Positions 1 through 64,000 of a DNA stretch of 64,000 nucleotides are shown here, piece after piece. The notes beneath the pieces were generated by a model. It made no database searches, had not been told where the DNA came from, and was given only the letters and a program-made list of their open reading frames with translations. Positions within the stretch are counted from its first letter, which is position 1. The number at the start of each line of letters is the position of its first letter. This DNA comes from Thiobacillus sp. (GTDB lineage Bacteria > Pseudomonadota > Gammaproteobacteria > Burkholderiales > Thiobacillaceae): NCBI GenBank assembly GCA_024235835.1, contig JACKLQ010000004.1, positions 101,132 to 165,131 of the forward strand. Reading direction: 5' to 3'. The position numbers and the translations under genes were made by a program.

Positions 1-80
1 CTGTCAGGGTATTCCGTGAAGGGTTGAACCTTGATCCAGCCCTTGACGGCATATGGGGCGGCCACCCGCCCCATCACCAC
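1..80 (-). CDS. rimM: Ribosome maturation factor RimM, N-terminal fragment (gene continues past window start)
   Basis: The minus-strand frame just downstream of the rpsP stop reads (V)VMGRVAAPYAVKGWIKVQPFTEYPD. This matches the conserved RimM N-terminus (G-x3-G-x2-G-W-x-K/R-V). The rpsP-rimM order is canonical. The start is unresolved (GTG at 80 or 77, or ATG at 74). Confidence 0.6.
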   Translation of the reverse strand, partial: MVMGRVAAPYAVKGWIKVQPFTEYPD

Positions 81-93
81 CCGTTCGACCTGG

Positions 94-342
94 TCAGGCA
101 GCGGCTTGCTGGCCACGCACGATGCGGGCAACGGTGTCGGACACCTGGGCACCCACGCCCTGCCAATAGGACAGGCGGTCCTGGTTCACGCGCAGGCCTT
201 CGGCATTGCCCTTGGCCAGGGGGTTGTAGAAGCCGATGCGCTCGATGAAACGGCCATCGCGGCGATTGCGGGAATCCGCCACAACAATGTTGTAGAAGGG
301 ATTCTTCTTGGAGCCGCCGCGGGCAAGACGAATGGTCACCAT
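94..342 (-). CDS. rpsP: 30S ribosomal protein S16
   Basis: ORF 94..444 contains [41 protein letters not shown], the canonical S16 N-terminus. Start trimmed to the ATG at 342, giving 82 aa. Confidence 0.95.
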
Positions 343-490
343 GGTGTTGCAGTCCTCTAGAAATCGGTTATCCGGACGCGAAACGCCGTTTCGCGCCCAC
401 GGAATTCGGAAAAGCCGTGCATTGTACGCCAACCGCGCAAGCAATCCAAGCCGTTGTTTTGCCTGGCGATAGGACAGTCCAGCCTGGCCC

Positions 491-1846
491 TCAGCGCATG
501 CCGCCGGGCATCATGCCCTTCATGCCCCGCATCATCTTGGCCAGGCCGCCGCCCTTGCCCATCATCTTCATCATCTTCTGGGCCTGCTCGAACTGGTTCA
601 GCAGACGGTTCACGTCCTGGACCTGGACCCCGGAGCCGGCGGCGATGCGGCGCTTGCGGCTGGCCTTGAGAATCTCGGGGCGACGGCGCTCCTCCGGCGT
701 CATGCTATGGATGATGCCCTCGATGCGGCGCATCTCCTTCTCGCCCTTGGCCAGGTCCTCGGCACCGATCTTGCCCGCCCCCGGCAACTTGTCCACCAGG
801 CTGCCCAGGCCACCCAGCTTCTTCATCTGCTGCATCTGGGAGAGGAAGTCATCCAGGTCGAAGCCCTTGCCGCTCTTGAGCTTCTGCACCGTCTTCATGG
901 CCTCGGCCTGGTCGACGTTGCGCTGGGCCTCCTCGATGAGGGACAGCACGTCGCCCATGCCCAGCACCCGGCTGGCCATGCGCTCCGGGTGGAACACCTC
1001 GATGCCGCTGAGCTTCTCCCCCACACCCACCAGTTTCACCGGCTTGCCGGTGATGTGGCGCACGGACAGCGCCGCGCCACCCCGGGCATCGCCGTCCAGC
1101 TTGGTGAGGATCACCCCGCTGAGGGGCAGGGCGTCGCTGAAGGCCTTGGCGGTGTTCACCGCATCCTGGCCCTGCATGGCGTCCACCACGAACAGGGTCT
1201 CGATGGGGTTCAGCAGAGCGTGCAGTTCCTTGATTTCCGCCATCATGGCCTCGTCCACGTGCAGGCGGCCTGCGGTGTCGACAATGAGCACGTCGAACAG
1301 GTGCCGGCGGGCATGCTCCAGGGCGGCCCGGGCGATATCGGCAGGCTTCTGGTTGGCCGCGGAAGGAAAGAAATCCACACCGGCCTGGGACGCCACCACC
1401 TTCAACTGCTCGATGGCGGCGGGACGGTAGACGTCGCAGCTCACCACCAGGATCTTCTTCTTGCCCGCCTCCCGGATGATGCGGGTGAGCTTGCCAGTGG
1501 ACGTGGTCTTGCCCGCACCCTGGAGGCCCGCCATGAGGAACACCGCCGGCGGCTGGGTGGCGAAGTTCAGGGGCGCGGCCTGCTCGCCCATCAGGTGGGT
1601 GAGCTCCTTGTGCACCACGCCGATGAGCTGCTGGCCAGGAGTCAGGCTCTGCAGCACCTCCTGCCCCATGGCACGTTCCTTGACCCGGGCGATGAAGTCC
1701 CGCACCACGGGCAGGGCCACGTCCGCCTCCAGCAGGGCGACGCGCACCTCCCGCAGGGCATCCTGGATATTGTCCTCGGTGAGGCGTCCCTGTCCGCGCA
1801 GGTTCTTCACGACCTTGGACAGGCGATTGGTCAGGTTGTCAAACAT
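491..1846 (-). CDS. ffh: Signal recognition particle protein Ffh
   Basis: [11 protein letters not shown]-domain, GTPase P-loop GLQGAGKTT, and a Met-rich C-terminal M domain. Start trimmed from 1939 to the MFDNL ATG. Confidence 0.95.
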
Positions 1847-1950
1847 GATGGGCGTCGATTGGTTAGGGTGAGTAAAGGGCAGATACGCTAGACTTCCGGA
1901 GTCTAACAAACCCGAGGGCGCGAACAGCGCCGCAATCACTCAGGGACGCC

Positions 1951-2742
1951 ATGCTCGAAACACTTTGCATCGCCGCCTATTTCGGCCTCGCCGCCTGGTT
2001 CTGGCCAGGCCTGCCCGGATGCTGCCGCACCGACTGGGTGCCCCGCCTGCTGCCCATCCTGCCACTGGTTCCCCACTTGCTCATCCTGCACAGGGACATG
2101 TTGGGAGCGGACGGCATCCATCTGGGATTCGCCATGTCCCTCTCCGCCATCGCCGCCCTCACGGTGCTCACCTACGCCACCGCCGCCTGGCGCTACCACC
2201 TGGCCGGGGTGCTGGGCTTCGTGCTGGCCTTCGCCGGCTTCAGCGTGGTGCTGCAGGTGATCATGCCCCTGGGCGCCCCAGTGTCCCACACGGACGCGCC
2301 CCTGTTCCGGGCCCACCTGCTGGTGGCCTTCTCCGCTTACAGCCTGCTCACCATCGCCGCCCTCCATGCCCTCCTCATCGCCCTGGCGGAAAAGCACCTG
2401 CACAAGGCCGTACCCCCCAAGGTACTTGCGGGCCTACCCCCCCTGCTGACCATGGAAAGGCTGCTGTTCCGGATGATCCAGGCGGGCTTCGCCCTGCTCA
2501 CCCTCACCGTCATCTCCGGCATCGGCTTTTCCGAGGAGGTCTTCGGCAAGGCCATGACCTTGAACCACAAGACCGTGTTCGGCATCGCCGCCTGGCTCAT
2601 CTTCGCCGCCCTGCTCCTTGGCAGGCGCATCTACGGCTGGCGCGGCCGCACCGCCATCTACTGGACCCTGGCCGGCTTTTTCAGCCTGCTGCTGGCCTAC
2701 GAGGGCGTGAAGTTCGTCATGGAAGTCCTTTTGCAGCGCTGA
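1951..2742 (+). CDS. CcsA/YpjD-like cytochrome c assembly family inner-membrane protein
   Basis: 263-aa polytopic hydrophobic protein divergent from ffh, the conserved position of ypjD-type genes. The call rests on synteny and composition only. Confidence 0.6.
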   Translation: MLETLCIAAYFGLAAWFWPGLPGCCRTDWVPRLLPILPLVPHLLILHRDMLGADGIHLGFAMSLSAIAALTVLTYATAAWRYHLAGVLGFVLAFAGFSVVLQVIMPLGAPVSHTDAPLFRAHLLVAFSAYSLLTIAALHALLIALAEKHLHKAVPPKVLAGLPPLLTMERLLFRMIQAGFALLTLTVISGIGFSEEVFGKAMTLNHKTVFGIAAWLIFAALLLGRRIYGWRGRTAIYWTLAGFFSLLLAYEGVKFVMEVLLQR

Positions 2743-2877
2743 AACCACCCTGACGACCCGAGGGCATTCCTTCGGTGATTTCCTTCATAGCCTTGCGAGC
2801 TATTACTTTTGTAATATTCCTTTCCTGAATAACACATAGAGCTCTCCACAACCGGATGAGCAGCAGGAAGGAAACAA

Positions 2878-3909
2878 ATGTCCGGCAAGCATCAGGAAAA
2901 CATCACTTCCGAGCAGGCCAGGGAACTGGCCATGCAGTCCATTGAACTGCTGTCGCGGCACGACCTGCCTCCCACCCCACTGCACTATGCCGTCGCATAT
3001 GAGTATCTACTGGGCGGGCAACCGGACCTGAAGAATTTCCTCGACCATCATCTGGGCGATGGCAAGCCCCTGGATGCCATCCTGCTGCAGGACCTCTATG
3101 AAAAGCACCTGGCCTCGGTACAGCACAAGCAGTTCCAGGGCATGCGCAATGACCTGCATGACATCCTCCAGTCCCTGCTCCAGACCATCACGGAAACCAA
3201 CGACAACAGCGAGGACTACCAACGGGAACTGGAAACCAGCCTGAAGCAGCTAGACGCCCAGCAGGACCAGGCCTCCCTGCAAAAGATCGCCTCGGACATG
3301 ATTTCCGCCGCCATGTCCTCCCGGTTCCAGAATGGCAAGCTGCAGAGCCATCTCATGGAGGCCCGCAAGGAAACCGAGCAACTCAGGGAGGAACTGGAAG
3401 CCCAGCGCCAGGCGGCCATGGTGGACCCCCTCACTGGCCTGTTCAATCGCCGCGCCATGGACCATCACATGGAATTCCTCTGGGAGGAGGACCGGGACCT
3501 GTCCGTGCTGGTCATGGACATCGACCACTTCAAGCGCATCAACGACACCTATGGCCATGCCATCGGCGACATCGTCATCCGCAACGTGGCCGACGCGGTA
3601 CGCAAGTGCATTCGCGGCGAGGACATCGCCATCCGCTTCGGCGGCGAGGAGTTCCTGGTGCTGCTGCCCAATACCGGGCTTGAAGGCGCCATCACCGTGG
3701 CGGAGTCCATCCGCAAGCGCATCGAGGCCCTGCGCCTGGTGCGCAAGAACGACAACTTCGCCCTGGATCCCTTCACCATCTCCCTTGGGGTGGCCAACCG
3801 TCGTGGAGATGACGATCGCGACAGCCTGTTCGAGCGGGCCGACAAGGCCCTCTACCACGCCAAGTCAAACGGGCGAAACCGGGTCATCCACGAGAACCAC
3901 CCGCACTGA
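2878..3909 (+). CDS. Diguanylate cyclase (GGDEF domain) with coiled-coil N-terminal region
   Basis: C-terminal DPLTGLFNRR...DIDHFKRINDTYGH...RFGGEEF motifs. An RGED I-site sits five residues before GGEEF. An AGGAAGG RBS precedes the ATG. Confidence 0.9.
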   Translation: MSGKHQENITSEQARELAMQSIELLSRHDLPPTPLHYAVAYEYLLGGQPDLKNFLDHHLGDGKPLDAILLQDLYEKHLASVQHKQFQGMRNDLHDILQSLLQTITETNDNSEDYQRELETSLKQLDAQQDQASLQKIASDMISAAMSSRFQNGKLQSHLMEARKETEQLREELEAQRQAAMVDPLTGLFNRRAMDHHMEFLWEEDRDLSVLVMDIDHFKRINDTYGHAIGDIVIRNVADAVRKCIRGEDIAIRFGGEEFLVLLPNTGLEGAITVAESIRKRIEALRLVRKNDNFALDPFTISLGVANRRGDDDRDSLFERADKALYHAKSNGRNRVIHENHPH

Positions 3910-3925
3910 GCCGGGCAGGCAGCCC

Positions 3926-4336
3926 TCAGACGTATTCCTTCATCGCCCGGCGCCGGCCGGGCTTCTTCTTCATGATCACCACGCCCTTCACCACGGCCTC
4001 TATGCTGTCGATGGGAATGTTGGGGTAGAGAGGGTTCAGGGGCTTGAGCATCCAGCCCTCTTGGTGCTTCACCAACTGGCGGAAGATGTGCCTGTCCTCC
4101 TCCTTTTCGTCCTCCAGATAGGCGATGACGAAGGAACCGTCCCGGGCCACCCCTTCCGGCTCGATGACGATGATTTCACCCTCCTCGAACTCCGGCAGCA
4201 TGGAGTCCCCCAGCACCATGAGGGCATAGGGCTCTCCGCTGGCGCAGGAGGAGGCCAGGGCTTCGCCTTCCATGGGCACCTCCGCCGCCGGCTTGACGGG
4301 GATGGGGAAGGGTTTGGGGATGGATTTCTCGGACAT
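3926..4336 (-). CDS. S24 (LexA/UmuD-like) peptidase-domain-only protein
   Basis: LMVLGDSMLPEFEEGEIIVIEP matches the S24 Ser-nucleophile motif GDSM. There is no HTH domain. The ATG at 4334-4336 overlaps the mutL TAA by 1 nt. Confidence 0.75.
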   Translation of the reverse strand: MSEKSIPKPFPIPVKPAAEVPMEGEALASSCASGEPYALMVLGDSMLPEFEEGEIIVIEPEGVARDGSFVIAYLEDEKEEDRHIFRQLVKHQEGWMLKPLNPLYPNIPIDSIEAVVKGVVIMKKKPGRRRAMKEYV

Positions 4337-6129
4337 TACTTTCCTCGCATGAATAACTTGTCCAGGTCGGCCATGGTCAACTGGAACCAGGTGGGCCGGC
4401 CGTGGTTGCACTGTTCCGACCGCTCGGTGGCCTCCATGTCCCGCAACAGGGCGTTCATCTCGGGCAGGGTAAGGCGGCGGTTGGCCCGCACCGCACCATG
4501 GCAGGCCATGGTGGCCAACAACTCGTTGCGGCGCGCAGTCAGGGCAGCGGAAATACCGAATTCCCGCATGTCTTTCAACACCTCCCGCGCCAGGGTCTCT
4601 CCTTCCGCGTCCTGCAACAGGGTCGGCAAGGCGCGCACGGCCAGGTGGGTGGGCGAAACAGGGGCGATCTCGAAACCCAACGCAGCGAGGGCATCAGCCG
4701 CCTCCTCCGCGATGCCCACCTCCATGGCCGTGGCGGCGAACACGACGGGAATCAGCAGGGGCTGGCTCGCCACCTTGCGTAGATCCAGGGCTGTCTTCAG
4801 GCGTTCATAGACGATGCGTTCATGGGCGGCATGCATGTCCACCACCACCAGGCCCTTTTCGTTCTGGGCCAGCACATAGACCCCTGCCAACTGGGCCAGG
4901 GCATAGCCCAGGGGGGGCACCCGGCCCTGATTCTCCACATGGTCCGATGCGATGGCAGGCGCATGGGCCAGGGCCTCGGCCACCACCGCGTAGTAGGCTG
5001 CGGGTTCAGACGCCAATGGCATCCGAGTTTGATGGGCAGGCCAGTTCTGGTTCCTGGCTGAGGCGGTGCCGCCGAAACCGGGCATCGGCATGGGCGCTGG
5101 TTGGAGAGCCTCCGCATGGGACGGGGCGGCATCCACACTTCGGCCTCCCAAGGCCTGCTCCAGGGCATGGAAGACAAACTGGTGGATACCCCGGGATTCC
5201 CGGAAGCGCACCTCGGTCTTGGCCGGGTGCACGTTCACGTCCACCGCCTCGGGGGGCAGTTCCAGGAACAGCACGTAGGCGGGATGGCGGTCGTGATGCA
5301 ACACGTCGCGATAGGCCTCCCGCACGGCATGGGTGAGCAGCTTGTCCCGCACGAAGCGGCCATTGACGAACAGGTACTGGGCATCCCGACCTGCACGGGA
5401 ATAGGCCGGCAGGCTCGCCAGGCCAGACAAGCGCAGAGCACCCGAACTCTGATCCAGGGCGCGGGCGGCGGCGGAGAACTCCTCCCCCATCACGGCCAGG
5501 GCCCGGGCCTGCCAGTCAGCGGCGGCAAAGCGGCGCACCACCCGCCCGTTGTGGCCCAGGGTGAAGGCGCATTTCGGGTGGGCCAGGGCCAGGCGGCAGA
5601 ACACGTCGTCGCAATGGCCGTATTCCGTGGCCGGGGTCTTGAGGAACTTGCGCCGGGCCGGGGTGTTGAAGAACAGGTCCCGCACCTCCACCACCGTGCC
5701 GACGCCCAGGGCGGCGGGCTCCGGACTTGTGACGCGTCCGTCCAGGGCCCCCAGCTTCCAGGCATGGGTAGCCTCTGCATTACGGCTGGTCAGGGTCAAA
5801 CGGGAAACTGCGGCGATGCTGGCCAGTGCCTCGCCCCGGAAACCCAGGCTGGCCACCCGCTCCAGGTCATCCAGGCTGGCGATCTTGCTGGTGGCGTGGC
5901 GGGCCAGGGCCAGGGGCAGGTCATCGGGGACCATGCCGGCGCCGTCGTCGGCCACCCGAATCAGGCGGACGCCCCCCTCCTCCAGGTCCACGCGGATGTC
6001 CCGCGCCCCCGCGTCCAGGCTGTTCTCCAGCAGTTCCTTGAGGGCCGACGCAGGCCGCTCCACCACCTCCCCGGCAGCAATCTGGGAGATGAGGAGGTCG
6101 GGCAGGAGGCGGATTGCGGCGGCGGGCAT
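4336..6129 (-). CDS. mutL: DNA mismatch repair endonuclease MutL
   Basis: N-terminus LLPDLLISQIAAGEVVERPASALKELLENSLDAGA (GHKL ATPase) and a typical C-terminal dimerisation region. Start set at the ATG at 6129 (MPAAAIRLL), consistent with the spacing seen in E. coli MutL. The GTG at 6147 is also possible. Confidence 0.93.
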   Translation of the reverse strand: MPAAAIRLLPDLLISQIAAGEVVERPASALKELLENSLDAGARDIRVDLEEGGVRLIRVADDGAGMVPDDLPLALARHATSKIASLDDLERVASLGFRGEALASIAAVSRLTLTSRNAEATHAWKLGALDGRVTSPEPAALGVGTVVEVRDLFFNTPARRKFLKTPATEYGHCDDVFCRLALAHPKCAFTLGHNGRVVRRFAAADWQARALAVMGEEFSAAARALDQSSGALRLSGLASLPAYSRAGRDAQYLFVNGRFVRDKLLTHAVREAYRDVLHHDRHPAYVLFLELPPEAVDVNVHPAKTEVRFRESRGIHQFVFHALEQALGGRSVDAAPSHAEALQPAPMPMPGFGGTASARNQNWPAHQTRMPLASEPAAYYAVVAEALAHAPAIASDHVENQGRVPPLGYALAQLAGVYVLAQNEKGLVVVDMHAAHERIVYERLKTALDLRKVASQPLLIPVVFAATAMEVGIAEEAADALAALGFEIAPVSPTHLAVRALPTLLQDAEGETLAREVLKDMREFGISAALTARRNELLATMACHGAVRANRRLTLPEMNALLRDMEATERSEQCNHGRPTWFQLTMADLDKLFMRGK

Positions 6130-6181
6130 GGCGGGCGAGTTTACCACCCGGCCCAGCCCTGCCCGGATGATGCTCAGTGCC

Positions 6182-6682
6182 TCACTTCATCATCATCTTC
6201 AGCATCATCTGCATCATGTCCAGGCGCTTCTCCATCTCGTCCAGGCGCTTGTCCACATCACAGCCGCAGCCGTCGCCATCACCCATGCGCTGGCACTTCT
6301 TGCCCATGCCGCCGGTGCCCATGCCCATGCCGGAACCCTTGCCGTCGCGGCGGTCGCAGTCCTTGCCCATGGGGCCCGTGCCGGGTCCCATACCCATCAT
6401 GCCCGGGCCATTACCCGGCCCCTTCCCCATGCCGCCCCCCTGCATCATCATGCCGGGCCCTTTGCCGTCCCGCTTGTTGCACTTGCCACCGGGACCCATG
6501 CCTTGGGATTGCATCATGTCCTGCATCTTCTGCCGCATGGTTTGCATGTCATCCAGGGGCGCGGGAGATGCCTCCGTGGCAGGAGAGGCCTCCAGCTTGG
6601 GAGCCTCCTCTGCCAGGGCAACCGGGACCTGGAGCAGTGCCAGCAGGGAAAGGGCCAGGGTAGTGCGCTTCAGCATGTTCAT
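6182..6682 (-). CDS. Secreted Met/Gly-rich low-complexity protein with 5 Cys (possible periplasmic soft-metal binder)
   Basis: Signal peptide MNMLKRTTLALSLLALLQVPVALA. GMG/GPG/MMM tracts follow, then a C-terminal Met-rich helix RLDEMEKRLDMMQMMLKMMMK. An AGGAG RBS precedes the ATG. Confidence 0.8.
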   Translation of the reverse strand: MNMLKRTTLALSLLALLQVPVALAEEAPKLEASPATEASPAPLDDMQTMRQKMQDMMQSQGMGPGGKCNKRDGKGPGMMMQGGGMGKGPGNGPGMMGMGPGTGPMGKDCDRRDGKGSGMGMGTGGMGKKCQRMGDGDGCGCDVDKRLDEMEKRLDMMQMMLKMMMK

Positions 6683-6793
6683 GTCTCACTCCTATCGTGG
6701 AAACCCGCCAGGGATACCTGACTTCGGAATTGCGGGGTGGCTCAATTCGAGCGTCGGGAGCATCCAGCGGTTCCCCCGCCCGCGCAGTTTGTT

Positions 6794-7873
6794 TCAAGTC
6801 ATCAGGCCCAGCAACTTGTCGAAGGCATCGGCGAACAGGTCCACGCCCTGGTCCTGGAGCCGCAGCCCCGCCTGTTCCATGTCTATGCCCTGTTCCGCCA
6901 GACGGTGGTAATGAGCCCGGGCCCCATCCAGTCCCTCCGCCACGCCGGCCCGCACCTTGCCGTGGTCCTTCAGGGCCGCCAGGGTCTTGTCCGGCAGGGT
7001 GTTGACGGTCTCCGGCCCTACAAGGGGCTCCACGTACAGCAGATCGCTGTAGGCCTGGTTCTTGGTGCCCGTACTGGCCCAAAGCAGGTATTGGGGGCGG
7101 GCACCCAGGGCCCTCAGGTCCGCGAATTCCGGGCCATGGAACAACTCCCGGTAGCGGGCATAGGCCAGCCGGGCCATGGCCACGGCGCTCCCGCCCCGCA
7201 GCGCCAGGGCCTCCGGCGTGCCGGTCTCTTCCAGGCGCTGGTCCACCAGGGTGTCCACCCGGCTGAGGAACAGGCTGGCCACCGCCTTGGCCCGGACTAC
7301 GTCCTCTCCCCGCGCCAGGCGGGCACGCAGGCCCCGCAGGTAGGCCTGGTGGATGGCCTCCACCTGTCCCAGGGAAAACAGCAGGGTCACGTTCACGTTG
7401 ATGCCCTCGGAGGTGAGGGTTTCAAAGGCCGCCACGCCGGCGGGAGTGGCGGGCACCTTCACCAGCAGGTTCGGCCGGGACACCAGGGCGGACAGGCGCC
7501 GGGCTTCGGCCACCGTTGCCTGCTGGTCATGGGCCCAGCGGGGCGCCACTTCCAGGCTCACATAGCCATCATTGCCGGCGGTGTGATCGAACTCCGGACG
7601 CATCAGGTCGCAGGCGGCCTGGATGTCCGGTACGGCCAGCCCCTCGTAACGCCGTTCCGGATCGGACTCAGCCGCTTTCAGGCGGGCCAGGTCGTCGGCG
7701 TAGTAGGGACTATCAGAGACCGCCTTTTGAAAGATGGAGGGATTGGACGTCACGCCGGACACGCCATCCTCGGCGATCCAGCGGGCCAGGGCGCCTTCCA
7801 CTAGCAAGGTGCGGGAAAGGTTGTCGAGCCAGATGCTCTGGCCCAGGTTAACGGCTTGCCTGATCGGGTTCAT
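6794..7873 (-). CDS. tal: Transaldolase
   Basis: MNPIRQAVNLGQSIWLDNLSR...GVTSNPSIFQKA...LLVKVPAT motifs. Start trimmed to the ATG at 7873. Confidence 0.9.
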   Translation of the reverse strand: MNPIRQAVNLGQSIWLDNLSRTLLVEGALARWIAEDGVSGVTSNPSIFQKAVSDSPYYADDLARLKAAESDPERRYEGLAVPDIQAACDLMRPEFDHTAGNDGYVSLEVAPRWAHDQQATVAEARRLSALVSRPNLLVKVPATPAGVAAFETLTSEGINVNVTLLFSLGQVEAIHQAYLRGLRARLARGEDVVRAKAVASLFLSRVDTLVDQRLEETGTPEALALRGGSAVAMARLAYARYRELFHGPEFADLRALGARPQYLLWASTGTKNQAYSDLLYVEPLVGPETVNTLPDKTLAALKDHGKVRAGVAEGLDGARAHYHRLAEQGIDMEQAGLRLQDQGVDLFADAFDKLLGLMT

Positions 7874-7951
7874 GGTTCCACTCGTCGCTGTATCGGTGCT
7901 ACCGGTATAGCAGCAGACTCCGGCTACCGGCCCCGGGTTCAATCCTTGGAC

Positions 7952-9061
7952 TTAATCCTGCCGGTGCAGCCAGATGGCGAAAACAATGCCAAACCAGAAC
8001 AGGGCCGTGAGGGCGGGCATGCCGGCGCACTGGTAGCCCAGCAGGAACAGGACCGACGGCATCAGGAACAGCAGGGCCCGCGCCGAGCCCCAGCGGTTCA
8101 GGACCCGGCGCCCTGCCTCGTGGGCGGCGGCCCGGGTGGGGTTGAGCCACACCGGCGCCAGCACCCCGGCGGCCCCGGTCACCAGGGGCATGAGGAAGGC
8201 CGGCAGGAAGAGGTCCAGGGGGCCCCGCTCCGTTTCGCCCTGCAAGAGGCCCGCCAGGGAGGCGGCATAGCCCAGCACGGCGACGAACAGCACCGGCTCC
8301 GCCCCGTGCAGGCCGAGGAGTCGGGCGCGGTGGAGACGCCACCAGGCCCAGGCCATGCGCCCCAGGGGCCAGGCCCAAAGGGCCACGCCCAGCCAGGTCA
8401 GGGGCAGCCAGGCGGCCTGGCCCAGGGCGATGGCCAGGGACCCCGCCGCTGCCCATTTCAGGTCCTGGCGCAGGCGTACGCCGGCCTGGGGGTCGGCCTG
8501 GCCGGCGGCGGTGGGCATGAGCACCTGGAGGGTGCCCACCGCCGTGAGACCCACGAAGCCGTACAGGTTCAGGTGCAGGTGGAAGGCCCGCAGCGCCGCG
8601 TGCCATGCGGGCATGAAGGGGATCAGCAAGGCCGCCGCCAGGGCCAGGCCCAGGCAGGCCATGGCCGCCACGTACCAGTCCAGGCCGGGGTGGGGCCGTC
8701 CCAGGGCCTGGCGACCCTTGCCCAGCATCCAGGCGATCATGGCCGCCGAGCTCCCCAGGGCCAGCAGGGCTGCCAGGGCAATCCACAGGTAGTCCAGCCA
8801 GCCCCCCAGCACCGTCACCGCCAGCAGCCCCGCCGCCAGCATCAGCAGGGGCAGGCGCGCCATCCACTTGCCCGCGCCGCGCGAACGGCACAGCACGGGC
8901 ACGAAATGCTGCATGGCGGCGGTGATGAGGGTCATCACCCCCAGGGCCAGGGCGATGTGGGCCCAGAAGGCGGGGGCGGCGGCGAAGGCCTTGGGCAGGG
9001 CCTGGCCCGCCAGCAGGGCGATGAGGGTGGCGGCGATGAGGGCGATGAGCATGGACGCCAT
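7952..9061 (-). CDS. Polytopic membrane protein of unknown function, paralogue of 19282..20574
   Basis: 369 aa with many TM segments. It shares HIALALGVMTLITAAMQHFVPVL and HLHLNLYGFVGLTAVGTLQVLMPT motifs with the second copy. Confidence 0.8.
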   Translation of the reverse strand: MASMLIALIAATLIALLAGQALPKAFAAAPAFWAHIALALGVMTLITAAMQHFVPVLCRSRGAGKWMARLPLLMLAAGLLAVTVLGGWLDYLWIALAALLALGSSAAMIAWMLGKGRQALGRPHPGLDWYVAAMACLGLALAAALLIPFMPAWHAALRAFHLHLNLYGFVGLTAVGTLQVLMPTAAGQADPQAGVRLRQDLKWAAAGSLAIALGQAAWLPLTWLGVALWAWPLGRMAWAWWRLHRARLLGLHGAEPVLFVAVLGYAASLAGLLQGETERGPLDLFLPAFLMPLVTGAAGVLAPVWLNPTRAAAHEAGRRVLNRWGSARALLFLMPSVLFLLGYQCAGMPALTALFWFGIVFAIWLHRQD

Positions 9062-9087
9062 GATCCCATGCCCGCACCGACTCTCAT

Positions 9088-9101
9088 TTGATCGAAGTCA
9101 G
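9088..9101. promoter_or_regulatory. Degenerate FNR/DNR-like box TTGAT-CGAA-GTCAG
   Basis: 9/10 match to the TTGAY-N4-GTCAA form seen at nirS/nor. It lies in the 235-bp spacer between the membrane-protein gene and the collagen-like gene. Its position relative to either start is awkward. Confidence 0.3.
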
Positions 9102-9296
9102 TCCGGAGACCCGCGCAGAGAAGCTGCCGTTACAGGCCACCCGATGACGTCGGGCCATCAAACATCTGGCAAAGCCCCCCCCAATTGCTATCAATGGAGA
9201 GGGAGGTCCGTTTATCCAATTAATTAACCAATATGGTGACTGATGCGAGAGCGTTAATCAGCATTCAAGCGGCAACTGAAGCACACGGAGGTTGCT

Positions 9297-10280
9297 ATGA
9301 AAAAGTCCCACTTGCTTATTCCCACCGCATTGATACTTGGCCTGGCGGCCACGGCTTACGGAGCAGACGCCAGCATTGAAGCGCTCCAGACCGAGGTAAC
9401 GGTGACGAAGACCAAGGCCGATGCCATGACCAGCAGAGTTCAGTCGCTGGAGGGCGGATTGCCTGCGGAGCGGGCTGCGCGAGAGGCAGCCGATGCCCAA
9501 CTGCAAACATTGATAAATGAATTGGCGCTGACACCTGGACCCATGGGCCCCCCTGGACCGCAAGGCCCTCCCGGACCACAAGGGCCCCAAGGGCTACAAG
9601 GCCCGCCCGGGCCGGTAGGCGCGGTCGGACCTGAAGGTCCCCCCGGACCAATCGGTGCTCCCGGACCAATAGGCGCACCCGGACCCGCGGGGCCCCAGGG
9701 AGTTCAAGGAGAAATGGGGCCGATGGGGCCGGCGGGCCCGGCCGGCCCTGGGGGCGGATCGGTCTTTGTCCGCTGGGGTAACGCAAGCGCGCCCAATGGC
9801 ACCACGCTGGTCTACAGTGGCAGAACCCATAACGGGATGTACGCATTTGGTGGAAGTGGCACGCCCCTATGTCTTGCTCCGGGAGACCCGGGCCCCCACA
9901 CAGAAGCTGATGGTGCCAATTTGGACCTCGTGGCGCCGGTCGTCTTGAACACACAAGACCACGAGGCAGACATTCAGACACTTTATCCCGATAACAGTCT
10001 GTTGAATTGCGCCGTTGCCCTGGCACCAGGGCCCACGACGCTCATGTGGGGGAGTTGGAACGCACCCAGCACGGATTGGAGCGTCTTGTATACGGGTTAT
10101 GTCTTCGGAGGCATATACGACAAGGCAAACTCCACCGAGCGGGTCTGCATCGACGCTGGCCAGTTTGATGGCAGTTATCAAACAGGATGGTATGGCGCCT
10201 TGTATGTCATGAGCATCCTCTCGGATGGCGTGAACACTGGCCACCTCATCAAATGTGCCGTCATCATGAAAAACCCGTGA
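9297..10280 (+). CDS. Secreted collagen-like triple-helix repeat protein with globular C-terminal domain
   Basis: Signal peptide, then a heptad-like region. About 24 uninterrupted G-X-Y triplets occupy residues 81-152, followed by a 175-aa Cys-containing C-terminal domain. A GGAGG RBS lies 5 nt upstream. GC is lower than in the neighbours. Confidence 0.9.
9537..9752 (+). repeat. G-X-Y collagen triplet repeat (coding)
   Basis: [72 protein letters not shown] read directly from the translation. Confidence 0.95.
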
Positions 10281-10324
10281 CACGCATTTCCCGTTACTTT
10301 CCCGTTACTCGCGGGAGAAACGCA

Positions 10325-10358
10325 CATCCCCTCTGTGCCCGTAAGAGGGGATGTTTTT
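10325..10358 (+). terminator. Rho-independent terminator after the collagen-like gene
   Basis: CATCCCCTCT, a 9-nt loop, AGAGGGGATG, then TTTTT. Confidence 0.8.
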
Positions 10359-10415
10359 GGGCCCCTCCCTGCTGGATATCCACCCCTCCCGGCTGCTTCC
10401 TTCGTGACGAGGCTC

Positions 10416-10982
10416 TCAGCGCTTGTAGATCTCCACCTTCCTGGCCCGCAGGCGGTAGCCCGAGTCCCCCATGTCGGTCTTGGAGGTGGCCAGTTCCAGG
10501 ATGCCGCTCACCCATACGGCGTCCATGTCCTCCTTGGCCTTGTAGGGCTTGTCGGCGACGACGTGGATGATCTGGTTGGCCGGCGGCGGCGGCACGTGGA
10601 TGCAGGCGCCGAAATAAGGCACCAGCAGGAATTCCTTCACCTCCCGCTTGCCCCACTCCAGGGGCACCATGAAACCGGCGATGCGGATGGCCTGGCCGTT
10701 CATGGCCGGGTTGGAAGGCGCCTCGTTCCACATGCGCTTGAGCTTCTCCATGGCCTCCATGGCCTTGGGGTCCGAGTCCTTCAACTTGTCCAGATTCAGC
10801 CCGGTGATGACCTTCATGGGGTCCCAGGACTTGGGCAGCAGGTCGTCCCAGTTGACATCTCTGTAGGTCGTGGCCTTGTCCCCGGCGGCGGGGGCCAGGC
10901 GGTCCCCCACCTTGTAGTCCGCCGCCACCGCCGGCAGGGCCAGCAACGCGAACACCGTCATCACCATACGCAAGTCAAACAC
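10416..10982 (-). CDS. DUF3299-like periplasmic protein (ZrgD-like)
   Basis: Signal peptide, then FMVPLEW...EFLLVPYFGACIHVPPPPANQIIHV, which I recognise as the DUF3299 core. It is the last gene of the zinc island. The start is GTG at 10982, or ATG at 10967 or 10961. Confidence 0.7.
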   Translation of the reverse strand: MFDLRMVMTVFALLALPAVAADYKVGDRLAPAAGDKATTYRDVNWDDLLPKSWDPMKVITGLNLDKLKDSDPKAMEAMEKLKRMWNEAPSNPAMNGQAIRIAGFMVPLEWGKREVKEFLLVPYFGACIHVPPPPANQIIHVVADKPYKAKEDMDAVWVSGILELATSKTDMGDSGYRLRARKVEIYKR

Positions 10983-11712
10983 GATCCGTCTTCCTTATGA
11001 ACATGAATGGCGCGGCCACCAGCACCAGGGCCACGACGATGGCGGCCCCCGCCGGCAGGTCCCAAAGAGCCGATGCGGCCAGACCGAGAACATACCCCGC
11101 GGTACCCATGACATAGGCGCGGACCAGGCGTTCCCCGGCGGCCAGGGCCGGCACGATGAGGCTGGCGAACACCAGGTAAACCCCCACCACCTGCACCGAG
11201 GCGGTGATGGCCAGGGCGAAGAGCAGGTAGAAGCCCAGGGGGGACCGGCGCAGGCCACTGAACCAGGCCGCCAGCACTCCGGCCGTGACCAGGGCCAGGG
11301 TCGGCAGGTCGCCCCAGCCGGTCCACAGGATCTGGCCCACCAGCATCTCCCGAAGTTGTTCGCCGCCGTGGGGATCGTGGGCCAGCAGCAGGATGGCCAG
11401 GGACGACACCAGCACGAAGGCCACGCCGATGACGGCCTCCTGCCGCCGGGGCCAGTGCTGTTCGCTGAAGTGCAGCAGCAGGGCCCCCAGCCCCGCCAGC
11501 CCCAGGGCGGCGGCCTGGACCTGCCAGCCCGCCTCCCATTCCAGGAAGTGGGCCAGGATCACCCCCAGGCCGGCGAACTGGGCGATGGCGATGTCGATGA
11601 AGATGATGCCCCGCTCCAGCACCCTCAGCCCCAAGGGCACGTGGCTGGCCAGCACCATCAGGCCCGCCACCATGGCCGGCAGCAGGATGGACCATTCCAG
11701 GGTTGCGTTCAT
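10975..11712 (-). CDS. ABC-3 family metal (Zn/Mn) transporter permease, ZnuB-like
   Basis: 245-aa polytopic protein with ERGIIFIDIAIAQFAGLG resembling the ZnuB/ABC-3 motif. It lies directly downstream of a ZnuA-like gene. Confidence 0.75.
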   Translation of the reverse strand: MNATLEWSILLPAMVAGLMVLASHVPLGLRVLERGIIFIDIAIAQFAGLGVILAHFLEWEAGWQVQAAALGLAGLGALLLHFSEQHWPRRQEAVIGVAFVLVSSLAILLLAHDPHGGEQLREMLVGQILWTGWGDLPTLALVTAGVLAAWFSGLRRSPLGFYLLFALAITASVQVVGVYLVFASLIVPALAAGERLVRAYVMGTAGYVLGLAASALWDLPAGAAIVVALVLVAAPFMFIRKTDRV

Positions 11713-11719
11713 GGCACGC

Positions 11720-12622
11720 TCATTTGACGATCGCCAGCAGCCGGTCCAGCAGGGCGTCCATCCACGCGAACAAACTGTCCGTCCCAGGCGCGGCCCCCAC
11801 GGTATGGGGCAACTCCACCACAGGCACCCCGGCCCGTTCCGACAGCCACCGGCTGGCCCGGGGCGACTGGTAGTTGGTGTGGGCCACCAACCGCACCGGT
11901 TGTTGCCGCAGCCGGTTCAGCACCTCGCCCAGCCAGGCCACGGAAGGCTCCACGCCGGGCTTGGGTTCCAGGGTCACCACCACCTTCATGTCCAGCCAGT
12001 GGGCCAGATAGACCCAGTCCTTGTGGTGGGTGGCCAGGGGCACGCCCCCCAGGGGCACGGCCCGTTCCTGCCAGCGGGCCAGGGCCGCCTGCCAGCGCTG
12101 CTGGAAGCCCCGGTGGCGGGCGGCGTAATGGGCGGCGTTCTCCTTGTCCAACTGGGCCAGGCGGGCGGCCAGGGCCTCCGCCAGCCGGGAGATGTTGCGG
12201 GGGTCCAGGTGCAGGTGGGGGTTGCCGGCGGCGTGCACGTCCCCCATGGAACGGTCCACCCGGGCCGGCCTGTCCAGCAGGGCGACGAAGGCCGCCGCCT
12301 CGAAGTGGCCCGGCGTTCCGGGCTGGATGCGGGCGTTGCCGGATTCCCGCTGCAGCACGGGCAACCAGCCCGCCTCCAGTTCGGCGCCGGTGCAGACCAG
12401 CAGGTCGGCGTTGCGGGCCCGGGCGATGAGGCTGGGCCGGGCCTCGATGCGGTGGGGGTCCTGGTAGGCCGTGGTGGCCAAGGCCACGCTGGCCTGGTCC
12501 CCCGCCAGTTCCTTCACCAGGGCGGCCCATTCCGGCTCGCAGGCCAGGACCTTCAGGTCGGCCCGGGCAGGCATGGCGACCAATGCCGTCCAGCAGATCA
12601 GCAGGGTGAGTAGTCCGCGCAT
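11720..12622 (-). CDS. Metal ABC transporter substrate-binding protein, ZnuA/TroA-like
   Basis: Signal peptide followed by KVLACEPEWAALVKELAG...DPHRIEARPSLIARARNADLLVCTGAELEAGWL, typical of cluster-9 binding proteins. Confidence 0.75.
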   Translation of the reverse strand: MRGLLTLLICWTALVAMPARADLKVLACEPEWAALVKELAGDQASVALATTAYQDPHRIEARPSLIARARNADLLVCTGAELEAGWLPVLQRESGNARIQPGTPGHFEAAAFVALLDRPARVDRSMGDVHAAGNPHLHLDPRNISRLAEALAARLAQLDKENAAHYAARHRGFQQRWQAALARWQERAVPLGGVPLATHHKDWVYLAHWLDMKVVVTLEPKPGVEPSVAWLGEVLNRLRQQPVRLVAHTNYQSPRASRWLSERAGVPVVELPHTVGAAPGTDSLFAWMDALLDRLLAIVK

Positions 12623-12633
12623 CGCGTGCCCCC

Positions 12634-13989
12634 TCAGAACTTGTGGGCGCCGTGGGGGCCCAGACTATGGAGATATTGCAGGGTGAACTGGTTGTCGGTG
12701 AGACCCTGTTCCGCCTTGTCCCGGGCGAACTGCAGGCGCAGGCGCGAAAACTCGCTGGGGTTGTAGTCCACCATGAGGCTGTGGCGCTGGGGCGTGAAGC
12801 CCGGCTGGGACAGCACGCCGGCAAAGCCCCCACCGAAGTTCACCGAGCCCTCGCTCAGGCGGTCGTAGCGGTAGCCCACCCGCCACTCGGGGTGGAACTG
12901 GTAGACCCCCTGGGCATACCAGCCCGACTGGCGGGCCCGGTAGGTGTCGGCGATGCCGCCGGGGGGGCAGAGGCCGCCGTCGGCGCTGTTGTCCTCGCAT
13001 GTCAGGTCGCCGTCCTCGCTGCGCCGAACATACTCCGCCTGAAACTTGAAGTTCTCGTACTTGGGATTGCCGCCGGGGGCCCATTTCCAGACGAAGTCGG
13101 CAATCCAGTACTTGCTGCGGCCGGAAAACAGGCTTTCGGCCTCCACACCGTTGTCGTCCATCCAGTGGCCCTCGCGGCCGTCGGCCTTGGCCCGCAGCCA
13201 GGACAGGCCGGCGCGCCAGGAATGGCTGTCACCCAGGTCGTCGCCCAGGTGGGCATAGACGGCATGGCTGCCCAGGCCGTTGCGATCGCTCCAATCCGCC
13301 CCCTGGCCGGCCTCCAGGCCGATCTCCAGGAACAGGGGCGTGGGCGCCACCCACTTCAACTGCAGGCCATCCTGGCCGTAGTGCTCCCCCAGCATGGCGG
13401 CGTAGGCCAGGTTCTGGTTGGCGAAATCCCAGACATGGGGATGCTGCTCGTTGATGTAGCCGATGCCCGACAGATAGCGGCCGGCCTTGAGGGTGAAGCC
13501 GTTGCCCAGGGCCGTGGTCCGCACCCAGGCCTCCTCCGCCTCCACTTCACCATCGGCGAAGGCGAAGTTGGCGTAGCCCTGGAAATACGGATCGATGCCG
13601 GCGGAGAGGATCAACTCGGTCTCGTCCACGGAAAAGCCCTTGGCATTGCCGTGGGCGTGGCCGGCAGGCAGGAAGCCGGTGATATGGCCCTCCCCCCTGG
13701 CGTGGTGGTAGCGGCCTTGCAGGACCAGGGAAACCCCCGGGTTCATGCTGGCGGCGGCGGCTTCTGCCGCTGGGGCGGCCAGGGAAGCGACAGGGGCCGC
13801 TTCCTGCTTGGCCAGGCGGGCCTCCATCTCCTTCAGGCGAGCCTCATAGGCGGTCTGGATGTCCTTCAGCTTGGCGTCGAACTCGGCGCGCAAGGCGGCC
13901 AGGTCCGCGTCGGTGGCGGCCAGGACGGGCAGGGGCGAAACAGGCAGGGCGGCCGCCAGGGCGACGGCCAGGAGTCTGGGCTTGAACAT
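12634..13989 (-). CDS. Outer-membrane beta-barrel (porin-like) protein
   Basis: Signal peptide, an N-terminal coiled coil, an alternating aromatic/Gly-rich sequence, and a terminal ...HGAHKF (C-terminal Phe). A GAGGA RBS is present. Confidence 0.65.
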   Translation of the reverse strand: MFKPRLLAVALAAALPVSPLPVLAATDADLAALRAEFDAKLKDIQTAYEARLKEMEARLAKQEAAPVASLAAPAAEAAAASMNPGVSLVLQGRYHHARGEGHITGFLPAGHAHGNAKGFSVDETELILSAGIDPYFQGYANFAFADGEVEAEEAWVRTTALGNGFTLKAGRYLSGIGYINEQHPHVWDFANQNLAYAAMLGEHYGQDGLQLKWVAPTPLFLEIGLEAGQGADWSDRNGLGSHAVYAHLGDDLGDSHSWRAGLSWLRAKADGREGHWMDDNGVEAESLFSGRSKYWIADFVWKWAPGGNPKYENFKFQAEYVRRSEDGDLTCEDNSADGGLCPPGGIADTYRARQSGWYAQGVYQFHPEWRVGYRYDRLSEGSVNFGGGFAGVLSQPGFTPQRHSLMVDYNPSEFSRLRLQFARDKAEQGLTDNQFTLQYLHSLGPHGAHKF

Positions 13990-14056
13990 GGTGAATCCTC
14001 GAATAAAAACAACAACAATCCGCGCGGGGCGCGGTCATGGCGAGGGAATTACCAGC

Positions 14057-14344
14057 TCAGAGGGGAGGTGCGCGGCTGAGGTAAAGGGGCCGGAAGGAAA
14101 GAAATGTGGCTACGGGCGCATCGGCCTGGAAATGGAAAACCGCGGCCGGAGGCACCCAGGCCTCGGGTGTGCTGGCCACACCGGCCCCCAGGGGAGCATA
14201 GGCCATGCAGAGTTCGCAAGCCAGCTTGTGCTCCAGGCCCTCGTCTTCCTGCTCGAAGCCATGGCTGATGCCATGGGCCAGGGCCCCGGACTGGGCCAGC
14301 AGGAACAGGAAAAGGAGAACGAGCCGTCGAAACATGGCGTGCAT
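14057..14344 (-). CDS. Small secreted protein with C-x2-C motif (DUF2946-like)
   Basis: Signal peptide MFRRLVLLFLFLLAQSGALA followed by HKLACELCMAY. The size and motif resemble DUF2946 proteins found in metal-uptake loci. This is a memory-based call. Confidence 0.5.
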   Translation of the reverse strand: MHAMFRRLVLLFLFLLAQSGALAHGISHGFEQEDEGLEHKLACELCMAYAPLGAGVASTPEAWVPPAAVFHFQADAPVATFLSFRPLYLSRAPPL

Positions 14345-14368
14345 ATTAGAGCCTATTTCATCAGGCTC

Positions 14369-15631
14369 TTACACACGGGGCGTCAGGCCGTCGGCCAGGG
14401 ACAGGTGATAGGCCCGCCAGCCGGGCAGCAGGCTGGCCAGGGTACCCACCAGCACCACCCAGCCCAGCAGTGCCAATTCCTCACCGCCGGGCAGGGCCAC
14501 GGACAGGGCCAGGCCGTAATGGGCCTGGACCCAGGGGCCGAAGGCCGCCGACAGGACGGCCAGCATCACCACGCCCGTCACCGCCCCCGCCAGGGTGACG
14601 GCGGCGCCTTCAAAGGCCAGCAGGGCGAACAGGTCCCGGGGCCGGGCGCCCACGGAACGCAGGATGGCCAGCTCCCGCCGCCGCTCCCCCAGTCCCGCCA
14701 GCACCACGGCCACCAGGCCGGCGAAACTCACCGCCAGCACCAGGGCGGAGACGGCCAGCAGGGCCTTTTCCGCCACGGCCATCATGTCCCACAGTTGGGA
14801 CAGGGCCACACCGGGCAGCACGCCCATGATGGCCTCGTCCCGGAAATTGGCCACGTAGCGCTGCATGACGAACACGCCCGCCCGGGTCTTCAGGCCCACC
14901 AGCACGGCGGTGACGGCCCTGGGCGCCAGGTCGAACTTCCGCACCAGCTCCGGCGGAATGGCCAGGCCCGGCATGGGCGCTCCGCCCTGCCAGTCCAGGT
15001 GGATGGCCTCCAGGGCTTCGAGGGAAACGTGCACGGTGCGATCTACGGGCGTACCCGTGGGGGCCAGGATGCCCACCACGGTGAAGGGCTTGTCGCCATG
15101 CTCCGCCAGACCATGAGCCTCCATGCCGTGGGCCAGGGTGATGCGGTCCGCCAGCTTGTAGCCCAGGCGCCGGGCCACCTCCGCGCCCAGCACGGCGTCG
15201 AAGACACCTGCAAACGGCTTGCCCTGGGCCAGGGACAGGAACTGCTTGTCGCCGTAGCGGAAGTGCACGAAATAGGCCCCCGTGGTGCCCAGCACCGGGA
15301 AGCCGTGGTGGGAGTCACCCAGGGAGATGGGGATGGTCCAGGCCACGGCTGGATGGGCAGCCAGGGCCTGGGCGCTGTCCCAGCCCATGTTGTTGGTGGC
15401 CTCGCCGATGCGGAACACGGTGTAGAGCAGCAACTGGATGGGGCTGGCGCGGGCGCCGACGATGAGGTCCGTGCCGGACACCGCCTGGGCGAAGCTGTCC
15501 CGGGCATCCTGGCGCAGGCGCTCGATGCCCAGCAGCAGGGTCACGGACAGGGCGATGGCAATGAGGGTCAGCACCAGGGTGTAGCGCCGGTTCCAGGCGC
15601 TGCGCAGGGCCAGGGGGAGAAGGTGGCTCAT
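14369..15631 (-). CDS. ABC transporter permease, FtsX/MacB-type (ZrgC-like)
   Basis: 420 aa with an N-terminal TM, a large periplasmic domain and a C-terminal FtsX-type 3-TM bundle. It overlaps the upstream ATPase gene by ATGA. Confidence 0.8.
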   Translation of the reverse strand: MSHLLPLALRSAWNRRYTLVLTLIAIALSVTLLLGIERLRQDARDSFAQAVSGTDLIVGARASPIQLLLYTVFRIGEATNNMGWDSAQALAAHPAVAWTIPISLGDSHHGFPVLGTTGAYFVHFRYGDKQFLSLAQGKPFAGVFDAVLGAEVARRLGYKLADRITLAHGMEAHGLAEHGDKPFTVVGILAPTGTPVDRTVHVSLEALEAIHLDWQGGAPMPGLAIPPELVRKFDLAPRAVTAVLVGLKTRAGVFVMQRYVANFRDEAIMGVLPGVALSQLWDMMAVAEKALLAVSALVLAVSFAGLVAVVLAGLGERRRELAILRSVGARPRDLFALLAFEGAAVTLAGAVTGVVMLAVLSAAFGPWVQAHYGLALSVALPGGEELALLGWVVLVGTLASLLPGWRAYHLSLADGLTPRV

Positions 15632-16323
15632 GCGGCCTCCTCTTCTGCCCGATTCAGCTCATCCATGTGTACCTGCCGGGGGAAGCCCTCCGCTAGGCGT
15701 TGGTCATGGCTGACGAACAGCAGGGCCGCGTGGGCCGCCGCACATTCCCGCCGCAGCAGTTCCAGGAAGGCCGCCTGCCGGGCCGCGTCCAGGGCCGAGG
15801 TGGGTTCGTCGGCGATGACGATCTCCGGCCGGCCGATGAGGGCCCGGGCCGCCGCCACCCTCTGCTGCTGGCCCACGGACAGCTGGGTGGCGGGCCGGCG
15901 CCACAGGTCTTCCGCCAGGTCCAGATGTTTGAGCAATGTCGCGGCGGCCTGCTTCGCATTCCCCGCCCGCTCCCGGCGACGTTTGGAAAAGCGGCAGGGC
16001 AGCAGCACGTTGTCCAGCACCGACAGGTAAGGAATCAGGTTGAACTGCTGGAAGAGGAGGCCGATGTGGTCCACCCGGAAGCGGTCCCGGGCGGCGGCGG
16101 TGAGACTGGACAACTCCTGCCCCATGGCTTCGATTCGGCCCCGCTGGGGCACCAGCACCCCGGCCACCAGGTTCAGCAGGGTACTCTTGCCGCTGCCGCT
16201 CTCGCCGTGGATGAACACCTGCTCGTCCGCCGCCACCCGGAACTCGGCCATATCCAGGCAGGACCGCTTCTGGCCCGGCCAGCGGAACTGCAGGTTTTCC
16301 AGGAGAAGCAGCGGTGCGGTCAT
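15628..16323 (-). CDS. ABC transporter ATP-binding protein (LolD/MacB-type, ZrgB-like)
   Basis: Walker A GESGSGKST, signature LSVGQQQRVA and Walker B IVIADEP. Confidence 0.9.
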   Translation of the reverse strand: MTAPLLLLENLQFRWPGQKRSCLDMAEFRVAADEQVFIHGESGSGKSTLLNLVAGVLVPQRGRIEAMGQELSSLTAAARDRFRVDHIGLLFQQFNLIPYLSVLDNVLLPCRFSKRRRERAGNAKQAAATLLKHLDLAEDLWRRPATQLSVGQQQRVAAARALIGRPEIVIADEPTSALDAARQAAFLELLRRECAAAHAALLFVSHDQRLAEGFPRQVHMDELNRAEEEAA

Positions 16324-16347
16324 GTCCCCTAGCTTAACAAGAGGACG

Positions 16348-16884
16348 CTACCAACTCAGGAAGCGCATCCTGGTGGTCAGGCGGGCGGCGGACTGGCCCC
16401 TGCCGCTTACCACCTGGGCATCGACGCGGCGCATGCCGGGAAAGGCGTCGCTGAGCCGCACCTCCATGCCCGTGAGCTTGCCGGGGTGGGCGCAGGTGAA
16501 GCGGAAATCGGCATCCAGGTCGCCATGTTCATCGTAGTCGCCAGCAGTCGGATTGGCCTCCAGGATTGCAGCCTCCACCTCCACGGATACCAGCTTGCAT
16601 CCGGCCGCCGCCGTGGGCGCGAACAACCTGCCGCCCTGCTCCAGGCTCTGGCGCATGCGGGCCACCACCGCCCGCTCCTTGTCGCTGCGGGGCGCGTGCT
16701 CGAAACCCAGCAAGGCCTCCAGGGGCGATTCCAGATGCAAGTCGATTTGCCCCCCCTCCACCGCCACTTCCAGCTTGGCCACACCGTGGACGTGGGCATG
16801 GTGTTCATGACCATGGCCATGGGCCGCGAAAGCGGGGGTGGCGAGGCAAAGCATCAACAGACAGGCGGACTTGAAAGCGTGCAT
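16348..16884 (-). CDS. DUF2796/ZrgA-like His-rich periplasmic zinc-binding protein
   Basis: Signal peptide, then AHGHGHEHHAHVHG and paired acidic/His segments. Start set at the ATG at 16884, preceded by AGGAGAG (the track start at 16902 is TTG). Confidence 0.7.
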   Translation of the reverse strand: MHAFKSACLLMLCLATPAFAAHGHGHEHHAHVHGVAKLEVAVEGGQIDLHLESPLEALLGFEHAPRSDKERAVVARMRQSLEQGGRLFAPTAAAGCKLVSVEVEAAILEANPTAGDYDEHGDLDADFRFTCAHPGKLTGMEVRLSDAFPGMRRVDAQVVSGRGQSAARLTTRMRFLSW

Positions 16885-16898
16885 CGGTCTCTCCTGGT

Positions 16899-17651
16899 TC
16901 AATGGCTGTGATGGGCAAACAGGCTCACCACCTGCACGGTGGCGACGCCCAGGCCCAACAGCGTCAGTTGGGCGGCGGCGTCCTTGAAGCGGCGATGGCG
17001 GTGGAGTTCGGGCACCAGGTCCGCCACGGCGATGTAGATGAAGCTGGCGGCGGCCACGACGATGACGTAGGGCACCACCGCCTGGGTGCTGCCCAGGGCG
17101 GCGTAGCCGGCCACGCCGCCCAGCACCATGGCTCCGCCGGACAGGGCATTGAGGGCCAGGGCCCGGGACTTGCTCAGACCCGCGTTGAGCAGCACCATGA
17201 AATCGCCGATCTCCTGGGGAAGTTCGTGGGCCAGGATGGCGATGGCTGTGGTCCAGCCCAGGGCCGGCTCCACCAGGAAGGCGGCGGCGATGAGCACGCC
17301 GTCCACGAAGTTGTGCAGGCCATCCCCCAGCACGATCATGGACACCTGGGGCGGATGCACGTGTTTCCCTTGGCCGTGGTTGTGGTCGTGGCGCCAGAGA
17401 GCGGCCTTTTCAAGGAGGAAGAAGACCACCACGCCCGCCAGCAGGAGTTGGCCCACCAATCCTGGTTCCAGACCCATCTCCACCGCTTCCGGCACCAGGT
17501 CGGTGAACGCAAAGGCCAGCAGCACGCCCACGGCGTAGGCCACCATCCGGTCGGCGAAGCGGGGCAGCCAGGTCAGGGCCAGGGTGGCGGCCATCAACAC
17601 GGACAGCACACCGCCCAGCAAAGTGGACAAAACAATCAGGAACAGGGTCAT
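16899..17651 (-). CDS. ZIP family divalent metal transporter
   Basis: HNFVDG and HELPQEIGDF signature motifs and an internal His-rich loop (HDHNHGQGKHVH). ATG at 17651; the track start at 17666 is TTG. Confidence 0.85.
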   Translation of the reverse strand: MTLFLIVLSTLLGGVLSVLMAATLALTWLPRFADRMVAYAVGVLLAFAFTDLVPEAVEMGLEPGLVGQLLLAGVVVFFLLEKAALWRHDHNHGQGKHVHPPQVSMIVLGDGLHNFVDGVLIAAAFLVEPALGWTTAIAILAHELPQEIGDFMVLLNAGLSKSRALALNALSGGAMVLGGVAGYAALGSTQAVVPYVIVVAAASFIYIAVADLVPELHRHRRFKDAAAQLTLLGLGVATVQVVSLFAHHSH

Positions 17652-17676
17652 GGAAGGGGCTGGCAAGGCCTAATAA

Positions 17677-17691
17677 TGCAACTCTGTTGCA
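17677..17691. promoter_or_regulatory. Candidate Zur operator TGCAAC-TCT-GTTGCA
   Basis: Perfect 6-3-6 inverted repeat with AT-rich flanks, 26 bp upstream of the ZIP ATG. A near-identical copy abuts the zur start. Confidence 0.45.
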
Positions 17692-17729
17692 CTATAGCCC
17701 CACCCTCCAACTCAAGCAACCAAGTTGCG

Positions 17730-18206
17730 TTATATACCGCAGTCCGGGCAAAGGCCCCGCAGGGTCAGTTCCGCATGGTCGCAACGAAAACCCGGCGGCA
17801 GGGTGAAGGCAAAGACGGGACGAAGGTCGTCCAGGCAATACAGCCGGCCGCAGCGGCTGCATTGGAAGTGGGCATGCTCGTGGGCGCCGGCATGCCCGTG
17901 CTTGTCCGCGGCCAGTGCATTGAAGCGCCACACCCGGTCCTCACCGGCGATCCTGTGGGCCAGGCCCCTTTCCACAAGCCAGTCCAGCACCCGGTAGAGG
18001 GTTACCCGATCCATCCCCACGCCAGCCTCCCGGGCCGCAGCGGCGATATCCGTATGGGTAAGGGCCGTAGACGTGGCCAGCAGGATTCCAAGCACGGCCA
18101 GCCGTGCTGCCGTGGGGCGCTCCCCAACACCATTCAGCAGGACCTCGGCCGGCGTTTCGCGTGGGGATTTCGCCGGCCTGGGGCGGGTGGCTAGGTTGAT
18201 CGGCAT
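17730..18206 (-). CDS. zur: Fur-family zinc uptake regulator
   Basis: Winged-helix region RLAVLGILL...VTLYRVLDWLVERGL, plus HAGAHEHAHFQCSRCG and GLCPDCG metal sites. It lies at the head of the zinc-gene array. The start is uncertain (ATG at 18206, or TTG at 18263). Confidence 0.8.
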   Translation of the reverse strand: MPINLATRPRPAKSPRETPAEVLLNGVGERPTAARLAVLGILLATSTALTHTDIAAAAREAGVGMDRVTLYRVLDWLVERGLAHRIAGEDRVWRFNALAADKHGHAGAHEHAHFQCSRCGRLYCLDDLRPVFAFTLPPGFRCDHAELTLRGLCPDCGI

Positions 18207-18207
18207 A

Positions 18208-18222
18208 TGCAACAGTGTAGCA
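18208..18222. promoter_or_regulatory. Second candidate Zur operator TGCAAC-AGT-GTAGCA
   Basis: 14/15 identical architecture to 17677..17691, with one arm mismatch. It sits immediately upstream of the zur ATG at 18206. Confidence 0.4.
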
Positions 18223-18256
18223 AAAGTCCAAGCCCTTGGTCCCACCCGGGTTTTGA

Positions 18257-18270
18257 TTGTCAAAAGTCAA
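18257..18270. promoter_or_regulatory. FNR/DNR-like box TTGTC-AAAA-GTCAA upstream of the hemerythrin operon
   Basis: 9/10 palindrome of the same form as the nirS/nor boxes. Its centre is about 65 bp upstream of the hemerythrin ATG at 18329. Confidence 0.5.
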
Positions 18271-18328
18271 TGCCGCGTCCTGACGGTTTTCCGAAAATGC
18301 GTCCACGCAAAACCTACAAGGAGGCAGC

Positions 18329-18781
18329 ATGACCCGTATTTCTCAATACCTTACCGACGACCATGAACACTGTGACGCACTGTTCGCCGAGGCGGAAAAT
18401 GCCGTTGCCAAGTCTGACTGGCCCCAGGCAGGAGAACTGTTCCAGGCCTTCCGCAATGACACCTTGCGCCATTTCACTCGTGAAGAAGAGGTGGTTTTCC
18501 CCGCCTTTGAAAACCGCACCGGCATGAGTGGCGGACCCACCTTCGTCATGCGCGAGGAGCACGACCAGATGCGGGACACGTTCACAGCCATGGACCAGGC
18601 ATTGGAAAAGAAAGATGCCCAGGGCTACCTGGGGCTCTCCGAAACCCTGCTCATGCTCATGCGGCAGCACAACATGAAGGAAGAAAACATTCTCTATCCC
18701 ATGCTGGACCAGGCCCTTGCCGGAGAGGCGGAGAGCCTGCTGGCGGGCATGGAGGCCGGCAACCTGGCCAATGCGGTTTGA
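18329..18781 (+). CDS. Hemerythrin HHE cation-binding domain protein
   Basis: DDHEHCDALF ... HFTREEEVVFP ... MREEHDQM ... HNMKEENILYP, the repeated H/E di-iron ligand pattern. AAGGAGG RBS. Confidence 0.85.
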   Translation: MTRISQYLTDDHEHCDALFAEAENAVAKSDWPQAGELFQAFRNDTLRHFTREEEVVFPAFENRTGMSGGPTFVMREEHDQMRDTFTAMDQALEKKDAQGYLGLSETLLMLMRQHNMKEENILYPMLDQALAGEAESLLAGMEAGNLANAV

Positions 18782-18865
18782 TGAAGGTCAATGCGGTCCT
18801 GACCCAGGACCGGAAGAATATTAGCCAACCATGATTTATCTACAAACCCAATCAAAGGAGTTGTC

Positions 18866-18976
18866 ATGAGCTTGCAGAAAATCTTTGAAAAGAACGAGAA
18901 CCTGGCCGTTGCTTTCATCTTTGCCCTGTTCATCATCAGCCACTTCGGCCTGCTCTATCTGCTGCGTGCGGTCTGA
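18866..18976 (+). CDS. 36-aa single-TM micro-protein (not in ORF track)
   Basis: AAGGAG lies 5 nt upstream of the ATG. The translation is MSLQKIFEKNENLAVAFIFALFIISHFGLLYLLRAV. It sits in the 250-bp gap between the hemerythrin and DUF2249 genes on the same strand. Confidence 0.5.
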   Translation: MSLQKIFEKNENLAVAFIFALFIISHFGLLYLLRAV

Positions 18977-19034
18977 GGCATCGCCAGGCCTTGCAGCCCA
19001 TCCCACTGCCGCCTGAACCAACGCCGGCACCTCG

Positions 19035-19268
19035 ATGAGCACCGAGGTTCTGGTGGATGGGCGATGGCTGGAGCCCCCGGAGCCCCTGGAGCGCGTGGTG
19101 CTGGCGCTGGACATGTTGCGCCCGGGTCAGACCCTGCGCCTGCTCATCCACCGTGAGCCCGTTTTTCTGTACCCGATCCTATGGGAAAAGGGCTTCGGCC
19201 ATACCACGCGCCCTCTGGAGGACGGCTGCTTTGAAGTACTGATCGAACCCCTAGCAAAACCTGCCTGA
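19035..19268 (+). CDS. DUF2249 domain protein
   Basis: 77 aa. LEPPEPLERVVLALDMLRPGQTLRLLIHREP is the TusA-like DUF2249 pattern, which commonly pairs with hemerythrin genes. Confidence 0.7.
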   Translation: MSTEVLVDGRWLEPPEPLERVVLALDMLRPGQTLRLLIHREPVFLYPILWEKGFGHTTRPLEDGCFEVLIEPLAKPA

Positions 19269-19281
19269 TGGAACCAGTCTG

Positions 19282-20574
19282 ATGGCCGGCCCCGGTTTGT
19301 CCTACGACCAGGCGCCGCCTTTTGGCACCCCCCTGCGCCTGTTCCTCGTGGCGCCCATGTTCCTAATCCTGGCTGCCCTGCTGGCCATGTTCGCCCCGGA
19401 TGCCTGGCTGGCCAGCCGCTGGACACCATCGAGCCTGGCCCTCACACACCTGCTCACCCTGGGCTACCTGGGGACCACCATGGTGGGTGCCCTGCTGCAG
19501 ATGCTGCCCGTGGTGGTGGGCTCGCCGGTGCCCTACGCCGAGCCCATCGGCTGGCTGGCCATAATTGGGATCAGCTTTGGCACCCTGCTGCTGGTGACGG
19601 GCTTCCTGGTCGGGGACCCCACCCTGCTTATGTTGGCCACAGTGTTCTTGTCGATCGGACTCGTCCCTTTCCTGGCAGGCACATTGCTCAGCCTTATCCG
19701 CGCCCGGGCCCTGCCCCAAGTGGCCTGGCCCATGCGCCAGGCCTGGCTGGCCCTGGCAGTCACCTTTGCCCTGGGCGTGGTCCTGGCTACAGGATTGGCG
19801 GGCCTTTGGAACACGCCCGATCTCCTGAGTCTCACCGGCCTGCACGCCGCCTGGGGGCTGGGGGGATGGGTGCTGGTGCTGGTCATCGGGGTGGCCTACC
19901 AGGTGGTGCCCATGCTGCAACTCACGCCACCCTATGCAAAGGGCATCACCCTCGCCCTAACCTGGTCCCTGCCCATCGCTCTGATGGTGTTCACGCTGGC
20001 CTGGTTCCTGCCCTCGCCCGCCGCCCGAGGCGTGGAGGCCCTGGCCCTGCTGGTGGGCATGGGCGCCAACCTGGCCTTTGCCCTGGCCACCCTCAAGCTG
20101 CAAGGCCAGCGGCGCCGCAAGATGCCGGACGTGACACTGGATTTCTGGCGCCTGGGCATGGCCAGCCTGATCGGCGTAGCCGTCCTCTTCCCCGCCGCCA
20201 TCATCGAAGCCAACCCCTGGCGCGACGCCACCCAGATTCTCCTTGGCCTGCTCTTCCTGCTGGGCTTCGCCGCCTCGGTGGTGAACGGCATGCTCTACAA
20301 GATCGTGCCCTTCCTTGGCTGGTTCCACCTCCAGGCCCAGACCAAGGCCGGCGCCGGCAAGATTCCCAACATGAAGCAGTTCATCAGCAACGATGCTGCG
20401 AGGTGGCATTTCAGGCTGCACCTGGCCGCCGTGGTCCTGCTGTTGCCCACACCCTGGCTGCCGCCTCAGCTTGCGCTAGCTGGATTGGCGCTGCTGGTCG
20501 TCAGCGGTTTGGCGTTGGAGATGAACCTCCGCAGGGCCAGAAAAATCTTCCTAAGTCATGGCGGGCGACATTAG
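19282..20574 (+). CDS. Polytopic membrane protein of unknown function, paralogue of 7952..9061
   Basis: 430 aa with about 12 TM segments. Conserved motifs are THLLTLGYLGTTMVGALLQMLPVV and LHAAWGLGGWVLVLVIGVAYQVVPML. It starts 13 nt after the DUF2249 stop. Confidence 0.8.
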   Translation: MAGPGLSYDQAPPFGTPLRLFLVAPMFLILAALLAMFAPDAWLASRWTPSSLALTHLLTLGYLGTTMVGALLQMLPVVVGSPVPYAEPIGWLAIIGISFGTLLLVTGFLVGDPTLLMLATVFLSIGLVPFLAGTLLSLIRARALPQVAWPMRQAWLALAVTFALGVVLATGLAGLWNTPDLLSLTGLHAAWGLGGWVLVLVIGVAYQVVPMLQLTPPYAKGITLALTWSLPIALMVFTLAWFLPSPAARGVEALALLVGMGANLAFALATLKLQGQRRRKMPDVTLDFWRLGMASLIGVAVLFPAAIIEANPWRDATQILLGLLFLLGFAASVVNGMLYKIVPFLGWFHLQAQTKAGAGKIPNMKQFISNDAARWHFRLHLAAVVLLLPTPWLPPQLALAGLALLVVSGLALEMNLRRARKIFLSHGGRH

Positions 20575-20582
20575 CCGTAAAT

Positions 20583-20611
20583 GCACAACAACACTGTTGT
20601 GCAACGTTTTT
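20583..20611 (+). terminator. Probable intrinsic terminator after the membrane-protein gene
   Basis: GCACAACA, loop ACAC, TGTTGTGC, followed by AACGTTTTTG. Confidence 0.55.
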
Positions 20612-20635
20612 GTTGTGATATTTTGGCGGCAATCA

Positions 20636-20845
20636 ATGGGAGGCTGCCATGACCTCTCAGACCGCTACTGGCCGATTCGTGTAGCCTTCGATGCCTACTT
20701 ACATGGCGAGGCAAGGCTGATGGATGTAAATCCTGAAGTGCGCAGTGCAGCAAAGCGAATCTTTGATTGGCTTGACGCACCCCGCCGCATTGCCGGCTCC
20801 CAGACAGACAAAAGCAAACCGAGACGTCAGCGTAGTCCTCAGTAA
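20636..20845 (+). CDS. Hypothetical 69-aa protein (weak call)
   Basis: In-frame ATG inside track ORF 20558..20845, in a lower-GC spacer. The stop falls in the left arm of a convergent hairpin shared with nirN. There is no clear RBS and no recognisable motif. Confidence 0.25.
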   Translation: MGGCHDLSDRYWPIRVAFDAYLHGEARLMDVNPEVRSAAKRIFDWLDAPRRIAGSQTDKSKPRRQRSPQ

Positions 20846-20880
20846 CGAGTCACTGAGGCTTGCATATTTCAGTGGCTCGT
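20845..20880. terminator. Hairpin between convergent genes (nirN end)
   Basis: ACGAGTCACTGA, a 12-nt loop, TCAGTGGCTCGT (12-bp stem with one wobble). It spans both stop codons. There is no strong U-tract. Confidence 0.4.
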
Positions 20881-22422
20881 CCCCGCCGACAGCCGGGTCT
20901 TGTTCCACACGTTGTACTTGCCCACCGGGCGCTTCATGGGCAGGCGCTTGATCTCCTTGAAGGTCTTGGCGTCGTAGACGATCACGGCACCGTCCATCTC
21001 CCACAGGGACACCAGAGCGTACTTGCCGTAGCGGTCGAACTCCACGTGGGTGGCGGTCTTGCCCGGTTCCGGCTTCAGGTCCGCCACCACTTCCAGGGTG
21101 CGCTTGTCGATGACGTGCATGACCTCCCGGTTCTTGCCGAAGAACACGTCGGCCCAGGCGTAGGGGGTGTTCTCGTGGCTGCGCAGGAAGAAGCCGGGGC
21201 CCTTGGTGGGGATGATCTTGAGGGTTTTCCACGTCTTCATGTCGATGACCTGGATGTGGCCGTCCTTCAGGTTGGGTGAGGCCATGACCGGGTGGACCAC
21301 GCCCTTTTCATCGGTCCAGTCCCAGGTGATGCCGGAGCCCAGGTGGGGCATGCCGGGAATATCCAGGTCGGCGATCTTGCGGCCCGCGCCCAGGTGGACG
21401 ACCTCGCCCTTGGGGTTGTCCCGGGAGGCGCCCATGAGGTACTTGTAGTCCTGGTCGAAGAAGAAGTCGTCCAGGATCTGGTCCGTGGCGATCTGCCGCA
21501 CCGGCAGGGGGCCCGGCTCGGGGATGGCCTCCTTGAGCTGGTAGTCGTGCACCAGGCCTTTGTAGACAGGCCGGCCGTCGTAGGGAATCTCCCACACCTC
21601 CGGAATGTCCTTGAGGGCCGCGATGAAGCTGGCGCGGGGCCGTGCGTCATACACGGCGGATACCCGGGAGCTTTTTCCATTGGCCGCCACCACGGGAATC
21701 ACCTTCACCAGGGACAGGTCCTTGCCGCTGAGGGCCACCAGGGTGTGGGGCAGGTAGTTGGCCACCATGACGTACCGGCCGTCGCTGGACACGGCCACGT
21801 TGCGGGTGTTGATGCCGGCGCGGATCTCCGCCACCACCTTCAGGTTCCACAGGTCGTACTTGGTGATCCAGCCGTCCCGGCTGGCCCAGTAGACGAAGCG
21901 GCCGTCCGACGTGAACTTGGGTCCGCCGTGCAGGGCGTAGCGGGTCTGGAAGCGGTGGAAGGGCTCCATGACATCGCCGTCCAGCACGCTGATGTGGTGG
22001 TCGCCATGCTCCACCACCAGGGTGACGTTGGTGGGGTCCGCCTTGAACACGGGCTTGGCGGGCAGGCCCACGTTCTCCGCGTTGACGATGTGGGAGGCCT
22101 TGATGTCGTCGGCATCCCACTTGGGCGGAATCTTGTTGGGGGTATAGATCCAGGCGGCCAGGGCCTGAATCTCCTCCGGCTTGAGGATGTCCTTGAAGCC
22201 CGGCATCTGGGTGGCAGGCAAGCCCTCGGCGATGGCCTTCGCCGCCATGGGTTTCTTCAACCGCGCCAGGGATTCCGGCAGCAGGGTGGGCCCCATGCCC
22301 CCCAGGCGGTTGGGGGCGTGGCAGGAGAGGCAATGGGTTTCGTAGAGCTTCTCGGGGTCGGGGTCGGGGTCGGGGGCGGCCTGGGCGGGGCTGATGATAG
22401 CCAGACAAAGGGCCGCCATCAT
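20869..22422 (-). CDS. nirN: Cytochrome cd1-like protein NirN (dihydro-heme d1 dehydrogenase)
   Basis: Heme c site CLSCHA, followed by an eight-bladed-propeller-type sequence similar to NirS/NirF. It is the last gene after nirJ. The 829-aa track ORF is an upstream over-extension into nirJ. The start is ATG at 22422, or TTG at 22440 or 22461. Confidence 0.85.
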   Translation of the reverse strand: MMAALCLAIISPAQAAPDPDPDPEKLYETHCLSCHAPNRLGGMGPTLLPESLARLKKPMAAKAIAEGLPATQMPGFKDILKPEEIQALAAWIYTPNKIPPKWDADDIKASHIVNAENVGLPAKPVFKADPTNVTLVVEHGDHHISVLDGDVMEPFHRFQTRYALHGGPKFTSDGRFVYWASRDGWITKYDLWNLKVVAEIRAGINTRNVAVSSDGRYVMVANYLPHTLVALSGKDLSLVKVIPVVAANGKSSRVSAVYDARPRASFIAALKDIPEVWEIPYDGRPVYKGLVHDYQLKEAIPEPGPLPVRQIATDQILDDFFFDQDYKYLMGASRDNPKGEVVHLGAGRKIADLDIPGMPHLGSGITWDWTDEKGVVHPVMASPNLKDGHIQVIDMKTWKTLKIIPTKGPGFFLRSHENTPYAWADVFFGKNREVMHVIDKRTLEVVADLKPEPGKTATHVEFDRYGKYALVSLWEMDGAVIVYDAKTFKEIKRLPMKRPVGKYNVWNKTRLSAGTSH

Positions 22423-22446
22423 TGCCCAAGAGCTTGCCAAGTGCGC

Positions 22447-22556
22447 CTTTCCCCTTTGCAATAGGGGGAATGAGGGGGATTTGACGGGGTGATTCTTGGC
22501 AAACGCCGCTGGAATCCCCCCTAGCCCCCCTTTAAAAAAGGGGGGGATGAAAGCGT
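22447..22556. repeat. REP-like intergenic element with G/C-tract hairpins (nirJ-nirN spacer)
   Basis: TCCCCTTTGCAATAGGGGGA and CCCCCCTTT-AAA-AAAGGGGGG (22525..22545) stem-loops, plus GGGGGA repeats. When translated it gives PPFFKGGLGGI and SPSFPLLQRG-type pseudo-peptides, which I recall as typical of such repeats. Confidence 0.55.
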
Positions 22557-22577
22557 GACTGTTCAGGACATCGGGGT

Positions 22578-23831
22578 TCATGCGCAGGACTCCATGCATA
22601 GGGGTTGGGTGACGCCCACTTCCTCGTCCGCCAGATAGCAGCCCGGGTCTTCCGCCCAGAAGTCGCCGGTGGTCTGCCAGGCCCGCACCCGGGTGTTGCC
22701 GTTGCAGATGGCCAGGTGGCGGCATTGGGCGCAGCGGCCGCCCACGGGGCGGGGGGACTGCTTCAGGCCGGCCATGAGGGGGTCGGAGGTGTCGGCCCAG
22801 ATTTCGCCGAAGGGGCGCTGGCGCACGTTGCCCAGGGGGTAGTTCCACCACATGGTGTCCGGGTGCACGTCGCCGATGTTGTCGATGTTGGCCACGTTCA
22901 CGCCGCTGGCGTTGCCGCCCCACTGCACCAGCTTGCCCCGTATGTGCTCGTATTGCTCGGGGAAGCGGGAGGCCACCCAGTGCAGCAGGTAGACGCCGTC
23001 CGCGTCGTTGTTGCCGGTAACGAATTCCCTGGGCCGGCCCGCCTGCACGTGGCGCCAGCAGCGGTCCAGCAGCAGGTCCATGGCGGCGCGGGTGGTGCGG
23101 AAGTGGGCGTCGTCGATATCCACCACCCCCACGCTCACTGGAGTTCGCTGCCCCCCGAGGGGGTGCGCGTCCGGCTTGAGGCGGCTCGGCGCCAGACGCG
23201 CCCTGTTCTTGTTGCCCCGCCCGGCATAGTTCAGGTGGGACAGGTAGAACTTGTCGATGGACTCCGCTTCCATCAAATCCAGCAGGGCCGGGAAGTCGTG
23301 GGCGTTTTCCTGGGCGAGGGTGAAGCGGATCCCCACCTTGGCACCCGCCTCCCGGCACAGTCGCACGCCCTTCAGGGCGGCGTCGAAGGCGCCCTCCTTG
23401 CGGCGGAAGCGGTCGTGGGTCTCTTTGATGCCATCCAGGCTGATGCCCACGTAGTCAAAGCCCGTGGCGGCGATGGCCTGGACGTTCTCTTCGTTCACCA
23501 GGGTGCCGTTGCTGGACAGGCCCACGTAGAAGCCCATCTCCTTGGCGCGCCGGCCGATGTCGAAGATGTCCGGCCGCAGCAGGGGCTCGCCGCCGGAGAG
23601 GATGAGCACCGGCACCCGGGCGGCCTTCAGGTCGTCCATGGCACGGAAGACTTCCTCCGTGGACAGCTCGCCGGGGAAGTCCTTGTCGGCGGAGATGGAG
23701 TAGCAGTGCTTGCAGGTGAGGTTGCAGCGCCGCACCAGGTTCCAGATCACCACCGGGCCAGGCGGGTTGCGATGAGGCCCCACGGGGGTGGGACTGAGGA
23801 GTTCCTGCATGAACTGGGTAACGCGAAACAT
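22578..23831 (-). CDS. nirJ: Radical SAM heme d1 biosynthesis protein NirJ
   Basis: CNLTCKHCY radical-SAM cluster motif, SGGEPLL, and a C-terminal Cys-rich SPASM-like region CAQCRHLAICNGN. It lies between nirH and nirN. Confidence 0.92.
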   Translation of the reverse strand: MFRVTQFMQELLSPTPVGPHRNPPGPVVIWNLVRRCNLTCKHCYSISADKDFPGELSTEEVFRAMDDLKAARVPVLILSGGEPLLRPDIFDIGRRAKEMGFYVGLSSNGTLVNEENVQAIAATGFDYVGISLDGIKETHDRFRRKEGAFDAALKGVRLCREAGAKVGIRFTLAQENAHDFPALLDLMEAESIDKFYLSHLNYAGRGNKNRARLAPSRLKPDAHPLGGQRTPVSVGVVDIDDAHFRTTRAAMDLLLDRCWRHVQAGRPREFVTGNNDADGVYLLHWVASRFPEQYEHIRGKLVQWGGNASGVNVANIDNIGDVHPDTMWWNYPLGNVRQRPFGEIWADTSDPLMAGLKQSPRPVGGRCAQCRHLAICNGNTRVRAWQTTGDFWAEDPGCYLADEEVGVTQPLCMESCA

Positions 23832-23849
23832 GGACTACCTCCAATATCC

Positions 23850-23915
23850 GTCATGTCGGAGCTGATCCGGCATCCAGGCCAAGACCTGGATTCCCGCCTG
23901 CGCGGGAATGACGCG
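23850..23915. repeat. REP-like element (nirH-nirJ spacer)
   Basis: CCAGG-CCAAGA-CCTGG (23874..23889) is immediately followed by ATTCCCGC-CTGC-GCGGGAAT (23890..23909). This is the widespread repeat that translates as SRLRGNDA / VIPAQAGIQ. Confidence 0.65.
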
Positions 23916-23937
23916 AATGCAAAATCTACTCATCCGT

Positions 23938-24432
23938 TCATCCTCCTATGCGCAGGCCGGTCTTTTTCAGGATGCGGCTGCTGTAGAGGATGTCGTGGTG
24001 ATGGCAGGCCTTGCCCAGGGCCTGGCTTATCTCGGCCACATAGCCGAGCACTTCCTGGCGATCGTGGCCATGGACCATGGCGAACAGGTTGAAGGGCCAC
24101 TGGGGCAGGCAGCGTGGACGGCGGTAGCAGTGGCTGACGAAGTCCAGACGACCGACGCGCTCGCCCAGCTCGTCCACCAGGGCATCGTCAACATCCCACA
24201 CGGTCATGCCATTGGCCTTGTAACCCAGGGCATAGTGGTTGGGCACGGCGCCGATGCGGCGGATGGCCCTGGTGGCCACCATGGCCCGCAGCCGTTCCAT
24301 GAGCTCTGTCGCCGTGATGCCCAGCTGTACGGCCACGGCCTGGTAAGGTTCCGGAACCAGGGGCAGCCCCGCCTGGGTGGCCTGGATGATGCGCTGGTCC
24401 AGGTCGTCGATGGCGAATTCCATCGTGCTCAT
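23938..24432 (-). CDS. nirH: Siroheme decarboxylase subunit NirH (AsnC/Lrp-like)
   Basis: AsnC-type domain with the HCYRRP...WPFNLFAMVHG motif shared with NirD/L/G. The ATG overlaps the nirG stop (ATGA). Confidence 0.85.
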   Translation of the reverse strand: MSTMEFAIDDLDQRIIQATQAGLPLVPEPYQAVAVQLGITATELMERLRAMVATRAIRRIGAVPNHYALGYKANGMTVWDVDDALVDELGERVGRLDFVSHCYRRPRCLPQWPFNLFAMVHGHDRQEVLGYVAEISQALGKACHHHDILYSSRILKKTGLRIGG

Positions 24433-24926
24433 GCCTTCAGTTTCAGTTCCACGAAATACTCCTGCTCCTTCGGGAAACGGTAGATGGGATAGCCGGTGAT
24501 CTTCTCGATGTAACTGAAAGCCGCCTCCACCTTTTCCGGGGACTCGGCGGCCCCCACGAACCACATGTTCAGGCGGTGTTCGCGGCGGTAGTTGTGGGCG
24601 ATCTCCGGCTGCTGGTTGACGAACTGGGCAATGCGGTCGAAGTCGGCGTTGGGCACGGACATGGCGGCCAGCACGTTGGCGCCGCCGAAGCGGTCTGCGT
24701 TGTACAGGGGGCCGAAGCGGGTCAGCACCTTGTCCTCCAGCAGTCGCTGGAGGCGGGCGATAAGTTCCCCCTCCTCAAGGCCCAGATTGCGGGCGGCCAC
24801 GGCGTAGGGATGCTCGCAGACGGGGAAGCCGCCCTGGAGGCCGTTGATGATGCGGCGGTCCACCTCGTCCAGCACGGCAGCGGGCTTCTCCGCCCGCTCC
24901 GTTCGTTCCATGACCAGGACGCTCAT
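24429..24926 (-). CDS. nirG: Siroheme decarboxylase subunit NirG (AsnC/Lrp-like)
   Basis: RRIINGLQGGFPVCEHPY ... AHNYRREHRLNMWFV, the same family signature. Its position is conserved. Confidence 0.85.
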   Translation of the reverse strand: MSVLVMERTERAEKPAAVLDEVDRRIINGLQGGFPVCEHPYAVAARNLGLEEGELIARLQRLLEDKVLTRFGPLYNADRFGGANVLAAMSVPNADFDRIAQFVNQQPEIAHNYRREHRLNMWFVGAAESPEKVEAAFSYIEKITGYPIYRFPKEQEYFVELKLKA

Positions 24927-24936
24927 CCGCTATGCC

Positions 24937-25971
24937 TCAGGCCGCTTTGGGCAGGCTGGAGTAACGGGCGCCGCACTGCTTGAAGCGGCGGCGGGAAAAC
25001 AGGGGCTGGCAGCGTACGTCTTCCAAGTCCAGGGTGTGGCGGAGATGTTCACGAAGCTGGTCCACCTGATCCAGCACGGCTGCCCGGTCCTTGCCGTGGA
25101 CCATGGAGAACAGGTTGTACGGCCAGTCCGGCAGGCGGCGGGGGCGCTGGTAGCACAGGGTCACGCCGGCCTGGGCCGCCAGCAGCCGCCCGGCCTCGGC
25201 GACACGGGCATCGGGGATGTCCCATACCACCATGGCGTTGGCGGTATAGCCAAGTTCGCGGTGCCGCACCACCACGCCAAAGCGGCGGATGACAGACAGG
25301 GCCAGCAGCCGCTCCAAACGAGCCATGAAGGCCACCTCGCCCATGCCACAACGGGCGGCCAGGCTGGCGTAGGGCCGGGAGATGAGCTCCAGGCCATTTT
25401 CCAGGACGGTGGCCACGGTGTAGTCGGCGGACTCCAGTTGACCTCGCAAGACGGCGGTATCCACGGGGCTGCCGGCGGCATCCTGGTGGGGGCCGCGGCC
25501 CGCCGGCCTGCCCCCCAGCTCAAAGCCCAGGTCGATGTGGTAGTCCGCCACCATGGGCAGATCCAGGGGTTTCAATCCCGTGGCGCGATGAATCTCGGCC
25601 AACACCTCATCCACCCGCTCCCGGCCGGGAGCCGCGGCCACGAACCACAGGTTGTAGGCATGCTCCCGCTCGTAGTTGTGGTTCACCTCGGGAAAGCAGT
25701 CTATAGCCCGGGCCACCTCTTCCAGGCGCTCGGGGGGGCAGGCCACCGCCGCCAGGGTGCTCCAGCCCAGCACGTGGGGACGGAACACGGCCCCCACGCG
25801 GGATACATGACCCCGTTGCTTCAGGCTGGCCAGGCGATCCAGAACGGTGGTTTCATCACAGTCCAGGCATTTCGCCAGTTCGGCGTAGGGTCGGGGCACG
25901 AGGGGAAATCCCCGCTGCCAATCGTTGAGCAAGCGGAACTCTAGATCAGACAGATCGTGCTGGAGTTTCAT
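24937..25971 (-). CDS. nirDL: Fused siroheme decarboxylase NirD-NirL
   Basis: Two tandem AsnC-like modules (NHNYEREHAYNLWFV and CYQRPRRLPDWPYNLFSMVHG) in 344 aa. The ATG overlaps the nirF stop (ATGA). Start trimmed from 26100. Confidence 0.85.
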   Translation of the reverse strand: MKLQHDLSDLEFRLLNDWQRGFPLVPRPYAELAKCLDCDETTVLDRLASLKQRGHVSRVGAVFRPHVLGWSTLAAVACPPERLEEVARAIDCFPEVNHNYEREHAYNLWFVAAAPGRERVDEVLAEIHRATGLKPLDLPMVADYHIDLGFELGGRPAGRGPHQDAAGSPVDTAVLRGQLESADYTVATVLENGLELISRPYASLAARCGMGEVAFMARLERLLALSVIRRFGVVVRHRELGYTANAMVVWDIPDARVAEAGRLLAAQAGVTLCYQRPRRLPDWPYNLFSMVHGKDRAAVLDQVDQLREHLRHTLDLEDVRCQPLFSRRRFKQCGARYSSLPKAA

Positions 25972-27143
25972 AGTCCGAACCTGTGGGCGCGGGAGGTGAA
26001 AAAGATGCCGCTGGGGGCCTCGGCGGGCAGTTCCTTGAGCTTGGCGAAGCTGGCGGTGTCGTACACCTCCAGGCGGTTGGCGTCCCGTACGGACAGCCAC
26101 ACGTGCTCACCCCGTGGCGTGAACTCCATGTGCAGCACGGCCTTGCCGGGCTTCATTTCGTGCACGATCTTTTGTGACGGCACGTCGATGACCTGCACCC
26201 TGTCGTAGTTGGGGAAGGCGAAGTTGACCCACAAGCGACGGCCGTCAGGCTGGGCCATGACGAATACCGGCTGGCCGGCCACAGGGATCACGCCCACCTG
26301 TTTCCAGGTGGACACGTCCACGATCACCACTTCATGGCGGCCGACGCCGGGAATGAAGGCCAGGTTGCCTACCATGGCCCAGGTCTCCAGGTGGGGCATC
26401 TTGTACACCGGCAGTTTTTCCTCGCCCCGGCCGTAGTCCGGCAGGGCCCGCTTCACACCGGCTTCCAGGTTCCAGGTGTCCAGCACGGCGATGCCGTTCT
26501 CGCCGTAAAGGCCGGCCACGTACCAGCGGCCGTCCGGGGAGATGAGGGCGTCGTAGGGCTGGGTGCCGATGTTGTGGAAGATGCTTATCCTGGGTTTCCT
26601 GGGGTCTTCGGCAAGATCCGCCACCCAGATCTCGCCCTTGTCCCACAGGCTGAAGGCGAAGCGGTTTCCCGGCACGTCCTCCAGGCCGATAACCTTGGAT
26701 TCCGTGGGAATGTCCGCCACCAGGTCCAGGGTCCCAGCGTCGAAGATTTTCACGCCGCCGGGGGTGTAGTTGGCGGCGGCGATGAAGCGGCCGTCCTGGG
26801 AAATGGCGCCGCCGATGGAATTGCCGGACTGGATGACGCGCTTGGCCACCGTGCCGGTGAGCAAGTCCACCTTGGTGAGTCCTCCGTCCCGGCCGAACAC
26901 GTAGGCGTACCGCGCATCCCGGGAGAACACGGCGGAGGCGTGGGAGAGGTCCCCCAGGCCCTCGATGCGGCCCAGGCTGGCAAGCTTGCTGGTGTCCAGC
27001 CATTGCAGGCTGCCCTTGGCCCGTTCCACGGCGATGCCCAGGTCGCCGGTGCCCCGCAGGGGGCCGCTGCCCGCCGGGTCCGAGGCCTGGGCCAACAGCG
27101 GCAGGCACAGCGCGAAGAGGGAAACGAATTTCTTGAGAGTCAT
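25968..27143 (-). CDS. nirF: Heme d1 biosynthesis protein NirF (cd1-like propeller, no heme c)
   Basis: Signal peptide and a propeller sequence homologous to the NirS d1 domain, with no CxxCH. It lies between nirC and nirDL. Confidence 0.88.
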   Translation of the reverse strand: MTLKKFVSLFALCLPLLAQASDPAGSGPLRGTGDLGIAVERAKGSLQWLDTSKLASLGRIEGLGDLSHASAVFSRDARYAYVFGRDGGLTKVDLLTGTVAKRVIQSGNSIGGAISQDGRFIAAANYTPGGVKIFDAGTLDLVADIPTESKVIGLEDVPGNRFAFSLWDKGEIWVADLAEDPRKPRISIFHNIGTQPYDALISPDGRWYVAGLYGENGIAVLDTWNLEAGVKRALPDYGRGEEKLPVYKMPHLETWAMVGNLAFIPGVGRHEVVIVDVSTWKQVGVIPVAGQPVFVMAQPDGRRLWVNFAFPNYDRVQVIDVPSQKIVHEMKPGKAVLHMEFTPRGEHVWLSVRDANRLEVYDTASFAKLKELPAEAPSGIFFTSRAHRFGL

Positions 27144-27586
27144 TCGGGAAATCCTTGTTGCAGGTTCTGTACGATCCAGCGGGTTTCCGCCTCCGTGAGG
27201 AAGGGCTCCCAGCCGGGCATGGCGGTGCCGGGAATGCCATGGCGGATGGCCGCCTCCAGGCTTTCCGCGGGTTTCTCACGCATGGCCTGGGCGGTAAGGG
27301 GCGAACCCAGGCCGCCGGTGAGGCGCAGGCCGTGGCAGAAGCCGCATTCCTGCCGCACCATGTGGACGAGTTCCTGCTGCCGTGCCGGGGAGGGTGCAGA
27401 AGCGCTTGCGTGGGCTGCGGCGGGGGTCACCAGGGAGGAGACAGCCAGGGCGGCCAGGGCCGCCAGTAACGTGAAGCCGGTGCCCGTGAGCATCAGCCAC
27501 CAGCCGGAGGGTGCCGGTCCCATGGAGACCTCGGGCTGCGTGGTGCGGCAGGATCGGCTTCCTGTCTCAGATCGAGTTGCTTGCAT
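27140..27586 (-). CDS. nirC: Cytochrome c55X NirC
   Basis: Single heme site CGFCHG and a downstream Met ligand region GTAMPGW. AGGAG lies 6 nt before the ATG at 27586. It overlaps the nirF start. Confidence 0.8.
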   Translation of the reverse strand: MQATRSETGSRSCRTTQPEVSMGPAPSGWWLMLTGTGFTLLAALAALAVSSLVTPAAAHASASAPSPARQQELVHMVRQECGFCHGLRLTGGLGSPLTAQAMREKPAESLEAAIRHGIPGTAMPGWEPFLTEAETRWIVQNLQQGFPE

Positions 27587-27641
27587 CGTTCACTCCTGTC
27601 CGGTTCGCGGGCCGCCCTCGTTGGAAGACGGCCGGGGAACC

Positions 27642-27663
27642 CGGCCACCCGCAAGGGTGGCCG
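27642..27663 (-). terminator. Stem-loop 18 nt after the nirS stop (attenuator or mRNA-stabilising hairpin)
   Basis: CGGCCACCC-TTGC-GGGTGGCCG on the coding strand, a perfect 9-bp stem with no U-tract. Confidence 0.45.
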
Positions 27664-27680
27664 AGCCGTTCAAGCAGCCA

Positions 27681-29471
<1,791 letters not shown>

Positions 29472-29477
29472 TCAACA

Positions 29478-29491
29478 TTGACCTTTGTCAA
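29478..29491. promoter_or_regulatory. FNR/DNR/NnrR-type box TTGAC-CTTT-GTCAA (nirS side)
   Basis: Perfect palindrome. Its centre is about 91 bp upstream of the nirS ATG, in the divergent nirS/nor intergenic region. Confidence 0.75.
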
Positions 29492-29518
29492 TCTAAGGAT
29501 ATGTAAATCTAGTTTTGG

Positions 29519-29532
29519 TTGATTTAAGTCAA
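29519..29532. promoter_or_regulatory. FNR/DNR/NnrR-type box TTGAT-TTAA-GTCAA (nor side)
   Basis: 9/10 palindrome. Its centre is about 65 bp upstream of the first nor-operon ORF. Confidence 0.75.
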
Positions 29533-29592
29533 ACGCATTAGTCGGGTATCTCGCCAACATCCGCCGCAACATTAATCGGAACGGAGATGGTC

Positions 29593-29940
29593 ATGATCCA
29601 ACCCGTAGAACTCGCCAATTTCTTCACCGTCTTCTTCAGCGCCGCGTCGGTCATCATGTTTGGCGCCACCTATGCCCTGCTGTTCGCCTATGCCCGGATC
29701 AGAAATCGTCCCGGGCTGATGCCCTTGGCCTACTTGGCCTATGTGGGCCTGTTCGCCGCCGTTTTGGTGCTGGCCTTCGCCGCCAACCTGTTCACCAACG
29801 GCTTCTGGACCTTCATCGTCCTGCTCATGCTGGTCGGTTATTTCGCTGCTCCCCATGGCATCTGGCACCTCTGCGTGCGGACCCACGAGCATGAACTGGA
29901 GGATGAAGGCTCCCCCATCAAGGTTTATCAACAGCGGTAA
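29593..29940 (+). CDS. Small (about 115 aa) 3-4 TM membrane protein, first gene of the nor operon
   Basis: Hydrophobic segments FFTVFFSAASVIMFGATYALLFAYA, LMPLAYLAYVGLFAAVLVLAFAA and FWTFIVLLMLVGYFAA, with an acidic tail. The GGAG spacing favours the ATG at 29593 over 29587. It ends 14 nt before norC. Confidence 0.7.
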   Translation: MIQPVELANFFTVFFSAASVIMFGATYALLFAYARIRNRPGLMPLAYLAYVGLFAAVLVLAFAANLFTNGFWTFIVLLMLVGYFAAPHGIWHLCVRTHEHELEDEGSPIKVYQQR

Positions 29941-29954
29941 CAGGAGGCATAGCC

Positions 29955-30650
29955 ATGTCACAGACGCAGACGTTGTGGTGGGCATCCGAATCCTTTTGGC
30001 GAAAGACTGCCATCTGGGTGACGGGTGGCTCGTTCATCATCCTCATCTTCCTCACCTTCGACACCATGTCGTACATCACGGCGGGCGGTAAGCAGGTGCC
30101 CGGGTATTCCATCATCAACAAGCAGGTGGATTACCAGTTCAACGAGGAGCAGAACCGCTACCTGCCGGTCATCGGTCCGGACGAGCCCCTGTTCGGCAAG
30201 ATGCTCACCGAGGAGGAAGCCGAGGCCCTGGTGTCCAAGGGCAAGCTCACCACCCAGGCGAAGAACTGCATGGAATGCCACACCCTGCTGGGCAACGGCG
30301 CCTACTTCGCGCCGGACCTGACCAAGGCCTGGCTGGACCCGGCCTGGGGCTCCAAGGAGGTGCGCGAGGAAAGCATGGTGGCCTTCCTCATGGACCCCAG
30401 CGACAAGCTGCATAACGCCGTGGGCCGCCGCATGCCCCGCCTGGGCATCACCGAGGAAGAGGCCCGCGCCACGGTGGCCTTCCTGAAGTGGATGAGCGCC
30501 ATCAACACCCTGGGCTTCCCCCATAACTTCAAGGCCATGGATCAGTCCGACCCCGAGCCGGCCGCCCCCGCCGCGGAAGCCGCGCCCATGGAAACCGCGC
30601 CCGCGGCGGATGCCCCCGCCGCGCCCGACGCCGCCCCGGCCCAACAATAA
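29955..30650 (+). CDS. norC: Nitric oxide reductase cytochrome c subunit NorC (extended form)
   Basis: N-terminal TM anchor, then NCMECHTLLGNGAYFAPDLT heme c motif and FLKWMS. An insertion precedes the heme site. The protein has a Pro/Ala-rich C-terminal tail of about 45 aa. AGGAGG RBS. Confidence 0.88.
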   Translation: MSQTQTLWWASESFWRKTAIWVTGGSFIILIFLTFDTMSYITAGGKQVPGYSIINKQVDYQFNEEQNRYLPVIGPDEPLFGKMLTEEEAEALVSKGKLTTQAKNCMECHTLLGNGAYFAPDLTKAWLDPAWGSKEVREESMVAFLMDPSDKLHNAVGRRMPRLGITEEEARATVAFLKWMSAINTLGFPHNFKAMDQSDPEPAAPAAEAAPMETAPAADAPAAPDAAPAQQ

Positions 30651-30662
30651 GGAGCACACAAA

Positions 30663-32105
30663 ATGGCAGCGCTAGGAATCTTCAGTACCGCCAACCTGAA
30701 CGGCGGCCAGAAACTGGCCATGAAGTACTTCACCGTCTCGTTGGCGCTGTTCGGCGCCCAGGTCCTGTTCGGGATGCTGGCGGGTCTGCAATACCTTTAT
30801 CCGGACTTCCTCTACGAAGTGGTGGATTTCTCGGTCAACCGTACCCTGCACGTCAACGCCCTGGTGGTGTGGTTGCTGTATGGCTTCATCGGCGGGGTCT
30901 ACTGGGTCCTGGAAGAGGAGGCCGGCGTCCCGGTAGTGGGGCTTGGCCTGGGGAACCTGATCTTCTGGATCCTCACCTCGGCCGTGGTGGTGGTCGTCCT
31001 GGTGTACCTGCTGGTCCAGGTGGGCCCCGCGGAGATGAGCACCATCTGGCTCATCAACGAAGGCCGTGAGTACATCGAGGCGCCGCGCTGGGCCGACATC
31101 GGCATCGTGGTCTCCGTGTTGACCTTCTTCTTCAACGTGGTCGCCACCTTCTCCAAGGGCAAGTACACCGGCATCGGCGGCGTACTGGTCATGGACCTGC
31201 TGGCCCTGTTCGGCCTGTACCTGGCCGGCATGTTCTACACCCCCAACATCTCCGTGGACCAGTTCTGGTGGTGGTGGGTGATCCACCTGTGGGTGGAGGC
31301 CACCTGGGAAGTGCTGGTGGGCTGCATCATGGCCTACATGCTGATCGTCACCCTGGGCGTGCGCCGCAAGATCGTGGAAACCTGGCTGTACATCGAGGTC
31401 GCCCTCATGTTCGGTTCCGGCATCCTGGGTCTGGGCCACCACTACTTCTGGATCGGCACGCCTGACTACTGGCTGACCATCGGCGGCTTCTTCTCCGCCC
31501 TGGAACCCATCCCCCTGGTGGCCATGGTGGTGCATGCGACGTTCGACGCCGGCGTGCACAAGCTGAAGAGCACCAATCACCCCGCCCTGGGCTGGACCAT
31601 CGCCCAGGCCTTCGGCAACTTCTTCGGCGCCGGCGTCTGGGGCTTCATGCACACCCTGCCCCAGATCAACCTGTACACCCACGGCACCCAGTGGTCCGCC
31701 TCCCACGGCCACCTGGCCTTCTTCGGCGCCTACTCCACGGCGGTGATCGGCTTCTTCTACCTGGCTGCCCAGAAGTCCCGGGGCAACGTGTGGATGAGCG
31801 CCCATTTCGCCGGTAACTGGAAGTGGAAGTGGGCCATGGCCCTGCTCTGGATCGGCATGATCGGCATGACCATGGGCATGCTGGTGGCCGGCTACGAGCA
31901 GTCCCAGATCGAGCGCGCCATCGAGGGTTCCACCTGGATGGGCTACTTCGCCGCCCAGGCCCACCCCTGGTTCGTGCAGGGCATGAAGTGGCGCATGATC
32001 TCCGGCTGGGCCTTCACCCTGGGCTACCTGCTCCTGGTTTGGGACCTGCTCACCATCGGCAAGGGCGAAACCCGTCCCTCCGCCGTGCACGAGCACGCCG
32101 CGTAA
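30663..32105 (+). CDS. norB: Nitric oxide reductase large subunit NorB
   Basis: 12-TM heme-copper-oxidase fold with HLWVE, GHHYFW and HGHLAFFG ligand motifs. AAGGAG RBS. Confidence 0.95.
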   Translation: MAALGIFSTANLNGGQKLAMKYFTVSLALFGAQVLFGMLAGLQYLYPDFLYEVVDFSVNRTLHVNALVVWLLYGFIGGVYWVLEEEAGVPVVGLGLGNLIFWILTSAVVVVVLVYLLVQVGPAEMSTIWLINEGREYIEAPRWADIGIVVSVLTFFFNVVATFSKGKYTGIGGVLVMDLLALFGLYLAGMFYTPNISVDQFWWWWVIHLWVEATWEVLVGCIMAYMLIVTLGVRRKIVETWLYIEVALMFGSGILGLGHHYFWIGTPDYWLTIGGFFSALEPIPLVAMVVHATFDAGVHKLKSTNHPALGWTIAQAFGNFFGAGVWGFMHTLPQINLYTHGTQWSASHGHLAFFGAYSTAVIGFFYLAAQKSRGNVWMSAHFAGNWKWKWAMALLWIGMIGMTMGMLVAGYEQSQIERAIEGSTWMGYFAAQAHPWFVQGMKWRMISGWAFTLGYLLLVWDLLTIGKGETRPSAVHEHAA

Positions 32106-32138
32106 CGAGTCCCCTCTCCTTAGACTCCTTCGGGTCTC

Positions 32139-32166
32139 GCCGCCGACGCAAGTCGGCGGTTTTTTT
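32139..32166 (+). terminator. Rho-independent terminator after norB
   Basis: CCGCCGAC-GCAA-GTCGGCGG followed by T8. Confidence 0.9.
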
Positions 32167-32272
32167 TCGTCTGGCGCCCACACCGCCGTCGTGGGTGGCC
32201 TGCCAGCATGTAACACTTCGCTCCCCGGGTTTCGGTAAGCTAGTCATACACGCGCAAAACCGGAGGTACGAC

Positions 32273-32935
32273 ATGCACGAATCCCACCACATCCTGGACA
32301 TCAAGAAAAAGCAGGTGGAGACCAACCTGGGCTCCCTGTCCCAACAAGTCAAGAACGCCATCGCCGAGGCCATGAATTGCCTGACGAGCCATGACCTTTC
32401 CTACTGCGACAGGCTGGTGCGGAACGACCTCAACCTCAACGAGCTCCGCCGCATCATCGAACAGGACTGCCTTGTGGCCATCGCCTCCCAGCAGCCGGTG
32501 GCTAACGACCTGCGGGATATCGTCGCCGACATGCGCATCGCCGCGGAACTGGAACGCATGGGGGACTATGCCAGCGACATCGCCTCCAGCATCCTGCGCA
32601 TGGACGAGGCCGGCCTGGAAAGCGTGGGCCTGGAGCATGTCCTGGACATGTCCCTGGCGTGCCGGCAGATGCTGATGGACGCAATGCAGGCCCACAAGGC
32701 CGGCGACACTGCCCTGGCCCGCCAGGTCGGTGCCATGGACGACGCGCTGGATGGCCGGATGTCCGCCATGGTAACCCTGGTCCTGGACGCCATGCGCGGG
32801 AACCCCGCCCTGGTGAACAACGGTTCCCGCATGCTGTGGATCGCCCACAATCTGGAACGCTGCGGCGACCGGGCCACCAATATCGCCGAGCAGGTGGTGT
32901 TCCGGGTGGAAGGCACCATCGAGGAACTGGACTAG
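32273..32935 (+). CDS. PhoU-domain protein
   Basis: Two PhoU repeats with ELERMGDYASDIA and NLERCGDRATNIAEQ. GGAGG lies before the ATG at 32273. The track ORF start at 31823 overlaps norB and was rejected. Confidence 0.85.
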   Translation: MHESHHILDIKKKQVETNLGSLSQQVKNAIAEAMNCLTSHDLSYCDRLVRNDLNLNELRRIIEQDCLVAIASQQPVANDLRDIVADMRIAAELERMGDYASDIASSILRMDEAGLESVGLEHVLDMSLACRQMLMDAMQAHKAGDTALARQVGAMDDALDGRMSAMVTLVLDAMRGNPALVNNGSRMLWIAHNLERCGDRATNIAEQVVFRVEGTIEELD

Positions 32936-32952
32936 GTCCGGGTGCGCAAGCC

Positions 32953-33606
32953 ATGATGGCCATTCCCGGGCCCGGGCTGTCATGGACGCGGGTGGTGCCG
33001 CTGATGTCGCTGGCCCTGTCCGGCCACGCAGCCGAGTTGCCCAATCGGGTCATCATCGAGCACGGCCCGTTGGTCATCGACCACACCCAGGGCATCTCCC
33101 AGATCACCCAGGCCCAGGCCAGGGGCGGGTTCAGGAGCTTGCATCGCGCCGCACACAAAGCCGAACTCGGCCTGGGCCTGTTCCAGAACCGCATGACCAG
33201 TACCCTTGAGACGGCGGCCACACCCGGAAAGGGCCTGGCCCTGGTGACCCGCATCAAGACCGAACCCATCATCTACATCGCCAGGGAATTCCCAGCCGAT
33301 TCCTGCGCCTACAAGGTGGTGCTGGCCCACGAGCACCAGCACTATCTTTATGACCGGGACGTGCTGCGGGCCCTGCCAGGGGAGATACGGGGCATCACCT
33401 GGTCAGCCTTCGCCAACCCTGTACCGGCCAGCCCGGCGGATCTGGAACGGGCCCGAAAGGTCTTCTTCCAGCAGTTCAGCCACGCCTACGACGGGCTGTC
33501 CTTCCCCCTGCATGGGCGCATCGACAACCCGGAGTCCTACGCCGCGCTCGCGGAATTGTGCCGGGGCGAGATCAAGACGCGCCTGGGGGCGGCGGGCGCC
33601 AAGTAG
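32953..33606 (+). CDS. Hypothetical secreted protein with HExxH motif
   Basis: Signal-like N-terminus, LAHEHQHYLYD (H-E-x-x-H) and two Cys. No family recognised. It starts 18 nt after the phoU-like stop. Confidence 0.6.
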   Translation: MMAIPGPGLSWTRVVPLMSLALSGHAAELPNRVIIEHGPLVIDHTQGISQITQAQARGGFRSLHRAAHKAELGLGLFQNRMTSTLETAATPGKGLALVTRIKTEPIIYIAREFPADSCAYKVVLAHEHQHYLYDRDVLRALPGEIRGITWSAFANPVPASPADLERARKVFFQQFSHAYDGLSFPLHGRIDNPESYAALAELCRGEIKTRLGAAGAK

Positions 33607-33679
33607 TCCGGGGCAGCGGAGCGCGCCCGGGGATGAGACCGGTCGTCGAACCCCGGACTCGCCTGGCTCCTCCGGCTAC
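33603..33679. repeat. REP-like element, GTAGYCCGGAGG...GAGTCCGGGG family
   Basis: GTAGTCCGGGG (33603) is complementary to CCCCGGACT (33650). The reverse complement of 33650..33679 closely matches the units at 37444..37530. It lies between convergent genes. Confidence 0.6.
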
Positions 33680-34599
33680 AGATCCGCCAGGGTCTTGATG
33701 TGGGCCGCCACGCTGCGACCCAGGGGAGAGAGCTCGTAGCCCCCTTCCAGCACGGAAACGATGCGCCGCCGGCCATATTTGGCCGCCACGGCCATGAGCT
33801 GCTCGGTGATCCAGACATAGTCCGCCTCCACCAGGCCGAACTGGCCCATGTCGTCTTCCAGGTGGGAATCGAAGCCGGCGGAGATGAGGATCAGTTCGGG
33901 CTTGAAGGCCTCCAGACGGGGCAGCACCTGCTCCTCGAAGACCGCCCGGTACTGCTTGCCCGTGGTGCCCCCCGGCAGGGGGATATTGATGATGTGCTCG
34001 TTAGAGGTGTCCGCGCAGCAGAAGGGGTAGAAGGGATGCTGGAAGGTGGAGCAGAGCATGACACGGGAATCGTCCCGGAAGATGTCCTCGGTGCCGTTGC
34101 CGTGGTGCACGTCGAAGTCCACGATGGCCACCCGGTGCACATCATGCCGCGCCAGGGCATGGGCCGCCGCCAGGGCCACGTTGTTGAAGATGCAGAAGCC
34201 CATGGCCTGGTTGCGGGTGGCGTGGTGCCCGGGGGGGCGGCAGGCCACGAAGGCGCTTTCCACCTCGCCCACCATCACCAGGTCCACAGCATGCACGGCA
34301 CCGCCGGCGGCGTGGAGGGCAGCCTCCAGGGTGTGGGGGTTCATGGCGGTATCGCCGTCCAGGTGGGCAAGCCCCTCCTTGGGAGCGTTGGCGAAAATGG
34401 CATCCACGTAGGCCGGGTCATGCACCAGGATCAATTCTTCCCGCCCCACTTTGGGTGCATGTCGATGCACCAGATAGTCAAAGAGGTGGGCGGCATGGAG
34501 ACGGTCGTCGATGGCTTTCAGACGGGCCGGGCTCTCGGGATGCCAGGAGCTCATTTCATGTTTGAGGCAGGCAGGATGCGTGATGTAGGCAGTATGCAT
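33676..34599 (-). CDS. Histone deacetylase-family (class II HDAC/AcuC-like) deacetylase
   Basis: RPPGHHA, DFDVHHGNGTE and SAGFDSH catalytic motifs. Start trimmed to the ATG at 34599 (MHTAYITHP). Confidence 0.9.
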   Translation of the reverse strand: MHTAYITHPACLKHEMSSWHPESPARLKAIDDRLHAAHLFDYLVHRHAPKVGREELILVHDPAYVDAIFANAPKEGLAHLDGDTAMNPHTLEAALHAAGGAVHAVDLVMVGEVESAFVACRPPGHHATRNQAMGFCIFNNVALAAAHALARHDVHRVAIVDFDVHHGNGTEDIFRDDSRVMLCSTFQHPFYPFCCADTSNEHIINIPLPGGTTGKQYRAVFEEQVLPRLEAFKPELILISAGFDSHLEDDMGQFGLVEADYVWITEQLMAVAAKYGRRRIVSVLEGGYELSPLGRSVAAHIKTLADL

Positions 34600-34756
34600 G
34601 GTGACTGTCTTGATATGGTGCACTGCAAAAAATATACGCCCGAACGCGTAATACAGCATTCATGTTGGGGTAACCTAACCGGGCATATGCTTTGCATGCA
34701 AGGGTACACCCCAAGACATCCATCGCGCGCATTTCTCGACATCAGGGACTGATTCA

Positions 34757-37435
34757 ATGAGCCATCATTATCTCCACCCCCTTCTGCACCCCCGCTCCGT
34801 GGCCGTTTTCGGCGCCAGCGACCGGGAGGACTCCGTGGCAGGGATCATCTTCCGCAACATGGTCACCTCCGGCTTCCGGGGCCAGGTGTTCCCCCTCAAC
34901 CCCAAGCGGGAAGAGGTGATGGGCCACAAGTGCTACCCCAACGCCACGGCCCTGCCGGAAACGCCGGAACTGGCCATCATCGCCACTCCCGCCACTTCCA
35001 TCCCCGGCATCCTGGAGGAGTGCGGCGCCCGGGGCATCAAGCACGCGGTGGTGCTGTCCGCCGGCTTCCGCGAGGTGGGCAAGGAGGGTGCCCTGCTGGA
35101 ACAGAAAGTGGCCCAGACCGCCAAGCGCCACGGTATCCGCTTCATCGGCCCCAATTGCCTGGGCATCCAGCGACCGGCCATCGGCCTGAACGCCACCTTC
35201 GCCCTGGGCACGGCCCTGCCCGGGGACCTGGCCCTGGTGTCCCAGTCCGGCGCCATCTGCACCGCCATGCTGGACTGGGCGGAATCCAACGGCATCGGCT
35301 TCTCCAGCGTCATCTCCACCGGGGCCTCGGCGGACCTGGACTTCGGCGAACTGCTGGACTACCTGGCCCACGACCCGGCCACCAAGGGCATCCTCATGTA
35401 CATCGAGGGCATCCGCGACGCCCGCCGCTTCATGAGCGCCCTGCGGGCCGTGTCCCGCATCAAGCCCGTGGTGATGGTGAAGGTGGGCCGCCAGGAGGCG
35501 GGCTCCAAGGCCGTGGCCTCCCACACCGGCGCCCTGGTGGGCTCCGACGCGGTGTTCGAGGCCTTGGTGCGCCGGGCCGGCGTGGTGCGGGTGACCACCA
35601 TCCTGCAACTCTTCGCCTGCGCCCGGGCCCTGGCCGCCCACATCCACCCCACCGGCAACCGCCTCACCATCCTCACCAACGGCGGCGGCCCCGGCGTCAT
35701 GGCCACGGACCGGGCGGTGGAACTGGGCATCCGCCTGGCGGAACTGGCGCCCCAGACCATGGAGCAGCTCAACGCCGCCCTGCCCGCCACCTGGTCCCAC
35801 GGCAACCCCGTGGACATCATCGGCGACGCGGGCGCGGAGCGTTACCGCGCCGCCCTCTCGGCCTGCCTGGCGGACCCGGGCGTGGACGGGGTACTGGCCA
35901 TGCTCACGCCCCAGGCCATGACCAAGCCCACCGAGGCCGCCCAGGCGGTGGTGGACGTGGCCAAGGGCTCCAGCAAGCCGGTGCTCACCTGCTGGATGGG
36001 CGAAAGCCAGGTGGCGGAAGGCCGCAAGCTGTTCAAGGAAGCGGGCCTGCCCTACTTCACCACCCCGGAGCCGGCGGTGGAAGTGTTCTCCTACCTGTCC
36101 GCCTTCTACGAGAACCAGCGCCTGCTCATGCAGACCCCGGGCCCTCTCTCCCACCAGGAACCGCCTGACGTGGACGGGGCGCGCATGATCGTGGAGAACG
36201 CCCTGTCCCAGGGCCGGCACCTGCTCAACGAGGTGGAATCCAAGGCCCTGCTTTCCGCCTTCCACATCGCCGTGGCCCAGACCAGCATCGCCCGGGACGC
36301 CACCGAGGCCATGCTCATGTCCCAGCAGATCGGCTACCCGGTGGCCATGAAGATCAACTCCCAGCAGGTGAGCCACAAGTCCGACGTGGGCGGCGTGCGC
36401 CTGGGCCTGTCCAACGGACAGGCGGTGCGGGCCGCCTATTCCGGCATGATGGCCGAGGTGCACAAGCACGTGCCCGACGCGGTGCTGGACGGCGTGGTGA
36501 TCGAGCCCATGGTGACCCGTCCCAACGCCAGGGAAGTGCTGGTGGGCGTGGTGACGGACCCGGTGCTGGGCCCAGTCATCGCCTTCGGAGCCGGCGGAGT
36601 GGACGTGGAAGCCTTCCAGGACCGGGCCGTGTCGCTGCCTCCCCTGAACCGATACCTGGCCGACGACCTGATCAAGCGCACCCGGGTGTCCAAGCTGCTG
36701 GGCGAGTTCCGCAAGCGCCCCTCCGCCGACTTCACGGCGGTGGAGCAGGTGCTGCTGCGGGTGTCGGAGATGGTGTGCGAACTGCCCTGGATCGCGGAAC
36801 TGGACATCAACCCCCTGCTGGTGGACGAGCATGGCGCCCTGGCCGCCGACGCCCGCATCGTCATCGCCGCCCGGACCCATGGCGCGGATCGCTATGGCCA
36901 CATGGCCATCCACCCCTACCCCGCTCATCTGGTGAGCCAGTGGCAACTGCCCAACGGCATGGACGTGGTGATCCGCCCCATCCGCCCGGAGGACGCGGAG
37001 ATGACCCAGGAGTTCGTGCGGGGCCTGTCGGCGGAGACCAAGTACTTCCGCTACATGGACGCCGTGCAGGAGTTGTCTCCCAGCATGCTGGCCCGCCTGA
37101 CCCAGATCGACTATGACCGGGAAATGGCCCTGCTCATGGTGACCCAGATCGACGGCAAGGACGTGGAAATGGGCGTGGCACGCTATGCCGTGGACTCCAC
37201 CCTGGTCAACGCCGAGTTTGCCCTGGTGGTGGACGATCGCTGGCAGCACCAGGGCATCGGCCACAAGCTCATGAACGTGCTCATGGACGTGGCCCGGGCC
37301 AAGGGCGTGAGGGATTTCGAGGGCGAGGTGCTGAAGACCAACCGCAAGATGCTGCACCTGGTGGAGGGCCTGGGCTTCCGCATCGAGCCCCACCCGGACG
37401 ACACCGACATCAAGTGGGTGACGCGCACACTCTGA
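34757..37435 (+). CDS. Pat/YfiQ-type protein lysine acetyltransferase (ADP-forming acyl-CoA synthetase-like domains + C-terminal GNAT)
   Basis: 892 aa with an N-terminal CoA-binding/succinyl-CoA-synthetase-like region and an ATP-grasp segment. The C-terminal GNAT carries WQHQGIGHKLM. Confidence 0.88.
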   Translation: MSHHYLHPLLHPRSVAVFGASDREDSVAGIIFRNMVTSGFRGQVFPLNPKREEVMGHKCYPNATALPETPELAIIATPATSIPGILEECGARGIKHAVVLSAGFREVGKEGALLEQKVAQTAKRHGIRFIGPNCLGIQRPAIGLNATFALGTALPGDLALVSQSGAICTAMLDWAESNGIGFSSVISTGASADLDFGELLDYLAHDPATKGILMYIEGIRDARRFMSALRAVSRIKPVVMVKVGRQEAGSKAVASHTGALVGSDAVFEALVRRAGVVRVTTILQLFACARALAAHIHPTGNRLTILTNGGGPGVMATDRAVELGIRLAELAPQTMEQLNAALPATWSHGNPVDIIGDAGAERYRAALSACLADPGVDGVLAMLTPQAMTKPTEAAQAVVDVAKGSSKPVLTCWMGESQVAEGRKLFKEAGLPYFTTPEPAVEVFSYLSAFYENQRLLMQTPGPLSHQEPPDVDGARMIVENALSQGRHLLNEVESKALLSAFHIAVAQTSIARDATEAMLMSQQIGYPVAMKINSQQVSHKSDVGGVRLGLSNGQAVRAAYSGMMAEVHKHVPDAVLDGVVIEPMVTRPNAREVLVGVVTDPVLGPVIAFGAGGVDVEAFQDRAVSLPPLNRYLADDLIKRTRVSKLLGEFRKRPSADFTAVEQVLLRVSEMVCELPWIAELDINPLLVDEHGALAADARIVIAARTHGADRYGHMAIHPYPAHLVSQWQLPNGMDVVIRPIRPEDAEMTQEFVRGLSAETKYFRYMDAVQELSPSMLARLTQIDYDREMALLMVTQIDGKDVEMGVARYAVDSTLVNAEFALVVDDRWQHQGIGHKLMNVLMDVARAKGVRDFEGEVLKTNRKMLHLVEGLGFRIEPHPDDTDIKWVTRTL

Positions 37436-37443
37436 GGCCGACC

Positions 37444-37530
37444 GTAGCCCGGAGGAGGCCCCGAGGCCGAGTCAGGGACTGGTTTCCAGGGCGGTCAGCC
37501 CCGGACTCGCCGACGCGCCTCCGGACTACT
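37444..37530. repeat. Inverted pair of REP-like units
   Basis: GTAGCCCGGAGGAGGCCCCGAGGCCGAGTCAGGG (37444-) and the reverse-oriented CCCCGGACTCGCCGACGCGCCTCCGGACTAC (-37530) can form a long imperfect hairpin. It lies between convergent pat and the lyase gene. Confidence 0.65.
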
Positions 37531-37535
37531 ACGTC

Positions 37536-38732
37536 TCAGACCGCATCCAGGGCCTGAGCCAGGTCGGCCAGCAGGTCCTCCGCGTCTTCCAGCCCCACGG
37601 ACAGGCGCACCAGGCCTTCGGCGATATAGTGCTGGGCCCGCTCCTCCGGGGTGTAGGTGGAGTGGGTCATGCTGGCCGGATGCTGGGCCAGGCTTTCCGC
37701 GTCGCCCAGGCTCACGGCCCGGGTGAACAGGCCAAGGGCGTCCATGAAGCGGCGCCCCGCCTCGATTCCTTCCTTGAGTTCGAAGGCCACCATCCCTCCT
37801 GGACGGGACATCTGGCGATGGGCCAGCTCTTTCTGTGGGAAGGATTCCAGGCCGGGGAAATGCACCACACCCACCTTGGGGTGGCTGGCCAGGAAGGCCG
37901 CAACGCGGTCCGCGTTGTCGCAATGGCGGTCCATGCGCAAGGCCAGGGTCTTCAGGCCCCGCAGCACCAGGAAGGCATCCTGGGAGGACATTACCGCGCC
38001 GGTCATGTCCTTGACACCGTGGAAGCGCACCTGGTCCAGCACCGCCTTGGGCCCTATGACCGCCCCGGCCAGCAGATCGCCGTGGCCCCCAAGGTACTTG
38101 GTGGCGGAATGCACGACGAAATCCGCGCCCAAGGCAAGCGGCCGCTGCAGATAAGGCGTGCAGTAGGTGTTGTCCACCACCGTCACCGCCCCATGGCGGC
38201 GGGCAATGGCCGCCACGGCGGAGATGTCCACCAGGCGCATGTTTGGGTTGGCCGGAGATTCGAAAAACACCACCTTGGTGGCGGGCGTCAGGGCCCTTTC
38301 CAGATTGGCCGCATCGCTAAGGTCCACGTGGGTGATTTGCACGCCAAACTTGGCCAGGCCGTGATTCAGGTAGGCGAAGGTGCATCCGTACAGGGTCTTG
38401 TCGGCGATGACCTGGTCGCCAGGGGCCAGCAAGGTCCACAGCAGGGAAGTGGTGGCCCCCTGGCCCGAAGCCGTCACCACCGCGCTCTCGCCCCCTTCCA
38501 GGCTGGCCAGGCGCGCCTCCAGAAGGGCCGTGGTGGGGTTCCCCACCCGGGAGTAGACGAAGCCTTCCTGCTCCCCGGCGAATCGGGCGCTGCCGTCCGC
38601 CGTGGTGGGGAAGGTGTAGGTGGAGCTCAGGTAGAGGGGCGGGTTCAGGGCCCCGGGGCTAGCGTAGGGGTCGTAGCCCAGATGGATGGCTCGGGTGGAG
38701 AAGCCCTGGGGAACGTTGGTGTCGTGGCTCAT
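37536..38732 (-). CDS. Cys/Met-metabolism PLP-dependent enzyme (methionine gamma-lyase / cystathionine gamma-synthase family)
   Basis: YSRVGNPT, and HSATKYLGGHGD containing the PLP lysine. 398 aa. The exact activity cannot be resolved from sequence alone. Confidence 0.85.
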   Translation of the reverse strand: MSHDTNVPQGFSTRAIHLGYDPYASPGALNPPLYLSSTYTFPTTADGSARFAGEQEGFVYSRVGNPTTALLEARLASLEGGESAVVTASGQGATTSLLWTLLAPGDQVIADKTLYGCTFAYLNHGLAKFGVQITHVDLSDAANLERALTPATKVVFFESPANPNMRLVDISAVAAIARRHGAVTVVDNTYCTPYLQRPLALGADFVVHSATKYLGGHGDLLAGAVIGPKAVLDQVRFHGVKDMTGAVMSSQDAFLVLRGLKTLALRMDRHCDNADRVAAFLASHPKVGVVHFPGLESFPQKELAHRQMSRPGGMVAFELKEGIEAGRRFMDALGLFTRAVSLGDAESLAQHPASMTHSTYTPEERAQHYIAEGLVRLSVGLEDAEDLLADLAQALDAV

Positions 38733-38790
38733 GTTGCCTTGTCTCTATGGTTATCGTTGGTGGAGGGCGAATTGTTCGATGCCTGGCCCG

Positions 38791-38824
38791 CAAAGACAAC
38801 GGCGGACCGAAGTCCGCCGCTGTC
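38791..38824 (-). terminator. Intrinsic terminator after cysG
   Basis: On the coding strand: GACAGCGGCGGAC-TTCG-GTCCGCCGTTGTC (13-bp stem with one G-U) followed by TTTG. Confidence 0.6.
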
Positions 38825-38838
38825 GATGGCATGCTGGA

Positions 38839-40284
38839 TCAGTGCTCCAGCGCCGCCGGTTTGTCCAGAGGGGTATGCCAGTGGTCGTCGTCCGCCGGCT
38901 CGGGATTGAACCAGTTCAGCTTGGCGTGCAGGCTCACCACGCTGCCCACAATGATCAGCGTGGGCGGCTTCAGTTCCGCCTGGGCGGCCAGGGCCGGCAA
39001 GGTTGCCAGGGTACCGGTGACGGTCTTCTGGTTAAGGGTGGTACCCTGCTGCACGATGGCGGCGGGGGTATCGCCGGGCAGGCCGTGCTTCTGCATCTCC
39101 TCGCACAGGGTCACCAGGCCCTTGAGACCCATGTAGATGACGATGGTTTGGCGGGGCCGGCACAGCATGTCCCAATCCAGGTCCATGGTACCGTCCTTCA
39201 GGTGGCCTGTGACCAGGATGAGGGCCTGGGCGTGGTCCCGGTGGGTGAGTGGGATGCCGGCGTAGGAGGCCACGCCGGCCGCCGCCGTCACGGCGGGCAC
39301 CACCTGGAAGGGCACGCCGTGCTCCCGCAGGGTCTCGATCTCCTCGCCGCCCCGGCCGAATATGAAGGGGTCGCCCCCCTTCAGGCGCAATACCCGCTTG
39401 CCTTCCTGGGCCAGGCGCACCAGCACCATATTGATCTCATCCTGGGGCACGGCATGGTTGTCCCGTTCCTTGCCCACGTAGAGACGGTCAGCGTCCCTGC
39501 GGCACATGTCCAGGATGGGGGGCGAGACCAGGCGGTCATAGACCACCACATCGGCCTGCTGCATGAGGCGCAGGGCGCGGAAGTTGAGCAGGTCCGGATT
39601 GCCCGGTCCCGCTCCCACCAGGTACACCTCGCCAACCTGGGGCGCGTTTTCCTGGGCCTTGATCATGGCCTGGAGGCTGGCCTCCGCCTCCTGCTCCCTG
39701 CCGGAGAACACCATCTCGGCAATGGGAGACAGGAAGGCCTTTTCCCAGAACTTGCGCCGCTCCGCAGTAGTGGTGAATTTGCTGCGTACGGCCTGCTTGA
39801 AGCGTCCGGCCAGGGCGGCCAGGCGCCCGTAGCCAGCGGGGATGAGGGTCTCCAGCCGGGCCCGCAACAGGCGTGACAGCACCGGAGCCTCACCACCGCT
39901 GGAGACCGCCACCATGACCGGGGAGCGATCGATGATGGAGGGCATGATGAAAGAGCAGGCCTCGGGCTTGTCCACTACGTTGACGGGGATGTGGCGGGCC
40001 CGGGCGGCGTCGTGGACGGCCTTGTCCAGGGCCTCGTCCTCGCTGGCGGCGAACACCACGTCCATGCCGTCCAGATGTGACTCGGCGAAGTCCGCCTGGA
40101 CATGGATGAGCCGGTCGGTGCCGGCCAGTTCGGCGAAGGCCGTAGACAGGGGCTCGGACGACACCGCGGTGACCCAGGCGCCAGCGTTGAGCATGAGGGA
40201 GGCCTTGCGCGCGGCGGTGTCACCGCCGCCCACCACAAGGCCTTTGCGGCCGCGCAGGTCGAGGAATATGGGCAGGTAATCCAT
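38839..40284 (-). CDS. cysG: Siroheme synthase (precorrin-2 dehydrogenase/ferrochelatase + uroporphyrinogen-III C-methyltransferase)
   Basis: N-terminal LVVGGGDTAARKA Rossmann motif and a C-terminal SUMT domain with VYLVGAGPGNPDLL ... GGDPFIFGRGGEE. Confidence 0.92.
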   Translation of the reverse strand: MDYLPIFLDLRGRKGLVVGGGDTAARKASLMLNAGAWVTAVSSEPLSTAFAELAGTDRLIHVQADFAESHLDGMDVVFAASEDEALDKAVHDAARARHIPVNVVDKPEACSFIMPSIIDRSPVMVAVSSGGEAPVLSRLLRARLETLIPAGYGRLAALAGRFKQAVRSKFTTTAERRKFWEKAFLSPIAEMVFSGREQEAEASLQAMIKAQENAPQVGEVYLVGAGPGNPDLLNFRALRLMQQADVVVYDRLVSPPILDMCRRDADRLYVGKERDNHAVPQDEINMVLVRLAQEGKRVLRLKGGDPFIFGRGGEEIETLREHGVPFQVVPAVTAAAGVASYAGIPLTHRDHAQALILVTGHLKDGTMDLDWDMLCRPRQTIVIYMGLKGLVTLCEEMQKHGLPGDTPAAIVQQGTTLNQKTVTGTLATLPALAAQAELKPPTLIIVGSVVSLHAKLNWFNPEPADDDHWHTPLDKPAALEH

Positions 40285-40370
40285 GGCGTGATTAGTGCAT
40301 CAGTAAGCGAAGGGCCAGGCCAGGGTTGCATGGCCGGCCCGGAGGCGCCTTAACATCTGTCAATCCGGCA

Positions 40371-40730
40371 TCAGCTGCCACAGCCGCCGGATCCACAACC
40401 GCCGGATCCGCAACCGCCGCCGCCGCCGCTGCTGCCGCAGCCGCCGGCGCTGGCCTTCATGAACACGAAGCGGGATTCGCCCGGGCTCACTTCGGCGAAG
40501 TCGATGGTGACGTCATCCAGCATGGGCGCGGAATGGGCATTGATGAGCAGGGTCACGCCCCAGGAATCCACGGCGGCGTCGTTTTCACGCTCGTCGTCGA
40601 AGCCCATGCCGAATTCCAGCATGCCGGCATCGTTCACACGGGCGGCAATGCGCAAGGCCATGTTGTCTGCGCCAGCGTCCTTTTGCGCCACGCGAATCTG
40701 TTCGGCGGCTTCCTTGGTCAGACTGATCAT
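40371..40730 (-). CDS. dsrR: IscA/HesB-like protein DsrR with Gly/Cys-repeat C-terminal tail
   Basis: HesB fold (MISLTKEAAEQIRV...LRIAARVNDAGMLEFGMGFD...LLINAHSAPMLDDVTIDF) directly after dsrN. It ends in GGCGSSGGGGGCGSGGCGSGGCGS. Confidence 0.75.
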   Translation of the reverse strand: MISLTKEAAEQIRVAQKDAGADNMALRIAARVNDAGMLEFGMGFDDERENDAAVDSWGVTLLINAHSAPMLDDVTIDFAEVSPGESRFVFMKASAGGCGSSGGGGGCGSGGCGSGGCGS

Positions 40731-40772
40731 GTCTGTTTCCTCTCTAGAGTGCGCAGTGCGTTGCGCGTTTAA

Positions 40773-42167
40773 TCAAGCGGCCTTGCGAGCCGCCTCTCGT
40801 TTCGACCGGTACGCACGCGCCTGGTCGAGAAATGGGTTGATCCAGCCCTGGGGACCACTGCCGCGACGGTGGCAGTAGCTGGCCAGCAGGTTCTTGTGGA
40901 CGAAGCCGTCCATTCCGTCCGTGATGCCATGGCCCCGCAGGACCCGGTATGCATACTTGAGGCCGGACGGCAGATTTTCCAGATGGGAGTAGTGGAATTC
41001 GTGGGCGGGTATCGTCCGGGCCTGGATTGGCCAGAGAGCGTCCCCCGTCTCTTCCAGCACGGCATAGCCCCTGCCCACAGGCCTGCTGCCCATGACAACG
41101 TCGCCGGGCACCACTCCCACCATCTCGTGCCTGGGTCCATCCCAGCTCAGGCTGCGGGCCAGATACATGAGGCCGCCGCATTCAGCATAAACGGGCAAAC
41201 CCGCTTCCACCGCGCGCCGGATGTCCCCGCGCAGGCCGGCATTGCCCGCCAGGTCACCTGCGAACACCTCCGGGAAACCTCCGCCGATGAGCAGGCCGTC
41301 GCAGTCAGGGAGGACTACCTCCTTGAGGGTGTCCACGGGCAGCAGGTCCACGCCGGCGTCCCGCAGGGTGTCCATGTCTTCCTGGTAATAGAAGCCGAAA
41401 GCTCGGTCATGGGCATAGGCCAGGCGCAGACCGGGCGCCCGGGGCGGTGCGGAAACGGGCGGCGCTGGTGGGCCAATGGCTTTCTTGGCCGCCTGTGCCA
41501 GTTCCAGCACGGCCTGCAGGTCAACCTGCTCCGCCACCCGGGCGGCAATGACCTCGATGCGTTCCTCCGCTGCCTCGGTCTCGTTGCCGGGCATGAGGCC
41601 CAGGTGGCGCTCGACGATGGCCAGGCGGTGGTCAGTTCGGACCGCCCCCAGAACCTTCACGTCCGTATAGCGTTCGATGACCGCCCGCAGCTTTTCCTCA
41701 TGGCGGGGGCCCCCCACCTTGTTGAGGATTACGCCGGCAATTTCCACGTCCCGGTCGAAGGCCTGGTAGCCCAGGATCAGGGGCGCCACGCCCCGGGTCA
41801 TGCCCTGGGTGTCCAGCACCAGCACGACGGGGGCCCGGAGCTCCTTGGCCAGGGCTGCATTGCTGTTGGAACCATCCAGGTCCATACCGTCGTAAAGACC
41901 CTTGTTGCCTTCGATGATGCTGATGTCCGCGTGCCGGGCATGACGGGCGAACAGGGCACCGATCTCGTCCAGGCCCATCATGTGGAAGTCCAGGTTGTAG
42001 CTGGGCCTGCCAGCAGCCAGACCATGCCAGATCGGGTCGATGTAGTCCGGTCCCTTCTTGAAGGCCTGCACCCGCTGGCCCAGGTTGCGCAGGGCACGGC
42101 ACAAGCCCAGCGTGACCGTGGTCTTGCCGGATGACTTGTGGGCTGCGGAAATGAACAAACGGGACAT
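40773..42167 (-). CDS. dsrN: Cobyrinate a,c-diamide synthase-like siroheme amidase DsrN
   Basis: P-loop SGKTTVTLGL, a CobB/CbiA ATPase domain and a C-terminal glutamine amidotransferase domain (AECGGLMYL). It lies after dsrP. Confidence 0.85.
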   Translation of the reverse strand: MSRLFISAAHKSSGKTTVTLGLCRALRNLGQRVQAFKKGPDYIDPIWHGLAAGRPSYNLDFHMMGLDEIGALFARHARHADISIIEGNKGLYDGMDLDGSNSNAALAKELRAPVVLVLDTQGMTRGVAPLILGYQAFDRDVEIAGVILNKVGGPRHEEKLRAVIERYTDVKVLGAVRTDHRLAIVERHLGLMPGNETEAAEERIEVIAARVAEQVDLQAVLELAQAAKKAIGPPAPPVSAPPRAPGLRLAYAHDRAFGFYYQEDMDTLRDAGVDLLPVDTLKEVVLPDCDGLLIGGGFPEVFAGDLAGNAGLRGDIRRAVEAGLPVYAECGGLMYLARSLSWDGPRHEMVGVVPGDVVMGSRPVGRGYAVLEETGDALWPIQARTIPAHEFHYSHLENLPSGLKYAYRVLRGHGITDGMDGFVHKNLLASYCHRRGSGPQGWINPFLDQARAYRSKREAARKAA

Positions 42168-42193
42168 GGGTAAATTTTACCGGCTTGAAAGCA

Positions 42194-42220
42194 AAAAGCC
42201 GACAAAATTTGTCGGCTTTT
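42194..42220. terminator. Bidirectional-looking intrinsic terminator between dsrP and dsrN
   Basis: AAAAGCCGACAAA/TTTGTCGGCTTTT palindrome flanked by A/T runs in an AT-rich 73-bp spacer. Confidence 0.7.
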
Positions 42221-42240
42221 CCTTGTTACCGATACATGGA

Positions 42241-43458
42241 TCAGTCGGTGCTTCTCCGGCCCGTCATGGTCTGGAAATCATCCTCGGGCAGAAACTTGAA
42301 TACGCGTACGGCCACGACGGTCAGGATGAACGTGATGCCGACGCCGCCCAGTCCCAGGAGCCATTCGTAGATGCTGGGGGTGTAATCCGCAACCACGCCG
42401 TCAAAGAAGGTGCTGCTGACTTCATGGCCTGGGAACATCTGCAGCGGGAAGGCCTGGCCACCGACGATGGTGACGTACATTTGCGCCATTCCCCCCAGAA
42501 TCACCAGCAAGGGTGCCAGGAAGCAGAAGCACATGGCCTGGGCATCCCTGGAGCGGGGGATGAACAGCAGGACAAGGGGAACAATGCCGCCCAGAAACAC
42601 TTGCCCCACCCAGAACACCGTGGTGTAGGTGCCACCTTCCAAGAGTATCCAGCGCTCGAATGCCCACTGCTTGGCGAAATACAGGTTGGTGAGGTGGAAG
42701 ACCACGGTGAAGTAAAGGGAGGCACCTACAAACACGGCCAGCAGGTTCTTCAATCGACGGCGGATGGTCTCGTCCAGGCGCATTTCGTTCCAGCGGAACA
42801 TGGCGGACTGCACCACCATGAAGATGGCCAGGCCGTAGGCGAAGGACATGATGATGAACATGGGCGCCATGAGGGCGGAGTTGTAGCCGGCCCGGGCGAC
42901 GAGGAAGCCGAAGATGGAGCCCGTAGCGGTGGTGAGGCCCAGGCGCCAGAAGAAGGCGGTATAACCCACGGGCTTGGACCAGGACTTCAATTTGCGGTCC
43001 ATCAATGTGATCAGGTACAGGCCCACAATGGCGAAGAAGCCGTTGTAGAAAATCATGTTCCAGGCAAAGATGGACTTGAAGTTGTAGTGGGTCATGGCCA
43101 CGATCAGGCGATCAGGACGACCGAGGTCCAGAACCAGAATGGCCAGGCCACCCGCCAGCAGAGCAAGTGCCAGCATGCCCGACAGCGGGGCGCGTTTCTT
43201 GTACACCTCCTTGCCGAAGACCGAGCCGATGGAGGCCACGTTCAGGGCGCCGGATGCGGCGACGATGAGAAACACGGCAAACACGTGGGGCAGGCCCCAG
43301 ACCACCTGGTTGTTCATGCCGGTGAGGACATGACCGTGGTGTTCCAGGGTAAAGAAGGCATACAACCCCCCAAGCACCACCAAGCCCCCAAGGCCCAGGA
43401 GGGTCAGGAACAGGTTTGTGCGGCAGGGCCTCTGATTAATGCAGAGTTCTTGTGACAT
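42241..43458 (-). CDS. dsrP: DsrP, NrfD/PsrC-type integral membrane quinone-interacting subunit
   Basis: 405 aa with about 10 TM segments, directly downstream of the DsrO ferredoxin gene. Confidence 0.88.
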   Translation of the reverse strand: MSQELCINQRPCRTNLFLTLLGLGGLVVLGGLYAFFTLEHHGHVLTGMNNQVVWGLPHVFAVFLIVAASGALNVASIGSVFGKEVYKKRAPLSGMLALALLAGGLAILVLDLGRPDRLIVAMTHYNFKSIFAWNMIFYNGFFAIVGLYLITLMDRKLKSWSKPVGYTAFFWRLGLTTATGSIFGFLVARAGYNSALMAPMFIIMSFAYGLAIFMVVQSAMFRWNEMRLDETIRRRLKNLLAVFVGASLYFTVVFHLTNLYFAKQWAFERWILLEGGTYTTVFWVGQVFLGGIVPLVLLFIPRSRDAQAMCFCFLAPLLVILGGMAQMYVTIVGGQAFPLQMFPGHEVSSTFFDGVVADYTPSIYEWLLGLGGVGITFILTVVAVRVFKFLPEDDFQTMTGRRSTD

Positions 43459-43461
43459 CGC

Positions 43462-44205
43462 TTAGATCCCCTGATAACGCACGCCGGTGTTGAGGCCAAG
43501 ATCGCCACGCACCTCCGTGCTGTCGCTGGCCTTGAGCGCCCGGGACAACTCGCTTTCCGGGTCCATGAGATCGCCGAAGATCATGGCATTGTGGCCGCTG
43601 GCATTGCAGGCTTCGACGCAGGCGGGTGTTTCGTCCCGGTCCACGCGCTGCACGCAGAAGGTGCAGGACTCAACGCAGCCCTTGCCCCGAGGCACTTCCG
43701 GGTTCTGGTCGGTGAGGGGCTCATGCACGAAGGAACGGGCCTTGTAGGGGCAGGCCATCATGCAGTAGCGGCAGCCGATGCAGATGTGACGGTCCACCAG
43801 CACGATGCCGTCGGCCCGCTTCATTGAAGCGCCGGTGGGGCATACGTCCACGCAGGGAGGATTCTCGCAGTGCTGGCAGAGCATGGGCATGTTCTGTACG
43901 AAACCCGTGCGCAGGTCCTTGACGTTAACCTTGCGGATCCACTGGCTGTCCTGGGGGCCAATCTTGCCGTCGAGGCCGTTCTCGGCGTTGCAGGCCGTGA
44001 CACAGTCGTTGCAGCCATCTCCGCACTTGGTGGTGTCGATGAGCATGCCCCAACGCTTGTCGCCGGTGGCCGCTTCCTCAGGGGCGCGGCTATGGGCCAC
44101 GCCATAGAACAAAACGCCGGGTCCCAGGGTCATGCCGGCGACCAGGGCGCCTGCCTTGAGGAAATCACGGCGGTCCTGATGCTGCTTGTCGTTGGATTGG
44201 CTCAT
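43462..44205 (-). CDS. dsrO: DsrO, periplasmic 4Fe-4S ferredoxin-like subunit (Tat signal)
   Basis: RRDFLKAGA twin-arginine motif, plus cluster motifs CQHCENPPCVDVCP, CIGCRYCMMACP and CTFCVQR. Confidence 0.9.
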   Translation of the reverse strand: MSQSNDKQHQDRRDFLKAGALVAGMTLGPGVLFYGVAHSRAPEEAATGDKRWGMLIDTTKCGDGCNDCVTACNAENGLDGKIGPQDSQWIRKVNVKDLRTGFVQNMPMLCQHCENPPCVDVCPTGASMKRADGIVLVDRHICIGCRYCMMACPYKARSFVHEPLTDQNPEVPRGKGCVESCTFCVQRVDRDETPACVEACNASGHNAMIFGDLMDPESELSRALKASDSTEVRGDLGLNTGVRYQGI

Positions 44206-44672
44206 TGGCTGTCTCCGCTAGCGCCATTCTTGGTGGTGGCCATGAGGGGAGAGGCTGCGGGCAAGCCAGCCTGGGGGGCTGGCTTTTTTGCCGGCTTGGT
44301 GGCATGGCAATCCCAGCAATCCAGCTTGACGCTGGCGTAGCTGTGGCAGGCCGCGCAGAAGTCCTCCTTGCTGGCGGCCACGCTGCCCGTCTTCTCGCTG
44401 GCATGGCATTCCACGCACTTTTTCAGGCTGTGCCTTGTGGTGCGAATGCCCTTGCGCATAGTGTCGTCACGATGGTGTTTGAGGAGGTCCATGTGATTGC
44501 GACGCATGAATTGCGTGTCTTCCACGCACTTGTCCCCCGTGCTTGCGATTTTTCCTAAATCCAGCTTGGGTAGGTCAACGCCCGCCGCCGCCTGCATGGA
44601 GGGGACGGCCATGAAGGCCGCCACCGCCGCGAGGACGGCGAGGCGCAGCCAGGTGCGGATGCTTCTCGCCAT
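44202..44672 (-). CDS. dsrJ: DsrJ, periplasmic triheme cytochrome c
   Basis: Three CxxCH sites (CVECH, CAACH, CWDCH) after a signal anchor. AAGGAAG RBS before the ATG at 44672. The stop overlaps the dsrO ATG. Confidence 0.88.
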   Translation of the reverse strand: MARSIRTWLRLAVLAAVAAFMAVPSMQAAAGVDLPKLDLGKIASTGDKCVEDTQFMRRNHMDLLKHHRDDTMRKGIRTTRHSLKKCVECHASEKTGSVAASKEDFCAACHSYASVKLDCWDCHATKPAKKPAPQAGLPAASPLMATTKNGASGDSQ

Positions 44673-44701
44673 GCCAGTTCTTCCTTTGCCCATGCCCAGT
44701 C

Positions 44702-46678
44702 TTAGTCGCCCATGCCCATGACGATGTAGCCGGTGGGGCACACGTCAGCGCAGATATGGCAGCCGATGCACTTGGTGTAGTCGGTGTCCACGTAACGGCC
44801 GGTGGTGGGGCCGTCCTTCTTCTTGACCTTGAAGACGGCGGTCTGGGGGCAGTAGATGACGCAGTTGTCGCACTCGAAGCACAGGCCGCAGGACATGCAG
44901 CGCTTGGCCTCGTCCACCACCTGCTTCTCGTCCAGGGCGTGCAGACGATCCTCGAAGTTGCCCAGGGCAGAGTCCTTGTCCAGCACGGTCACGCCACGCT
45001 GGTTGCGGGGCACGTTCATGAAGTGGCCCAGGAACATCTCGGTGGAAGGGATCACGTAGCGTCCGGAGCGATCCTCGAAGTTATGCAGGGTGTCCTTCCA
45101 GCTGTCGGTGCCCCAGGTCTGGCCGTGGTGCTCCTTGTACTCGTGACCGGCTTCCACCCACTTGCGGACCTGGTCCCAATGGGCCACGTCAACTTTCGGA
45201 CGCTTGTCGGCTTCCTCGCCCTTCAGGAAAGCGTCGATGCCTTCCGCGCAGATGCGGGCATGGCCGATGGCGGTGGTGAGCAGGTGGGGACGGATCACGT
45301 CTCCGGCGACGAACACGTTCTCCTTGCCGGGGAAACGATAGTTCTTGTCGGTCTTGATCAGGCCGTTGTTGTTGTTGAAGCCTTCCAGGCCGGTGAAGTC
45401 CACGGCCTGGCCGATGGCGGATACGATCAGGGTGGCGTCGATGTCACGCTCGGTGCCGTCGATGATCTTTGTATCCCGGCCCACCATCTCGAACTCGGCC
45501 ACACGCAGGGCCACGGCACGGCCACTGGCGTCCTTCACCACGGCGACGGGGGTCACGCCGCCGACGATCTCGATGCCTTCGGATTTGGCCTGCTCCACTT
45601 CGTGCTTGTTGGCGGCCATCTTGTCGATAGTGGCGCGGGAGATCAGCACAACTTCGACGCCCTGGCGGGCGGCGATGGAGGCCACGTCATGGGCGGCATG
45701 GCCGGCCAGCACCATCTCGGGCAGGTCGGAGGTGGCTGCGTTGGTGACCTTGCCCAGGCGGCGGGCCACGGTGGCCACGTCGATGGAGGTGTCGCCACCA
45801 CCGATGACCACCACCTTGTCGCCCACGTGCTGCAGGCGGCCTTCGTTGAAGGCCCGCAGGAAGGCCACGGCGGTCACGCAGTTGGGTGCGTCGGCGCCGT
45901 CCACCGGCAGGGAGCGGCCGCCCTGGGCGCCCAGGGCGAACAGCACCGCGTCGTAGTCCTTCTCGATCTGCTCCATGCTGATGTCGGTGCCGATGCGGGT
46001 GTTCAGCCTGGTCTCGACGCCCATGTCGATGATGCGCTTGATCTCGCCATCAAGCACCTCGCGGGGGGTCCGGAAGCCGGGGATGCCGTAGCGCATCATG
46101 CCGCCGAGTTCGGCGTGGTCATCAAAAATGGTGCAGCCATGGCCCATGCGGCGCAGCTGGTAAGCAGCGGCCAGACCGGCGGGGCCGCCACCGATGATGG
46201 CGACTTTCTTGCCGGACTCCTGGGCGGGCTTCTCGAAGCCCAGGTTGTTGTCCAGGCCCCAGTTGCCGACGAAGTGTTCGACGGAGTTGATGCCGACGTT
46301 CTCTTCCACCTGGTTGCGGTTGCAGCCGGACTCGCAGGGAGCGGGACAGACACGGCCCATGACGGCGGGGAATGGGTTGGCACTGGTCATGCGGCGGAAG
46401 GCATATTCCTGCCAGGTCATGCTGGGTTTGCCATCAGCGCCCACGGGGGGCTTCTCGATGCCACGCACGATGTTCAGATAGCCGCGAATGTCCTCACCGG
46501 CGGGGCAGGATCCCTGGCAGGGAGGCGTGGAGTGCACGTATTCAGGGCACTTGTGCGTCCAGCTGGCCTGAAAGATCTTGTCCTGATTGCTGCGATAGTT
46601 CTCCTCGGTCTCGCCGTCCTTGTAGCGACGCCATACTTTACCTTCGGTCTTGGCAACATTCTTGGAAGTGACAGCCAT
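44702..46678 (-). CDS. dsrL: DsrL, NAD(P)H-dependent GltD-like iron-sulfur flavoprotein
   Basis: Two dinucleotide folds (VAIIGGGPAGLAAA, VVVIGGGDTSIDVA), N-terminal Cys clusters and a C-terminal ferredoxin domain (CMSCGLCFECDNCVIYCP, CIGCHICADVCP). Confidence 0.9.
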   Translation of the reverse strand: MAVTSKNVAKTEGKVWRRYKDGETEENYRSNQDKIFQASWTHKCPEYVHSTPPCQGSCPAGEDIRGYLNIVRGIEKPPVGADGKPSMTWQEYAFRRMTSANPFPAVMGRVCPAPCESGCNRNQVEENVGINSVEHFVGNWGLDNNLGFEKPAQESGKKVAIIGGGPAGLAAAYQLRRMGHGCTIFDDHAELGGMMRYGIPGFRTPREVLDGEIKRIIDMGVETRLNTRIGTDISMEQIEKDYDAVLFALGAQGGRSLPVDGADAPNCVTAVAFLRAFNEGRLQHVGDKVVVIGGGDTSIDVATVARRLGKVTNAATSDLPEMVLAGHAAHDVASIAARQGVEVVLISRATIDKMAANKHEVEQAKSEGIEIVGGVTPVAVVKDASGRAVALRVAEFEMVGRDTKIIDGTERDIDATLIVSAIGQAVDFTGLEGFNNNNGLIKTDKNYRFPGKENVFVAGDVIRPHLLTTAIGHARICAEGIDAFLKGEEADKRPKVDVAHWDQVRKWVEAGHEYKEHHGQTWGTDSWKDTLHNFEDRSGRYVIPSTEMFLGHFMNVPRNQRGVTVLDKDSALGNFEDRLHALDEKQVVDEAKRCMSCGLCFECDNCVIYCPQTAVFKVKKKDGPTTGRYVDTDYTKCIGCHICADVCPTGYIVMGMGD

Positions 46679-46778
46679 CTTCGCTCTCCTATCGTCAAAT
46701 TCATGTGGTTACGACGATACGTAACCGCTCATCTCATCTGGCGGCGTGCCCAGGGCACAACCGCCTGTTTACTTCAAA

Positions 46779-48302
46779 TCAATCCAGCTTGATGGCCGTG
46801 CTCACCAACTGGTGCACACCGCCCACACTGCCGCGATCAAAGCCGTAATACGGCAACACCTTGGTGAACTGGGCCTTGCAGATGGCGCAGATCAATGCCA
46901 GGAAGTTCACACCCTCCTTCTGCACGACGTTGTTGTAGGCGTTCATGCGGGGCAACGCACCCTTGACGCGAGCCTCGATGAGGTCGTCCGTCAGCATGCC
47001 ACCACCGCCGCCACAGCAGAATGTCGCTTCGCCGATGGTGCCGTCCGGCATGTCATGGAAGTTGTTGGCCACCGCCTTGATGATGTTGCGCGGGATGGTG
47101 AACTGGCCACCCGGTTCGTCGCCCATGCGGGAAGCGCGGGCCACGTTGCAGGAATCGTGATAAGTGATGACCCGATCGTCGTTCAGGGACTTGTCGAACT
47201 TCAGTACGCCCTTCTCGATGAGGTCCCAGGTGTATTCGCAGATGTGCATGGGCTGGGGATAGCGCATGTCCAGTTGATCCTGGAGTTTCTTCGAGAATTC
47301 GTCCGCGCCACCCCAGCCGATGCCGGTCAGCGTATTCCAGTAGGCATAGGCCACACGCCAGGCATGGCCGCATTCGCCCACGATGATGCGCTTCACGCCC
47401 AATTCCAGGGCCGCGTCGCGGATGCGCATGGCTACTGTGCGCATGGTCTCGTAGTTGCCGTTGAACAGGCCGAAATTGCCCGCCTCGGAGGCATGGCTGG
47501 ACAGGGTCCAGGAAACGCCGGCGGCATGGAACACCTTGGCGTAGCCGATGAGGGAATCCACGTGGGGCTCGGAGAAGAAATCGGCGGAGGGCGTCACCAG
47601 CAGAATTTCCGCGCCTTTGACGTCCAGAGGGATCTTCACGGGTACGCCTGTGTCCGCTTCGATGTCCTCTTCCAGGCCTTCCAGGGTGTCCTCCAGGGCG
47701 GGACCGGGCAGTCCCAGGTTGTTACCGATCTTCTGAACCTTGTTCAGGATTTCGCTGGAGTACTTCTGGCCAATGCCCACATAGTTCAGTATCTCGCGGC
47801 CGGCCATGGTGATCTCGGCCGTGTCGATGCCGTAGGGGCAATACACGGAGCAACGACGGCACTCGGAACACTGGTGATAGTAGTTGTGCCACTTGTCCAG
47901 GGTTTCCTTGGTCAAATCTTCAGCACCTACCAGCCAAGGGGCGATCTTGCCCGGCAGGGTGAAGTAGCGGCGATAGACCTTGCGCATCAGTTCCTGACGC
48001 GCCACGGGCATGTTGTTGGGATCGGCGGTACCGAGGAAGTAATGGCACTTGTCGGTGCAGGCGCCGCAATGCACGCAGGCGTCCATGAACACACGAACGG
48101 AGCGGAACTTCTCCAGTATCTGGCCCATGCGATCGATGGCCCGCTCCTTCCAGTCCTCCCCCAGCTCGAAGGGATAGCCCAGGAAGGACTGGGAAGCCTC
48201 GGCAGCCTGGAAGGTCTTCAGGTGCGCCATGGCGCCTTCCTTGATCTTCGGGACTTCCGTGTATTCCGTCAGCGTGGGAACTTCAAACTCGGGACCGGCC
48301 AC
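46779..48302 (-). CDS. dsrK: DsrK, HdrD-like catalytic subunit (CCG domain)
   Basis: CVHCGACTDKC and CSECRRCSVYCPYG ferredoxin motifs, plus the CCG-type motif FCCGGGGG. The GTG start at 48302 is preceded by AAGGAG. Confidence 0.9.
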   Translation of the reverse strand: MAGPEFEVPTLTEYTEVPKIKEGAMAHLKTFQAAEASQSFLGYPFELGEDWKERAIDRMGQILEKFRSVRVFMDACVHCGACTDKCHYFLGTADPNNMPVARQELMRKVYRRYFTLPGKIAPWLVGAEDLTKETLDKWHNYYHQCSECRRCSVYCPYGIDTAEITMAGREILNYVGIGQKYSSEILNKVQKIGNNLGLPGPALEDTLEGLEEDIEADTGVPVKIPLDVKGAEILLVTPSADFFSEPHVDSLIGYAKVFHAAGVSWTLSSHASEAGNFGLFNGNYETMRTVAMRIRDAALELGVKRIIVGECGHAWRVAYAYWNTLTGIGWGGADEFSKKLQDQLDMRYPQPMHICEYTWDLIEKGVLKFDKSLNDDRVITYHDSCNVARASRMGDEPGGQFTIPRNIIKAVANNFHDMPDGTIGEATFCCGGGGGMLTDDLIEARVKGALPRMNAYNNVVQKEGVNFLALICAICKAQFTKVLPYYGFDRGSVGGVHQLVSTAIKLD

Positions 48303-48355
48303 GTTTGCTCCTTATTTCTCTACGCTCTGTTCAGGTTGCAAATCAACCGTCGTGG

Positions 48356-49093
48356 TTAGGCTTTGTCGCGATCAAGTGCGGCAGCCCAGGGCGCCATATG
48401 ACGGCGCTCGCGGGGATTGTCCACCATGTTGCGCGAGGGGCTGAAGAATATGCCGGGGGCATGCAGAAGCTTGCTGATGGGAAAGATGATCATCAGCAGG
48501 GCCACCAGGAACAGGTGAACGAGAAGTACGCCGTCCGTGGGCACGGGATGCCAGTCAAAGGTCATGAGCCCCAGCATGAAGGCCTTGAGGGCGACGATGT
48601 CGGTATGGGATACGAAGGTCATCATCATCCCGGACAGGCCGATGGCGATGAGCAAGGCCAGCATGAGGTGGTCGGAAGGGGTTGATATGTAGCGCACCCG
48701 GTCCACCAGGAAGCGACGGGCCCAGAGGCCGGCCAAGCCGGCCACCATGGCGAAGCTGGCGTACATGCCGAAGGGCTGGATGAATTCCACCACGAACCAC
48801 ACGGGCTCCTGGAAATAGCGCACATGGCGCAGCAGCACCAGGGCCAGGCCCACATGGAACAGCCAGCCAAAAACCCAAATCCACTTATTGGACTTGAACA
48901 GGGATTCGAAGATGACCACCTCACGTGCCATTCGCAAGGCAACGCCAGAACGGGTTGTGGGCGCAGGCGTAGTGGGAATAGAGAGGGGGGCCGGTGTACG
49001 GCTGTACTCGAAGATGCGATAGGCCACACCGCCGATGAACACCAGCGCGGCGAAATAGAACAGCCCCATGTAGAAAATCGTCAACGAAGTCAT
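48356..49093 (-). CDS. dsrM: DsrM, NarI-like diheme cytochrome b membrane subunit
   Basis: 245 aa with 5 TM segments and conserved His in helices (HVGLALVLLRHVRY; HLMLALL...). It is the first gene of dsrMKJOP. Confidence 0.88.
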   Translation of the reverse strand: MTSLTIFYMGLFYFAALVFIGGVAYRIFEYSRTPAPLSIPTTPAPTTRSGVALRMAREVVIFESLFKSNKWIWVFGWLFHVGLALVLLRHVRYFQEPVWFVVEFIQPFGMYASFAMVAGLAGLWARRFLVDRVRYISTPSDHLMLALLIAIGLSGMMMTFVSHTDIVALKAFMLGLMTFDWHPVPTDGVLLVHLFLVALLMIIFPISKLLHAPGIFFSPSRNMVDNPRERRHMAPWAAALDRDKA

Positions 49094-49154
49094 CCGTTCC
49101 TCTGCATTGGCAGATTAACAAGCATCAGACTGCCATTCTCTGGCAGGAGACGCG

Positions 49155-49191
49155 ACACAAAACCAACAGCACCGGCGGGCTTGCCCGCCGG
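49155..49191 (-). terminator. Internal attenuator/terminator between dsrC and dsrM
   Basis: Coding strand CCGGCGGGC-AA-GCCCGCCGG followed by UGCUGUUGGUUUUGUGU, in the 141-bp dsrC-dsrM spacer. Confidence 0.6.
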
Positions 49192-49234
49192 GCAGTTCAA
49201 CCACGGGGCCACTGCGAGACCCCGGTACAAGCGA

Positions 49235-49570
49235 TCAGATGCAGCCGGTGGGCTTGGGCAGACCACCGATCTTGCAGGCCTGCTTGGCGGGGCCGTAGGG
49301 GAACAGTTCGTACAGGTACTTGTTGTTGCCCTTGTCCGGACCCAGCTTCTTTCCGATGGCCTTGGTCAGCACGCGGATGGCGGGAGCGATCTGATACTCG
49401 TCGTAGTACTCGCGCAGGAAGTCGATCACTTCCCAGTGAGCGTCGGTCATGTCGACCTTCTCTTCCTTGGCCAGGTACTCGGCCACGTCACGGTTCCAGT
49501 CAGCCAGGTTGGTCAGGTAGCCTTCCTCGTCGACGTCAACATCTTTACCGGCGATATTTACGGTAGCCAT
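49235..49570 (-). CDS. dsrC: DsrC (both C-terminal arm cysteines present)
   Basis: 111 aa ending ...PAKQACKIGGLPKPTGCI, with CysB and the penultimate CysA. AAGGAG RBS. Confidence 0.95.
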   Translation of the reverse strand: MATVNIAGKDVDVDEEGYLTNLADWNRDVAEYLAKEEKVDMTDAHWEVIDFLREYYDEYQIAPAIRVLTKAIGKKLGPDKGNNKYLYELFPYGPAKQACKIGGLPKPTGCI

Positions 49571-49593
49571 CGTGTTACTCCTTCTATCAGTAA

Positions 49594-49893
49594 TTACAAC
49601 CAGGATTGGCAGTTGGTCTGCTCGGCGACCAGATCCACAAAACCGCCGTAATCCACCAGATTCACGCCATCGATCACCCGATCTGCCATACCACGGGCAG
49701 CCAGATCAGGTTGCAGTGCGTAGATGGTCAGATCGGCCATGGCCGACTTGACCTTCGCCTCTGCGGCACCGCCCTTCGTGGCCGCGTAGACCGCGTCCTC
49801 GATCAGCAGCACCTTGGAGCCTTTAGTTGCATGAGCCAGACAGCTTTCAACGCTGTTACGCTCGGTGGGGGACTTGTTTACTATGTGCAGCAT
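49594..49893 (-). CDS. dsrH: DsrH
   Basis: 99-aa DsrH/TusB-family protein, in the position after dsrF. Confidence 0.85.
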   Translation of the reverse strand: MLHIVNKSPTERNSVESCLAHATKGSKVLLIEDAVYAATKGGAAEAKVKSAMADLTIYALQPDLAARGMADRVIDGVNLVDYGGFVDLVAEQTNCQSWL

Positions 49894-49908
49894 TTTCGCG
49901 TTCTCCGA

Positions 49909-50301
49909 TCAGGAACTGATCACCACGTCCTGCTCATTCATCAGGTCGGCCATTTCAGCCGCGCTGACCACCTGGACATCCACCACCAGGTCGTCTTCGG
50001 TCAGGCCGCGCATCTCCATGGACTCACGGTCCACGTAGAGCTTCTCGATGTCGTAACCCTCCAAGGCGCGATAGGTCTTGGAAAAGCTCTTCATCTCGAT
50101 GCCTTCCGTATTGACGTTCTTTACCAGCTGGTAAACGCCGTCGTCCAGGAAGGCCAGGCTCACATCCTGCTCGAAGGCAGCGGAAATGAGCACCACTTCC
50201 AGGCTCTCCAGGGCATAGATGGTGCCGTAGGGGGCCTTGCGGTTCACGAACATGAACTTCTTGATCGTGCCGCCTTCTTCCATATCCATATCATCGGACA
50301 T
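49909..50301 (-). CDS. dsrF: DsrF
   Basis: DsrF/TusC family (FMFVNRKAPYGTIYALESLEV). The track start at 50316 is TTG. The GAGGGGG RBS spacing favours the ATG at 50301, though 50307 is possible. Confidence 0.85.
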   Translation of the reverse strand: MSDDMDMEEGGTIKKFMFVNRKAPYGTIYALESLEVVLISAAFEQDVSLAFLDDGVYQLVKNVNTEGIEMKSFSKTYRALEGYDIEKLYVDRESMEMRGLTEDDLVVDVQVVSAAEMADLMNEQDVVISS

Positions 50302-50312
50302 TGCCATCCCCC

Positions 50313-50705
50313 TCAATCACCAAAAGTCACCAGGCGGTCGCACTGGATGCCCGCCTCGACCAACTGACCCAGACCAGAAATGCGGAAAGCAGGATGGATG
50401 TTGTTGGCATCCTTGCCCTGACGCTTGGCCTCGTTCTCGTCCATCATGCCGCGGCGCTGGGCAGCGGCGATGCAGACCACCATATCGATCTTGTGCTCTT
50501 CACCCAGGGCCGCCCAGCGGTTGACGATGTGACGATCGTCAGCAGGGGGCACGGTCAAGCGCGTGGCATTGTTCACACCGTCGTGATAGAAGAACACGCG
50601 AAAGACCTCATGCCCCTTGGCGATGGCCGCCTTGGCGAACATGTATGCCGAGTCGGAGGCCTGATGCTGGTATGGGCCTTCGTTAATCAAAATACCGATT
50701 TTCAT
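50313..50705 (-). CDS. dsrE: DsrE
   Basis: DsrE/TusD family: MKIGILINEGPY..., with the conserved active Cys in MVVCIAAAQRRG. Confidence 0.9.
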   Translation of the reverse strand: MKIGILINEGPYQHQASDSAYMFAKAAIAKGHEVFRVFFYHDGVNNATRLTVPPADDRHIVNRWAALGEEHKIDMVVCIAAAQRRGMMDENEAKRQGKDANNIHPAFRISGLGQLVEAGIQCDRLVTFGD

Positions 50706-50768
50706 TTGTATATCCCTATCTCCGAATATCCGAGTAGACCGCAGCCCGGCTGACCGGGCCGCGACAGA

Positions 50769-51842
50769 TCAGAAGCGGATATGGGCGGAAGCGTTCAGGC
50801 TGTTCCGACCACCGCGCCAGTTATCGATGTGATACTTGGTGAAGGGCAGACCAGTCTTCTCGAAGAACGCGGGCCAACCGATACGGTCGATCCAGTCGTT
50901 CATGCGCTCCCAGGGACGGCCATCGGCCTTGTAGGTCGCCAGGATCTTCTTGACGATCTCGCTGACCTCGGGCCACCGCGGGGGGTTGTTCGGGATACCT
51001 GCGGCCACCAGCTTGTGGAAGGTGGGACGGGAACGGGCATTGGAGTTCTTTCCGCCAACCCAGATCGCGAACTTGGAATGCTCGGGATCGTTGATCTGCA
51101 TGGGCGGGCAGGGAGGGAAACAGGCGCCGCAGCAGATGCATTTCTTCTCGTCCACTTCCAGGGAGGGCTTGCCGTTCACCAGGGCGGGACGGATGGCCGC
51201 AACGGGGCAACGGGCCACGACGGAAGGGCGCTCGCAGATGTTGGCCACCAGATCATGGTTGATCTTGGGAGGTTTGGTGTGCTGGATCACGATGGCGATG
51301 TCGGCCTGGCCGCCGCAGTTGATCTCGCAGCAGGAGGTGGACAGCTTGACGCGGTTAGGCATCTCGCACTTGACGAACTCGTCATACAGTTCGTCCATCA
51401 GGGCCTTCACGGCGCCGGAGGCGTCGGTACCCGGGATGTCGCAGTGCAGCCAGCCCTGGGTGTGGGCGATCATGGACACGGAGTTGGCGGTGCCGCCCAC
51501 GGGGAAGCCGTTGTCGGTGAGGGACTTGATCAGGGGCTCGACCTTGGACTGGTCGGTGACCATGTACTCGATGTTTGAACGGGTGGTGAAGCGCACGTAA
51601 CCATCGGCGAACTGGTCGGCGATATCAGCCAGCTTGCGGATGGTGTAGTGGTCCATCTGGCGCTGTGTGCCGGCCTTGACGGTCCAGACTTCATCGCCAT
51701 TTTCGGCACGGTGATACAGAACACCCGGCTTGGGATGGGAGTGAAACACCCACTTGCCGTAGTTGTTCCTCATGACGGGGTGCATATAGGGCATCGGATC
51801 CGGGGTACCGGACTCGATGGTCTCGTGAGTACGTTCAGCCAT
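50769..51842 (-). CDS. dsrB: Reverse-type dissimilatory sulfite reductase beta subunit
   Basis: Siroheme/FeS region TSCCEINCGG and ferredoxin insert CPVAAIRP...CICCGACFPPCP. GGAG lies 6 nt before the ATG at 51842 (the track start is TTG). Confidence 0.93.
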   Translation of the reverse strand: MAERTHETIESGTPDPMPYMHPVMRNNYGKWVFHSHPKPGVLYHRAENGDEVWTVKAGTQRQMDHYTIRKLADIADQFADGYVRFTTRSNIEYMVTDQSKVEPLIKSLTDNGFPVGGTANSVSMIAHTQGWLHCDIPGTDASGAVKALMDELYDEFVKCEMPNRVKLSTSCCEINCGGQADIAIVIQHTKPPKINHDLVANICERPSVVARCPVAAIRPALVNGKPSLEVDEKKCICCGACFPPCPPMQINDPEHSKFAIWVGGKNSNARSRPTFHKLVAAGIPNNPPRWPEVSEIVKKILATYKADGRPWERMNDWIDRIGWPAFFEKTGLPFTKYHIDNWRGGRNSLNASAHIRF

Positions 51843-51929
51843 TCTTGTCTCCAACTAAGTGAGATCAGGATATCAATATTCACTTTTCGTGCAGCCGCCA
51901 CTAGACGGCTGCACTACTCGACTACCAGG

Positions 51930-53231
51930 TTAGGCCGCGGCCTGCTTGCGCTCGAACCACTTCTCGGCCTCCTCGTCCCAGCCGTCGGTGCGGACGTAGG
52001 GGTTGGTGCGGGGATGGATGACCATGTTGGGATCCACTTCCAGGTCCAGACCCTCGAGGAAGTTCACCAGACCGATGCGCTCGATCATCTCGCCGGTGCG
52101 CTCGTGCTCAAGAGCGTTCTCGGCGAAGAAGTCCAGGATGTTCCGGGACAGTTCGTTCAGTTTCTCGAAGTCCTCGTCAGACTCCAACTTCATGAACGGG
52201 ATGATCACGGTGCCCATGGTGGCACCAATCTTCAGCACGCTCTTGCCCCCCACCAGGATGGTGACACCCTTGTCCTTGCCGGGCAGCAGGGCGCCGGGCA
52301 TGACGTTCAGGCAGTGCATGCAACGCACGCAGTTGTGGTTGTCGATCTCCAGACAGTTGGCGTCGGACACGGCCACCTTGGTGATGCCTTCGCCAGCGGC
52401 AGCGCCGTCGTTCTTCACCAAGCGGATGGCACGGGTGGGGCACATGCTCACGACCATGTTGGTCAGGTCTTCCATGCTGTGGGCGGCCATCCAGTCGCGG
52501 GCCATTTTCTCGTCGGCCCGCATGTTGTCGCGCCAGGTGCCGATGGTGGCCATGTCAGAACGCTGGATGGAGTTCACGCAGTCGTTGGGACAGCCGGAGA
52601 ACTTGAACTTGAACTTGTAGGGCAGGGAGGGGCGGTGCATGTCATCAATGTTGTTGTTGATGACAACGCGCAGTGCACGAGCCTCATCGAAGCAGGACAT
52701 TTCGCAACGGGCGGAGCCCACGCAGGACATGGAGGTACGCAGGGCGGGGCCTGCACCACCCAGATCGAAGCCCATCTCGTTGAACTTGTCGAAGGCCTTC
52801 TGCACGTTCTCGGTCTTGATGCCCTGGAACATGATGTCGCCGGACTGGCCGTGAAACGCGATCAGCCCTGAACCACCGGTCTCGAGCCAGCCATCGCACA
52901 GCTGACGCAACAGGTCAGATGTGTAGTGCATGCCGGCGGGAGGAATGATGCGCAGGGTGTGGAACTCGGCGGCTTCGGGAAAGAGGGGCTTGTGGTTCTC
53001 ATCCTTGAGTTCGGTGAAGCGGGGAATAATGCCGCCACCATAGCCCACCACACCAACAGTGCCACCCTTCCAGTAACCGAATCGGGTGTTATAGGAAGTT
53101 TCCAGTTGACCCATCAGGTCAACCATCATGTCATTGTCTTTCGCCAGGCGCTTCAGACCAGTGACGAAGGAAGGCCAAGGGCCCTTCTCCAGATCGTCCA
53201 GGTTGGGCGTGTCGTGCATCTGCTTAGCCAT
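51930..53231 (-). CDS. dsrA: Reverse-type dissimilatory sulfite reductase alpha subunit
   Basis: CVGSARCEMSC ... GCPNDCV siroheme-FeS motif and ferredoxin insert CPTRAI...CVRCMHCLNVMP. AAGGAGA before the ATG at 53231. The oxidative type is inferred from the linked dsrEFH and dsrL. Confidence 0.93.
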   Translation of the reverse strand: MAKQMHDTPNLDDLEKGPWPSFVTGLKRLAKDNDMMVDLMGQLETSYNTRFGYWKGGTVGVVGYGGGIIPRFTELKDENHKPLFPEAAEFHTLRIIPPAGMHYTSDLLRQLCDGWLETGGSGLIAFHGQSGDIMFQGIKTENVQKAFDKFNEMGFDLGGAGPALRTSMSCVGSARCEMSCFDEARALRVVINNNIDDMHRPSLPYKFKFKFSGCPNDCVNSIQRSDMATIGTWRDNMRADEKMARDWMAAHSMEDLTNMVVSMCPTRAIRLVKNDGAAAGEGITKVAVSDANCLEIDNHNCVRCMHCLNVMPGALLPGKDKGVTILVGGKSVLKIGATMGTVIIPFMKLESDEDFEKLNELSRNILDFFAENALEHERTGEMIERIGLVNFLEGLDLEVDPNMVIHPRTNPYVRTDGWDEEAEKWFERKQAAA

Positions 53232-53391
53232 CTGTGTTTCTCCTTGAAGTCTCGAACACGGTGTCGTCACATCCAAACACTTTCCGGCGGCCACTCAGCC
53301 GATTCGGAATACGTGCCAGCATATTAGGGAGCGCTTATCCACGCCACCATCATTCCGATGGAGTAAGTGGGTCTTTCACTCGGGTAATCCC

Positions 53392-53413
53392 CACCTACCC
53401 GAACGGGTAGGTG
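53392..53413. promoter_or_regulatory. Perfect 22-bp palindrome CACCTACCCG-AA-CGGGTAGGTG in the dsrA-divergent promoter region
   Basis: Read directly. It lies 161-182 bp upstream of the dsrA ATG and 79-100 bp upstream of the 53492 ORF. Its right arm overlaps a possible -35 GTGACA for the plus-strand operon. Confidence 0.5.
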
Positions 53414-53491
53414 ACACATCCCCATGCCGGGCATACCTATACCTGAGCAAAAATGTCAGATAATAGGCATATCAACACATACTGATACATT

Positions 53492-53734
53492 ATGGACCTA
53501 CACACTTCAATCGCGAAATTCAGAAATCCTTATGGCAATCAGGAAATCGAATTGCAGGAGGTCCGCTTCGAGGCAGGTGGTACGCCCATGATGCGCCTGC
53601 GGATACGAGAGAGGGGCGCCCGCTTCACCATATTCGACATCGATCCCGTGACCGCCAAATATTGGGCGGACGAGATGCTCAAGTGGGCCACCCCTTTGGC
53701 CTGTCAAACACAGTCAACCGAGCCCGGAGCCTGA
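53492..53734 (+). CDS. Hypothetical 80-aa protein
   Basis: First ORF divergent from dsrA, 3 nt before the Cas6-like gene. No motif recognised. Confidence 0.6.
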   Translation: MDLHTSIAKFRNPYGNQEIELQEVRFEAGGTPMMRLRIRERGARFTIFDIDPVTAKYWADEMLKWATPLACQTQSTEPGA

Positions 53735-53737
53735 CCC

Positions 53738-54388
53738 ATGCGCCTTTTCAGCCCCGAATGGGAGGCCATAAAAGAATTCCAGCACACCGCCAGCGTGCGT
53801 GATGTCCAGTTCGATCTCATGGGCCAGGAACTGCCTGAGGATCACGGCCATATTTTATATGAGACCCTGCTGGTCCACCTGCCTTGGCTGAAGGACATAC
53901 CCGAAGCCGGCATTCACGCCATACATGGCGCCCCTTCCGGTCGAGGCACCCTGATCATCAACCGCCGCGCGAAGCTGGTTCTGCGCCTTCCCATTCTCCG
54001 CCTTGCGGATGCCCGGGTGCTTGTGGATAAGGTCATTGACCTGGGCTGTGGCGTCATCCATATCGGGGGCTTGAAAGAAAAACCCCTGATGCCATTTAAC
54101 TACTTGTATTCCCCCTTGGTGGACATGGGCACGACGGATGAAGCCGTGTTCTTGGCTAGGGTCAGGACCAGCCTGGATGAATTGGGCGTGCAGGGAGGAC
54201 TGATCCCAGGCAAGCAACGTAAAATGCATACCTCGGATGGGGACATCGGCGGCTACAGCCTGATGCTGCATGACGTCACCCTGGCCCATTCCATCACCGT
54301 TCAGGAGAAGGGAATAGGCAGGAACCACTTGATGGGCTGCGGTATTTTCGTGGCGCACAAATCGATCAAGGAAGTAGCGGAGGGCTGA
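53738..54388 (+). CDS. Cas6/Cmx6-like RAMP-superfamily protein (orphan, no CRISPR context)
   Basis: VQFDLMGQELPEDHGHILYETLL...GIHAIHG resembles the Cmx6-type Cas6 N-terminus as I remember it. The C-terminal GIGRNHLMGCGIF fits the RAMP glycine loop G-h-G-x5-G-h-G. That it is a gene is likely; the family call is from memory. Confidence 0.6.
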   Translation: MRLFSPEWEAIKEFQHTASVRDVQFDLMGQELPEDHGHILYETLLVHLPWLKDIPEAGIHAIHGAPSGRGTLIINRRAKLVLRLPILRLADARVLVDKVIDLGCGVIHIGGLKEKPLMPFNYLYSPLVDMGTTDEAVFLARVRTSLDELGVQGGLIPGKQRKMHTSDGDIGGYSLMLHDVTLAHSITVQEKGIGRNHLMGCGIFVAHKSIKEVAEG

Positions 54389-54448
54389 GCGATCGACCCC
54401 ACGCGTTTGTTATCAACTTGTCTCTTAACTCGTGCAAAGGAGAAAACA

Positions 54449-54781
54449 ATGGGATACATCGTTAACGGCGAAGAACTGGAAACCGACGAAGAAGGCTTCC
54501 TGACCGAGGCCAATTTCAGTGACGACGTGGTGCCGGTCATCGCCGAGTCCGAAAAGATCGCCCTGACCGACCAGCATTGGCAAGTCGTGAAGTTCATGCG
54601 TGAGCGCTATCAGGAAGACGGGCATACCCCCAACTTCCGCAACATGGTGGCCATGCTGACGGACGAGGATGACAGCGTGGACTGGAAGAAAGTCCTGTAT
54701 GAACTCTTCCCCCTGCAGCCCAACCGCCAGTCCGCCAAGGTGGCCGGCCTGCCCAAGCCCTTCGGCAAGGGCGGCTACTAA
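54449..54781 (+). CDS. DsrC/TusE-family protein lacking both arm cysteines
   Basis: Aligns with DsrC along its length (EEGFL...WQVVKFMRERYQEDG...LYELFP...GLPKP). The arm reads QSAKVAGLPKPFGKGGY, whereas DsrC reads QACKIGGLPKPTGCI. AAGGAG RBS. Confidence 0.85.
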   Translation: MGYIVNGEELETDEEGFLTEANFSDDVVPVIAESEKIALTDQHWQVVKFMRERYQEDGHTPNFRNMVAMLTDEDDSVDWKKVLYELFPLQPNRQSAKVAGLPKPFGKGGY

Positions 54782-54849
54782 GCCTTGAGTTGAGAGCCGA
54801 GCGCCGGGGCAAGCCCTGGCGCTCCACTCTCCACTCCGGCTCCACCGAC

Positions 54850-55698
54850 ATGTTTTCCAATACCCTCGTTTCCACCGAAGACCTGGCCAAGCATCTGGAC
54901 GATCCCAACTGGATCGTGTTCGACTGCCGCTTTACCCTCACCGACCCGGAAGGCGGACGCCGGCTGTACGAGAAGAACCACATCCCCGGTGCCCGCTACG
55001 CCCACCTGGATGATGACCTCTCCGCCCCCATCACGGACGCCACGGGCCGCCATCCCCTCCCCTCCCCGGAAGCCTTCGCGGAAAAGGTCTGCGGCTGGGG
55101 CGTGGGCGTCAACAAGCAGGTGGTGGTGTACGACGACAGCTTCGGCGCCATGGCCGTGCGCATGTGGTGGATGCTGCGCTGGCTGGGCCACCCGGGCGTG
55201 GCCCTGCTGGACGGCGGCTTTCCCAAGTGGCAGCGGGAACAGCGCCCTCTGACCACCGTGGTGCCGGAAACCCGCAAGGGCAGTTGCGCCTGCCTGCCGG
55301 AGCACTCCCAGATCGTGAACGCCGATGACGTCCTGCGGGCCAGCCAGACGGGTGACGCCCTCATCATCGATGCCCGCCCGGAACGCCGCTTCACCGGCGA
55401 GTACGAACCCCTGGACCTGGTGGCAGGCCACATCCCCGGCTCCATCAACTGGTCCTTCGAGGAAAATCTGGACATCGACGGCACTCTCCTGCCGCCCGAG
55501 GCCCTGCGGGAGAACTACCAGGCCCTGCTGAAAGGGCGCGCGCCATGGCAGGTTATCCATTCCTGCGGCTCCGGCGTCACTGCCTGCCACAACCTGCTGG
55601 CCATGGAGGTGGCTGGACTGCCCGGGTCCCGCCTCTATCCGGGTTCCTGGAGCGAATGGATACGCGATCCCTCCCGTCCGGTGGCCACCGGCGAATAA
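54850..55698 (+). CDS. Tandem-rhodanese sulfurtransferase (SseA/3-mercaptopyruvate-thiosulfate type)
   Basis: Two rhodanese modules with the active-site loop CGSGVTAC in the second. Start trimmed to MFSNTLVSTEDL. Confidence 0.88.
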   Translation: MFSNTLVSTEDLAKHLDDPNWIVFDCRFTLTDPEGGRRLYEKNHIPGARYAHLDDDLSAPITDATGRHPLPSPEAFAEKVCGWGVGVNKQVVVYDDSFGAMAVRMWWMLRWLGHPGVALLDGGFPKWQREQRPLTTVVPETRKGSCACLPEHSQIVNADDVLRASQTGDALIIDARPERRFTGEYEPLDLVAGHIPGSINWSFEENLDIDGTLLPPEALRENYQALLKGRAPWQVIHSCGSGVTACHNLLAMEVAGLPGSRLYPGSWSEWIRDPSRPVATGE

Positions 55699-55718
55699 GG
55701 AAAGAACAAGGAGCGCCC

Positions 55719-56315
55719 ATGGTCAAACCCGTACGCGTACGCACATCCTGGTTCAAGCAGGAAGGTGAGCGACCCAGCCATGAGGTGGCCTCGGTGCTGG
55801 CTTCCACCGTATGGCGCCTGGCAGACAAGGCCGTGGAAAACCTGTCCAAGGCCGACTACGACATCGTTACGCCCCAGCGGGGCTTCCGCATCATCGGCGA
55901 ACTGGCCTGCTTCCTGGTCCACTATGGGGACCGCCTGGTGTACGGCCGGGTGACAGAGGAAAAACGGGCGGAAATCGTTACTGCCATTGCGCTGCGCGTG
56001 GCCGAGATCATGGAAGACAACATCCTGGACTTCACCGGTGGACAGAAAGACCCGGAATACGACTACAAGCAGGGCTTCATCGACCTGCTCAACACCCGCA
56101 TGGCGGACTACTCCGTATTTGAATTCCCTGTAGATAAGGCCAGCTTCCAGGCCCTGCGCTTTCTCTCTCTGCAAATCCGGGACGTGATGGAAGACAGCGA
56201 CAAGAGCTGGATCCAGGATCAACTCATGGACATCGAAGTCCCCGAGATGATGGGTACCGTGAAGAAGAGCGTGGACGGTTTCTACCCCCCTGCCCCTGCC
56301 GTGGACGCCCAATAG
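55719..56315 (+). CDS. Hypothetical 198-aa cytoplasmic protein
   Basis: AAGGAG RBS before the ATG at 55719. It is tightly spaced between the rhodanese and TauD-like genes. No family recognised. Confidence 0.65.
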   Translation: MVKPVRVRTSWFKQEGERPSHEVASVLASTVWRLADKAVENLSKADYDIVTPQRGFRIIGELACFLVHYGDRLVYGRVTEEKRAEIVTAIALRVAEIMEDNILDFTGGQKDPEYDYKQGFIDLLNTRMADYSVFEFPVDKASFQALRFLSLQIRDVMEDSDKSWIQDQLMDIEVPEMMGTVKKSVDGFYPPAPAVDAQ

Positions 56316-56329
56316 CCCCGGCGAACACC

Positions 56330-57259
56330 ATGATTCCAGCAGACAGCCCCTTCCACCCGGACAACGGAGAGGCATACGCCTCCTGGCGCGCTGCCAAGCT
56401 GGCTCACTATCCCACCGACCCATCCGACCTGGTGGTGCACGTGGCCGATCCTGCTCGCCTCAGCGACTCGGAATACGAGGCCCTCTGGCGATGCATCGCC
56501 AAAACCAACATGGTGGTGTACGCCACCCCCGACGGCGAAAAGGAGGACAAGTCCATCCCGCGCCTGATCGCCGAGCAGTTCGGCCTGTCCCACCTTGACG
56601 CCAACTGGCTCTCCGACGAGGACGGCATATCCAGCCTGACCCCACGGGACGATGGCACCAGCGAAGTGATGGAACGCAAGCCCGGCACGGATCCGGGCAA
56701 GCGGGGCGACTACATCCCCTACACCCACCACCGCATCCGCTGGCACACGGACGGCTACTACAACCCGCCGGAGCGGCGCATCTACGCCATGGGGCTCCAT
56801 TGCGTGCGCCAGGCGGACGCGGGGGGCGAGAACGATCTTTACGACCACGAACTGGCCTTCATCGCCCTGCGGGACGCGAACCCGGATCACATCCGCGCCC
56901 TCATGGCCGAGGACGCCATGACCATCCCCGCCCGGGTGGATGACATGGGCGTAGCCCGGGGCGATGAAACAGGGCCCGCAATGTTGGTGGACAGAGGCCA
57001 GTTGCACCTGCGTTATACCGCCCGCACCAAGAGCATCGGCTGGAAACAGGATACCGACACCCAGGCAGCCCTGGCCGCCTTGGAGGACCTGCTGGGCAGC
57101 AAGCCTTTCGGGGCCTATACCCTGAGGCTGGAACCGGGCATGGGGGTGCTGTGCAACAACGTGCTACATACCCGGGCGGGTTTCAGCGACCGGCCGGAAC
57201 ACCGGCGTCTGCTCTACCGCGCCCGCTACCACGACCACCTGCGCAACCTGCGCGGCTAG
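56330..57259 (+). CDS. TauD/TfdA-family Fe(II)/2-oxoglutarate-dependent dioxygenase-like protein
   Basis: HTDGYY (H-x-D) and a distal His in NNVLHTRAGF with a following Arg. The size fits the family. Confidence 0.7.
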   Translation: MIPADSPFHPDNGEAYASWRAAKLAHYPTDPSDLVVHVADPARLSDSEYEALWRCIAKTNMVVYATPDGEKEDKSIPRLIAEQFGLSHLDANWLSDEDGISSLTPRDDGTSEVMERKPGTDPGKRGDYIPYTHHRIRWHTDGYYNPPERRIYAMGLHCVRQADAGGENDLYDHELAFIALRDANPDHIRALMAEDAMTIPARVDDMGVARGDETGPAMLVDRGQLHLRYTARTKSIGWKQDTDTQAALAALEDLLGSKPFGAYTLRLEPGMGVLCNNVLHTRAGFSDRPEHRRLLYRARYHDHLRNLRG

Positions 57260-57269
57260 GCTTTCCTGT

Positions 57270-57953
57270 TCAGTTCCGCTTGCCGTCCAGGCCGGGGCTG
57301 AGCCTGTGCTCCACTGCAAACACCGCCGCCTCCACCCGGGATGACAGGTTCAACTTGGCCAGGATGTGGCGCACGTGGAGCTTCACCGTGTCGTAGCTGA
57401 TGTCCAGCTGGCGGGCGATGGCCTTGTTGCTCTCGCCCCGGGCCAGATGGGTGAGGATCTCCCGCTCCCGTTGGGTCAGGGTCTCCAGCAGGGGCACATC
57501 GCTGTTGCCCTTGTTGTCCAGTAGTTTCACCAGTTTCGCGGTCATGGCGGGGGCCACCACGGTTTCGCCCCTGGCCGCCCGGGCGATGGCGTCCAGCACC
57601 TCGTCCGGCTCCATGCTCTTGAGGAGATAGCCGTTGGCGCCGGAGCGCAGGGCCCGGGCCATGTCCTCTTCCGCCTCGCTCACGGTGAGCATCAGCACGG
57701 GCAGGGTGAACCCCTCGCCCCGCAGTTCCTGCATCACGTTGATGCCGTCCGTCCCTCCCAGATTCAGGTCCAGCAACAGCACATCCGGCCTGTGCTGGCG
57801 CAGCAGGTCGGGCACTGCCTCGGGGTTTCCCGTGATGGCCGCCACGCTTACGGCACCTTCACGCTCCAGCAGCTCCGCCAGGCCCTTGCGGAACAGGGTA
57901 TGGTCATCCACCAGGACGATGTGGAGCACGGTGGACGGGGCGGCTATGGTCAT
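57270..57953 (-). CDS. NarL/FixJ-type response regulator (REC + LuxR HTH)
   Basis: VLVDDH...DVLLLDLNLGG receiver domain. C-terminal LTQREREILTHLARGESNKAIARQLDISYDTVKLHVRHILAKL. Confidence 0.92.
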   Translation of the reverse strand: MTIAAPSTVLHIVLVDDHTLFRKGLAELLEREGAVSVAAITGNPEAVPDLLRQHRPDVLLLDLNLGGTDGINVMQELRGEGFTLPVLMLTVSEAEEDMARALRSGANGYLLKSMEPDEVLDAIARAARGETVVAPAMTAKLVKLLDNKGNSDVPLLETLTQREREILTHLARGESNKAIARQLDISYDTVKLHVRHILAKLNLSSRVEAAVFAVEHRLSPGLDGKRN

Positions 57954-59212
57954 GACTTCTCTTCCACTGCATGGCGTGAGGGGAAGGTAAGACGCACTAT
58001 GGTGCCCCCCGCTGGCCGGCTCTCGATGGAAAGGCGACCGTTCAGCTTGGCGGCCCGTTCCCGCATGATGGTCAGGCCGAAGCTCTTGCCCATGTTGGAA
58101 GTGGCGTTCTGCTGCAGACCCACGCCGTCATCCGCCACGTTCACAACGTACTGGTCGTCCTGAAGGTCCAGGGTTACCACCACGTGACGGGCCCGGGCGT
58201 GCTTGCAGATGTTGTAGAGGGACTCCTGGATGATGTGGTAGACCTGAATCTCGTCTTCGGGGGCCAGCACCACGTCCTGGGCCACGTTCAGGAAGTCCAC
58301 ATCGGCATTGGCCTTCTTGCTGAAGCTCTCGGCCAGTTCCTGCAGGGCCGGCACCAGTCCCCGGGGGTCGATGCGATCCCTGAACTGGGTGATCAGGTTG
58401 CGCAGCTCCGAATAGGCCATGTCCACGGCCTCCTCCACGTCGCCCAGGTAGCGGTTGGCCTTGGCCTCGTCGCCATCCACCATGGCCTCGCTCAACACGG
58501 ACAGGCGCATCTTGGCGTAAGCCAGGGTCTGGGCCAGTGAATCGTGGATCTGGTTGGCCAGCATGGTGCGTTCGTTCATCAGGGAGATACGCATGTTCTC
58601 GCGGGTGAGTCGGCTGTTCTCCAGGGCCATGCCCAAGTGTTCGCTGATGGAGTTGAACAGGTAGCGGATGTCCTCCGGAAGGGGCTCCGGATTGTCCATG
58701 AACAGGTTGTAAACCCCCATTACCTTGCCCTTGTGGCGCATGGGCACGGCGTAGACCGTGCTGCAGTGCTGGGCGTAATACAGATGGCGCACCTGCTTCT
58801 GGCACACCTCCATGACGCCCTCAAAATGGGCGCTTTGCGTCAGAGTAGCCTTGCCGCAGATGCCACATTCCAGGGGGACGTAACGCTCCCGCTCCACCAG
58901 GGCGGGGGCAAGGCCGATGGAACCGGCCAGACGCAGATGGGCCCCATCGGCGGTGAGTACCCGCACTGCACCGGCCCTGGCTCCGGAGATGCGCACCATG
59001 ATCTCCAGGAAGCGCATGAGCATCTGTTCCGTGTTGGCATCGGAGTTCATGCTGCTGGCGATCTCCGCCAGCACCTCGATGACAGGAAGACGATCTCCCT
59101 CGGCTTGCATTCCACCGTCGGGGATGGACGTGCGGCTGATACTGGTGACAGGAATGTTTTGGACGTCCACGAACTGGCTCTGGTGGCTGTGGCGGGTGAG
59201 GCAATTCCACAT
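57950..59212 (-). CDS. Soluble GAF-domain sensor histidine kinase (HisKA_3/NarX-type transmitter)
   Basis: No TM segments. A GAF-like N-terminal half carries C-x2-C-x21-C-x13-C. H-box HDSLAQTLAY and an HATPase_c domain follow. It overlaps the regulator gene by ATGA. Confidence 0.85.
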   Translation of the reverse strand: MWNCLTRHSHQSQFVDVQNIPVTSISRTSIPDGGMQAEGDRLPVIEVLAEIASSMNSDANTEQMLMRFLEIMVRISGARAGAVRVLTADGAHLRLAGSIGLAPALVERERYVPLECGICGKATLTQSAHFEGVMEVCQKQVRHLYYAQHCSTVYAVPMRHKGKVMGVYNLFMDNPEPLPEDIRYLFNSISEHLGMALENSRLTRENMRISLMNERTMLANQIHDSLAQTLAYAKMRLSVLSEAMVDGDEAKANRYLGDVEEAVDMAYSELRNLITQFRDRIDPRGLVPALQELAESFSKKANADVDFLNVAQDVVLAPEDEIQVYHIIQESLYNICKHARARHVVVTLDLQDDQYVVNVADDGVGLQQNATSNMGKSFGLTIMRERAAKLNGRLSIESRPAGGTIVRLTFPSRHAVEEKS

Positions 59213-59256
59213 GTTAAGTGGCTGCCCCCATGGGGAGCAATGCCACTGTTGGACAA

Positions 59257-60504
59257 TCAGAAGGTCTGTGCCACCTTGTTGCGGGCCAGAGGCGGATTCT
59301 TGTCGAAATAACGCTTGATGCCGTCGACGATGGCACTCGCCATCTTGTCCTGATAAGCCTCGTCGTTAAGTCGTTTTTCCTCTTCCGGGTTGGAGATGAA
59401 GGCAGTCTCCACAAGGATGGACGGAATGTCCGGCGCCTTGAGCACGGCGAATCCGGCCTGTTCCACGTGGGGCTTGTGCAACTGGTTGATCTCCCCCAAC
59501 TGGTCCAGCACGGCCTTGCCAAGTTTCAGGCTGTCGGAGATCTGGGCCGTCTGGGACAGGTCGATGAGGGTCTGCTTGAGATAGACATCCTTCACGTCGA
59601 TGTTCACGCCGCCAATGAGATCCGCGTCGTTCTCGTGCTTGGCAAGCCACTTGGCCGCCGCCGATGTGGCGCCTTTCTCGGACAGGGCAAAGACCGAGGA
59701 GCCCCGGGCGTTAGGTTTGATGAAGGCGTCCGCGTGCACCGATACGAACAGGTCCGCCTGGACGCGGCGGGCCTTGTTGACCCGCTCGTGCAGCGGAATG
59801 AAGTAGTCCCCATCCCGAGTTAGATAAGCTCGCATTCCGGGCTGCTGATCGATCATCGCCTTCAGGCGTCGGGCGATGGAAAGGGTGATGTCCTTCTCAT
59901 GGGATCCGTTGGCGCCCCGGGCCCCAGGGTCCTCACCGCCATGGCCCGCATCGATGGCCACCGTGACCAGACGCATGTAGTCCTGCTGTCTGGCGACCTT
60001 CAACGCAGATCCATCCTTGCCAGTCGGCTTGGCCTCGGGCTCCCGGGTGCCATCCGCCTGGGCGATGGCACGTTCCACCTGCTGCTCGACAGCGTCGCCC
60101 CGGGCCGGATAGAGGTCCAGCACCAAGCGGTATCCATAGTCGCCCATGGGTTTGAGGCTGAACACCTGGGGCCGTACTTCGTTCTTCAGTTCCACCACCA
60201 CCCTGGTCACGCCGGGACGGTTGCGCGCCGCGCGGATTACGGAGATGTACTGGTCATGGGGGGAGATCTTGTCGACCAGGGCCTCCATCATGGCGTCAGC
60301 GCCTACGCCCTCCATATCCAGCACCAGGCGGTTGGGGCCAGAGAGTGTGAAGTACTTGTAGGTCACCTCCCCGTCAAACTCCATGGCCACTCGGCTGTAA
60401 TCGGGGGACGGCCAGATGCGCACCGCCTTCACGCCGGCAGCGTGAACTGCCGAGTGCAAGATCATGTTCGCCAGAGCTATCAGGACGACAATCGCGAAAC
60501 GCAT
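59257..60504 (-). CDS. amiC: N-acetylmuramoyl-L-alanine amidase (AMIN + amidase_3), AmiC-like
   Basis: Signal peptide, an AMIN domain (VRIWPSPDYSRVAMEF), then IDAGHGGEDPGA...VSVHADA. GGAGGGAGGA RBS before the ATG at 60504. Confidence 0.9.
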   Translation of the reverse strand: MRFAIVVLIALANMILHSAVHAAGVKAVRIWPSPDYSRVAMEFDGEVTYKYFTLSGPNRLVLDMEGVGADAMMEALVDKISPHDQYISVIRAARNRPGVTRVVVELKNEVRPQVFSLKPMGDYGYRLVLDLYPARGDAVEQQVERAIAQADGTREPEAKPTGKDGSALKVARQQDYMRLVTVAIDAGHGGEDPGARGANGSHEKDITLSIARRLKAMIDQQPGMRAYLTRDGDYFIPLHERVNKARRVQADLFVSVHADAFIKPNARGSSVFALSEKGATSAAAKWLAKHENDADLIGGVNIDVKDVYLKQTLIDLSQTAQISDSLKLGKAVLDQLGEINQLHKPHVEQAGFAVLKAPDIPSILVETAFISNPEEEKRLNDEAYQDKMASAIVDGIKRYFDKNPPLARNKVAQTF

Positions 60505-60956
60505 GCCTTTCCTCCCTCCGTCAGTCCAGACAGCCGGGCACGCCGCCCGGCATCGGTGAATTCCAGCCTGACTTGCAAATCCGGCGGGGGCAAAACCCCC
60601 TTGGCCTTTTCCGGCCACTCGACCAGGCAAACGCTGGCGTCATTGAAGTATTCTCGAAATCCTGCGTCTTCCCACTCATCCGAATCCGCAATCCGATACA
60701 AATCAAAGTGATATAGATTAAATCGCGAAAGCGCATAAAGTTCAACCAAAGTATAGGTCGGACTTTTCACCCTGCCCGGAAAACCCAGTCCCCGTAACAG
60801 CCCCCGAGCCAGGGTAGTCTTGCCGGCCCCCAGATCCCCCTCCAACCACACGCACAGCCCCGGAGCCAGGGCCTGGCCCAGGCGCGCGCCCAAAGCCAGG
60901 GTGGCACTCTCGCCGTCCAGATCCAAGGTCAGGCTATCATCGCCCCCATGCCTCAC
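60480..60956 (-). CDS. tsaE: tRNA t6A biosynthesis ATPase TsaE
   Basis: GESATLALGARLG...WLEGDLGAGKTTLARGLLRGLG...SPTYTLVELY...HFDLYR. Only the last 158 codons of the 498-aa track ORF are used. The GTG start at 60956 is tentative. Confidence 0.8.
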   Translation of the reverse strand: MRHGGDDSLTLDLDGESATLALGARLGQALAPGLCVWLEGDLGAGKTTLARGLLRGLGFPGRVKSPTYTLVELYALSRFNLYHFDLYRIADSDEWEDAGFREYFNDASVCLVEWPEKAKGVLPPPDLQVRLEFTDAGRRARLSGLTEGGKACVSRLSS

Positions 60957-62033
60957 TATCCCACTCCCGAACAATTGCAGGCCATGAAGCCCGTCCTGCG
61001 ACAGTGGGCTACCGAGTTGGGTTTCGCCGACCTGGCTTTTGTCTCGGCAGAACTGGAGGGGGCTGAACAAAGGCTCATGGAATGGCTGGGGGGGGACTAT
61101 CACGGCAACATGGATTATATGGCGCGGCACGGCGCAACCCGCGCCCGTCCCCGGGAACTGGTCCCGGGCACCTGCTCGATCCTGACTGCCCGCCTTGACT
61201 ACCTGCCAGGTGGTGATGATGCCTGGTCCACCTTGGGCCAACCCGAACAGGCCTATCTGGCCCGCTATGCCCTGGGCCGGGACTACCACAAAATGGTGCG
61301 CACCCGCCTGCAAAGTCTGGCCAAGCGCATGGCGGAACAACTTGGGCCGTTCCAGTTTCGAGCCTTTTCCGACAGCGCACCGGTGATGGAGGTGGAAATC
61401 GCCCGCCGCACCCGCCTGGGCTGGGAGGGCAAGCACACCCTGCTGCTCACCCGCCAGGGTTCCTGGTTCTTCCTGGGGGAACTGTTCACCAACCTCCCCT
61501 TTCCCTCCGACCCGGCTCATCCCGAACACTGTGGAAGTTGCCAGGCATGCATCGAAATCTGTCCCACCCGGGCCATCCTGGCGCCCCATGTGCTGGACGC
61601 CCGCCGCTGCATCTCCTACCTGACCATCGAGCTTGACGGCCCCATTCCGGTGGAATTGCGCCCTCTCCTGGGCAACCGCATCTATGGCTGCGACGACTGC
61701 CAGTTGGCCTGTCCCTGGAACCGCCTTGCAAAACACGCCCCCCTGCCAGACTTCCTGCCGCGGCATGGCCTGGACCAGGCCACCTTGCTGACATTGTTCG
61801 CCTGGGATGAGGCCACTTTCATGGCACGCATGGAGGGCTCCCCCATTCGCCGCATCGGTCACGCCCGCTGGCTGCGCAACCTGGCGGTGGCGTTGGGCAA
61901 TGCGCCTCGAAGCCAGGACACCATCGAAGCACTGGAAGCGAGGGCAGATCATCCCTCGGCCCTGGTGCGGGAACATTTACAATGGGCGCTAGACCGCCAA
62001 CATCGTCACCAGCCACCCGAACATGAAGTTTGA
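60948..62033 (+). CDS. queG: Epoxyqueuosine reductase
   Basis: CGSCQACIEICPTRAI and CDDCQLACPWN ferredoxin motifs, followed by HEAT-like repeats. Confidence 0.9.
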   Translation: MPHYPTPEQLQAMKPVLRQWATELGFADLAFVSAELEGAEQRLMEWLGGDYHGNMDYMARHGATRARPRELVPGTCSILTARLDYLPGGDDAWSTLGQPEQAYLARYALGRDYHKMVRTRLQSLAKRMAEQLGPFQFRAFSDSAPVMEVEIARRTRLGWEGKHTLLLTRQGSWFFLGELFTNLPFPSDPAHPEHCGSCQACIEICPTRAILAPHVLDARRCISYLTIELDGPIPVELRPLLGNRIYGCDDCQLACPWNRLAKHAPLPDFLPRHGLDQATLLTLFAWDEATFMARMEGSPIRRIGHARWLRNLAVALGNAPRSQDTIEALEARADHPSALVREHLQWALDRQHRHQPPEHEV

Positions 62034-62835
62034 ACTGGACCCCAGCAGCCCCATAGGTGTTTTTGATTCCGGCGTGGGAGGTTTGACGGTTGTCCGGGCC
62101 CTCATGGAACGCCTGCCTTTCGAGTCCATCTATTACTTCGGCGACACGGCCCGGGTGCCCTACGGCATCAAGTCGGTGCAGACCATCGCCCACTACACCA
62201 CCCAGATCACCGAATTCCTGCTGGAAAAGCAGGTGAAACTGCTGATCATTGCCTGCAACACCATGGCGGCCGTCTCCGCCCAGGTGGTGCGGGATCTCTC
62301 CCCCGCTCCGGTGCTGGACGTCATTGAGGCTGGCGCCCTGGCCGCCCTGGCCGCCAGCAGCACCAACCGTATCGGCGTCATCGGCACTCCCACCACCATC
62401 AACAGCAACGCCTACGCCCAGGCCATCCATGCCATCGAGCCCCAGGCCCGGCTTACGTCCCAGGCCTGTGCCCTGTTCGTACCCCTGGTGGAGGAAGGCT
62501 GGCTGGAACACCCCGTTACCCGCATGACCGCCCAGGAATACCTGCGGCCGGTCATGGCGGAAAAGGTGGACACCCTGGTGCTGGGATGTACCCACTACCC
62601 CCTTCTCAAACCCCTGCTTCAGGACGTGGTGGGCCCGCAGGTCACCCTGGTGGATTCCGCAAATGCAATGGCAGAGCGGGCAGCTGCCCTCCTGACCGAC
62701 ATGAACCTGCACAACACCAGGCGCACGGCCCCAGAATACCGCTTCTGGGTTACCGACGTGCCCCTACGCTTCCAGTCCATAGGCGAGCGTTTCCTGGGGC
62801 GCACCCTTAGCAATGTCCACGTCGCCGCATTATGA
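62023..62835 (+). CDS. murI: Glutamate racemase
   Basis: IGVFDSGVGGLTV, ACNT and LGCTHYP catalytic Cys motifs. Confidence 0.93.
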   Translation: MKFELDPSSPIGVFDSGVGGLTVVRALMERLPFESIYYFGDTARVPYGIKSVQTIAHYTTQITEFLLEKQVKLLIIACNTMAAVSAQVVRDLSPAPVLDVIEAGALAALAASSTNRIGVIGTPTTINSNAYAQAIHAIEPQARLTSQACALFVPLVEEGWLEHPVTRMTAQEYLRPVMAEKVDTLVLGCTHYPLLKPLLQDVVGPQVTLVDSANAMAERAAALLTDMNLHNTRRTAPEYRFWVTDVPLRFQSIGERFLGRTLSNVHVAAL

Positions 62836-62946
62836 AAGCGGAATTTCTCCACTCATGCCGGGATGTCTTTGATATTTGTCATCCATCCCCGACCTCATGC
62901 GTTTGTAGTATCAGAAAAAGTCAATTCCCTTAACGAAAGGAACACC

Positions 62947-63249
62947 ATGAAACTGCTGACCACCTTGGTAATTACTTCCTCCCTGCTGCTGACTGGCACC
63001 GCAATGGCTGACGCAACCCTTGCCACCAAGAACAAATGCAACACCTGCCATGCTCTGGACAAGAAGATGATGGGTCCCAGCTGGAAGGCAGTAGCCGCCA
63101 AGAACAAGGGCCAGAAAGACGCCGAGGCCGCTGTCGCCAAGGCCATCACTTCCGGCAGCAAGGGCAAGTACGGCAAGATCCCCATGCCGCCCCAGCCGAA
63201 GGCCCAGGCTGATGCAGCTGCCCTGGCCAAGTGGATTCTTGCCCAGTAA
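62947..63249 (+). CDS. Small periplasmic class I c-type cytochrome (c551/c552-like)
   Basis: Signal peptide, CNTCHA heme site and a distal IPMPP Met ligand. 100 aa. Start trimmed to MKLLTTL. Confidence 0.85.
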   Translation: MKLLTTLVITSSLLLTGTAMADATLATKNKCNTCHALDKKMMGPSWKAVAAKNKGQKDAEAAVAKAITSGSKGKYGKIPMPPQPKAQADAAALAKWILAQ

Positions 63250-63271
63250 GAGACTGTTCGGAAAATGGATG

Positions 63272-63299
63272 AACGCGGACTTCGAGTCCGCGTTTTTTT
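63272..63299 (+). terminator. Rho-independent terminator after the cytochrome c gene
   Basis: AACGCGGACT-TCG-AGTCCGCGTT followed by a T-run. Confidence 0.9.
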
Positions 63300-63591
63300 G
63301 TATCCTGGCGGAGCGGTGTCTTCCTAACTATCCCATATAAGCCGCACCGCTACTGCACTTCCTGCAACTCACCACACGCAATTACCACGATTATTACCAC
63401 GCTTTGCAGCTCAATACCCTGCGCCTATTCTTAGGCTAGATTCCCAGTCAGTGGGGCACACACACCAAACGCCACCCCCTGGGGGGCCTTTGCGGCAGGT
63501 GGGGGGTGATTTTTCGGGGCCTTTAGGCGTAGTGCTTCTGTCTGTGGATTTTGGCTTGATTGGTCCGATAACAGGGGAGGGGTGGTTTTTC

Positions 63592-64000
63592 ATGTTGCAA
63601 GAGCTTCCAGTGCTTGCGATGACTGCATGGCTTTCGGAGCTATCAGCCCAAAGCATGCGGGAGGACCCTTTCCCTCTACACCAGCTTCTCCAAGACTCGC
63701 TTTACTACCCCTCCTGCGGCTTCGACGGTGACCCGGTGAAATACCTCGGGGGGAACATTCTGAGCTTCATCTATGTGGACTATGGCCGCACACGGGATGA
63801 GGAGGAATACGCGCTCGGCTATCCAGGGTTTCGAGGGTATGACCTGCTGGCATCACGTAGCGTCACGGAGCAGGAGTTAACCCCGAATGGATGGCACCCC
63901 ATACCACCCACTTATGACGATGGGGACCCTCTTCGTTTTCGGCAGTGGGTACAACGTCCGTTCTGTACGTGGTCAATCTTCCAACGCAGAGAGGACATTC
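63592..64000 (+). CDS. Hypothetical protein, 5' part (open to window end; absent from ORF track)
   Basis: Read by hand: MLQELPVLAMTAWLSELSAQSMREDPFPLHQLLQDSLYYPSCGFDGDPVKYLGGNILSFIYVDYG..., with no stop through 64000. GGAGG lies about 11 nt upstream. GC is lower than the core genes. Confidence 0.45.
   Translation, partial: MLQELPVLAMTAWLSELSAQSMREDPFPLHQLLQDSLYYPSCGFDGDPVKYLGGNILSFIYVDYGRTRDEEEYALGYPGFRGYDLLASRSVTEQELTPNGWHPIPPTYDDGDPLRFRQWVQRPFCTWSIFQRREDI

Follow-up and report, generated by a model that had tools for sequence, protein, structure and literature searches.

The palindrome between dsrA and the divergently transcribed operon that opens with a DUF6967 gene is very probably an operator, recognised by a protein on double-stranded DNA, because its centre admits only A/T pairs, its edges are sharp and the surrounding elements are helically phased. 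For the identity of that protein, comparison across the Gammaproteobacteria points to a NarL/LuxR-family response regulator encoded at the same locus (57270..57953, minus strand), a reading to which we assign a probability of about 0.6. The site itself would most likely be a NarL-family operator of the 7-2-7-like type.

The window, i.e. the whole 64-kb stretch of Thiobacillus DNA analysed here, contains two operons that are the proposed targets of this operator. On the minus strand, dsrA (51930..53231; Pfam NIR_SIR domains) is the first gene of the series dsrABEFHCMKLJOPNR. On the plus strand, the divergent operon starts with the DUF6967 gene (53492-53734), continues with genes for a Cas6/Cmx6-like protein (53738-54388) and a Cys-less DsrC paralogue (54449-54781), and ends, at 57259, after a two-domain rhodanese gene, an unnamed ORF and a TauD-like gene. 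The Cas6/Cmx6-like gene lies 325 bp from the palindrome, and no CRISPR array accompanies it. Converging on this operon from the other side, on the minus strand, are the genes of the candidate regulator, which possesses a REC domain and a GerE HTH domain, and of its partner, a soluble GAF-HisKA_3 histidine kinase (57950..59212). Against the NCBIfam NarL model the regulator reaches 212.7 bits, which is under the cut-off of 250. The GAF domain of the kinase contains the invariant residues Cys119 and Cys137 as well as a CxxC/CxC motif; these cysteines hint at a thiol, persulfide or metal-based sensor.

A conserved 20-bp palindrome upstream of dsrA

The sequence CACCTACCCG-AA-CGGGTAGGTG occupies positions 53392-53413, and its 10-bp arms pair without a mismatch. 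This confirms the first-pass annotation, which had described a perfect 22-bp palindrome with arms of this length; the distances it gave, 161-182 bp to the dsrA ATG (53231, minus strand) and 79-100 bp to the ATG at 53492, are likewise right, and our search of the 64-kb window agrees with its observation that there is no second copy within it. Perfection by itself is only mildly unusual, because the window contains four perfect palindromes (arms of 10 bp or longer, loops no larger than 6) where Markov controls contain 0.7 (maximum 3).

What is more informative is the pattern of conservation, which goes far beyond chance. A logo of 67 distinct Thiobacillaceae sites reads A-CCTACCC-G-W-W-C-GGGTAGG-T, that is, a dyad-symmetric information profile of two inverted heptamers with a short spacer, CTACCCG-WW-CGGGTAG. 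Positions 1-7 and 12-18 carry 1.4-2.0 bits, the core positions about 2 bits each; the centre is A/T only, the flanks fall to 0.03-0.3 bits, and the 22-mer's end pair (53392/53413) is unconserved. Given informative arms, an A/T-only centre and near-silent flanks, the unit under selection is the 20 bp at 53393..53412, ACCTACCCG-AA-CGGGTAGGT, with the heptamers CTACCCG/CGGGTAG around the W-W centre, and the perfection over 22 bp owes its last pair to chance.

In the 3.4-Mb Thiobacillus genome there are exactly two occurrences of the 16 specified bases CCTACCCGNNCGGGTAGG, for which we estimate a chance expectation of roughly 1e-3. With at most one mismatch, the core is found in 62 of 151 genomes of the family, spread over 10 of its 15 genera. 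Thirty loci were fetched: 26 have the site inside the dsrA/DUF6967 intergenic region, three have it upstream of apbC (one of these being the second copy of the present genome), and one (L004) has it without a recognised neighbour. Of 80 additional loci drawn from public genomes, nearly all show the site at the matching place; among the 70 whose Cas6-like match exceeds 43%, only L052 does not, and there the upstream DNA is absent. The dsrA orthologues, 83-93% identical, flank the site in all loci examined, and the synteny of the divergent operon genes extends over more than 100 loci. In one divergent Thiobacillaceae subgroup, the corresponding offset is taken by two imperfect repeats in tandem, CTACTCC-ATTG-CGGTAG and CTACCC-ACATG-GAGTAG. 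Conservation upstream of dsrA, which the first-pass annotation had proposed as a check, is borne out for the family, with variants beyond it.

Motif variants beyond the family

The 20 loci examined in the order's other families all carry a variant of the form CTACCC-N4/5-G(G/A)GT(A/T) between dsrA and the DUF6967 gene. Beyond the order, dsrA usually has a TauD-like gene as its divergent neighbour. At the level of the class, the pattern TA[CT]CC-N4-8-GG[AG]TA is present in 18 of 35 regions upstream of dsrA, against 0.25 expected from shuffles, and its typical form is (C/T)TATCCC-NNNN-GGGATA(T/G). A related proximal block, ATCCTTCCGATGG / CCCTACCYATGG, is found class-wide at 36-37 bp from the palindrome, as opposed to 47-49 bp in the Thiobacillaceae, which is one helical turn less. 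The spacing within the motif differs by 1-2 bp among families, so that TAC and GTA span 14 bp in the Thiobacillaceae and 15-16 bp elsewhere; a rigid dimer would not usually show such variation.

Architecture of the control region

When 27 intergenic regions are aligned, further conserved blocks emerge, among them the dsrA ribosome-binding site and the element GTGTCGTCAC (53261-53270). Closest to the palindrome on the dsrA side is a column block with an auxiliary single half-site, TCGGGTA (53380..53386), whose distance from the palindrome centre, 20.5-21.5 bp or two helical turns, is fixed in 45 of 46 sites. Further towards dsrA, positions 53347..53367 comprise the block CCATCATTCCGATGG followed by a heptamer-like element, G(G/A)GTAA; CCATCATTCCGATGG is a 5-5-5 inverted repeat with its centre at 53354. 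In 65 of 66 sites its distance from the palindrome centre is 47.5-49.5 bp, and it would be situated at about -41 of the predicted dsrA start. The predicted -10 hexamer of dsrA, TAATAT (53321..53326, minus strand), belongs to a conserved CATATTAG block at a fixed distance of 80.5-82.5 bp from the palindrome centre, and is the only good -10-like box on this side.

On the plus strand, the conserved blocks ATACCYGA...AAAATGTCAGATAAT (53438..53464) delimit a predicted promoter of the divergent operon. They include a half-site-like TACCTGA (53440-53446), an inverted repeat CTGA-N9-TCAG and the -10-like box GATAAT (53459-53464). The distance from the palindrome to GATAAT falls into three classes, 56.5-58.5 bp (43 sites), 65.5-67.5 bp (8 sites) and 47.5-48.5 bp (4 sites), which differ by about one helical turn, whereas the spacing to the dsrA-side blocks is rigid. 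Indels of one turn, and of no other length, are what proteins in contact along a single face of the DNA would tolerate.

If the conserved -10-like boxes are taken as -12 to -7, and the palindrome centre as 53402.5, dsrA is predicted to start at ~53314 with the palindrome centred at about -88.5, and the plus-strand operon at ~53471 with the palindrome centred at about -68.5. Neither -10-like box has a -35 consensus beside it, and a consensus scan found no sigma-70 promoter in the region, as might be expected of activator-dependent promoters. The pair GTGACA-N17-TACCTA, which had been put forward as -35 and -10 of the plus-strand operon, has to be abandoned: it is unconserved in the alignment and fails the consensus scan, and the conserved boxes lie elsewhere.

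A second genomic copy at apbC

The second copy of the palindrome, CCCCTACCCGGACGGGTAGGAA, is located at C1:1549286-1549307; the ATG of apbC, which encodes an Fe-S cluster carrier, follows 146 bp downstream. Seven Thiobacillus genomes (this one and six others) possess an apbC-linked site. Four of these loci were inspected, and each has a gap of exactly 22 nt between the site and a conserved ATTTTA, which reads TAAAAT on the apbC strand; from this box the copy would be centred at about -43.5 of the predicted promoter. The copy lies 8 nt past the stop codon of the upstream gene. A possible third site, TATCCCCAATGGGTAGG at C1:1560692, between a cytochrome-peroxidase-like and a methyltransferase-like gene, was discarded as it is not conserved in the genus.

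Co-occurrence with candidate binding proteins

Within the Thiobacillaceae, the phyletic profile is uninformative about the binder, because the regulator, the Cas6-like gene and the motif variants are all nearly universal there; the kinase/regulator pair lies within 6 kb of the site in only ~24 of 80 loci. Across the class, the picture is more differentiated. Kinase homologues that cover the GAF domain are present in 100 of 120 DsrA-positive genomes versus 16 of 279 DsrA-negative ones, and several of these 16 are incomplete genomes from DsrA-positive genera. Where both genes share a contig, the kinase starts 12.7-17 kb from dsrA in 51 of 56 cases. The 12 class-level genomes inspected all have the gene order dsrN-dsrR-kinase-regulator on the dsr strand, and the regulator homologues that follow the kinase are 45-51% identical. 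In Allochromatium vinosum the pair comes after dsrR/dsrS.

The motif upstream of dsrA is found in 27 of 37 kinase-positive and in 2 of 17 kinase-negative genomes (Fisher p = 3e-5, calculated over related genomes that are not independent). For the two kinase-negative genomes with the motif, we noted a kinase cut by the contig end and a fragmented assembly; conversely, 10 of the 37 kinase-positive dsrA genomes have no match to the motif pattern. Three genomes possess two dsrA copies, and in these the motif occurs only at the kinase-linked copy. The second dsrA copy of the present genome (C1:974060, 83% identical) has kept the proximal blocks and lacks the palindrome.

According to these profiles, the motif tracks one candidate only across the class, the pair of GAF-HisKA_3 kinase and NarL-type regulator. 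Co-occurrence is a correlation among relatives, and a further gene that travels with the pair may be the binder. The first-pass annotation had suggested a control-region operator for a dimeric regulator, which is supported by the dyad-symmetric conservation at the divergent dsrA/53492 promoters, and had named three proteins as possible ligands. The comparative data single out one of them, the NarL-type regulator. The other two lose ground: the Cys-less DsrC paralogue is encoded beside dsrA also in genomes without the motif (it belongs to the divergent operon in 8 of 8 motif-positive and 6 of 8 motif-negative genomes), and the Cas6-like gene adjoins dsrA in 10 of 10 genomes that lack the motif, just as it is present in 10 of 10 that have it.

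Proposed mechanism and similarity to NarL-family operators

Based on the data above, we propose the following model. The soluble, Cys-containing GAF kinase (57950-59212) would phosphorylate the response regulator (57270-57953), possibly when the GAF cysteines perceive a sulfur or redox signal, which is a guess. A dimer of the phosphorylated regulator would then bind the heptamers CTACCCG / CGGGTAG, separated by two A/T pairs, and the single auxiliary heptamers (53380-53386, 53360-53366 and 53440-53446) may assist it. From this site the regulator would control the dsrA promoter (at about -88) and the promoter of the DUF6967/Cas6-like/DsrC-like operon (at about -68) and, in a Thiobacillus subclade, also apbC (at about -43). 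Activation through contact with RNA polymerase seems more likely than repression.

The heptamer consensus of NarL is TACYYMT. The half-sites observed here, TACCCGA, TACCCAC, TACTCCA and TATCCCG, resemble it; the form TACCC(G/A/C)N has TACCC in common with the NarL heptamer and differs from it at positions 6-7. The recognition helix of the regulator, TVKLHVRH, resembles the NarL sequence pattern. This helix differs between the Thiobacillaceae (ISYDTVKLHVRH, ISYD...RH) and other Gammaproteobacteria (ISDGTVKLHVKA, ISDG...KA), in parallel with the change of the operator from CTACCCG to TATCCCN; since this is a single evolutionary contrast, the parallel carries little weight. In E. coli, NarL can activate from 7-2-7 inverted repeats whose centres lie at -44.5, -67.5 and -77.5, and it uses single heptamers as well (PMC7419079). 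The centres predicted here, -43.5, -68.5 (-78.5 in one clade) and -78 to -88, would be close to these positions.

Comparison with known systems

The NarL/NarP 7-2-7 sites of E. coli (ogt, yeaR) resemble the present one in several respects: inverted TAC...GTA heptamers with a 2-bp spacer, extra single heptamers, and activation at promoters with a poor -35, as predicted here (PMC7419079). They are bound by a dimer of a response regulator with the REC+GerE architecture that the candidate regulator also possesses, and the span of the class-level dsr form, TATCCCN-NN-NGGGATA, is likewise 16 bp. The differences are nevertheless clear. With the heptamer CTACCCG, the distance from TAC to GTA is 14 bp in the Thiobacillus site and 16 bp in the E. 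coli 7-2-7 sites; the partner kinase is a soluble GAF protein, whereas NarX and NarQ are membrane-bound; the proposed targets are sulfur-oxidation genes instead of genes for nitrate respiration; and the regulator scores below the NCBIfam NarL cut-off (212.7 versus 250).

Three further systems offer partial parallels. In Mycobacterium tuberculosis, the DosS/DosT-DosR (DevR) system combines soluble GAF HisKA_3 kinases with a regulator of the NarL family, which binds a G/C-rich palindrome of 20 bp in front of its target operons. The GAF domain of DosS/T binds haem and senses O2, NO and CO, whereas the GAF domain in Thiobacillus is marked by three conserved cysteines and has no known cofactor; the Dev box, of the type GGGACT-N-AGTCCC, is unrelated in sequence to the palindrome. 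NreBC of Staphylococcus pairs a cytoplasmic, Cys-dependent kinase with a NarL-family regulator, and its NreC box, TAGGG-N4-CCCTA, is a 5-N4-5 G/C palindrome flanked by TA like the site described here, with half-sites of opposite polarity (TAGGG versus TACCC). NreB has a PAS domain with an Fe-S cluster, and NreBC regulates nitrate and nitrite reduction. Finally, the class II lux-box sites of LuxR and TraR are palindromes of 18-20 bp near -42/-44 that overlap the -35 region. The predicted position of the apbC copy (about -43.5) is similar, while the dsr copy lies much further upstream; moreover, LuxR-type proteins are solo regulators that bind a ligand, not phosphorylated response regulators.

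Alternative explanations

Conservation and spacing of an operator type would fit any DNA-binding factor equally well, and there is a real, although clearly smaller, chance that the palindrome is a DNA operator for a factor other than the NarL-type regulator, be it an unidentified regulator, the Cys-less DsrC paralogue or DUF6967. DsrC reportedly binds dsr promoter DNA in Allochromatium; canonical DsrC, however, is encoded in every dsr cluster, and the Cys-less paralogue is present with and without the motif, on which ground we rejected it as the binder. DUF6967 deserves consideration as it opens the divergent operon and as its AlphaFold model (pLDDT 88) has a topology of four strands plus helix like that of the PUR/Whirly/PC4 nucleic-acid binders; each strand of the palindrome also contains a purine-rich GGGTAGG. 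The best matches of the model, Pur-alpha repeats, Whirly and a PC4 homologue, are weak (TM 0.5-0.6, E at least 0.07), and our literature search found no papers on DUF6967. Despite the suggestive model it was dismissed, the family (PF22295) having been found in none of 10 motif-positive, mostly closed genomes with a search whose positive control succeeded in 5 of 5. A further candidate came from the resemblance of TACCC-N4-GGGTA to CsoR/CstR-type operators (ATACCC-N-GGGTAT type). It fails for lack of the protein: the 98.5%-complete genome has no match to PF02583, for which a control search was positive in six reference genomes.

The first-pass annotation had also considered that the palindrome, if transcribed within a long dsrA leader, would form an RNA hairpin of the kind that a Cas6-like protein recognises. 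In a wider form of this alternative, the hairpin could equally belong to a leader of the divergent operon, and the orphan Cas6-like protein would recognise or cut it. Once transcribed, the site would give a stable stem of 9-10 bp with a 4-nt loop (-17 to -25 kcal/mol; z of about -3 for the dsr copy), a Cas6/Cmx6-like protein without a CRISPR array is encoded near by, as noted above, and the variation between N4 and N5 suits the loop of a hairpin better than a rigid dimer. Yet we regard this explanation as very improbable. Within the family there are no compensatory changes, and the variants are single-sided and break the pairing on either strand; in other families the two halves drift separately (CTACCC/GGGTTA, TAACCC/GGGTAA, TATCCC/GGGGTA, TACCCC/GGGATA). 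Because the halves change independently and without compensation, a hairpin is not what is conserved. Furthermore, the palindrome has a conserved -10-like box downstream of it on either side, Rfam holds no matching family, the apbC copy has no Cas6 context at all, and the two genomic copies are not arrayed, as opposed to a CRISPR-repeat-like Cas6 substrate. A Cas6-like RNA substrate was therefore rejected, on the absent covariation together with the phyletic pattern. Least probable of all, to the point of being negligible, is a palindrome without a specific function, whether it arose by chance, terminates transcription or is a REP-like repeat. Palindromes with 10-bp arms are not very rare in the window, and the apbC copy lies shortly after the stop codon of the upstream gene. 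A terminator is at odds with the missing T-run, with the lack of any terminator call at 53200-53520 and with the location between divergent gene starts; a dispersed repeat is at odds with a mere two copies in 3.4 Mb; and the conservation across families at fixed positions between the divergent starts contradicts all three. Returning to the NarL-type regulator, we consider the most far-reaching version of that reading very doubtful, namely that the kinase cysteines sense sulfane sulfur directly, that the pair and the site form the long-sought master switch of oxidative Dsr across the Gammaproteobacteria, and that the Thiobacillus site, a perfect hairpin beside an orphan Cas6, is in addition transcribed from an upstream start and processed by the Cas6-like protein, so that a single sequence would act as DNA operator and RNA signal alike.

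Significance for sulfur oxidation

The dsr genes are induced by reduced sulfur, and we know of no study that has resolved how the reverse Dsr pathway is switched on in sulfur oxidisers; full-text literature searches retrieved no description of a transcription factor, an operator or a dsr-linked two-component system for dsr genes. The outcome of our analysis is a defined, predicted operator of 20 bp together with a named candidate regulator and sensor kinase, a pair that is encoded in or beside the dsr clusters of ~100 of the 120 sampled dsrA-carrying Gammaproteobacteria. The minimal predicted regulon would consist of dsr and the Cas6-like/DsrC-like accessory operon, joined in some Thiobacillus by apbC. 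The palindrome is removed as an explanation of what the orphan Cas6-like protein recognises. Together with its likely regulator, it provides a testable candidate for the on-switch of sulfur oxidation.

Elements of the dsrA/DUF6967 intergenic region and their second copies

Besides the palindrome, the region between dsrA and the divergent DUF6967/Cas6-like operon contains a conserved inverted repeat, CTGA(C/G)-N-GTCAG (window 53443-53459). This repeat overlaps both the -10 and the spacer of the promoter predicted for the plus-strand operon, and might serve as an operator in its own right, e.g. for a repressor. The predicted 5' leader of dsrA carries a strongly conserved element, GTGTCGTCAC (window 53261-53270), located between the ribosome-binding site and the -10-like box. 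The Thiobacillus MAG locus L106 has the whole control module, made up of the proximal block and two imperfect palindromes, as a tandem duplication, which brings its intergenic region to 542 bp.

The genome possesses a second dsrA outside the window, on another contig (G000:C1:974060-975349), which is 83% identical. The DNA 5' of this gene retains the -10-like box, the CCATGATTAGCC block and the auxiliary half-site TCGGGTA; the conserved region stops short of the palindrome, and it looks as though the operator was lost at the edge of the duplicated segment. About 6 kb away (C1:967333) lies a kinase-core homolog. In the GAF domain of the window's soluble GAF-HisKA_3 kinase (window 57950-59212), Cys119 and Cys137 are invariant class-wide; a further cysteine motif reads CxxC in Thiobacillus and CxC in others, and the N-terminus of class-level homologs is longer by ~130-150 residues.

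The genomic copy of the palindrome linked to apbC lies 8 nt beyond the end of a Lys/Ala/Pro-rich ORF of 244 aa upstream of apbC (L002 1530-2264, on C1). No family match was found for this ORF; relatives share its conserved C-terminus ...CWKDGRLDVCE. Another possible site, CACTACCC-ACAAGG-GGGTAGTG (G000:C1:805849-805870; locus L235, ~6350), can be read as a 7-2-7 site of canonical span, TACCCAC-AA-GGGGGTA. About 70 bp downstream of it is an operon of cytochrome c, NapA-like, NapG-like and NapH-like genes, and the site may belong to a nitrate-type NarL paralog or to the dsr-linked regulator.

The divergent operon and DUF6967

Outside the order (class-level loci L219-L232), the divergent operon runs from a TauD-like gene through the Cas6-like gene to the gene for the Cys-less DsrC-like protein, whose C-terminus reads ...AGLPESRRKGGY. 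In Thiobacillaceae, DUF6967 is shifted to the front and the TauD-like gene to the end; the constant core is the Cas6-like and DsrC-like pair. DUF6967 (window 53492-53734; 80 aa) is distributed over only part of the dsr-carrying lineages. Its confident AlphaFold model (pLDDT 88) predicts a long helix and four antiparallel strands; the top PDB matches are Pur-alpha PUR repeats, Whirly proteins and a bacterial PC4 homolog (TM 0.5-0.6, E-values of at least 0.07). DUF6967 may be a single-strand nucleic-acid binder.

Follow-up and report, generated by a model that had tools for sequence, protein, structure and literature searches.

Six genes transcribed divergently from dsrA were found to form a conserved unit that is linked to dsrAB across related sulfur oxidisers. 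No published description of this cluster was found in the searchable literature, in line with the preliminary description, which had called it an undescribed module. The reading that we favour, at a probability slightly short of even, is that the cluster is a conserved accessory module of the rDsr pathway in beta-proteobacterial sulfur oxidisers, combining sulfur hand-over with nucleic-acid-based control, and is not a CRISPR component.

Cluster layout and conservation

The six genes occupy positions 53492-57259 on the plus strand of the window (the whole stretch of DNA that was analysed, 64 kb in length), with intergenic spacers of 3, 60, 68, 20 and 14 nt in gene order (Table 1). The dsr genes downstream of dsrA were verified using Pfam. 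The end of the cluster is convergent with the genes of a REC+GerE regulator and a GAF kinase, the gap being 10 nt. The ORF coordinates and Pfam matches agree with the gene positions, spacers, divergence from dsrA and convergent GAF kinase and NarL-type regulator given in the preliminary description.

Table 1. Features of the cluster and its surroundings (positions in the window)
Feature	Position	Strand	Basis
dsrA, first gene of the dsrABEFHCMKLJOPN-cysG operon	51930-53231	-	ORF and translation; start read from sequence
Shared control region, 260 bp, AT-richer, blocks conserved across clades	53232-53491		Composition; alignments
Conserved CATATTAG block (TAATAT on the dsrA strand), candidate dsrA -10 element	53320-53327	-	Alignment
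Palindrome CCATC-ATTCC-GATGG, second candidate operator	53347-53361		Nearly invariant in both clades
Heptamer array GGGTAA-N5-ACCTACCC-GAAC-GGGTAGGT, candidate DNA operator	53382-53413		Alignments
DUF6967 protein, 80 aa	53492-53734	+	Pfam; directly 5' of Cas6 in 79/80 loci
Cas6/Cmx6 homologue, 216 aa, without CRISPR association	53738-54388	+	Pfam, NCBIfam, PDB match
Cysteine-less DsrC-family paralogue, RspA-type, C-terminus GKGGY	54449-54781	+	Pfam, NCBIfam, C-terminus comparison
Strong stem-loop immediately 3' of the DsrC-like stop codon	54781-54841	+	Folding energy, 73-locus comparison
Tandem rhodanese, 3-mercaptopyruvate sulfurtransferase (MST) type (CGSGVTAC)	54850-55698	+	Pfam, NCBIfam
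198-aa all-alpha protein (Unk198), no family	55719-56315	+	AF2 model; profile searches without match
TauD/TfdA-family Fe(II)/2-oxoglutarate dioxygenase	56330-57259	+	Pfam, NCBIfam, alignment
NarL/LuxR-type response regulator (REC+GerE)	57270-57953	-	Pfam
Soluble GAF histidine kinase (GAF+HisKA_3+HATPase)	57950-59212	-	Pfam

At least 592 related loci were found, and the best 80, each from the genome of a distinct species, were compared. The arrangement is present in all of these best 80 loci and is therefore not peculiar to one strain, a case that the preliminary description had named as grounds for refutation; the genes are a conserved unit tied to dsrAB. Among the best 80, the Cas6 gene is head-to-head with dsrA wherever the contig extends far enough, and dsrA is divergent in all 75 sufficiently long loci, while the DUF6967 gene lies directly 5' of the Cas6 gene in 79. 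The common gene order in this set is DUF6967-Cas6-DsrC-like-(Rhd)-Unk198-(TauD), the members in brackets being variable, and the carriers include Thiobacillus, Sulfuricella, Sulfuriferula, Parasulfuritortus, Tepidiphilus, Gallionellaceae and Rhodocyclaceae. In a distant locus (L085), TauD, Cas6, DsrC-like (RKGGY) and Unk198 genes stand in an altered order, yet are divergent from dsrA.

Cas6/Cmx6 homologue and DUF6967 protein

Judged by its profile matches, the protein previously described as a Cas6-like RAMP protein is a true member of the Cas6/Cmx6 family. The kinship with Cas6 stood, but the protein is more than RAMP-like, since it is a full-length homologue scoring above the TIGR02807 equivalog cut-off (144.7 against 98.85 bits, NCBIfam). 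It matched PF09559 in Pfam (E = 2.8e-50; 171.4 bits against a cut-off of 26.7) and the solved type I-B CAST Cas6 of the PDB (8fcj_B; E = 1.1e-25). Analysis of 82 sequences showed that the glycine-rich loop GxGxxxxxGxG, shared with Cas6/Cmx6 crRNA endoribonucleases such as 8fcj chain B, is invariant (G192-x-G194-x5-G200-C-G202), as are R77, R83 and H207. In contrast to those enzymes, the histidine that is the candidate catalytic residue is not kept throughout the family. Position 36 is occupied by H in 53 of the 82 sequences, by N in 22 and by S in 6; His36 is invariant within the close clade, and the solved 8fcj_B has N at the equivalent position. Since this residue varies across the family, nuclease activity of the homologue appears doubtful. 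It was also found that Cas6 is the fastest-evolving cluster member, which could also reflect relaxed constraint.

An ordinary CRISPR Cas6 that serves an array elsewhere in the genome, and whose position beside the dsr genes is incidental, would fit the score above the equivalog cut-off and the NCBI name 'type I-MYXAN CRISPR-associated protein Cas6/Cmx6'. We regard this as highly improbable, as the same position beside dsrA is kept in several families (80 of the best 80 loci), the neighbours there being dsr and cluster genes. In addition, neither the window (64 kb) nor 90 related loci (1.23 Mb in total) yielded a CRISPR array, PADLOC matched Cas6 alone and none of the other five cluster proteins, and the pre-computed Pfam lists of two loci (L083 and L085) contained no further Cas family. 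The protein is also paired with DUF6967. Its N-terminus carries a conserved, clade-specific extension (EWEAIK), and the glycine-rich loop is followed by a PHKS motif that is likewise clade-specific; neither the extension nor HKS occurs in the solved Cas6. A search for an RNA partner of Cas6 did not find one: there was no Rfam match and no CRISPR-handle motif.

The DUF6967 protein matched PF22295 (E = 2e-27, Pfam). Its predicted fold is beta-beta-beta-beta-alpha (AF2 model, pLDDT 79), and its best fold matches, to PUR-alpha, PC4 and Whirly, were non-significant (E about 0.5).

DsrC-family paralogue

The DsrC-like protein matched PF04358 (E = 8.7e-31, 107 bits, Pfam) and shares 39% identity with the genuine DsrC encoded in the window. 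It shares the fold family and the C-terminal arm motif AGLPKP with the DsrC/TusE/RspA family (TIGR03342). Unlike DsrC and TusE, its copies extend the C-terminus to an invariant GKGGY: all 76 end in [FY]GKGGY and none has the terminal cysteine, 55 of the 76, including that of the window, contain no cysteine anywhere, and the second DsrC cysteine is missing from most. In DsrC the penultimate cysteine is strictly conserved and a second cysteine ten residues upstream is required, and sulfur carriage by TusE needs the conserved C-terminal cysteine (PMC3397948). Without this reactive residue, the paralogue cannot serve as a sulfur carrier of either type. Its identity as a sulfur-carrying substrate of DsrAB was thus ruled out, as was that of TusE in the tRNA 2-thiouridine relay, the score for the TusE equivalog NF008562 (80.5 bits) also being below the cut-off of 191. 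Cysteine-less members of the DsrC/TusE family have been named RspA (PMC8477390). Membership in the DsrC fold family and the missing reactive cysteines allow us to assign the window copy to the RspA type, the regulatory role implied by this name being putative.

DsrD, a small protein with a DNA-binding, winged-helix fold that was long suspected to be a regulator, proved to be an allosteric activator of reductive DsrAB, and it is missing from oxidative-type organisms; it demonstrates that a partner of DsrAB can have a fold of this kind (PMC8794893). As with DsrD, a small protein with a putative nucleic-acid-binding fold is encoded in the cluster beside dsrAB. However, none of the six cluster proteins is homologous to DsrD, and the dsr operon that the cluster adjoins in the window is of the oxidative type and complete, dsrEFH and dsrL included. 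By this precedent, the module could work purely at the protein level: the DsrC look-alike, and possibly DUF6967 and Cas6 too, would dock on rDsrAB or the sulfur relay, or serve them as chaperone or allosteric partner, and would have no part in nucleic-acid binding. The place left by DsrD, the retained AGLPKP arm and invariant GKGGY end, the variable His36 and the RNA target that Rfam and CRISPR-handle searches did not find all agree with such a role. We consider it rather unlikely: Cas6 strictly retains its glycine-rich loop and its invariant arginines, features that typify RNA binding, and the proteins whose folds come closest to that of DUF6967 bind single-stranded nucleic acids.

Sulfurtransferase, Unk198 and TauD-like enzyme

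The rhodanese has two rhodanese domains (Pfam), and the loop CGSGVTAC was read in its translation; the active-site loop of MST is CG[ST]GVTA. The score for the SseA/MST equivalog NF008557 was 162.2 bits, below the cut-off of 250. At three loci (L049, L031 and L083) a tandem TusA was found in place of the rhodanese. Since one sulfurtransferase takes the place of the other in some lineages, this function is an integral part of the cluster, to which the rhodanese had originally been assigned from its position. In Allochromatium vinosum, a cytoplasmic Rhd-TusA-DsrE2 relay feeds DsrEFH and DsrC (PMC8477390). The genetic linkage of a cytoplasmic rhodanese/TusA-type sulfurtransferase to Dsr is common to both systems, whereas here the enzyme is a tandem MST-type rhodanese or tandem TusA, there is no DsrE2, and it is accompanied by Cas6, DUF6967, a DsrC paralogue devoid of the reactive cysteine, a helical protein and a dioxygenase.

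The cluster unites an RNA-binding fold with a protein of the TusE/DsrC family and with a rhodanese or TusA, and DsrEFH (a TusBCD paralogue) is encoded across the divergent promoter, which recalls the TusA-TusBCD-TusE-MnmA pathway. The Cas6-like protein might recognise a specific RNA, for instance a hairpin of tRNA or rRNA, whose thiolation or hydroxylation would then fall to the sulfurtransferase, the dioxygenase and the DsrC/TusE-like adaptor. This seems improbable, as the adaptor is devoid of the cysteine through which TusE carries sulfur (PMC3397948) and the cluster contains no thiolase or adenylating enzyme; moreover, the module is strictly linked to dsrA and shares a candidate operator with it, which favours energy metabolism over housekeeping RNA modification.

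Unk198 had no match in Pfam, NCBIfam, PADLOC or the PDB. Its AF2 model has six helices (pLDDT 84), and a fold search gave no match. It is present in every sufficiently long locus among the best 80. Distant relatives of Unk198 were found in unrelated gene contexts.

The TauD-like protein, which contains HTDGYY, matched PF02668 (E = 1.1e-15; 58.8 bits against a cut-off of 27, Pfam), and the HTD and distal H of its iron-binding triad HxD...H align with those of TmpA and BBOX. The family membership, aligned iron ligands and proximity to the sulfurtransferase gene are consistent with an organosulfur route, as the preliminary description had hinted, in which this enzyme would free sulfite or thiol from an organosulfonate or carrier and the rhodanese would pass the sulfur to Dsr. 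Such chemistry is poorly backed, because the gene is the most dispensable member of the cluster (missing at 10 sufficiently long loci of the best 80 while the remaining cluster genes persist) and the resemblance to its best named relatives is weak (BBOX, TmpA and TMLH; E = 1e-5 to 1e-6, far under their cut-offs). No transporter or sulfonate genes are present, and we give this route little chance.

Shared control region

The 260-bp spacer between dsrA and the cluster is, as previously noted, AT-richer than its surroundings (about 50-52% against about 60-67% GC). Its conservation was evaluated by aligning 29 close loci and 28 distant ones. The CATATTAG block may be the -10 element of dsrA; a simple sigma-70 scan did not call it. 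The heptamer array occurs once in the window and holds a perfect palindrome with 10-bp arms at 53392-53413, and a related palindrome was found in the distant locus L085. The half-sites are conserved in sequence, the pairing partner differs by clade, and the loop flips between GAAC and GTTC. By these features the array looks like a DNA operator, and the palindrome seems to behave as a DNA rather than an RNA element.

The neighbouring NarL/LuxR-type regulator and GAF kinase are candidate regulators that may act on this array. They were found within 8 kb of the cluster in 8-9 of the best 80 loci. As in NreBC/NarL-type control, a soluble sensor kinase bearing a cysteine cluster is combined with a REC+GerE regulator, and the putative target operons are preceded by a GC-rich palindrome of 5-4-5 layout (TACCC-N4-GGGTA). 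However, the sensor domain of the kinase beside the cluster is GAF and not PAS, and the half-site of the candidate operator differs from that of the NreC site, TAGGG-N4-CCCTA.

Stem-loop and transcription

The preliminary description had treated the six genes as one operon. The single strand, short spacers and conserved order in the window and related loci agree with this. A single six-gene transcript is nevertheless doubtful: the DsrC-like gene is followed by a very stable stem-loop (dG -42.5 kcal/mol, z -5.9 in the window), and this spacer contains a structure of -20 kcal/mol or stronger in 71 of 73 loci. The window stem-loop has no T-run; in the T. denitrificans clade the stem is flanked by runs of A and T and appears shaped like an intrinsic terminator. 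The element is a candidate internal terminator, attenuator or RNA-stability element.

Proposed role of the cluster

In the rDsr accessory module that we favour, this stem-loop would part the cluster into two halves: DUF6967, the DsrC look-alike ending in GKGGY and a Cas6/Cmx6 homologue that was recruited out of CRISPR systems; and a persulfide-carrying sulfurtransferase, the all-helical Unk198 and an optional TauD-like dioxygenase. We infer that the sulfurtransferase would collect cytoplasmic sulfane sulfur bound for DsrEFH/DsrC, and that the look-alike would dock non-reactively on a DsrC partner (DsrAB, DsrEFH or DsrK). The Cas6-DUF6967 pair would bind nucleic acid, most likely an RNA that stems from the dsr locus or is the transcript of the pair itself, thereby tuning expression to sulfur supply. 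One shared control region would drive both the cluster and dsrAB, with the heptamer array as operator, probably for a NarL/NreC-type regulator such as the neighbouring one.

Several observations were counted against the accessory-module proposal, namely the Cas6 RNA partner that was not found, the variable His36, the non-significance of the DUF6967 fold matches, the few loci with the regulator pair nearby, the fast evolution of Cas6 and the Unk198 relatives elsewhere.

A more specific role is possible, though on the unlikely side: the ex-CRISPR Cas6 lineage, DUF6967 and the cysteine-less DsrC may together be specialised in dissimilatory sulfur oxidation, as a regulator at the RNA level or a processing factor that answers to the persulfide state of the sulfurtransferase. 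To our knowledge, no Cas6 has earlier been seen recruited into core energy metabolism; if this role is true, the protein would be the first.

Gene Content and Organization of the Cluster

The genes and sequence elements found in the window are listed in the table; ATG starts located downstream of ribosome-binding sites were chosen for genes 3, 4 and 5. The preliminary description had reported six plus-strand genes separated by spacers of 3, 60, 68, 20 and 14 nt, and this was matched exactly by the ORF list. Its family calls were upheld by the family scans, which gave none for the 198-aa protein. The AT-richer divergent spacer of 260 bp was also recovered, with a GC content of about 50–52% compared to 60–67% in the flanks, as was the convergent downstream pair of a GAF histidine kinase and a NarL-type regulator, which begins after a 10-nt gap. 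The genes dsrABEFHCMKLJOPN and cysG were assigned on the opposite strand. The closest database proteins are those of a Thiobacillus sp. metagenome-assembled genome.

Coordinates of the genes and sequence elements in the window
Feature	Position	Strand	Assignment
Gene 1	53492–53734	+	DUF6967, E 2e-27
Gene 2	53738–54388	+	Cas6 PF09559, E 2.8e-50; TIGR02807 Cas6/Cmx6, 144.7 bits (cut-off 98.85)
Gene 3	54449–54781	+	DsrC family, E 8.7e-31
Gene 4	54850–55698	+	Two rhodanese domains; MST-like, 162 bits (below equivalog cut-off of 250)
Gene 5	55719–56315	+	198-aa protein; no family match in scans
Gene 6	56330–57259	+	TauD/TfdA, E 1.1e-15
dsrA start	53231	-	dsrA
Control region	53232–53491		Spacer between dsrA and gene 1
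Predicted dsrA 5' leader	53232–53330	-
Palindrome CCATC-ATTCC-GATGG	53347–53361
Heptamer array	53382–53413
Perfect palindrome in array	53392–53413
Stem-loop	54781–54841		Between genes 3 and 4
Response regulator	57270–57953	-	REC+GerE
GAF kinase	57950–59212	-	GAF+HisKA_3+HATPase
Acetyltransferase fusion	34757–37435	+	Acyl-CoA synthetase (ADP-forming)–GNAT
Hairpin	42194–42220		Between dsrP and dsrN

Two further features were noted in and near the dsr operon. The perfect 13-bp hairpin between dsrP and dsrN has A/T-run flanks (AAAAGCCGACAAA / TTTGTCGGCTTTT) and thus the shape of a bidirectional intrinsic terminator within the operon. Approximately 1.4 kb past the cysG end of the operon, a gene encodes a large protein in which acyl-CoA synthetase domains are fused to a GNAT acetyltransferase, resembling protein lysine acetyltransferases.

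Conservation of the Cluster in Related Genomes

In order to find related loci, an alignment of Cas6-like proteins was used to search a set with a single genome for each GTDB species. At least 592 loci were matched; the best 80 were fetched and the window proteins were placed on them by tblastn. The preliminary description had named uniqueness to this strain as a ground for rejecting its reading; the arrangement was found to recur among these best 80 loci. All 75 loci that reached far enough contained a divergent dsrA. The DUF6967 gene was present in 79 of the 80, abutting cas6, and the DsrC-like gene in 78. Among the sufficiently long loci, the 198-aa protein was never absent, the rhodanese was missing in 4 and the TauD-like gene in 10. 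Among the carriers are members of Sulfuriferula, Sulfuricella, Sulfurimicrobium, Sulfurirhabdus, Parasulfuritortus, Tepidiphilus, Gallionellaceae and Rhodocyclaceae, and the cultured ones include Thiobacillus denitrificans DSM 12475, Sulfuriferula multivorans and Parasulfuritortus cantonensis. The orthologous cluster of T. denitrificans is locus L039.

In three loci (L049 from Rhodocyclaceae, L031 and the metagenome contig L083), the rhodanese is replaced by a double-TusA-domain protein encoded between the cas6 and DsrC-like genes, which is a displacement of one persulfide carrier by another. In the distant locus L085, the TauD gene is followed by genes for a 65-aa and a 236-aa protein and then by the Cas6 and DsrC-like genes; the 198-aa homologue lies a few genes on, and this set is also divergent from dsrA. 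Homology of the 65-aa and 236-aa proteins to DUF6967 or to the 198-aa protein was not supported. The sulfurtransferase swap and the reshuffling in L085 speak for the cluster being a functional unit and against mere inheritance of adjacent genes. In some variants, two tandem DsrC-family genes follow the TusA-TusA gene (L083, 1628–2351; L076, 3622–4313).

Cas6 Homologue

Gene 2 was matched by every Cas6 model of PADLOC, and comparison of the clade profile with the solved type I-B Cas6 (8fcj, chain B) gave an E-value of 1.1e-25 over residues 19–213. By these sequence comparisons, its product is a full-length member of the Cas6 family. In 82 dsr-linked sequences, the residues G192, G194, G200, C201 and G202 of the glycine-rich loop, together with F204, H207, R77 and R83, were invariant, and the hallmarks of RNA binding are retained. 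The clade has an N-terminal extension of its own and, behind the glycine-rich loop, a PHKS motif that is missing from 8fcj. His36 occupies the position of the catalytic histidine in several Cas6 enzymes. It is invariant in close relatives, but a large part of the T. denitrificans clade has Asn or Ser instead, so that RNA cleavage by these proteins is uncertain. Cas6 is also the fastest-evolving protein of the cluster, its median identity being 57% for the close and 41% for the distant clade, compared to 66–93% and 52–88%, respectively, for the remaining proteins.

An ordinary CRISPR function would agree with this family membership. A CRISPR-like array was found neither in the window nor in the 90 loci retrieved in total (1.23 Mb). 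PADLOC matched none of the five remaining cluster proteins, and no other Cas families were found in the Pfam lists of L083 and L085. A search for the ATTGAAAS CRISPR-type 3' handle and for Rfam families near the cluster gave nothing relevant. Ordinary CRISPR function is practically excluded, and it is highly probable that the cluster is a real functional module that is conserved and linked to dsrAB, and no part of a CRISPR system. Proteins of the dsr-linked clade (P0001, P0027, P0033, P0054, P0084, P0114, P0116 and others) are named "type I-MYXAN CRISPR-associated protein Cas6/Cmx6" by NCBI. Because of the dsr context, this name is probably misleading in several hundred genomes.

Other Proteins of the Cluster

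The DsrC-like protein shares 39% identity with the true DsrC of the window. It keeps the arm motif AGLPKP and ends in GKGGY, where true DsrC has the reactive Cys-Ile. The [FY]GKGGY terminus was found in 76 of 76 copies of the DsrC-like protein, and the copy in L085 ends in RKGGY. This terminal cysteine shows strict conservation among functional DsrC proteins (PMC3397948); since it is missing here, the sequence indicates that this protein cannot serve as a DsrC- or TusE-type carrier. Its sequence fits the cysteine-less group named "RspA" (PMC8477390). An RNA-modification pathway, as another reading of the cluster, is less likely. The use of the GGY tail as a ThiS/MoaD-like thiocarboxylate carrier is speculation: the cluster contains no adenylating enzyme and the fold is not beta-grasp.

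DUF6967 is highly conserved, with a mean column identity of 78% in the alignment. Its predicted model (pLDDT 79) consists of four strands followed by one helix. The top PDB fold matches, none of them significant (E about 0.5), were PUR-alpha repeats, a PC4 homologue and a Whirly protein. PUR-alpha, PC4 and Whirly proteins bind single-stranded nucleic acids, and the likeness of the model to them may be taken as a lead only.

The 198-aa protein was modeled as a six-helix bundle (pLDDT 84), for which fold and sequence searches gave no significant match. A profile search collected 328 clusters at 50% identity, in which only R6 and E61 are invariant and no informative fusions were found. Distant members of the family lie in genomic contexts unrelated to dsr. 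Some of them (L088, 8001–11468; L090, 405–1600) lie in sulfur-carrier and molybdenum-cofactor surroundings, beside flavoprotein-pirin-ThiF-ThiS-MoaE genes and beside a MobA-like gene; others adjoin LepA or a low-molecular-weight phosphatase. The TauD-like enzyme keeps the HxD...H ligands and weakly resembles BBOX and TmpA; an organosulfonate route is considered a less likely role of the cluster.

Stem-Loop between Genes 3 and 4

The stem-loop that follows the DsrC-like gene has a folding energy of -42.5 kcal/mol (z -5.9), and none of 200 shuffled sequences was equally stable. Among 73 loci, the corresponding spacer folds at -20 kcal/mol or lower in 71; the median is -37 kcal/mol, or -0.45 kcal/mol per nt, compared to -0.13 per nt for the spacer between the Cas6 and DsrC-like genes. 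The sequence is unconserved and is wholly different even among close relatives. Loci of the T. denitrificans clade have an A run on one side of the GC stem and a T run on the other, as in intrinsic terminators; the window stem-loop has no T run. The rhodanese gene starts about 10 nt or less past the stem-loop, with no clear Shine-Dalgarno sequence. In several loci (L004, L007, L010, L011, L015, L020, L022, L025 and L041), the arms are formed by tandem repeats of 6–7 nt (e.g., GGTAGC, CTCACGC, GTGACGA) and fold at -45 to -80 kcal/mol. These hairpins also differ totally between close relatives.

The common strand and short spacers agree with the six-gene operon proposed in the preliminary description. 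Because a strong stem-loop is conserved between genes 3 and 4, the cluster is nevertheless best described as two putative sub-units, DUF6967-Cas6-DsrC-like and sulfurtransferase-198-aa protein-TauD, and the element between them is a candidate conserved terminator, attenuator or RNA-stability element. The stem-loop is unlikely to be a sequence-specific target of Cas6, given its complete divergence between close relatives; a structure-specific contact is possible.

Control Region

The control region was aligned for 29 close loci and 28 loci of the T. denitrificans clade. The conserved blocks comprised the ribosome-binding site of dsrA, CATATTAG (read as TAATAT on the dsrA strand) and the palindrome CCATC-ATTCC-GATGG, which is nearly invariant in both clades. 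This palindrome separates a candidate dsrA -10 element from a further conserved block, an array of heptamers in alternating orientation. This array reads GGGTAA-N5-ACCTACCC-GAAC-GGGTAGGT in the window and GGTAGGT-N4-ACCTACCC-AAAA-GGAGTAG in the distant clade. The common central half-site forms a perfect pair with its right neighbour in the close clade and with its left neighbour in the T. denitrificans clade. The resulting palindrome in the window is unique there, and a related one, TATCCC-AAAC-GGGATAGGT, was found in the dsrA spacer of L085.

A role of this palindrome as an RNA hairpin substrate of Cas6 was considered and rejected. The half-site sequence is conserved and does not covary, the pairing partner switches between clades, and the palindrome lies upstream of both candidate -10 elements. 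The outer loop bases are usually G (first) and C (last), so that an RNA loop would be only 2 nt long, and the loop reads GAAC in some loci and GTTC in others. No other hairpins resembling this palindrome or the stem-loop after gene 3 were found in the dsr operon. The conserved half-sites, the G/C loop ends, the loop flips and the half-site spacing of about one helical turn allow us to assume that the array is a candidate DNA operator, at which a dimer or tetramer of a regulator would bind; this fits better than an RNA hairpin. NarL heptamers have the consensus TACYYMT and the NreC site is TAGGG-N4-CCCTA. They share the design of the array, which makes the adjacent REC+GerE regulator a candidate binder by analogy. 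The regulator/kinase pair was found within 8 kb in only 8–9 of the 80 loci. The GAF domain of the soluble kinase contains four clustered cysteines, CGIC...C...C (…ECGICGK…EVCQK…AQHC…). Sensors that rely on Fe-S or thiol chemistry, such as NreB, are similar in this respect, and by analogy the kinase could sense persulfide or redox state. In the predicted dsrA 5' leader, a conserved GUGACGACA block was noted together with a small hairpin of the CCCGU...ACGGG type, which is located at the same position in 28 relatives with weak consensus-fold support.

Proposed Role and Significance of the Cluster

With less confidence than its status as a dsrAB-linked module, the cluster is proposed to couple sulfane-sulfur handling with control of the rDsr pathway. 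Sulfur would be accepted by the interchangeable rhodanese or TusA, the cysteine-less DsrC paralogue would dock onto a DsrC partner, and nucleic acid would be bound by Cas6 and DUF6967. The main rival is a protein-only role of the cluster proteins, for which DsrD provides a precedent (PMC8794893).

The searchable literature contains no mention of DUF6967, of the T. denitrificans locus tags Tbd_2486-2491, of Cmx6 in a sulfur context or of solo or Cas6-like proteins linked to dsr, and an earlier passing mention in the T. denitrificans literature is possible. The component families are known; their combination and the CRISPR-independent Cas6 are new. The cluster resembles dsr accessory gene sets, and there is a realistic chance of something more unusual. 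For CRISPR biology, it is a clean example of how a member of the Cas6 family can persist outside any CRISPR locus in a conserved setting, and counts of cas genes in sulfur oxidisers may be inflated, with at least 592 such loci. For the open questions of the rDsr pathway, the cluster gives six candidate genes fixed beside dsrAB across many genera. It would make three matters accessible to testing: the control of the dsr genes, the route by which sulfane sulfur is delivered to DsrEFH and DsrC in chemolithotrophs without sulfur globules, and the role of the many cysteine-less DsrC paralogues.

Follow-up and report, generated by a model that had tools for sequence, protein, structure and literature searches.

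A Cas6-family protein encoded in a conserved gene module beside dsrAB in sulfur-oxidizing Proteobacteria

Genes and features of the locus

The window, a stretch of 64,000 nucleotides from a metagenome-assembled genome (MAG) of Thiobacillus sp., contains the genes for a reverse-type dissimilatory sulfite reductase and, diverging from them, a module of genes in the order DUF6967–Cas6–DsrC'–rhodanese–~200-aa protein–TauD-like dioxygenase (Table 1). The Cas6 gene was initially annotated as lying head-to-head with dsrA. The module does diverge from dsrA, but it is the DUF6967 gene that adjoins it, with Cas6 as the second gene. The close spacing of these 2 genes was described correctly: the upstream ORF stops at TGA, and the ATG of Cas6 follows after 3 nt.

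Table 1. Features of the dsrAB-adjoining module and its divergent intergenic region, in window positions
Feature	Position	Strand	Basis or remarks
dsrB	50769..51854	-	downstream of dsrA; dsrEFHC and others further on
dsrA, reverse-type dissimilatory sulfite reductase alpha subunit	51930..53231	-	NIR_SIR Pfam in identical contigs; synteny
dsrA/DUF6967 divergent intergenic region	53232..53491	.	alignments of 28 close (tier-1) and 24 T. denitrificans-group sequences
dsrA-leader stem-loop, just after candidate -10	53309..53282	-	covariation in 28 sequences
candidate dsrA -10, TAATAT	53326..53321	-	conservation in 28 sequences; promoter call inferred
"Box B", CCATCATTCCGATGG	53347..53361	.	close clade; T. 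denitrificans group has CCATCATTCTCATGG
palindrome CCTACCCGAACGGGTAGG, core CTACCC-N4-GGG	53394..53411	.	sole copy in window; one per locus
DUF6967 protein, 80 aa	53492..53734	+	Pfam PF22295, 95.3 bits (cutoff 27)
Cas6 (Cmx6 family), 216 aa, ATG start	53738..54388	+	profile, fold and PDB sequence matches
DsrC/TusE-family paralogue (DsrC'), 110 aa	54449..54781	+	Pfam DsrC 107 bits; TIGR03342 87 bits
stem-loop between DsrC' and rhodanese genes	54781..54841	+	MFE -42.5 kcal/mol, z = -7.1; no U-tract after it
two-domain rhodanese, 3-mercaptopyruvate sulfurtransferase-like	54850..55698	+	Pfam Rhodanese, 2 matches
~200-aa protein, module member	55719..56315	+	synteny
TauD/TfdA-family Fe(II)/2-oxoglutarate dioxygenase-like protein	56330..57259	+	Pfam TauD E 1.1e-15; synteny

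All 674 homologs of the DUF6967 protein are annotated as hypothetical. Its AF2 model (pLDDT 84) shows four beta strands followed by a long C-terminal helix, and the best Foldseek matches were PUR-alpha and PC4 (TM about 0.6, E 0.2-1), with Whirly also among the matches. Proteins with PUR, PC4, and Whirly folds bind single-stranded nucleic acids. As these matches are not statistically significant, the weak resemblance of the modeled fold to such binders is kept as a lead only.

Downstream of Cas6, a cysteine-less DsrC paralogue and a rhodanese had been noted, and both are present. The paralogue ends in ...GKGGY, whereas the true DsrC of the operon ends in ...C-x10-C-I; its C-terminus is conserved as ...AGLPKPFGKGGY, and both C-terminal cysteines are absent. 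DsrC' reached 80 bits on the TusE model, and the rhodanese 162 bits on NF008557, each under the respective cutoff. The ~200-aa protein had no match in Pfam or NCBIfam.

A bona fide Cas6 protein

By both sequence and fold, the second gene of the module encodes a bona fide Cas6 of the Cmx6 (type I-MYXAN/I-B) family. The initial annotation had arrived at this assignment from the motifs VRDVQFDLMGQELPEDHGHILYETL... and GIGRNHLMGCGIF, both of which were found in the translation, and a profile-HMM search gave scores exceeding the curated cutoffs. Pfam PF09559 (Cas6) matched residues 22-209 with model positions 2-191 of 191 (E 2.8e-50, 171.4 bits, cutoff 26.7), NCBIfam TIGR02807 (cas6_cmx6) gave 144.7 bits for the 216-aa ORF against a cutoff of 98.85, and PADLOC Cas6 models matched it with an E-value of 2.6e-51. 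Because the HMM matches begin only at residue 20-22, the N-terminal extension of about 20 aa described earlier is taken as real; these residues (1-19) are clade-specific and kept in the closest clade. The anticipated double ferredoxin/RRM (RAMP) fold is seen in the structure predicted with AF2 (pLDDT 89.7, pTM 0.85). The best Foldseek matches of this model were 8fcu_B and 8fcj_B (TM 0.82-0.84, rmsd about 2 Å), followed by Pyrococcus and Thermus Cas6 and by Cas6e, and a sequence search of the PDB gave a match at E 1e-15.

The glycine-rich loop of RAMP proteins, G-h-G-x5-G-h-G, corresponds to GIGRNHLMGCGIF at residues 192-204, in agreement with the earlier reading. Residues G194, G200, C201, and G202 do not vary among 24 homologs, and the loop aligns with that of 8fcj_B, with which it shares QE-GIG...M-CGIF. 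Together with its flanking residues, it is among the best-conserved parts of the protein, also when canonical Cmx6 proteins are included in the comparison. The alignment of these 24 homologs (56-85% identity) contains 42 invariant columns, and many Arg and Lys residues are conserved across the dsr-linked homologs. Specific to the clade are the motifs LMLH(D/G) and, near the C-terminus, HKS(I/A), present here as H207-K208-S209. The gene is under purifying selection (dN/dS ~0.26, 27 pairs). With a pI of 6.45, the protein is not basic overall.

The usual role of Cas6 is that of an enzyme cutting CRISPR RNA, and the hallmark of the family is metal-independent endoribonuclease activity on repeat RNA, with a catalytic histidine at the start of helix 1. 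The DHG motif at residues 35-37 provides a candidate for this residue, His36, which sits where the canonical family has its conserved histidine; the same histidine also occurs in basal, putatively canonical members of the family that cluster with the solved I-B Cas6. His36 is invariant only within the close clade of the window, however, being N, S, or T in the T. denitrificans group, Y, H, or N elsewhere, and N in the solved I-B Cas6 itself (8fcj_B). A role as universal catalytic residue is thereby ruled out, and RNA cleavage cannot be the conserved function of the clade. Since the histidine is replaced in other subclades, binding is favored over cleavage as the universal activity, and the activity shared by the whole clade is probably RNA binding.

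No CRISPR system at the locus

As the initial annotation had stated, the window is free of CRISPR arrays, and Cas6 is its only cas gene. No array was found in the 64 kb by TRF and a direct-repeat search, and an Rfam search of the whole window at gathering thresholds gave no match. Out of 133 ORFs (>=140 aa), a single one matched the Cas models of PADLOC; the others encode nir, dsr, and housekeeping functions. PADLOC CARF3 gave a weak match to one ORF of the window.

About 90 related loci (up to 20 kb) were scanned for arrays and searched by tblastn with canonical I-MYXAN Cas proteins, with L087 as a positive control, which was detected. No CRISPR array or cas genes lay within about 10 kb in these loci, and tblastn of the canonical proteins against all related loci gave no matches. 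A permissive Rfam search of the intergenic region and operon, in both the window and T. denitrificans, yielded only matches at chance level; among permissive matches, one to CRISPR-DR33 (16 bits, E 5.3) was discarded, as it sits within the DUF6967 coding region. The intergenic hairpins did not match any of the curated CRISPR repeat families. That a CRISPR locus elsewhere in the MAG owns this gene is very unlikely, because the synteny described below holds clade-wide.

Conservation of the module beside dsrAB

The dsr-linked Cas6 clade spans at least 589 species genomes and about 1,600 protein clusters. In a survey of its linkage to dsr genes, the association was kept in every related locus examined, approximately 100 from Beta- and Gammaproteobacteria, among which Cas6 identity falls to about 30%. 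Wherever the contig was long enough, species-level loci showed synteny with dsrAB (80 of 80), including those of cultured T. denitrificans, Sulfuriferula, and Parasulfuritortus, and dsrAB linkage also holds in loci of other subgroups (L089-L093, L095, L096, L100). The same module occurs in subgroups G2, G3, G5, G8, and G9, and in Acidiferrobacterales and Chromatiales.

Within the module, the DUF6967 gene lies directly upstream of Cas6 in 79 of the 80 species loci and in L092-L099, and the ~200-aa protein is kept in all 80 as well as in L093-L099. DsrC' comes after Cas6, in nearly all sampled loci as the very next gene, and was not found in L036, L039, and L040, while TusA takes the place of the rhodanese in L093, L095-L097, and L099. 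In Gammaproteobacteria, the TauD-like gene opens the module, and unrelated small proteins are encoded in place of DUF6967, so that the PUR-like partner is not universal. Gammaproteobacterial proteins of 62-71 aa and 234-236 aa were considered as homologs of DUF6967 and the ~200-aa protein, and no homology was found by BLAST or Pfam. Long Cas6 homologs (P0168, P0218, P0156, P0241, P0002), considered as possible Rosetta-stone fusions, contain no DUF6967 domain, and their additional length stems from upstream start calls. In Parasulfuritortus cantonensis (L034), the reading frame of Cas6 is broken; the assembly is a long-read "tig" assembly, and the break may be a sequencing error.

A position-specific palindrome and other candidate RNA structures

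A hairpin had been placed at 53392..53413, between dsrA and the module, and the region indeed holds a perfect palindrome. Across 1.47 Mb of loci, its exact core, CTACCC-N4-GGG, was matched 37 times; each match lay 200-700 nt ahead of the start of Cas6, and the same strand carried no others. In relaxed form, the core was found in 64 of 89 loci. It is thus a real, highly position-specific conserved cis element. The palindrome is conserved in sequence, without covariation, and a strand call from G-U wobble substitutions was uninformative (2 versus 2 variants).

The location of this element between candidate divergent promoters fits a DNA operator and an RNA substrate equally well. A strict sigma-70 consensus scan found no match in the intergenic region of the window. 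For the close clade, a relaxed scan of the orthologous regions gave only moderate candidates; for the T. denitrificans group, it gave a good candidate, in 21 of 24 loci. In the clade of the window, the best candidates put both divergent transcription starts downstream of the palindrome, a classic arrangement for an operator. Under the operator reading, DsrC' and the adjacent NarL-type response regulator would be candidate binders of the duplex. The spacing between CTAC and GTAG at the base of the stem differs by clade (10, 12, or 13 nt), which is easier to reconcile with a hairpin than with a rigid dimer operator.

Additional structures were predicted nearby. In 21 of 24 loci of the T. denitrificans group, the operon mRNA is predicted to begin with a 5'-terminal hairpin, which is followed by TTGAAAT and bears a loose likeness to the canonical repeat end GGCGTTGAGCAC. 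Behind DsrC', 82% of loci have a strong hairpin or terminator, as opposed to 5% behind Cas6; the architecture of this stem-loop is kept between loci, its sequence is not.

Comparison with known systems

Canonical Cmx6 proteins (TIGR02807, PF09559; chain B of PDB 8FCJ/8FCU, from a type I-B CAST Cascade) have the family, fold, and glycine-rich loop in common with the dsr-linked proteins, while CRISPR-linked representatives from cyanobacteria are only 24-29% identical to them. The canonical genes are found in cas6-cas3-cas8-cas7-cas5-cas4/1-cas2 operons with arrays, which the dsr-linked loci lack. Conversely, the N-terminal extension, the LMLH(D/G) and HKS(I/A) motifs, the DUF6967 and DsrC' partners, and the adjacency to dsrAB set the dsr-linked proteins apart.

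Control of dsr genes has been linked to DsrC-family proteins before: in Allochromatium vinosum, work from the Dahl laboratory reportedly describes DsrR and DsrS, post-transcriptional dsr control, and binding of DsrC upstream of dsrA, and DsrC-family proteins are said to have been proposed there as regulators. The DsrC-family link is common to both systems, but the other proteins differ, and neither Cas6 nor DUF6967 is known to have been implicated in A. vinosum. A further parallel is the TusA-TusBCD-TusE-MnmA relay, which makes tRNA 2-thiouridine and has parts homologous to DsrEFH and DsrC. It likewise combines a DsrC/TusE-family protein, TusA or a rhodanese, and an RNA-binding partner; that partner is a thiouridylase in the Tus relay and would be Cas6 here, and DsrC' lacks the cysteines for sulfur transfer. 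In synthetic biology, Csy4/Cas6f cut hairpins engineered into mRNA leaders and between cistrons, a scheme of one Cas6 acting on one leader or intercistronic hairpin that matches the one proposed below, except that it is artificial.

The literature searched did not mention DUF6967 and drew no link between Cas6 or Cmx6 and dsr, DsrC, or Thiobacillus denitrificans; where Cas6 and dsr terms occurred in one paper, they were only listed separately. A dsr-linked, CRISPR-free Cas6 is therefore apparently undescribed so far.

Interpretation

Two explanations start from CRISPR. The protein could be a stand-alone Cas6 serving an array elsewhere in the genome, its position beside dsr being incidental; other organisms are known to have stand-alone cas6 genes that serve distant arrays in trans (reviewed in PMC5965381), and the absence of an array in this MAG pertains to the 64-kb window. 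Such genes also lie outside a cas operon, but the arrays they serve are in their own genome, and they are not part of a conserved operon unrelated to CRISPR, whereas here the gene belongs to a sulfur-oxidation module in hundreds of species. The same dsr-divergent arrangement in about 100 loci of two proteobacterial classes, at identities down to about 30% and with no array or cas gene within about 10 kb, speaks against this explanation, as do the separation of the clade from CRISPR-linked Cmx6 and its specific N-terminal extension and motifs; we regard it as highly improbable and close to refuted. Alternatively, the gene could be left over from a lost CRISPR-Cas locus and be decaying without a function. 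No other cas-family gene occurs in the window, and one homolog has a broken frame (L034). The evidence of selection (dN/dS, invariant columns) and the fixed operon position retained across the clade already refute this idea, to which we give practically no credence.

Two further alternatives were considered. The Cas6 fold might have been reused without RNA, to provide a structural or chaperone-like part of a complex for sulfur trafficking, for example by docking the C-terminal arm of DsrC' in a complex with the rhodanese or TusA, the ~200-aa protein, and the TauD-like enzyme; in that case, the palindrome would be a DNA operator of the ordinary kind, bound by a transcription factor. This would agree with conserved neighbors that are all of sulfur-relay or enzyme type, with no RNA enzyme among them, with the near-constant adjacency of Cas6 and DsrC', with a putative catalytic histidine that is dispensable across the clade, with the acidic-neutral pI, and with the palindrome lying between candidate divergent promoters. 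It is nevertheless unlikely in our view, given the strong conservation of the glycine-rich RNA-binding loop and its flanks and the (weak) likeness of the co-translated DUF6967 protein to single-stranded nucleic-acid binders; moreover, we know of no RAMP/Cas6-fold protein that works without RNA. By analogy with the Tus relay, Cas6 could instead be the subunit that recognizes RNA in an RNA modification system dependent on sulfur or oxygen, in which the TauD-like dioxygenase or the rhodanese would provide catalysis. Such a system might explain why TusE/DsrC-family, TusA or rhodanese, and 2-oxoglutarate dioxygenase-like proteins share a module with 2 putative nucleic-acid binders, and the score of DsrC' on the TusE model, under its cutoff as it is, points the same way. 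However, DsrC' has no persulfide-carrying cysteines, the strict linkage is to dsrAB and not to translation genes, and Pfam and NCBIfam show no likeness to known RNA-modifying dioxygenases or thiolases, leaving this a distinctly improbable option.

We are highly confident that the protein is an exapted, non-CRISPR Cas6 dedicated to the dsr system. A role in RNA binding, processing, or regulation, as put forward in the initial annotation, is inferred from family membership, and the odds that the exapted Cas6 provides an RNA-level regulatory mechanism at the dsr locus appear close to even. An RNA-binding role is proposed because the glycine-rich loop, conserved Arg and Lys residues, and, in this clade, the DHG histidine are retained. 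Under this proposal, Cas6 would bind structured RNA encoded by its own locus, possibly cleaving at the base of the bound structure in the clade of the window, and would thereby control the stability, processing, or translation of dsr or accessory transcripts. It would act together with the DUF6967 protein and DsrC', and the latter, with the rhodanese or TusA sulfur carrier, may couple this control to the sulfane-sulfur state of the cell. The preferred candidate site is the CTACCC-N4-GGG hairpin, if transcribed, followed by 5'-leader hairpins (that of the dsrA leader, or the T. denitrificans-group hairpin with UUGAAAU, where the operon mRNA is predicted to start) and then by the very stable stem-loop after DsrC'. 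Cas6 proteins can recognize stem-loops by shape rather than sequence (PMC11300857). The most specific form of the proposal is a natural chromosomal riboregulator, in which Cas6, a PUR-like partner, and DsrC' as sulfur-state sensor or adaptor act on a "solo repeat" hairpin in the divergent leader region, with cleavage in the histidine-bearing clade; we consider it possible but doubtful.

Implications

Thousands of such proteins are labeled "type I-MYXAN CRISPR-associated protein Cas6/Cmx6" by an NCBIfam equivalog, which inflates CRISPR counts for sulfur oxidizers and conceals the association with dsr. Cas proteins are known to have been co-opted for transposition, in CASTs, and for plasmid competition, in type IV systems. 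If true, a large Cas6 lineage that is conserved by vertical descent and works entirely outside CRISPR, in core energy metabolism, would represent a new class of exaptation, and it would provide a natural precedent for synthetic Cas6-hairpin devices, for which we found no natural counterpart described. The conserved six-gene module adjoins dsrAB in Thiobacillus, Sulfuricella, Sulfuriferula, Acidiferrobacterales, Chromatiales, and Beggiatoa-type bacteria. As 2 of its core members have predicted nucleic-acid-binding folds, a role in dsr regulation is directly testable in cultivable strains amenable to genetics, such as T. denitrificans. If a riboregulator does operate here, it would be the first documented non-defense, non-transposon domestication of a CRISPR RNA-processing enzyme, and it would set how strongly the central enzyme of sulfur oxidation is expressed in hundreds of sulfur oxidizers that are dominant in the environment.

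A Cas6 protein outside CRISPR

The 216-aa protein matched Pfam PF09559 over the whole model (171 bits, E 2.8e-50; cutoff 26.7), the NCBIfam equivalog TIGR02807, 'type I-MYXAN Cas6/Cmx6' (144.7 bits; cutoff 98.85), and PADLOC Cas6 models, in agreement with the MYXAN-type identity that the initial annotation had read from sequence motifs, all of which are present in the product. The N-terminal extension of about 20 aa proposed there is real, as the HMM matches start at residue 20-22. By sequence, the nearest solved structure was 8fcj_B (E 1e-15), the Cas6 of a type I-B CRISPR-associated-transposon Cascade, with which the glycine-rich loop region aligns near residue for residue. An AlphaFold2 model with 24 homologs as input was confident (pLDDT 89.7, pTM 0.85) and, as anticipated for a RAMP fold, best matched the Cas6 structures 8fcu_B and 8fcj_B (TM 0.82-0.84, rmsd about 2 A); Pyrococcus Cas6, Thermus Cas6, and Cas6e came next. 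By sequence and predicted fold the protein is a genuine Cas6, and it is under purifying selection (27 orthologs compared, median dN/dS 0.26, dS close to saturation).

The clade has conserved features of its own, LMLH(D/G) and a C-terminal HKS(I/A). His36 lies where helix 1 begins and corresponds in the alignment to the DHG histidine of basal Cmx6 representatives, which are called canonical putatively, by their grouping with the solved I-B Cas6, gene context aside. In Cas6e, the catalytic histidine lies at the start of helix 1. His36 is invariant within the window's clade and substituted in other clades; binding is therefore taken as the common activity, while the window's clade possibly retains cleavage.

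Neither CRISPR-like arrays nor Rfam families were found across the 64-kb window, and only this one of its 133 ORFs (140 aa or longer) matched Cas models, so that the reported lack of arrays and other cas genes holds here; the other ORFs were nir/heme d1, dsr, and housekeeping genes. One ORF weakly matched PADLOC 'CARF3--CARF' (E 1.5e-8), and further ones matched radical-SAM-type models (pVip, mads), probably through generic domain similarity. At 9537..9709, inside ORF 9297..10280, at least 8 in-frame 18-nt repeats encode a collagen-like Gly-Pro-X tract. CRISPR-linked Cmx6 proteins of cyanobacterial plasmids, only 24-29% identical, are encoded in cas6-cas3-cas8-cas7-cas5-cas4/1-cas2 operons with arrays, whereas neither turned up in the sampled loci of the dsr-linked clade.

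A conserved module divergent from dsrAB

The cas6 gene had been described as head-to-head with dsrA. The divergent arrangement stands, also for dsrB, but the gene facing dsrA is that of DUF6967, the linked 80-aa ORF, and cas6 comes second. The cysteine-less DsrC paralogue (DsrC') and rhodanese (Rhd) were found downstream as described.

Features of the window around cas6
Feature	Position	Strand	Remark
dsrA	51930..53231	-	divergent from module
dsrA leader stem-loop	within 53282..53326	-	covarying
Candidate dsrA -10, TAATAT	53326..53321	-	followed by stem-loop at dsrA leader start
Box B (CCATCATTC...)	53347..53361		intergenic; conserved
Palindrome CCTACCCGAACGGGTAGG	53394..53411		intergenic; core CTACCC-N4-GGG
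DUF6967 (80 aa)	53492..53734	+	Pfam match; 3-nt gap before cas6
Cas6 (216 aa)	53738..54388	+	Pfam, NCBIfam, PADLOC matches
DsrC' (DsrC family)	54449..54781	+	downstream of cas6
Stem-loop, DsrC'-to-Rhd spacer	54781..54841	+	MFE -42.5 kcal/mol, z = -7.1
Rhodanese, two-domain	54850..55698	+	downstream of DsrC'
~200-aa protein	55719..56315	+	no family match
TauD-like dioxygenase	56330..57259	+	last of four genes downstream of cas6
NarL/LuxR-type response regulator and GAF-HisKA_3 histidine kinase	57270..59212	-	directly after module

A scan with one genome per species yielded at least 589 loci that encode relatives. In the best 80 (38-71% identity), dsrA and dsrB diverged from DUF6967-Cas6-DsrC'-Rhd-~200 aa-TauD in 80/80, as far as contigs extend, a synteny of cas6 and the 80-aa ORF with dsrA that the initial annotation had proposed to survey. 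These include cultured Thiobacillus denitrificans DSM 12475, Sulfuriferula multivorans, Sulfuriferula sp. GW1, and Parasulfuritortus cantonensis. The family comprises about 975 representatives (50% clustering), and a profile built from diverse members retrieved 1,598 clusters at 90%; named members belong to Chromatiales, Beggiatoa, Acidiferrobacterales, Burkholderiales, and Thiobacillaceae.

Gene context was sampled in each phylogenetically resolved subgroup (G). Subgroups G2, G3, G5, and G8 carry DUF6967-Cas6-DsrC'-TusA-~200 aa-TauD, with dsrA(B) upstream in four loci (L092, L093, L095, L096); two contigs were too short (L098, L099), and in L097 a + strand gene other than dsrA lies upstream. 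In gammaproteobacterial G9 (Acidiferrobacterales, Chromatiales), dsrCHFE-BA diverges from TauD-~65 aa-~235 aa-Cas6-DsrC'-(Rhd or CarS-like). Arrays or canonical I-MYXAN cas genes were found in 0 of about 90 dsr-linked loci, while a positive control was detected. This Cas6 lineage is outside CRISPR and belongs with dsr.

The gammaproteobacterial ~235-aa protein, of no detectable family, sits at the place of betaproteobacterial DUF6967 and is coupled to cas6 across a gap of 1-2 nt (L089, L100), or of 72 nt in L090/L091. In the same loci a conserved 62-71-aa protein precedes it, and genes for DUF6866 and 2OG-Fe(II) oxygenases are repeatedly found close by. In P. cantonensis LSR1 (L034, 9683..10330) the Cas6 frame is broken after about 175 aa, with the remainder in another frame: either a frameshift error of long-read assembly or a true pseudogene in a cultured strain. 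The response regulator/histidine kinase pair recurs next to the module or not far from it in about 10 close relatives (among them L009, L010, L014, L018, L024, L030, L032, L033) and could act as a regulator at the conserved palindrome.

DUF6967 (674 homologs; dN/dS about 0.08) is more conserved than Cas6. Its predicted fold of four strands and a long helix (pLDDT 84) best matched PUR repeats, PC4 homologues, and a Whirly protein (TM about 0.6, E 0.2-1); this likeness to single-stranded nucleic acid binders is a lead, not a result. DsrC', directly 3' of Cas6 in nearly all sampled loci (it was not found in L036, L039, and L040), has neither of the two cysteines that the DsrC arm carries. Its C-terminus ...GKGGY is invariant from Beta- to Gammaproteobacteria, as opposed to C-x10-C-[IV] in the true DsrC of the same loci, and DsrC' is a separate DsrC subfamily. 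The ...GKGGY end stands in place of the ...PTGC[IV] arm; speculatively, its near-terminal Gly-Gly recalls ThiS/MoaD-type carriers with required C-terminal processing.

Hairpins and candidate promoters

The 260-nt dsrA/DUF6967 intergenic region contains a dedicated cis element, the palindrome, at the hairpin noted in the initial annotation. It occurs once in the window and once per locus. All 37 occurrences of its core in 1.47 Mb of loci lay 200-700 nt upstream of the Cas6 start, with none elsewhere on the same strand. A relaxed form occupies the same place in 64/89 loci, and distant subgroups show related versions of it (L095, L099, L090, L089). About 10 nt after the candidate dsrA -10, the leader stem-loop covaries between species (UUCCG...CGGAA versus CCCGU...ACGGG) and probably serves dsrA mRNA as a stabilising hairpin at its 5' end.

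The T. denitrificans group (L042-L085) has a highly conserved block, GTATTAAAATATTGTTGCAAACGCAAG, then CCCCTG-N7-CAGGG and TTGAAAT, about 100 nt upstream of DUF6967. If the promoter candidate found in 21/24 loci (CCACA, 17-nt spacer, TAAAAT) is right, the operon mRNA would begin with this hairpin. Hairpin and TTGAAAT loosely resemble the end of the canonical I-MYXAN repeat (...GCCGTAAGGCGTTGAGCAC); none of the hairpins matched curated CRISPR repeat families. L092 and L093 have a similar element, CCCCTG...CAGGGGG(C/T)TGATAT.

A strong hairpin or terminator follows DsrC' in 82% of loci and Cas6 in 5%, so that the core transcription unit appears to be small protein-Cas6-DsrC'. The DsrC'-to-Rhd spacer always held a long, very stable stem-loop (window, L007-L034, L045, L090, L100), unrelated in sequence between species. 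Its arms are in several species inverted tandem heptamers (GGTAGCN x4 ... GCTACNN x4; GTGAGGC ... GCCTCAC; GTGACGA ... TCGTCAC; GATACAA in L090); in some loci (L045, L100) a T-run follows, as in intrinsic terminators.

Possible functions

We infer that Cas6 still binds structured RNA, encoded in its own locus. In the most economical model, it would be a post-transcriptional control device for dsr or accessory transcripts, whose activity DsrC' and the Rhd/TusA carrier would tie to sulfur status. The palindrome may work as an RNA hairpin: its CTAC-to-GTAG stem-base spacing varies by clade (10, 12, 13 nt), a difference more easily accommodated by a hairpin than by a dimeric operator. It may equally be a DNA element, since its sequence is kept without covariation, wobble changes show no strand preference, and its position in the window's clade is between candidate divergent promoters. 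An ordinary operator would suit a structural role for Cas6, without RNA, in a sulfur-relay complex with its neighbors, which we consider rather unlikely next to the RNA-binding device. An RNA-modifying system, by analogy with the Tus relay, seems less probable still. With the CRISPR context lost across the sampled dsr-linked loci, a CRISPR Cas6 acting in trans is very improbable, and a relic, under the selection seen here, is hardly credible.

Family membership was already known; the NCBI entry for the exact protein reads 'MAG: type I-MYXAN CRISPR-associated protein Cas6/Cmx6 [Thiobacillus sp.]'. A full-text search, with most subscription journals outside its coverage, returned no paper on DUF6967, no link of Cas6/Cmx6 to dsr, DsrC, or T. 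denitrificans, and no description of a non-CRISPR Cas6 lineage; literature with both Cas6 and dsr terms handles them separately. What appears to be new is the exaptation of this lineage and its strict tie to sulfur oxidation. PGAP (NCBI) and JGI systematically name the clade 'type I-MYXAN CRISPR-associated protein Cas6/Cmx6' or 'CRISPR-associated protein Cas6' because scores exceed the TIGR02807 equivalog cutoff. The CRISPR label is a family-level annotation artefact, which distorts CRISPR surveys in sulfur oxidizers.
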